7,479 bases of DNA, taken from NCBI GenBank assembly GCA_042217545.1, contig JBDGSM010000035.1, positions 1-7,479 of the forward strand, read 5' to 3'. The position numbers were made by a program, and so were the translations under genes. Numbering within the stretch: the first letter of the stretch is position 1; every line of letters starts with the position of its first letter. The stretch comes from Candidatus Nanohalobium sp. (lineage in GTDB: Archaea; Nanohalarchaeota; Nanosalinia; Nanosalinales; Nanosalinaceae). Shown here piece after piece: positions 1 through 7,479 of the stretch. Under the pieces are notes generated by a model. The model did not search any database. It was given only the letters and a program-made list of their open reading frames with translations, and was not told the origin of the DNA.

Positions 1-23
1 ACAAAATCAAGAAAGTTCTGTAA
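1..23 (+). CDS. Possible 3' end of an upstream gene (...KIKKVL*)
   Basis: The frame starting at base 3 reads AAA ATC AAG AAA GTT CTG TAA and is followed by T-rich tracts (41-64, 90-95) typical of archaeal termination regions. Too short to identify. Confidence 0.3.
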
Positions 24-115
24 AAGGGCCTTCACTCAGGTTTTCTGCAGATTTTTTAGGTTTCTAGAATAGGTGGAGAATATGGAGGCTTTTTCTCAGG
101 CCTCAGCGTGGTTTT

Positions 116-367
116 TTAGCTGTATGTTTCTTCCAGGTATTCGATGATGTCGTCGCTCTCGTTCATGGTGGTGTCTGTGTTCGGGTCGACGAGTACCGGT
201 ACCTGTGTCTCTCCTGTAAGCTCCTTCGGTTTCGCCCTGTCTCCGTTGGGTTCAACCTGGCGGGCGATGAAGTCTATCTGCATCTCTGTAAGCTTTTTAC
301 GCACCTTTGAGCAGTATGGGCACTGCTCGAACTGGTAAACTTCAAGAAGTTTTTCTGGCTTGCTCAT
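116..367 (-). CDS. Glutaredoxin / GST N-terminal-like thioredoxin-fold protein
   Basis: CPYC active site, cis-Pro motif 'QVPVLVD' and the 'MNESDDIIEYL' tail typical of GST_N/glutaredoxin proteins. ATG at 367; GTG at 373 is an alternative start. Confidence 0.88.
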   Translation of the reverse strand: MSKPEKLLEVYQFEQCPYCSKVRKKLTEMQIDFIARQVEPNGDRAKPKELTGETQVPVLVDPNTDTTMNESDDIIEYLEETYS

Positions 368-413
368 GGCCACGAGAAAAGTTTCAGGTCCCCAAAGGTT
401 TTAATCCTGGCAG

Positions 414-851
414 TTACTCTATGGTTCCCCGGGCCTTATCCAGAAGCTCTTTCTGATTCTCATAGGTCAGGAGCGAAGCTGCGTCGTCGTAGTCCAGGAA
501 GAAACCGGTTTCATGCTCGTCATGAGGGTTCTCCGACACATCCACGAACCCTGAATCAGATACTTTGACGATGAAGGCCCTGTACTCTCGCTTAACCTCC
601 TCGCCATCTTCGTCCTCGTACGTCCACTCAAGGGTTTCCCCCATTTCCTCGATGCTTTCAATATCTTCCTCGTCAAGACCTGCTTCTTCACCGAGCTCAA
701 GCTTCACACTCCCGGTGTAGTCATCGTCCTCCAGGTGGCCTTTAGGCATCTCCCAGCCCTCCCAGTTCTTTTTCCGTTTCAGCACCAGGTAGCGCTGGTT
801 CCGCCTCACTTCTTTGTACGCTACGATAACTACGCCTTTTTCAGTTCTCAT
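414..851 (-). CDS. Nudix hydrolase (Ap4A-hydrolase-like)
   Basis: 'WEMPKGHLE...ELGEEAGL' Nudix box, 'YLVLKR' N-terminal strand and 'EH..GFF' C-terminal motif. ATG at 851 lies ~25 nt below a TATA-like CTTAAATA (876-883, - strand); GTG at 860 is an alternative start. Confidence 0.85.
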   Translation of the reverse strand: MRTEKGVVIVAYKEVRRNQRYLVLKRKKNWEGWEMPKGHLEDDDYTGSVKLELGEEAGLDEEDIESIEEMGETLEWTYEDEDGEEVKREYRAFIVKVSDSGFVDVSENPHDEHETGFFLDYDDAASLLTYENQKELLDKARGTIE

Positions 852-875
852 AACTGTCACTTACACCGCTTTTTT

Positions 876-923
876 TATTTAAGCCATCCTCGTCAAAGGC
901 CTCCGAATGAAATGGTTTTTATA
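876..923. promoter_or_regulatory. Divergent archaeal promoters (TATA boxes) for the Nudix gene (-) and oapA (+)
   Basis: CTTAAATA on - at 876-883 and TTTTTATA on + at 916-923. GGTG SD-like sequence at 950-953 before the oapA ATG. Confidence 0.55.
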
Positions 924-958
924 TCTAGTCTCCGGATTTATTATTGAGCGGTGTCAAA

Positions 959-1588
959 ATGATAGATCGGCTCAAAAAGCTTATCAGTAACCTGTTCAGC
1001 GGTTCCGGAAAAGAGGATATAGGCATCGGTATCTACGGTCCTCCTAACGCCGGTAAGTCAACTCTAGCTAACCAGATATCAAAGGACCTGACAGGAGAAG
1101 AGATGAGCAACGTGTCAGAAGTGCCGCACGAAACCAGGGCGGTAGAGAAGAAAGAAAAAGTCACGATAGAGTCCAAAGACGACAGAACACTGGATCTCAA
1201 CCTTCTAGACATGCCAGGGATCTCAACCAACGTCGACTTCAAGGACTTCACAGAACACGGCCTTGAAGAAGAAGAGGCAAAAGGCCGGGCAAAGGAAGCA
1301 ACTAAAGGAATTGTTGAGGCTATCAAGTACTTGGATGATGTCGATGCAACGCTTGTAATCTTTGACTCCACCAAGGATCCTTATACGCAGGTAAACGTTA
1401 CAATCATCGGGAACCTGGAAGCAAAGGATATTCCAATACTGATTCTGGCCAACAAGATAGATAAGGAAGACGCGGAACCGGAGCGCGTACGTGATGCGTT
1501 CCCACAGCATCCTGTGCTTGAAATCTCCGCTAAAGAAGGAGAAAATATCGACAAACTTTATGAGGAAATAATAGAAAGGTTAACGTAA
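959..1588 (+). CDS. oapA: Era-like small GTPase OapA (ArvA)
   Basis: G1 GPPNAGKS, G2 PHET, G3 DMPG, G4 NKID and G5 SAK. 'IGIYGPPNAGK', 'EATKG..EAIK.L' and 'DPYTQVNVTIIGNLEA' are OapA-family signatures. N-terminal amphipathic helix MIDRLKKLISNLF. ATG 959 preferred over TTG 944. Confidence 0.92.
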   Translation: MIDRLKKLISNLFSGSGKEDIGIGIYGPPNAGKSTLANQISKDLTGEEMSNVSEVPHETRAVEKKEKVTIESKDDRTLDLNLLDMPGISTNVDFKDFTEHGLEEEEAKGRAKEATKGIVEAIKYLDDVDATLVIFDSTKDPYTQVNVTIIGNLEAKDIPILILANKIDKEDAEPERVRDAFPQHPVLEISAKEGENIDKLYEEIIERLT

Positions 1589-1977
1589 TGGCAGAGGACG
1601 GAGTTACCATAGAGTTTCTATCAAAAGAGAAGCTTACAGAACAGGAGTTTAGCAAGAAGCTGGATCTGGTCCTGGAAAAAGTCCAGGACAACGCAGTACT
1701 CGTCCTCGAAGAGGCCTGGACACCCGATGAGAAAAGTCAGTTGATCCAGAGCTCGATGGAACAGGTAGACGAAGATTTCCCAGGAGTAGAGTTCCTGGGC
1801 CTTGACGCAGGAACATCACGCCTTGACAGGGCGAAAAGACTTTTCTACGACAAACTACTTGACCAGGAGTACAGGAGAGGCCTTACAATCGTAGGTAACT
1901 CCAGGGTAATGGAGAAAATCAAAGAGGAGAAAGACACGGTATCGTTCCTCGCAAAACTCGAAGACGAAAGTAACTGA
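1588..1977 (+). CDS. oapB: OapB / ArvB (DUF2073 family)
   Basis: TAATG overlap with oapA. Motifs 'VLVLEEAWTPDEKSQLI..SM..V.EDFPGVE' and 'GLTIVG' match DUF2073, in the expected oapA-oapB-oapC order. Confidence 0.88.
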   Translation: MAEDGVTIEFLSKEKLTEQEFSKKLDLVLEKVQDNAVLVLEEAWTPDEKSQLIQSSMEQVDEDFPGVEFLGLDAGTSRLDRAKRLFYDKLLDQEYRRGLTIVGNSRVMEKIKEEKDTVSFLAKLEDESN

Positions 1978-1982
1978 GGTGA
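1976..1982 (+). promoter_or_regulatory. Shine-Dalgarno sequence for oapC
   Basis: GAGGTGA, the archaeal consensus SD, overlapping the oapB stop codon. Confidence 0.7.
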
Positions 1983-1989
1983 ACTTCTT

Positions 1990-2376
1990 ATCCCACACCG
2001 TTGCATGAACTGTGGAAGAACCTACGAGGACGACTCCGACGAACTGATAGATGGATGTGAATGCGGATCATCCCTCTTCATGTACGAGAAAGAGGAGTCC
2101 ATGGGCGAGGAAGAACTGGAGAAAGAGAGAGCTGAAGTCAAGACAGATATAGAAACAATGATCGCCGAGGGAAGCGAGGAAAAAGGCAACATCAGACTGG
2201 AGTTCGACCTGGACTCCATCAGCGTAGAGGAGGAAGGAGTCTACAACATCAACGTCTCACGCCTCCTCGAGGAAATGCCACTTGTAATCGAGAAATCCGA
2301 AGGAGTATACCATATCCACCTGCCCTCCGCGTTCGACCCTGGAAGCTCCGAAGTCCAGATAGAAGACCTCGAATGA
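1990..2376 (+). CDS. oapC: OapC / ArvC Zn-ribbon protein (DUF2072-like), probable non-canonical ATC start
   Basis: The conserved N-terminus (M)PHRCMNCG...GCECGS lies upstream of the ORF-track ATG at 2005. C-terminal 'SISVEEEGVYNINV..L' and 'EGVYHIHLPS' motifs. SD GAGGTGA at 1976-1982 is 7 nt before ATC at 1990. Confidence 0.85.
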   Translation: MPHRCMNCGRTYEDDSDELIDGCECGSSLFMYEKEESMGEEELEKERAEVKTDIETMIAEGSEEKGNIRLEFDLDSISVEEEGVYNINVSRLLEEMPLVIEKSEGVYHIHLPSAFDPGSSEVQIEDLE

Positions 2377-2418
2377 AAAAACAGATAAAATTTAAATGGT
2401 CGCTGAGAATAACTTGTT

Positions 2419-2709
2419 ATGCCAGAAGACGAAGAAGGCGACAAAGACGACAATTCAGAGCCAGAGAAGGACAAATTCGGTCTACCTAAGCTATCCACGG
2501 AAGCCGAAATGGGCCTTTCAATGACACTGTTCGTGTCAGGCCTCATGATGGTGATATCGGTCTTCTACTTCCACCACCCACCTGAGGTCATGCAGGCCTA
2601 CGTAGGACTGCTACTGATAGGTACAGCATACCTGTTCTCAACCGAGGCGGTAAGGGAACTCAACGAGAAAGATCACTTCCTCGCAAAGAGATTAATGAAG
2701 AGAGAGTAA
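2419..2709 (+). CDS. Small membrane protein with two predicted TM helices, hypothetical
   Basis: Acidic N-terminus and two hydrophobic stretches (MGLSMTLFVSGLMMVISVFYF; AYVGLLLIGTAYLFS). TTTAAA at 2391-2396 is ~23 nt upstream, consistent with a leaderless transcript. Confidence 0.75.
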   Translation: MPEDEEGDKDDNSEPEKDKFGLPKLSTEAEMGLSMTLFVSGLMMVISVFYFHHPPEVMQAYVGLLLIGTAYLFSTEAVRELNEKDHFLAKRLMKRE

Positions 2710-2758
2710 CGAAAAACAGGCACCAAAAATAAAACTTTTTACTCCCTCAAAGTATTTT

Positions 2759-3037
2759 ATGTCCGGCAAGGAAGTAGACCTAGATTTCAGGTTTGACAAT
2801 GAAGAACTCGCCAATTTCCTGGAAAACTTCTCCGAGAAAGTCAGAGAAGGCAAAGTAGGCCTCAGTTTCAGGGGAAAAGAAGAAGTGGAAATAGAACCGA
2901 CAGAAGATGCGGAACTCGACATGGATTTCTTCCAGGAAGATGACCACAGAAGACTGGAGCTCAACATCACGCTAAAAGAAGAAGTTGAGACAACTGAGCA
3001 GGGAAGACAGAGGATAAGCGTAGAAGTAATAAAGTAA
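2759..3037 (+). CDS. Amphi-Trp domain-like protein
   Basis: Pattern 'EELANFLENFSEKVREGKVGL...EVEIEP...ELDMDF..E....LELNITL' follows the amphi-Trp (TIGR04354-type) layout, but the terminal Trp position is Leu. Confidence 0.65.
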   Translation: MSGKEVDLDFRFDNEELANFLENFSEKVREGKVGLSFRGKEEVEIEPTEDAELDMDFFQEDDHRRLELNITLKEEVETTEQGRQRISVEVIK

Positions 3038-3066
3038 AAAGCAAGCCTCCAAGTCCGAGGCCTTTC

Positions 3067-3540
3067 CTAGTTACCGAAGCTCTCCAGGATCTTAATCATA
3101 CGGTCGTTCTGCTCGATAATCCTATCCAGTTTATCCTCTAAACCAGAGGTATCGCCGGAAAGACCTTCAGAAGAATTAACGCCAGCATTTCCGCTCTGAG
3201 AGGCCTCTACCTCGTTTCTATCATTTACCTGGTTCTTTGACTGACTTGAAACCTGCTGGCCTCTTTCACGGGTCTGCCTGGTTCTCTGGCTTTTTCCAGA
3301 TCTCTGCTGCCGCTGCTTCGAAGGTGCTTCAGGCCTCAAACCGTCTTCCTCCAGGACCTCGATAGGCGTATCATCGCCGTCCTCCTCTTCCTCCACATCA
3401 TTGTCCTGCGCGGCCTCCCTCAGAGTATCAAAGTTTCCACCGTTACCTGGAGAACTGCTTTCCCCGGAATCCGAGGCCTCTGAGTCCTCATCGCTGTTTT
3501 CCTCTCTTATAGAATCCTTCACGTTGTCATAGTACCCCAT
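3067..3540 (-). CDS. Acidic, intrinsically disordered protein with C-terminal coiled-coil, hypothetical
   Basis: Open 157-aa frame, SD GAAGGTGA 5 nt upstream, 14-bp overlap with the upstream gene. D/E/S/G/Q-rich linker and C-terminal helix 'LEDKLDRIIEQNDRMIKILESF'. Confidence 0.8.
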   Translation of the reverse strand: MGYYDNVKDSIREENSDEDSEASDSGESSSPGNGGNFDTLREAAQDNDVEEEEDGDDTPIEVLEEDGLRPEAPSKQRQQRSGKSQRTRQTRERGQQVSSQSKNQVNDRNEVEASQSGNAGVNSSEGLSGDTSGLEDKLDRIIEQNDRMIKILESFGN

Positions 3541-3892
3541 TCATGTCACCTTCATCCTTCAACTCGGACCTGATGTCCTTAAGTATACTTTTGATCTGCT
3601 TGTTCTGCCTGTGAATATCCTCAAGGCTTACATCACCACTACTGCTTCCTGAACGTGAAGATCTGGAGCTACCGGAGGAGGAACTGCTTCCTGAACCCAT
3701 TCCAGGCAGCATACCCGAAGTATCCTGCTCGGAAGAACCAGAATCGCTGGAATCGCCGCCTGTCAAACGTGCCTCGGCCTCATCCCTCAGGTTCCCGGCT
3801 TCCGCTTCCCCGTTTTCATCAGGTACCGAAAGAGTTACCTCTTCAGTATTCTCATCATCGTCTTTTCCATCTCCACGATCGAAAAAGCCCAT
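3527..3892 (-). CDS. Acidic, Ser/Gly-rich disordered protein with C-terminal coiled-coil, hypothetical
   Basis: ATG at 3892 lies ~23 nt below TTTTATTT (3915-3922, - strand). N-terminus MGFFDR; C-terminal helix 'LEDIHRQNKQIKSILKDIRSELK'. Confidence 0.8.
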   Translation of the reverse strand: MGFFDRGDGKDDDENTEEVTLSVPDENGEAEAGNLRDEAEARLTGGDSSDSGSSEQDTSGMLPGMGSGSSSSSGSSRSSRSGSSSGDVSLEDIHRQNKQIKSILKDIRSELKDEGDMNGVL

Positions 3893-3912
3893 CACATAAG
3901 ATTGGTCAGGCC

Positions 3913-3923
3913 CTAAATAAAAG
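3913..3923. promoter_or_regulatory. Single AT block that may act as a bidirectional TATA element
   Basis: TAAATAAAA (3914-3922) is ~23-25 nt from both divergent ATGs (3892 on -, 3947 on +). Confidence 0.45.
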
Positions 3924-3946
3924 GTTTCACCGGGAAAAAGACAAAC

Positions 3947-4426
3947 ATGGAGATAAACGTCAAACCCACGGAAAAAATCCAGCTCCTCAAAGAAGAGATC
4001 GAGAGAAGAGAAGGAAACGCAGAAATCAAGGACGGAGAAATAATAGTAGAAGCAGAAGACACGGAGTTCCTCGAAAAAATCCCCGGCATCAAAGAATACA
4101 CGGCAGAAGGAGAAACCCGGGAAGGCCTCAAGGGAAGACCGGTCCAGGAACAGGCCTACATCAGGATCGAATCAAGAAGGGACGCTGTAAAGGCCCTTCT
4201 AGCCACGATGGACGGCTACAACCTTGTGGTCCTGAACTCGGGACGTGAATGGGACCTGAGAAAACTGAAGGAGTACAACCCGGATATCAAACACCTGAAG
4301 CAGGACGAACCTGTAGAGTTCCTGGACGTGGAGAAAGCGGTCGGAGAAATAGAAGGCCTCGAAGAAGTGGAGATTGAGGTCTCTGAGGAAGAAGTTGAAC
4401 TTGCCTACCGCGAGATGCTTACATAG
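3947..4426 (+). CDS. Hypothetical protein (159 aa, acidic, globular-looking)
   Basis: Open frame with host-like acidic composition and codon usage. No family recognised. Confidence 0.8.
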   Translation: MEINVKPTEKIQLLKEEIERREGNAEIKDGEIIVEAEDTEFLEKIPGIKEYTAEGETREGLKGRPVQEQAYIRIESRRDAVKALLATMDGYNLVVLNSGREWDLRKLKEYNPDIKHLKQDEPVEFLDVEKAVGEIEGLEEVEIEVSEEEVELAYREMLT

Positions 4427-4507
4427 ATGGAACTTCTCAGGAACTATAAAACCGCATTAGATCAAAAACTTAAAACTAATTCACCCCCCTTATACTTAGT
4501 GGTAGTT

Positions 4508-4813
4508 ATGGAAAAGGACGTAGATTTCGACCGCGTCGAATACGCAACCAACAGAAAGCTTGAGAACGATGAAGGAGAGGAGACCGGACATATCAAGATG
4601 TTCAGTTACGACAAAGAAATCTTCTTCCTCGACATGAAATGTCCATACTGCGGAGAAGAGTTCGAAAAGCACGACGTGGAACTCGGATCAAGGCCATGGT
4701 GGATCGAATGCCCTGAATGCACACGTTCAACAAACGTCTACAGGATCAAAGACAAAGAAGAAAGAGAACAGGGCCCTGACGACGAAGAACTGCCAGACGA
4801 CGTCGACGCATAA
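4508..4813 (+). CDS. Zn-ribbon protein, hypothetical
   Basis: CPYC...CPEC pair. The true start is probably ATG 4508 (MEKDVDF), because 4427-4507 is AT-rich, non-acidic and contains TTAAAA at 4470-4475. Confidence 0.78.
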   Translation: MEKDVDFDRVEYATNRKLENDEGEETGHIKMFSYDKEIFFLDMKCPYCGEEFEKHDVELGSRPWWIECPECTRSTNVYRIKDKEEREQGPDDEELPDDVDA

Positions 4814-4828
4814 ACAGAAAGGTTTTCT

Positions 4829-5266
4829 ATGAACCAGGACGACCGCACTAAACTTGTAGAGAAAGCGGAGGAAGCTATGCAGAACTCCTACAGGCCTGAT
4901 AGAGGAACAAAAGTCGGGGCCGCAGTCATGACACCAGAAGGAAAGGTTTTCGGAGGCTGCGTGGTCAAGACCGCGAACGAAGGCATGGGAACCTGCGCAG
5001 AAAGATGCGCGATCTACAACGCAGTAGCACACGGAGAACAGTTCTTCACCGCGGTCGCCATAACATCAGAAAAAGACACTTTCTTCAAACCGTGCGGCAT
5101 GTGCATGCAGCTCCTCAACGAGTTCGCACAGCACAGAGAGGAAAACGACATGGATATAGTCATGGCCAACGGCGGAGAGACGGAAACAGTCAAGCTCCAC
5201 GACCTGATACCAGAGACATACGGACCGGAACAGAAATACGAAGATCCCAAGTACGGGACAGACTAG
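4829..5266 (+). CDS. cdd: Cytidine deaminase-family (homotetrameric, 3-Cys Zn) enzyme, divergent
   Basis: 'VGAAV', 'CAERCAI' (C-A-E catalytic motif), 'PCGMCMQLLNEF' and C-terminal 'L.DLIP..Y'. Substrate-binding motifs deviate from the family consensus. Confidence 0.8.
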   Translation: MNQDDRTKLVEKAEEAMQNSYRPDRGTKVGAAVMTPEGKVFGGCVVKTANEGMGTCAERCAIYNAVAHGEQFFTAVAITSEKDTFFKPCGMCMQLLNEFAQHREENDMDIVMANGGETETVKLHDLIPETYGPEQKYEDPKYGTD

Positions 5267-5275
5267 AAAAAGGCC

Positions 5276-6244
5276 TCAGAACAAAATTTCCTGCTGCTGA
5301 ACATGTTTTCTTTCCTCATCAAGAAGTTCCTCCACTTTCTCAGCCAGTCTCTCACCGTATTCTTCTAGATCATCTATTTCTGAAACTGTAAGGCCTGTAC
5401 CCTTCGACTTCGACAACGGCTTACCTTCTTCATCAGCGATCATCGGCGCCAGAAAATAAGCAGGTGTCTCACCGGTAGCCAGCTTAGTGATTTTCGCCAC
5501 TTTCACGATCTTAGACGTCTTCTGCTCCTTCGCCGCATCCCTGTAATCGCCGCCGAACACGTGAACAGAAACATCTCTACTAGGATCACGCACCGGATCC
5601 ACCAGATAATACACACCTATTTTCCCATCAAGCTGGCCGCGCGAGAAACCCTCACCACAGGCCTTATTCCGGCAACTCGCGACAAGTTCTCCCGACTCAG
5701 AGCTATAAGGTGCCCCCTTAGCGTGGGAGAAACCACAGTTGTCACAGACGTTCACGACAGGGCTACGATAACGCCTCCTGAAACCACCGCCGAAGATCTC
5801 ATCAAACTCATCCATATTCTCAAGAACGCTAGACAAGGCCTCACGGTAGCCCTCAGAGTCCAGCTCAGATAAAAAATCGGCCTCAACTTCCTCACCGGTA
5901 AAATTTTCCAGGCCGTCCAGGAAAGGCCTTATCTCCTCCACACGATGCTCCGCGACGTTACCATGCTCGTTACATGGACAGTCCCTCTCGAAGAAAAGCC
6001 GCATAACATCGCTGTTTTCAGGCCTGTGGTTCTCGTGTATATGAGCCGACCAGTCCGTATCACAGCAGAAAAGATCTAATTCAAGGCCTAACCTTGAAGC
6101 GATGACAGAAGAATAAGCCAATGTCAACAGATTCCCGACGTGAAGCTCGCCGGAAGGCCTGAAACCTACGGATAAACGCCTACCTGAGGCCTCGAAAACC
6201 TGAAGTTGTTCGAAACTTGAAGTGATTTGGAAGTCTTCTTTCAT
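5276..6244 (-). CDS. Class I lysyl-tRNA synthetase paralog, catalytic domain only
   Basis: HIGH motif 'PSGELHVGN', KMSKS motif 'KPLSKSKG', LysRS1-type 'CPCNEHGNVAEH' segment, Zn insert 'CDNCG...CRNKAC' and 'FGGDY' (GKDH-equivalent). Ends ~40 aa after KMSKS. ATG 6244 preferred over TTG 6265. Confidence 0.8.
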   Translation of the reverse strand: MKEDFQITSSFEQLQVFEASGRRLSVGFRPSGELHVGNLLTLAYSSVIASRLGLELDLFCCDTDWSAHIHENHRPENSDVMRLFFERDCPCNEHGNVAEHRVEEIRPFLDGLENFTGEEVEADFLSELDSEGYREALSSVLENMDEFDEIFGGGFRRRYRSPVVNVCDNCGFSHAKGAPYSSESGELVASCRNKACGEGFSRGQLDGKIGVYYLVDPVRDPSRDVSVHVFGGDYRDAAKEQKTSKIVKVAKITKLATGETPAYFLAPMIADEEGKPLSKSKGTGLTVSEIDDLEEYGERLAEKVEELLDEERKHVQQQEILF

Positions 6245-6267
6245 ACTTCCAGAAAGGTTGTTCAAGA

Positions 6268-6297
6268 TTCAAAACTTTACTCTGCAAACTTTTTGAA
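6268..6297. promoter_or_regulatory. Back-to-back symmetric TATA-like elements
   Basis: TTCAAAA (6268-6274) and TTTTGAA (6291-6297) form an inverted pair. Each reads TTTTGAA on its own strand and sits 24 nt from its ATG (6244 on -, 6321 on +). Confidence 0.55.
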
Positions 6298-6320
6298 CTC
6301 CGGAGCAGAAAATCCTGTCT

Positions 6321-6842
6321 ATGATTAAACACTTCTCTAGCACCAGGAACTCTTATAGAGATGAAATCCTCGAAGTCATGGAGAAAAACAACGAGGAGAC
6401 CACGCCATCTATCCAGGAGATGACAAACAAATGGGTAGCAGAAGAAGAGTTAGGCCTGGAAGATGCGGTCGAAAAGTTCTACGAGGAGAGAACAGATCAA
6501 GTACTTCTTTACCATGAAAAAGGCCTTTTGAAGGGATTTTTCCTCCTCGAGGAAAATGATGAGGATCTGAAAGAGAAGATCCCGCAGTACTGGCCACATA
6601 TCGAAGTAGCCCTCGGAATCGTAAAACAAGAATTTAGAGGAAAAGGAATCGCTCAGAGGCTTTTCGAGGAAACAGAGAAAATAATGAATAAGGAAGGCCT
6701 CGAAAACCTGGTATGGGTAACATCTACAGCAAACAAGGCCTCACAGAACTTTGCCCAGAAGCAGGGACTTGAAGAAGCAACAAAATTTTCTGAAGACAGG
6801 GAAGACGACCAGAAAACAGTTATACTTGCCAAAAAGGTTTGA
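6321..6842 (+). CDS. GNAT-family N-acetyltransferase
   Basis: Acetyl-CoA motif A 'VKQEFRGKGIAQRLF' and motif B 'NKASQNFAQKQGL'. Confidence 0.9.
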   Translation: MIKHFSSTRNSYRDEILEVMEKNNEETTPSIQEMTNKWVAEEELGLEDAVEKFYEERTDQVLLYHEKGLLKGFFLLEENDEDLKEKIPQYWPHIEVALGIVKQEFRGKGIAQRLFEETEKIMNKEGLENLVWVTSTANKASQNFAQKQGLEEATKFSEDREDDQKTVILAKKV

Positions 6843-6904
6843 AAAACTCTTTCTGGAAAGAGGACCGAGGCCTCCGTGTTAAAAAGTTGACAGTCCTTTT
6901 CATT

Positions 6905-7172
6905 TCCTACATCAACACCTTTACGGTTGAGATGTGTACGGTAGCCCAGAAAAGCTTGGCGGCTGGCTGGGCTATAACCACTTATTTCTGATAAAGTTGC
7001 ATTCAAGACCAGAATTTACGCTGGTATATAACAGTTGAGGCCTCAAACCCTAGACGGTTACTGGGAGGCGTTTGTGAGGCGCACTCCCGGAATACCAACT
7101 CAGGAAAGCCCTTCAAGGCTTTCTCGGAGCACAGGGGTTTGTTGATCCCAGCTCCTAATGAGTTCCTACTTT
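6905..7172 (+). ncRNA. Candidate structured non-coding RNA(s), unidentified
   Basis: At least six stems, including a nested multibranch domain. G-U pairs consistently favour the + strand. No credible ORF, TATA-like elements at 6879 and 7025, and a T-tract at 7170-7173. Confidence 0.5.
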
Positions 7173-7229
7173 TACCACAGAAAACTAACTTCAGAAAATC
7201 AAAACCAAAGGCCTTCCTATAGCCCACCA

Positions 7230-7238
7230 TATTTAACA
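7230..7238 (+). promoter_or_regulatory. TATA box of the tRNA gene
   Basis: TATTTAAC ~30 nt upstream of the mature tRNA 5' end. Confidence 0.6.
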
Positions 7239-7267
7239 GTTAACGCCACCACCAAACTTACCTACAG

Positions 7268-7479
7268 GCCTCGATAGCTCAGCCTGGCTAGAGCAGCTCC
7301 CTTGTAACAACTGGTTACCGCATCTTCCGCACAGCGGAAGCATGCTGAAAGCAGGCCTTCAAAAGTGAAGCCTGCGGCGCTCAGGTTGGCACGCAAAGAG
7401 CCATTCTATGAATGGCTCACGTAGAACGTGTCAAACGCAAGATAGGAGCAGGTCGAGGGTTCAAATCCCTCTCGGGGCT
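7268..7479 (+). tRNA. tRNA-Thr(UGU) with intron at canonical position 37/38 (exons 7268-7306 and 7444-7479)
   Basis: Acceptor stem GCCTCGA/TCGGGGC with U73 discriminator; D-arm GCTC/GAGC; anticodon stem GCTCC/GGAGC with loop CT-TGT-A^A; T-arm GAGGG-TTCAAAT-CCCTC. Confidence 0.95.
7307..7443 (+). other. 137-nt archaeal tRNA intron with bulge-helix-bulge splice motif
   Basis: Central helix CTTG(7301-7304)/CAAG(7438-7441), 3-nt bulges TA^A (7305-7307) and AT^A (7442-7444), closed by C7308-G7437. Confidence 0.9.

Follow-up and report, generated by a model that had tools for sequence, protein, structure and literature searches.

AGGCCT is a highly iterated palindrome in nanohaloarchaea, arising from a genome-wide directional pressure on DNA

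A tiny salt-loving symbiotic archaeon spells the palindrome AGGCCT at about two thirds of the places where its proteins permit it. Our data show that AGGCCT is a highly iterated palindrome arising from a directional pressure exerted throughout the genome at the level of DNA, not of protein or RNA, that this pressure is near saturation and distorts proteins, and that it is switched on and off between close relatives. The earlier note on this DNA had proposed a HIP1-like signature in an archaeon, and the likeness holds: AGGCCT is palindromic and GC-rich, exceeds expectation 15-20x irrespective of frame and of coding, is patchy between lineages and has its one-letter deviants biased to the outer letters. 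Our literature search found no paper describing AGGCCT hyper-abundance in nanohaloarchaea.

The window, by which we mean the whole 7,479-nt stretch analysed, contains 33 exact copies of AGGCCT spanning 98 to 7358, where about 2 are expected. Our recount agreed exactly with the number and positions reported before, and in 200 dinucleotide-preserving shuffles of the window the word averaged 2.15 copies and never exceeded 6, with none reaching 33. The gene map places 24 of the 33 inside genes, where frames 0, 1 and 2 hold 5, 9 and 10 of them, bearing out the claim that the copies occur in differing frames and in genes of both strands. They lie in the OapB gene (1712-1717, frame 1; 1878-1883, frame 2), a 96-aa ORF (2538-2543, frame 2; 2594-2599, frame 1), an Amphi-Trp ORF (2857-2862, frame 2), a minus-strand 157-aa ORF (3201-3206 and 3474-3479, frame 1; 3331-3336, frame 0), a 159-aa ORF (4123-4128 and 4354-4359, frame 2; 4152-4157, frame 1), the cytidine deaminase gene (4892-4897, frame 0), a minus-strand class-I LysRS-like gene (5924-5929, 6020-6025 and 6155-6160, frame 0; 5659-5664, 5836-5841 and 6187-6192, frame 1; 5391-5396 and 6084-6089, frame 2) and a GNAT acetyltransferase gene (6452-6457, 6521-6526 and 6695-6700, frame 2; 6736-6741, frame 1).

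Seven copies had been assigned to spacers, and six of these are indeed intergenic: 98-103, downstream of a glutaredoxin-like gene, 897-902, in the divergent spacer between NUDIX and oapA, 3058-3063, in a convergent spacer, and 6868-6873, 7038-7043 and 7209-7214. The seventh (5271-5276) lies in a convergent spacer with its last base on the stop codon of the minus-strand LysRS-like gene. The two copies said to fall across a tRNA 5' end and inside an intron both belong to tRNA-Thr(UGU), one at 7266-7271 consisting of the leader AG and the first four bases GCCT of the tRNA, the other at 7353-7358 within the intron of roughly 135-140 nt. A similar tRNA in the AGGCCT-poor relative G011 has the same GCCTCGA start, but AC before it.

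The excess is not restricted to the window; such a restriction would, by the earlier note, have undone its claim. The 1.03-Mb source genome holds 3,699 copies, one per 279 bp, making AGGCCT the commonest of all 4,096 hexamers, and each of the 78 contigs longer than 3 kb carries it, at 1.3-5.1 sites per kb. Under both kinds of null model that had been suggested, Markov and codon-shuffled, the word was enriched genome-wide: AGGCCT exceeded the Markov expectation 15.1-fold at zero order, 13.0-fold at first and 5.1-fold at second, and the 3,136 coding copies compare with 585 +/- 18 when synonymous codons were shuffled with the proteins kept (n=30) and 297 +/- 18 when codon order was shuffled (n=30). 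The enrichment survives the refuting shuffle that the earlier note had set. One could still put the excess down to codon usage or amino-acid composition, to a repeat family of greater length or to faulty assembly, and in favour of this the 5-mers already carry the signal, so that the maximal-order Markov ratio is just 1.11. Against it, the synonymous shuffle retains only 19% of the coding copies, the word is denser in spacers (4.39/kb) than in coding sequence (3.47/kb), its flanks are nearly information-free (at most 0.15 bit, at position -1), and the same signal appears in two single-contig genomes and in the separately deposited MAG record L001. We therefore rejected this reading as vanishingly improbable, and the hyper-abundance of AGGCCT is confirmed as real. 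Across the genome the three frames hold 571/1065/1512 copies.

How far the pressure has gone can be judged from the places where a synonymous choice of codons would permit the word. AGGCCT fills 67% of such places in G000, 74% in G001 and 73% in G003, against 8.7% in the poor relative G011; by simple arithmetic on these occupancies, the odds of occupancy are about 28-fold higher. Occupancy in G001 was 0.74-0.76 across four classes of gene conservation and 0.63 in genes found in G001 only, and less conserved genes offer 16.8-17.1 permissive places per 1000 codons versus 14.3. The pressure overrides protein sequence, and does so in an order-specific manner. In rich genomes the dipeptide RP has an observed/expected ratio of 1.47-1.58 and the reverse order PR 0.72-0.82; GL stands at 1.29-1.44 and LG at about 0.98; and [EKQ]A[CYSLFW] reaches 1.8-2.0, with its reverse order at about 0.8. 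In G011 the peptides that AGGCCT encodes are at 0.83-1.0.

Our best guess at the cause is a drive by biased conversion or repair, which lineages could acquire and lose, though this is a tentative guess that we think somewhat more apt to be wrong than right. We are equally tentative in preferring conversion or repair to selection for the sites. Ranking close behind, and in our judgement somewhat unlikely, is selection of AGGCCT as the binding site of an abundant putative DNA-binding protein, with a small benefit from each added site, whether in organising the nucleoid, in segregation, as a Chi-like signal for recombination or as a 'self' mark against a nuclease. Gaps between copies are near-exponential (mean 273, median 197, sd 259), revealing no spacing rule, and the metagene profile is flat except for a fill-in over stop codons, with no positional preference relative to genes, both of which speak against binding. 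On the other hand, counts per 1-kb bin vary a little less than Poisson counts would (var/mean 0.85-0.94), and low-frequency power at about 75 kb in G001 (p < 0.002) and 52 kb in G003 (p = 0.03) stands above a bin-permutation null, although this null destroys all autocorrelation and islands alone could produce such power.

Coincidence of sites between genomes also favours binding. A place filled in one genome is filled in another with a probability of 0.82-0.84, versus 0.71-0.75 under independent saturation, and a place empty in the first is filled in the second with a probability of 0.39-0.47, giving an odds ratio of 5-8. Most of this positional "conservation" follows from the approximately 70% saturation of permissive places, while the excess could reflect site-specific selection or shared ancestry. 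Xu et al. 2018 (PMC5861425), in the portion of the paper available to us, infer that HIP1 is under selection and has a role in the nucleoid, which would also suit a binding site. Against it, sister species in the same brines live without abundant AGGCCT, and three tested wHTH-type regulators shared by the clade (ArsR-type, HxlR) occur in poor congeners too.

The one-letter variants show that recognition of AGGCCT is position-dependent, with inner variants scarce and outer ones accumulating. The outer variants GGGCCT/AGGCCC stand at 1.9-3.7x in rich genomes, whereas the central ones are at or below expectation (AGCCCT/AGGGCT 0.43-0.65; AGGTCT 0.46 in G003). One-off variants had been described as common in general; in the source genome this holds for GGGCCT/AGGCCC (1.9x) but not for the other eight classes (0.65-1.24x). 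Binding selection would need the extra assumption of graded binding to account for depleted inner and enriched outer variants.

The same variants bear on the methylation-linked model developed for HIP (Elhai 2015), in which a methyltransferase would mark GGCC or AGGCCT and methylation-dependent mismatch repair would make and keep the sites. The bias of AGGCCT deviants to the first and last letters fits this model, since the accessible part of Elhai (PMC4390886) describes the same for HIP1. Against it, neither AGGTCT nor AGGCTT, the words that deamination would produce, is depleted in G000 and G001. In the poor relative the precursors of AGGCCT include transversion variants (AGGACT 43, AGGCAT 26), so that repair of deamination alone cannot be the whole story. 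In an archaeon, a GGCC methylase is known to be paired with a glycosylase acting on T/G mismatches (Mig.MthI), which counts for the methylation model.

The comparison of relatives with methyltransferases that had been recommended goes against the model, and the gene content does not support the earlier suggestion of a methylation-driven process on a GGCC core. Twelve of 50 genomes in the family are AGGCCT-rich, and methylase genes are rare among them: the C5 methylase family PF00145 occurs in one of the twelve (G035), the N4/N6 family PF01555 in one (G048) and the Dam-type PF02086 in none, so that ten, including the single-contig genomes G001, G003 and G049, have none of the three. No Vsr was found in the four rich genomes searched (G000-G003), and the sole strong N6_Mtase match, the type I hsdM of G003, sits on an island with little AGGCCT. 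In one cultivated nanohaloarchaeon SMRT sequencing found no methylation other than GDGcHC, as far as the available parts of two reports state (PMC10266531, PMC11001535), a result that also tells against the model, although this strain may or may not be AGGCCT-rich and SMRT is weak for m5C. In its favour, AGGCCT is depleted in G018 (55), G017 (73) and G043 (97), where C5 or N4/N6 methylases are present, and restriction of AGGCCT or GGCC seems to be circulating in the family. Taken together we consider the methylation model improbable, and propose that the pressure is independent of a canonical DNA methyltransferase.

Richness in AGGCCT behaves like an on/off trait among close relatives, even within a genus, two of six genomes being rich in one case. 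The twelve rich genomes, set against 38 others, form at least three separate clades with a poor sister beside each, and the starred branches force at least two changes. Probable recent acquisitions lack the word or are poor in it: the G003 island with hsdM has 11 copies per 10 kb where the average is 39.5, and a 5.5-kb island in G001 has zero. Two of 21 CRISPR spacers in G001 contain AGGCCT where 0.16 are expected (P = 0.012), and the DNA attacking G001 looks equally AGGCCT-rich, which binding selection would lead one to expect if invaders imitate a self mark.

Such islands and AGGCCT-rich incoming DNA would also suit biased uptake, in which a surface receptor would prefer AGGCCT-bearing fragments of kin and recombination would spread the word. 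Uptake sequences (USS) are reportedly likewise genome-wide, frame-independent and proteome-distorting, and among the genes shared by the clade are those for an SNase of secreted type and for a protein with a lamin-tail domain. Against this, the ComEC-type uptake channel (PF03772) is found in none of the 50 family genomes, a 6-bp palindrome discriminates little, and we know of no sequence-specific DNA uptake in archaea. We regard uptake as a poor prospect.

Returning to the conversion or repair drive, a putative cellular factor would recognise AGGCCT, most strictly at the central GGCC, and would drive every near-matching hexamer towards the complete palindrome as far as the demands of coding and of RNA permit. 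It may be a sequence-specific enzyme resolving mismatches or recombination heteroduplexes toward the strand that spells AGGCCT, working without a canonical DNA methyltransferase and encoded by one gene, dispensable or mobile, that sister species have acquired or lost. We counted for this drive the DNA-level signal, its uniform near-saturation, the patternless placement, the order-specific peptide excess, the position-dependent variants, the on/off trait, the AGGCCT-poor islands, the AGGCCT in CRISPR spacers and the dispensability of canonical methylases. Counted against it were the transversion precursors, the coincidence between genomes above independent saturation and the distribution of candidate genes. 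The present data fit both a drive and weak selection of similar strength.

The search for such a gene yielded no enzyme. G001 and G003 share 237 genes that have no match in the 620 kb analysed of G011 (65% of one poor genome), and in PADLOC 227 of the 237 were without a restriction, modification, Dnd or Dpd match. Eight candidates (RsmB/F, UDG, a 174-aa OGG-like protein, NreA, two proteins annotated without function, an ArsR-type wHTH protein and HxlR) were rejected, each being present in AGGCCT-poor congeners too. NucS/EndoMS, in 46 of the 50 genomes, and HhH-GPD glycosylases, in 49, were likewise rejected as the trait gene; the former does not track richness, and neither the presence nor the paralogue number of the latter does.

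The closest known system is HIP1 (GCGATCGC), described together with alternate highly iterated palindromes of cyanobacteria in the parts available to us of Elhai 2015 (PMC4390886) and Xu, Lawrence and Durand 2018 (PMC5861425). As far as those parts go, both words are GC-rich palindromes (AGGCCT 15-20x over-represented, HIP1 15-300x), both occur in spacers and in all frames of genes and are patchy between related lineages, and both have one-letter deviants massed at the outer letters and sites that coincide between genomes. AGGCCT differs in having six letters rather than eight, in its archaeal DPANN host, in having no cognate methyltransferase of PF00145, PF01555 or PF02086 in ten of the twelve rich genomes and in flipping on and off inside one genus; its coincidence is mostly explained by saturation, and a 10-90 kb periodicity is not established for it.

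The USS of Pasteurellaceae and DUS of Neisseriaceae resemble AGGCCT as short words with thousands of copies in genes and spacers that affect encoded peptides, are rarer in recently acquired DNA and are explained by molecular drive rather than a benefit per site. They are, however, 9-12 bp, non-palindromic and dependent on competence machinery, and to our knowledge natural competence is not known for nanohaloarchaea. Very-short-patch repair by Dcm/Vsr in E. coli is similar in that a short palindrome is restored by sequence-specific repair, which can make it more frequent, and Mig.MthI with its GGCC methylase in Methanothermobacter shares the GGCC core and an archaeal host; they are known to shift word frequency only modestly and they require an m5C methylase, of a kind rare in rich genomes. 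Vsr was found in none of the four rich genomes searched, and HhH-GPD paralogue number does not follow the trait. Chi, short in Bacillus and longer in E. coli, is also an over-represented word, marking a cell's own DNA for a recombination nuclease, but it is asymmetric, co-oriented with replication and far more weakly enriched, and we know of no archaeal equivalent. Restriction-site avoidance, finally, involves short palindromes in a lineage-specific manner tied to mobile genes, and is seen in this same family (GACGTC, 3 copies in G040; CTGCAG, 27 in G015; AGGCCT itself, 55-97 in G018, G017 and G043), but its sign is opposite: in the rich genomes, which mostly lack methylases, AGGCCT is about 15-fold enriched.

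The 33 exact copies of AGGCCT that the earlier note counted in the window were borne out, as were their coordinates. Across 200 dinucleotide-preserving shuffles of the window the hexamer occurred 2.15 times on average and 6 times at most. By the gene map 24 of the sites are coding, with 5, 9 and 10 in frames 0, 1 and 2, respectively; of the non-coding sites 6 are intergenic and 1 touches a stop codon. One site combines two leader bases with the 5'-terminal four bases of a tRNA-Thr(UGU) gene, and another lies inside the intron of that gene.

The window forms contig C29 in a 1.03-Mb genome (G000; 82 contigs, 92% complete), and AGGCCT is the commonest hexamer in that genome (rank 1 of 4,096), with 3,699 copies or one per 279 bp. 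The ratio of observed to expected copies (O/E) fell from 15.1 under a zero-order model to 13.0 under a first-order and 5.1 under a second-order one; at maximal Markov order it was only 1.11, since the signal is already present in the pentamers. O/E reached 19.3 and 19.6 in two further AGGCCT-rich genomes, those of the congener G001 and of G003, and the second-best 6-bp palindrome in G000 stood at 2.3-fold. All 78 of the contigs longer than 3 kb hold the word, at 1.3-5.1 sites per kb, and 58% of GGCC occurrences sit within it. The gaps between copies follow a nearly exponential distribution, with a mean of 273, a median of 197 and an sd of 259. The flanks are nearly information-free, with at most 0.15 bit, at position -1, and the signal is therefore a bare hexamer and no part of a longer repeat.

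The earlier note would have been refuted had the enrichment vanished under a codon shuffle; the enrichment persisted. When synonymous codons were shuffled within genes, leaving the proteins unchanged, 585 +/- 18 coding sites were obtained against 3,136 observed, and a shuffle of codon order gave 297 +/- 18 (30 shuffles each). These counts use a map of greedy ORFs (1,012 genes, 88% of the genome), by which AGGCCT density is 3.47 per kb in coding DNA versus 4.39 per kb in the remainder, and the coding sites divide 571/1065/1512 among the three frames. We defined permissive places as codon stretches where synonymous codons could spell AGGCCT, and occupancy as the share that actually does. Occupancy was 67% in G000, 74% in G001 and 73% in G003, versus 8.7% in an AGGCCT-poor relative, G011; by our own arithmetic from these values, the odds of occupancy are raised about 28-fold in the rich genomes.

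Permissive places are themselves more frequent in the rich genomes (15.2-15.6 per 1000 codons versus 9.0 in G011), and the protein sequences are bent toward AGGCCT-encoding peptides. In the rich genomes the dipeptide RP had an O/E of 1.47-1.58 and its reverse, PR, 0.72-0.82; GL stood at 1.29-1.44 and LG at about 0.98; and [EKQ]A[CYSLFW] reached 1.8-2.0, with about 0.8 for the reverse order. The same three peptides gave 0.83-1.0 in G011. Among G001 genes, occupancy was 0.74-0.76 over four classes of gene conservation, with 0.63 for genes unique to G001, and permissive places were more numerous in the less conserved genes. The metagene profile was flat, apart from a dip across the initial 30 bp of genes and a peak where AGGCCT can overlap the stop codon. 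In the 16S genes of three rich genomes, about 4 kb together, there is 1 site; the pressure is thus resisted where RNA constraint is strong. Taken together, the data require a sequence-specific, roughly uniform pressure on AGGCCT that acts at the level of DNA.

Comparison of near-cognate words gave a view of what is recognized. GGCC overall is 3.7-4 times denser in the rich genomes (6.2-6.8 versus 1.7 per kb in G011), and the GGCC classes with both outer letters wrong occur as they do in G011. One-letter deviants at the outer positions had an O/E of 1.2-3.7 in the rich genomes versus 0.80-1.24 in G011, with GGGCCT/AGGCCC at 1.9-3.7 versus 0.80. Deviants at positions 2/5 were neutral (0.88-1.24), and those at the central positions 3/4 were at or under expectation (0.43-1.11). 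This pattern suggests a single factor with a strict requirement for GGCC and a looser one for the flanking A and T. It is like the bias toward the first and last letters described for one-letter deviants of HIP1, the highly iterated palindrome of cyanobacteria, in a passage of Elhai 2015 (PMC4390886).

We then compared positions between orthologues. Of the G001 sites, 55% were also AGGCCT in G000, 36% in G003 and 2.4% in G011, against an all-hexamer baseline of 19% in G000 and 12% in G003; by retention AGGCCT ranked 1 of 2,093 hexamers in G000 and 2 of 1,695 in G003. With only identical residues considered, retention was 0.84 and 0.82, where independent filling at context-specific occupancy predicts 0.71 and 0.75. 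Most of the apparent positional conservation thus arises because permissive places are nearly saturated. There is a residual coincidence of occupied places (P(B|not A) of 0.39-0.47, odds ratio 5-8), which could come from place-specific constraint, shared ancestry or selection. For HIP1, part of the text of Xu et al. 2018 (PMC5861425) argues for selection from site conservation beyond neutral expectation, and describes a periodicity along the chromosome at 10-90 kb. Our periodograms peaked at about 75 kb in G001 and 52 kb in G003, by a method that differs from theirs and above a bin-permutation null that is weak, being blind to islands and composition. An explanation that we hold to be less likely than not, though close behind the one placed first below, is that the sites are selected because an abundant protein binds them.

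The window also contains features of interest apart from its AGGCCT content. Positions 944-2376 carry haloarchaeal-type oapA (a GTPase), oapB and oapC in a row, the origin-associated gene trio of haloarchaea, and the contig may adjoin a replication origin; no Orc1/Cdc6 gene was found on its 7.5 kb. The tRNA-Thr(UGU) gene spans 7268-7479, to the last base, and is interrupted downstream of the anticodon loop by an intron of roughly 135-140 nt. It was missed by both ARAGORN and Rfam (gathering threshold), and was read by eye and by comparison with relatives: the same gene is present in G001, and a similar tRNA in G011 (5 mismatches, CGU-type anticodon loop) has no intron there. Between a GNAT gene and this tRNA, positions 6843-7267 (425 bp) contain only doubtful ORFs and three copies of AGGCCT, gave no Rfam match, and may hold an unannotated RNA or a promoter region. 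The public sequencing runs with the window are contig-level DNA of one study, with no RNA run listed. On the minus strand, 5276-6265 encodes a class-I LysRS-like protein of 329 aa with a weak tRNA-synt_1f match. It was found in only 24 of 50 genomes of the family, was not found in the single-contig congener G001, and is probably an accessory paralogue, not the housekeeping LysRS.

Of 31 relatives, those rich in AGGCCT were confined to the window's own genus, apart from one genome that belongs to a second. A survey of the family Nanosalinaceae (50 genomes, 21 genera) found 12 rich genomes with about 2-4.7 copies per kb, comprising 3 of 3 in the window's genus, 4 of 5 in genus g26, 3 of 3 in g29 and only 2 of 6 in g2. 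One genome (G032) was intermediate at about 0.95 per kb, and the remainder had 0.05-0.7, similar to the control word TCCGGA. Outside the family, no rich genome turned up among 12 that represent four other families of the order. CTGCAG, which looked rich in one 17-kb locus, was tested as an alternate iterated word and was rich in 0 of the 50 genomes; no alternate word was found.

A 16S match was obtained in 19 of the 50 genomes, and a maximum-likelihood tree of the LysRS-like protein could be built from 22. The rich genomes fall into three separate clades of that tree, each with a poor sister (G038, G053 and genus g28). Its starred branches force at least two changes of the trait and parsimony needs three; because the backbone is unresolved, the tree admits either a single origin followed by many losses or several gains. 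In the gene itself, two AGGCCT sites are common to 6 of 6 rich genomes, and near-cognate hexamers occupy the same places in 6 of 6 poor ones. A heritable switch must turn the pressure on or off.

Among the earlier note's inferences was a methylation-driven process on a GGCC core. In the HIP system, according to a portion of Elhai 2015 (PMC4390886), frequent occurrence of the word goes with a methyltransferase specific for it or for its core. The gene content of the 12 rich genomes gave no support for such a link. The C5 methylase family PF00145 occurs in 1 of the 12 versus 14 of the 38 others, the N4/N6 family PF01555 (E <= 1e-8) in 1 versus 7, and Dam-type PF02086 in 0 versus 1; all three families are absent from G001, G003 and G049, the rich genomes assembled as one contig. 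The sole strong N6_Mtase (PF02384) match in G000-G003 is a type I hsdM of G003 (349 bits). SMRT data for one cultivated nanohaloarchaeon, a strain that may or may not be AGGCCT-rich, revealed only GDGcHC methylation, as stated in parts of two reports (PMC10266531, PMC11001535). With canonical methylases in few or no rich genomes, methylation of the HIP type is an improbable cause. The canonical enzymes are mostly missing, and a role could still fall to novel methylase families.

Methylases do accompany the opposite behavior. AGGCCT is scarce in some poor genomes (55 copies in G018, 73 in G017 and 97 in G043), all three of which carry N4/N6 or C5 methylases, and other palindromes are avoided elsewhere in the family: GACGTC has 3 copies in G040 and 12 in G041, and CTGCAG 27 in G015. 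Given this avoidance in methylase-bearing relatives, ordinary restriction pressure operates in the family, and AGGCCT- or GGCC-specific restriction probably circulates within it. The AGGCCT excess is something other than ordinary restriction pressure.

Islands with little AGGCCT fall where DNA was probably acquired. The stretch of G003 with the lowest density, at 670,000-685,000, has 11 sites per 10 kb versus a mean of 39.5 and a GC content of 0.40-0.42; it holds the type I hsdM and is probably a recent island. In G001, a 5.5-kb stretch free of the word (890,529-896,064; L061:10529-16064) adjoins a tRNA gene and encodes PLP enzymes, ParA-like and CobW-like NTPases and NikR; it has the look of a metal-related gene cluster that was acquired recently. 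Low density also marks the CRISPR region of G001, whose array (798,758-800,200; L056/L057) has 22 repeats of 30 nt and 21 spacers. AGGCCT occurs in 2 of these spacers versus 0.16 expected (P = 0.012), and a third forms it together with the repeat end, which suggests that this clade's invaders are AGGCCT-rich too. No protospacer was found for the array in the phage collection, and one spacer was without a match in IMG/VR. A scan of IMG/VR for three close copies of AGGCCT yielded, among the matches listed, mostly tandem repeats and one low-GC locus family. The IMG/VR viral contigs L184, L223 and L258 (GC 0.36) share a common locus with dispersed copies, for example 13 sites in 5.5 kb. AGGCCT density is a simple marker of DNA long resident in these cells.

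For the responsible factor, we compared the gene content of the whole of G001 and G003, of G000, and of 620 kb of the poor relative G011. This gave 237 G001 genes with a G003 homologue and no match in those 620 kb, many of them false positives because 35% of G011 was outside the comparison. PADLOC found no restriction, modification, Dnd or Dpd component among 227 of the 237, the ten left out being genes that span locus borders. Pfam annotation covered 138 genes (54 + 84), the second half of the unresolved candidates (84) lying outside it. Eight candidates were rejected, each on its presence in at least one AGGCCT-poor congener: RsmB/F, a 174-aa OGG-like protein, UDG, NreA, two uncharacterised proteins of 244 and 355 aa, an ArsR-type wHTH protein and HxlR. 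Among repair families, NucS is near-universal (46 of 50 family genomes) and HhH-GPD, in 49 of 50, shows no pattern (2-4 copies in rich genomes versus 0-5 in the others); Mre11- and Rad50-like genes are present. These gene comparisons identified no factor behind the excess.

Given the pressure described here, the explanation that we tentatively place first is a conversion or repair drive, independent of methylases, that would write AGGCCT into the genome. We infer its rank just above binding-site selection, and none of the tests tells the two apart. A bolder version, which we regard as unlikely, is a hitherto unrecognised, sequence-specific conversion enzyme, dispensable and possibly mobile, that would rewrite every near-cognate hexamer of the host and of its resident mobile DNA. 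Were it true, such a word-writing enzyme would account for a single word recurring in no fewer than three separate clades whose sisters lack it, and would be the first molecular handle on the origin of highly iterated palindromes in any organism.

In cyanobacteria, highly iterated palindromes have lacked a settled explanation since the 1990s; methyltransferases or nucleoid structure figure in the leading models. We found no paper on AGGCCT abundance in nanohaloarchaea (supplementary files lay outside the scope of the search), and the literature that names such palindromes alongside archaea was cyanobacterial or incidental only. There are practical consequences: statistics of codon usage, dipeptides and k-mers are all skewed by the word, which affects binning and the detection of horizontal transfer.

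Several known systems offer comparisons. Uptake sequences (USS/DUS) would be the precedent for a bias in favor of taking up AGGCCT-bearing DNA, but their competence channel, ComEC (PF03772), was found in 0 of the 50 family genomes by a search that was positive in 10 of 14 reference genomes, and we consider uptake bias a poor candidate. Orphan methylation coupled to very-short-patch repair depends on an m5C methylase and a Vsr-type or Mig-type mismatch enzyme, and neither PF00145 nor Vsr (PF03852) was found in G000-G003. Chi sites are strand-asymmetric, co-oriented with replication and read by an end-processing nuclease; a palindrome is unable to show strand skew, and we know of no archaeal nuclease that reads Chi.

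The closest likeness is to HIP1, and the analogy drawn in the earlier note held for abundance, frame independence, patchiness and outer-letter bias. Like HIP1, AGGCCT is a GC-rich palindrome at least about 15-fold over-represented genome-wide, it lies in genes in all frames and in spacers beyond what codon or amino acid usage accounts for, and it is patchy among related lineages; unlike HIP1, it is mostly without cognate methyltransferase candidates in the genomes rich in it. The archaeal case is as strong, with about 70% of permissive places filled and proteins bent, and it sits in 1-Mb genomes of about 1,000 genes, where the trait is on or off between species of one genus without canonical methylases. 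This combination brings the cause within reach: comparing a dozen small genomes in full ought to narrow the candidate genes to a handful, and organisms related to this clade can be cultivated in co-culture.

Follow-up and report, generated by a model that had tools for sequence, protein, structure and literature searches.

A conserved, truncated paralog of class I lysyl-tRNA synthetase in Nanohaloarchaeota with a probable role outside standard lysine charging

Introduction

What does a lone catalytic domain of class I lysyl-tRNA synthetase (LysRS1) do in a genome of Candidatus Nanohalobium sp.? The gene lies in a stretch of 7,479 nucleotides (contig JBDGSM010000035.1, all of it analysed here and called the window), and encodes a protein far shorter than canonical LysRS1, which is about 520–540 aa long and has a C-terminal helical anticodon-binding domain. 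Truncated synthetase paralogs with new chemistry exist, such as GluQRS (tRNA), EpmA (EF-P), MshC (mycothiol), and AsnA (asparagine). An initial annotation had proposed that this gene too is a stand-alone LysRS1-type domain, with a rebuilt amino-acid pocket. Our literature search found no description of such a LysRS1-derived family. In the table of synthetase duplicates and paralogs of a 2022 review, the LysRS derivatives are all class II (LysU, PoxA, LysX), and that table holds no entry for a class I LysRS paralog (PMC9437257).

Results

The gene and its surroundings

The paralog is read on the reverse strand from an ATG at 6244 to a stop codon at 5276–5278, giving 322 aa. The open frame extends to 5276..6265 on the same strand, and from an in-frame TTG at 6265 it would yield seven more residues (329 aa). 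We take the ATG as the start, because homologs share it and the 322-aa form is the entry in the protein collection (P0001), whereas the TTG has no homolog support. Nine nucleotides separate the stop codon from a convergent cytidine deaminase gene (PF00383), which ends at 5266. The neighbour on the other side is a divergent GNAT gene (6321–6842), and no ORF for an anticodon-binding domain lies beside the paralog in the adjacent window sequence. The features discussed below are as follows.

5276..6244, reverse strand: coding sequence of the truncated LysRS1 paralog, placed from the ORF, homolog starts and motif positions
6271..6279, reverse strand: A/T-rich TAAAGTTTT, 27–35 nt 5' of the ATG, read from the sequence
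6149..6166, reverse strand: GFRPSG, residues 27–32, with R29 in place of T29 of Pyrococcus horikoshii LysRS1
6122..6142, reverse strand: HVGN (HIGH signature), residues 35–38, then LLT; R40-E41 of LysRS1 is replaced by L40-T41
6053..6064, reverse strand: CDTD, residues 61–64, in place of LysRS1 WDDYD
5942..5980, reverse strand: CPCNEH...AEHR, residues 89–101, retained counterpart of the LysRS1 DPxGCHxSYAEH block
5657..5782, reverse strand: FRRRY (155–159) and the four-cysteine knuckle CxxC...CxxxxC, a LysRS1-type zinc-binding insert
5585..5608, reverse strand: YLVDPVRD, residues 213–220, in place of LysRS1 WRVDWPMRW
5543..5557, reverse strand: FGGDY, residues 230–234, in place of LysRS1 GGKDH
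5405..5419, reverse strand: PLSKS (KMSKS signature), residues 276–280, with 42 residues to the C-terminus

Upstream of the start, TAAAGTTTT may be an archaeal TATA-like element. A sigma-70 scan returned no promoter-like sites and a terminator scan one terminator-like site, under the shuffle mean; neither scan is meaningful for an archaeon. The stretch is present in two DNA sequencing runs, both from one salt-lake study, and the run search listed no RNA sequencing runs containing it.

Motifs and amino-acid pocket

Motif changes were read from alignments with the genome's own LysRS1, five other canonical LysRS1 proteins, and the sequence of P. horikoshii LysRS1 (1irx). From LysRS1 to the paralog, GI(S/T)PSG becomes GFRPSG, HIGNFRE becomes HVGNLLT, WDDYD becomes CDTD, WRVDWPMRW becomes YYLVDPVRD (the Trp of VDW being replaced by Pro), GGKDH becomes GGDY, and the Y(D/E) before KMSKS becomes LA/GP. 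Residues T29, E41, W218, H240, and Y268 of P. horikoshii LysRS1 are those we take to form the lysine pocket, and judging from the alignments, the positions that match this pocket are replaced throughout the family. Position 29 is Arg or Lys in most of the wider family, R40-E41 gives way to a hydrophobic residue and Thr, and DPxRD is its best-conserved block. All of the motifs fall within the 66 columns that are invariant in 35 orthologs, including the basic patch FRRRY and the knuckle cysteines C167 and C170 (CDNC, 167–170) and C191 and C196 (CRNKAC, 191–196). In the nanohaloarchaeal clade, CDTD opens the block CDTDWSAHIHE, and the ortholog alignment has extra invariant Cys and His residues there (C61, H68, and H70). 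Where the paralog has PLSKS, its non-halophilic relatives have the canonical KMSKS.

Every checkable part of the initial annotation stood up to comparison. Its coordinates (5276–6244, with the ATG start that homologs share) were exact, and it was right about the 9 nt to the convergent deaminase and the missing anticodon-domain ORF. We likewise see the intact HIGH and KMSKS signatures and the zinc insert that it described, and each of the motif changes that it listed against LysRS1; the stop that it put about 40 residues past KMSKS comes after 42.

Fold and family membership

The protein matches the Pfam family PF01921 (tRNA-synt_1f) at 45.1 bits, above the cut-off of 27 (E 8.7e-12), with residues 30–297 covering profile positions 25–296 of 360. 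It falls far below the cut-offs of the canonical LysRS1 equivalog TIGR00467 (lysS_arch; 24.4 vs 147.55 bits), of NF001968 (28.1 vs 648 bits), and of the GluQRS family TIGR03838 (queuosine_YadB; 15.3 vs 276.7 bits). An AF2 model (pLDDT 86, pTM 0.88) has P. horikoshii LysRS1 as its best structural match (VIA Z 19.7, rmsd 3.3, 273 residues aligned; Foldseek E 5.7e-12). The second-best is BshC (4wbd; Z 16.6, 276 residues aligned, 7% identity over the aligned part), and GluRS (Z 12.6), GluQRS (4a91; Z 12.1, 213 residues aligned), and MshC (8hfm; Z 11.2) score lower. By sequence, a phmmer search of PDB sequences with the single protein gave nothing significant (best TyrRS, E 0.043), so the family profile was required to reach 1irx (E 8.8e-12). 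No sequence match to BshC or MshC was found in Pfam or NCBIfam at E<=1, nor among PDB chains by family profile.

Given the Pfam, Foldseek, and VIA scores and the 159 same-length homologs found, the relationship to LysRS1 is beyond chance, as judged from sequence and model. The stand-alone LysRS1-type domain of the initial annotation is thus confirmed in both profile search and superposition. The fold, the ATP-binding signatures HxGN and xxSKS, the zinc knuckle, and the CHxxxAEH block are kept.

A separate LysRS, selection, and occurrence

A full-length LysRS1 of 535 aa is encoded elsewhere in the genome (contig C17, 409 bits), and the paralog is 21% identical to it. In addition, a canonical LysRS accompanies the paralog in all five non-halophilic DPANN genomes tested, being class I in two and bacterial-type class II in three. 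We therefore reject the possibility that the gene is a split LysRS or the sole LysRS. Against its closest ortholog, dN/dS is 0.092 at a dS of 1.05, which indicates strong purifying selection. Homologs of the same length are 56–90% identical among the matches listed, and together with the low dN/dS this leads us to reject a decaying pseudogene. The initial annotation had named a split LysRS and a decaying gene as the outcomes that would overturn it, and had called for a separate full-length lysS; the latter is present, and neither of the former holds.

The best 120 of the 159 homologs are 257–345 aa long. No fused or longer forms (565–2000 aa) were found, which by the search's own limits is weak evidence. 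The paralog is present in 28 of 70 Nanohaloarchaeota genomes and absent from 42; among those at least 90% complete it occurs in 16 of 28, and it is missing from three closed genomes (G032, G065, and G040, the last from the same genus). At the syntenic site of genomes without the paralog, a conserved block stops with the zn128 gene; the genes beyond it are unrelated (NikR-like, ParB-like, and CobW-like), and tblastn at E<=1e-4 showed no analogue or remnant of the paralog there. The paralog is accessory, and dispensable, in the phylum. Among the records with the paralog are those named Ca. Nanohalobium constans, Nanohalococcus occultus, and Nanohalovita haloferacivicina, and the JGI annotation of several members reads "lysyl-tRNA synthetase class I". 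Net charge per residue is -0.078 for the paralog, -0.079 for the LysRS1 catalytic part, and -0.058 for the proteome median; the comparison of net charge and pI gave no added sign of RNA binding, the acidity being not below that of the LysRS1 catalytic part or the proteome median. On this fragmented assembly, aragorn found 18 tRNAs.

The wider DPANN family

In all, 69 cluster representatives were found at E<=1e-3, most of them 310–390 aa long and 24–38% identical. A single peptide pattern (the DPxRD block, from a 14-sequence alignment), which misses members that differ there, located 33 genome loci, all with archaeal labels: Woese-, Pace-, Nano-, Micr-, and Nanohaloarchaea, Asbonarchaeum, some with no label beyond "uncultured archaeon", and one bin whose label reads Methanosarcinales. 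The look-alikes in the Atlas include clusters of short bacterial sequences named "lysine--tRNA ligase family protein", with scores of 0.89–0.90. In a quick maximum-likelihood tree (IQ-TREE, GluRS outgroup), one branch splits 42 truncated proteins from six LysRS1 (SH-aLRT 89 and 96), and the branch leading to the nanohaloarchaeal clade is long (1.13). Compared as profiles, the nanohaloarchaeal and Woese/Pace proteins align with probability 100 (E 4.6e-53). As read from this tree and these profiles, the truncated family is an old, DPANN-wide sister group of canonical LysRS1.

Gene neighbourhoods

In the Nanohaloarchaeota the gene is solitary: what lies upstream varies, the downstream neighbours are convergent, and no gat genes are near. 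Evidence from context is therefore drawn only from relatives about 28% identical to the nanohaloarchaeal paralog, in a set of 28 non-redundant non-halophilic loci. A downstream gene is visible in 24 of the loci; in 7 of them the gene that directly follows the paralog, on the same strand, belongs to the GatB/GatE family. A Gat gene is at most three genes away in 8/28 loci (gatD in 3/28), aspS is within the same distance in 2/28, and rpS9 is immediately upstream in 4/28. Further neighbours are Kae1, aIF5B with a PUA protein, eRF1, ProRS, rpL13, and an Asn-synthase-domain protein, whose gene is directly downstream of the paralog at one locus (L114); at another (L052), a gene for a GatE-like protein adjoins it. 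Some translation-linked gene is within three genes in 18 of the 28 loci, a figure that is probably near background, since DPANN genomes are rich in translation genes, and descent within one clade that kept its synteny may account for all seven Gat-adjacent loci. No biosynthetic cluster surrounds the paralog in the 28 loci, which also show no recurrent adjacency to aIF5A or any other single candidate target. Thiol-pathway genes are lacking near the paralog at its own locus, at the nanohaloarchaeal loci, and at all 28 non-halophilic ones. We also considered whether the paralog and the amidotransferases complement each other in distribution, and reject this, as GatB and GatE (by GatB_N matches) are found in 68 of 70 Nanohaloarchaeota genomes irrespective of the paralog.

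These neighbourhoods in the wider family point to a tRNA- or translation-linked role and make a tRNA-related acceptor look more likely than a metabolite. Function may have shifted in the nanohaloarchaeal clade, given its long branch.

Discussion

The kept ATP-binding signatures and the replaced pocket positions suggest that the task of the paralog is probably not standard lysine charging, and we infer that its substrate is not lysine and its acceptor not tRNA-Lys. Tentatively, and at somewhat less than even odds, we favour a functional accessory LysRS1 paralog without an anticodon domain, which would adenylate a non-lysine amino acid for what is likely a tRNA acceptor. In such an enzyme, the aminoacyl-adenylate would still be formed from ATP, and the pocket changes of Glu to Thr and Thr to Arg would fit an acidic or otherwise non-basic amino acid. 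The acyl group would then pass to an acceptor recognised without an anticodon-binding domain, most likely a tRNA, either through a modified nucleoside, as with GluQRS, or presented by a partner protein. The nearby gatB/gatE/gatD, aspS, ribosomal protein, Kae1, aIF5B, and eRF1 genes of the wider family lend support to a tRNA- or translation-linked acceptor. In the class I enzymes LysRS, GluRS, GlnRS, and ArgRS, amino-acid activation is described as requiring tRNA (PMC7373986), so the ATP-PPi exchange panel suggested in the initial annotation would have to include runs with and without tRNA.

Several other readings have to be weighed against a tRNA-directed ligase for a non-lysine amino acid. 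One is a small-molecule ligase, in which the adenylated amino acid is joined to the amine or hydroxyl of a metabolite, as in MshC or BshC, for a thiol cofactor, an osmolyte, or a cell-envelope precursor. MshC likewise has a class I catalytic domain and no anticodon domain, BshC is the runner-up in structure, the patchy accessory distribution would suit a dispensable metabolic trait, and the extra invariant C61, H68, and H70 of the nanohaloarchaeal clade may be counted in its favour. We nevertheless consider it unlikely: no sequence match went with the resemblance in the Pfam, NCBIfam, and PDB searches, and what recurs at the 28 loci is not biosynthesis but Gat, AspRS, ribosomal proteins, Kae1, and translation factors. 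DPANN archaea, moreover, have very little biosynthesis. The Gat and aspS neighbours, the Asn-synthase-domain gene at L114, the reversed pocket charge (T29 to R/K, E41 to T), and structural kin that include GluRS as well as LysRS1 are also what would be expected of a dedicated mischarging synthetase, which would put Glu or Asp onto tRNA-Gln or tRNA-Asn while GatDE or GatCAB supplied the tRNA recognition. Canonical GluRS and AspRS are, however, kept in all five genomes tested, and GatB and GatE are present regardless of the paralog, so there is no missing function for it to replace; with no gat genes near it in Nanohaloarchaeota, we judge this reading to be quite unlikely. A variant of it is a LysRS1-derived synthetase in a transamidosome-like complex, loading an acidic amino acid on tRNA-Gln or tRNA-Asn while GatDE or GatCAB keeps hold of the tRNA, with the nanohaloarchaeal scaffold having drifted to a related tRNA-directed task, and this we regard as a long shot.

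Aminoacylation of a protein is improbable. A translation factor or ribosomal protein would be the target, much as EF-P is for EpmA/PoxA but with a class I enzyme, and aIF5B, eRF1, rpS9, and rpL13 are indeed among the neighbours; we know of no class I synthetase paralog that acylates a protein, and no single target recurs beside the gene. The precedent is a class II LysRS paralog that modifies EF-P (PMC9437257). Least probable of all is that the gene encodes an auxiliary or second lysine-using LysRS that works with the full-length enzyme or another RNA-binding partner, or that it is a non-catalytic regulator or a decaying remnant. The intact HIGH and KMSKS signatures and the JGI label are compatible with an auxiliary LysRS, and a precedent is the joint action of LysRS1 and LysRS2 on tRNA-Pyl. 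Against it stand the family-wide replacement of the pocket positions, a score far under the equivalog cut-off, and the position of the truncated family in a clade apart from LysRS1, and the dN/dS excludes decay.

Compared with known systems, the paralog shares with LysRS1 (LysK) the Rossmann catalytic fold, the two signatures, the four-Cys knuckle, and the CHxxxAEH block. It differs in having no C-terminal helical anticodon-binding domain (322 vs 535 aa for the genome's own LysRS1), in its low identity and replaced pocket positions, in its separate clade and dispensability, and in failing the equivalog cut-off. GluQRS (YadB) is a glutamyl-queuosine tRNA-Asp synthetase that aminoacylates a modified nucleoside in the tRNA anticodon loop. 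Like the paralog, it is a lone subclass Ib-type class I catalytic domain cut shortly past KMSKS, of similar size (290 aa in the 4a91 chain), and its non-essential, patchy occurrence in bacteria resembles the distribution seen here. It derives, however, from GluRS rather than LysRS1, and because queuosine is, to our knowledge, absent from archaea, the acceptor of the paralog must be a different one. MshC and BshC, the cysteine ligases of mycothiol and bacillithiol synthesis, show that a class I synthetase-like fold can serve outside translation; the differences are the lack of a sequence match in the searches above, the 540-aa length of BshC and its 7% identity, and the lack of thiol genes near the paralog. 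EpmA (PoxA, GenX) is likewise a truncated LysRS paralog without an anticodon domain, re-targeted to a non-tRNA acceptor (PMC9437257). Its class II origin gives it an unrelated fold, whereas both Foldseek and VIA place the paralog in the class I Rossmann fold.

The family is selected and conserved across several DPANN phyla, whose small gene sets make each kept enzyme informative. Knowing what it acts on could uncover a new modification of tRNA, a new aminoacyl-transfer reaction or, within the indirect pathways of Gln/Asn aminoacylation, a new route. If true, the transamidosome-like arrangement would be a previously unseen source of misacylated Gln/Asn-pathway intermediates in DPANN. The paralog would also show evolutionary re-engineering of the lysine pocket in the rarer LysRS class, and as cultured carriers exist, the question of its function can be put to experiment.

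The gene and its immediate surroundings

The truncated paralog of class I lysyl-tRNA synthetase (LysRS1) occupies a minus-strand reading frame of 329 codons open from a TTG. An ATG at 6244, common to 35 aligned orthologs, gives the 322-aa paralog, the same form as in the protein collection (P0001). An A/T-rich TAAAGTTTT, a putative TATA-like element, lies 27–35 nt 5′ of this ATG, and no RNA sequencing runs were listed for the locus.

Features of the window
944–2376 (+): GTPase (944–1588), then genes matching Pfam OapB (PF09846) and OapC (PF09845)
3067–3895 (−): two overlapping ORFs, 157 and 122 aa, very acidic and low-complexity (Ser/Gly/Asp/Glu-rich)
ending at 5266, convergent: cytidine deaminase (PF00383), separated from the paralog by 9 nt
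5276–6265 (−): open frame of the paralog (5276–6244 from the ATG), stop codon 5276–5278
6321–6842, divergent, on the paralog's other side: GNAT acetyltransferase

Five other nanohaloarchaeal genomes have the GTPase–OapB–OapC block in synteny, and because Oap genes are origin-associated, a replication origin is probably close to the window. The two acidic ORFs keep their position in related genomes and gave no match in a Pfam search. The deaminase is absent at the paralog site in the other genomes examined, apart from G041, of the same genus, where the adjoining homolog (locus L046, 7553–7982) appears as three overlapping tblastn pieces that may reflect a frameshift or rearrangement.

Fold and amino-acid pocket

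The paralog belongs to Pfam tRNA-synt_1f (45.1 bits against a cut-off of 27) and falls far short of the NCBIfam LysRS equivalogs (TIGR00467: 24.4 bits against 147.55). An AlphaFold2 model built from 35 orthologs is confident (pLDDT 86, pTM 0.88), and its best match in the PDB is the Pyrococcus horikoshii LysRS1 (1irx; Foldseek E 5.7e-12, TM 0.68), which VIA superposes at Z 19.7 and rmsd 3.3 over 273 residues. The second-best structural match is BshC (4wbd; Z 16.6), followed by GluRS (12.6), GluQRS (4a91; 12.1), CysRS (about 12) and MshC (11.2). BshC, the bacillithiol cysteine-adding enzyme, outscores every GluRS and CysRS entry (276 aligned residues, 7% identity), and this comparison of a predicted model hints that it may have the LysRS1-type insert topology in common.

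We mapped the pocket by aligning the truncated family with six canonical LysRS1 and the 1irx sequence, and checked motif positions by script. Every checkable detail of the initial description of the ORF, its motifs and its neighbours was borne out, and the motif changes it had drawn against LysRS1 are seen in this alignment.

Motifs of the paralog (residues) and their LysRS1 counterparts
27–32, GFRPSG: R29 replaces T29; most wider-family members have Arg or Lys here
35–38, HVGN
40–41, LT: replaces R40-E41; Thr/Ser widely in the family
61–64, CDTD: replaces WDDYD; CDTD or CD(L/I)D in the truncated family
89–101, CPCNEH...AEHR
155–159, FRRRY
167–170 and 191–196, CDNC and CRNKAC
213–220, YLVDPVRD: the W of VDWP becomes P in the truncated family
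230–234, FGGDY: GGKDH becomes GGDY in the truncated family
276–280, PLSKS: the preceding Y(D/E) is not conserved in the truncated family

The protein ends 42 residues past PLSKS. The truncated family keeps the HxGN and SKS signatures, the knuckle and the CHxxxAEH block. We take T29, E41, W218, H240 and Y268 to be the lysine site of LysRS1. With the pocket Glu gone and an Arg or Lys placed two positions ahead of the PSG turn, a substrate that is acidic, or at any rate not basic, becomes plausible.

Housekeeping, split and pseudogene alternatives

The initial annotation recognized that a split LysRS or a decaying pseudogene would undo its candidate ligase. On another contig of the source genome (1.03 Mb, 82 contigs, 92% complete) lies a separate, full-length LysRS1 of 535 aa (409 bits, canonical motifs), only 21% identical to the paralog, which rules out both a housekeeping LysRS and half of a split one. 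Comparison with the closest ortholog (87% of amino acids identical) gives a dN/dS of 0.092 at dS 1.05, which rules out decay; in more distant pairs synonymous sites are saturated. There are 159 homologs; among the 120 matches listed, lengths are 257–345 aa, identities 56–100%, and names, where given, mostly nanohaloarchaeal. No fused or longer forms of 565–2000 aa were found in a search weak for such forms.

Within Nanohaloarchaeota, a profile search found the paralog in 28 of 70 genomes, spread over 17 of 32 genera; of the 28 genomes with a completeness of 90% or more, 16 carry it. The closed genomes G040 (the window's genus), G032 and G065 are without it. In all three the syntenic block beside the site (glutaredoxin, NUDIX, OapA/B/C down to a 128-aa zinc-ribbon gene) is intact, and the site holds unrelated genes and no remnant; the paralog is therefore accessory, gained or lost recently. 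Wherever present, it is strongly constrained.

A wider and old DPANN family

HMMER run exhaustively over 1.84 billion cluster representatives returned 69 matches at E≤1e-3, mostly 310–390 aa and 24–38% identical, with full-length LysRS1 only at E 1e-6 or weaker. The wider family has in common G-x-(R/K)-PSG-x-(I/L)-H-x-G, (C/M)-D-(L/I)-D, a CxxC...CxNxxC knuckle, DP-x-RD and H-(V/I)-FGGDY, and the relatives carry a canonical KMSKS. Scans with the DPxRD block gave 33 loci in species-representative genomes and 40 in metagenome contigs. All labelled genome loci are archaeal (Woesearchaeota, Pacearchaeota, Nanoarchaeia, Micrarchaeota, Nanohaloarchaea, Asbonarchaeum), including one in a bin labelled Methanosarcinales. 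Nanohaloarchaeal and Woese/Pace profiles match at probability 100 (E 4.6e-53, 28% identity, 289 columns), and the wider-family profile matches the 1irx sequence at E 8.8e-12.

In a quick IQ-TREE of 51 catalytic domains, rooted by outgroup placement only (GluRS, 100), the six canonical LysRS1 group together (SH-aLRT 96), and the 42 truncated proteins lie across a branch from them (89). A long stem (1.13) leads to the nanohaloarchaeal clade (100), which falls inside the truncated family. One micrarchaeotal locus (L078, 7890–9933) has two tandem same-strand copies, 347 and 340 aa, downstream of an eRF1 gene; the second gave no Pfam match at E≤0.001.

All five non-halophilic DPANN genomes considered, each with the paralog, also have a canonical GluRS and a housekeeping LysRS, class I in two and bacterial-type class II in three. 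Paralog and class II LysRS (TIGR00499 at 556, 487 and 578 bits) occur together in G070, G072 and G074 (loci L092, L094 and L091), where no canonical class I LysRS was found.

Gene neighbourhoods

The nanohaloarchaeal paralog stands alone, with variable upstream genes and, downstream, convergent genes in a conserved block including OapA/B/C. Among 28 non-redundant non-halophilic loci (pairs of at least 95% identity merged), the next gene downstream, in the same orientation, belongs to the GatB/GatE family in 7 of the 24 loci that show a downstream gene, and in 8 of 28 an amidotransferase gene (GatB, GatE or GatD) is no more than three genes away. Four loci have AspRS nearby, and in four rpS9, closing an r-protein operon, is directly upstream; further neighbours are Kae1/TsaD, aIF5B with a PUA protein, eRF1, ProRS, a DRG-type GTPase and an Asn-synthase-domain protein. 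Some translation-linked neighbour occurs in 18 of 28, a figure probably close to background because translation genes are plentiful in DPANN genomes.

Gat and DUF1003 genes beside the paralog
L051 4400–5863, L052 9019–10473, L056 1158–2708, L104 6022–7473, L107 4194–5705, L109 98–1528: GatB/GatE proteins of 476–516 aa, weaker GatB_N (175–199 bits), YqeY tail weak or absent
L053 and L055: canonical GatB, 451–456 aa, unlike the 476–516-aa proteins
L053 1–358, L055 7409–7816, L103, L107, L108, L109 (Woese/Pace-type): small DUF1003 membrane protein (PF06210), divergently adjoining the paralog, between it and gatD

By sequence, the 476–516-aa proteins look like short GatE-like proteins next to GatD, assuming in part that an N-terminal motif marks them as such. 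The Gat-adjacent loci may be one clade; their paralogs are 47–53% identical among themselves, so the adjacency has outlasted considerable divergence. It is suggestive, not proof.

Proposed function

The paralog is a selected, dispensable LysRS1-type catalytic domain without an anticodon domain, its ATP-binding signatures intact, its amino-acid site rebuilt and a normal LysRS always alongside. It would activate an amino acid other than lysine as the aminoacyl-adenylate and pass the acyl group to an acceptor recognised without an anticodon domain. Tentatively, we favour a tRNA-directed activity, GluQRS-like or partner-assisted. A specific Gat-coupled mischarging enzyme is a separate and rather improbable reading; the adjacency is consistent with it, and GatB and GatE occur in 68 of 70 Nanohaloarchaeota genomes with or without the paralog, which is thus no replacement for them.

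A small-molecule ligase of the MshC/BshC kind, to which the structural match with BshC points, is unlikely, if less so than Gat coupling; Pfam, NCBIfam and the family profile against the PDB give no sequence link to either enzyme. We consider a protein-modifying ligase very unlikely, and EpmA differs from the paralog in fold class. Slimmest of all is the chance of a residual or auxiliary lysine enzyme, or a non-catalytic protein.

In its putative mode the paralog resembles GluQRS, MshC and EpmA, the known truncated synthetase paralogs, and is a member of none; its score stays below the GluQRS equivalog cut-off. It falls within the Pfam domain family of LysRS1 but differs from that enzyme in anticodon domain, equivalog score, pocket and lysine-charging role in the organism. 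The table of synthetase paralogs in a 2022 review gives LysRS derivatives of class II only (PMC9437257), and searches of full texts outside subscription journals turned up no description of this family. The truncated LysRS1 paralog is a real and interesting new form of truncated aminoacyl-tRNA synthetase paralog.
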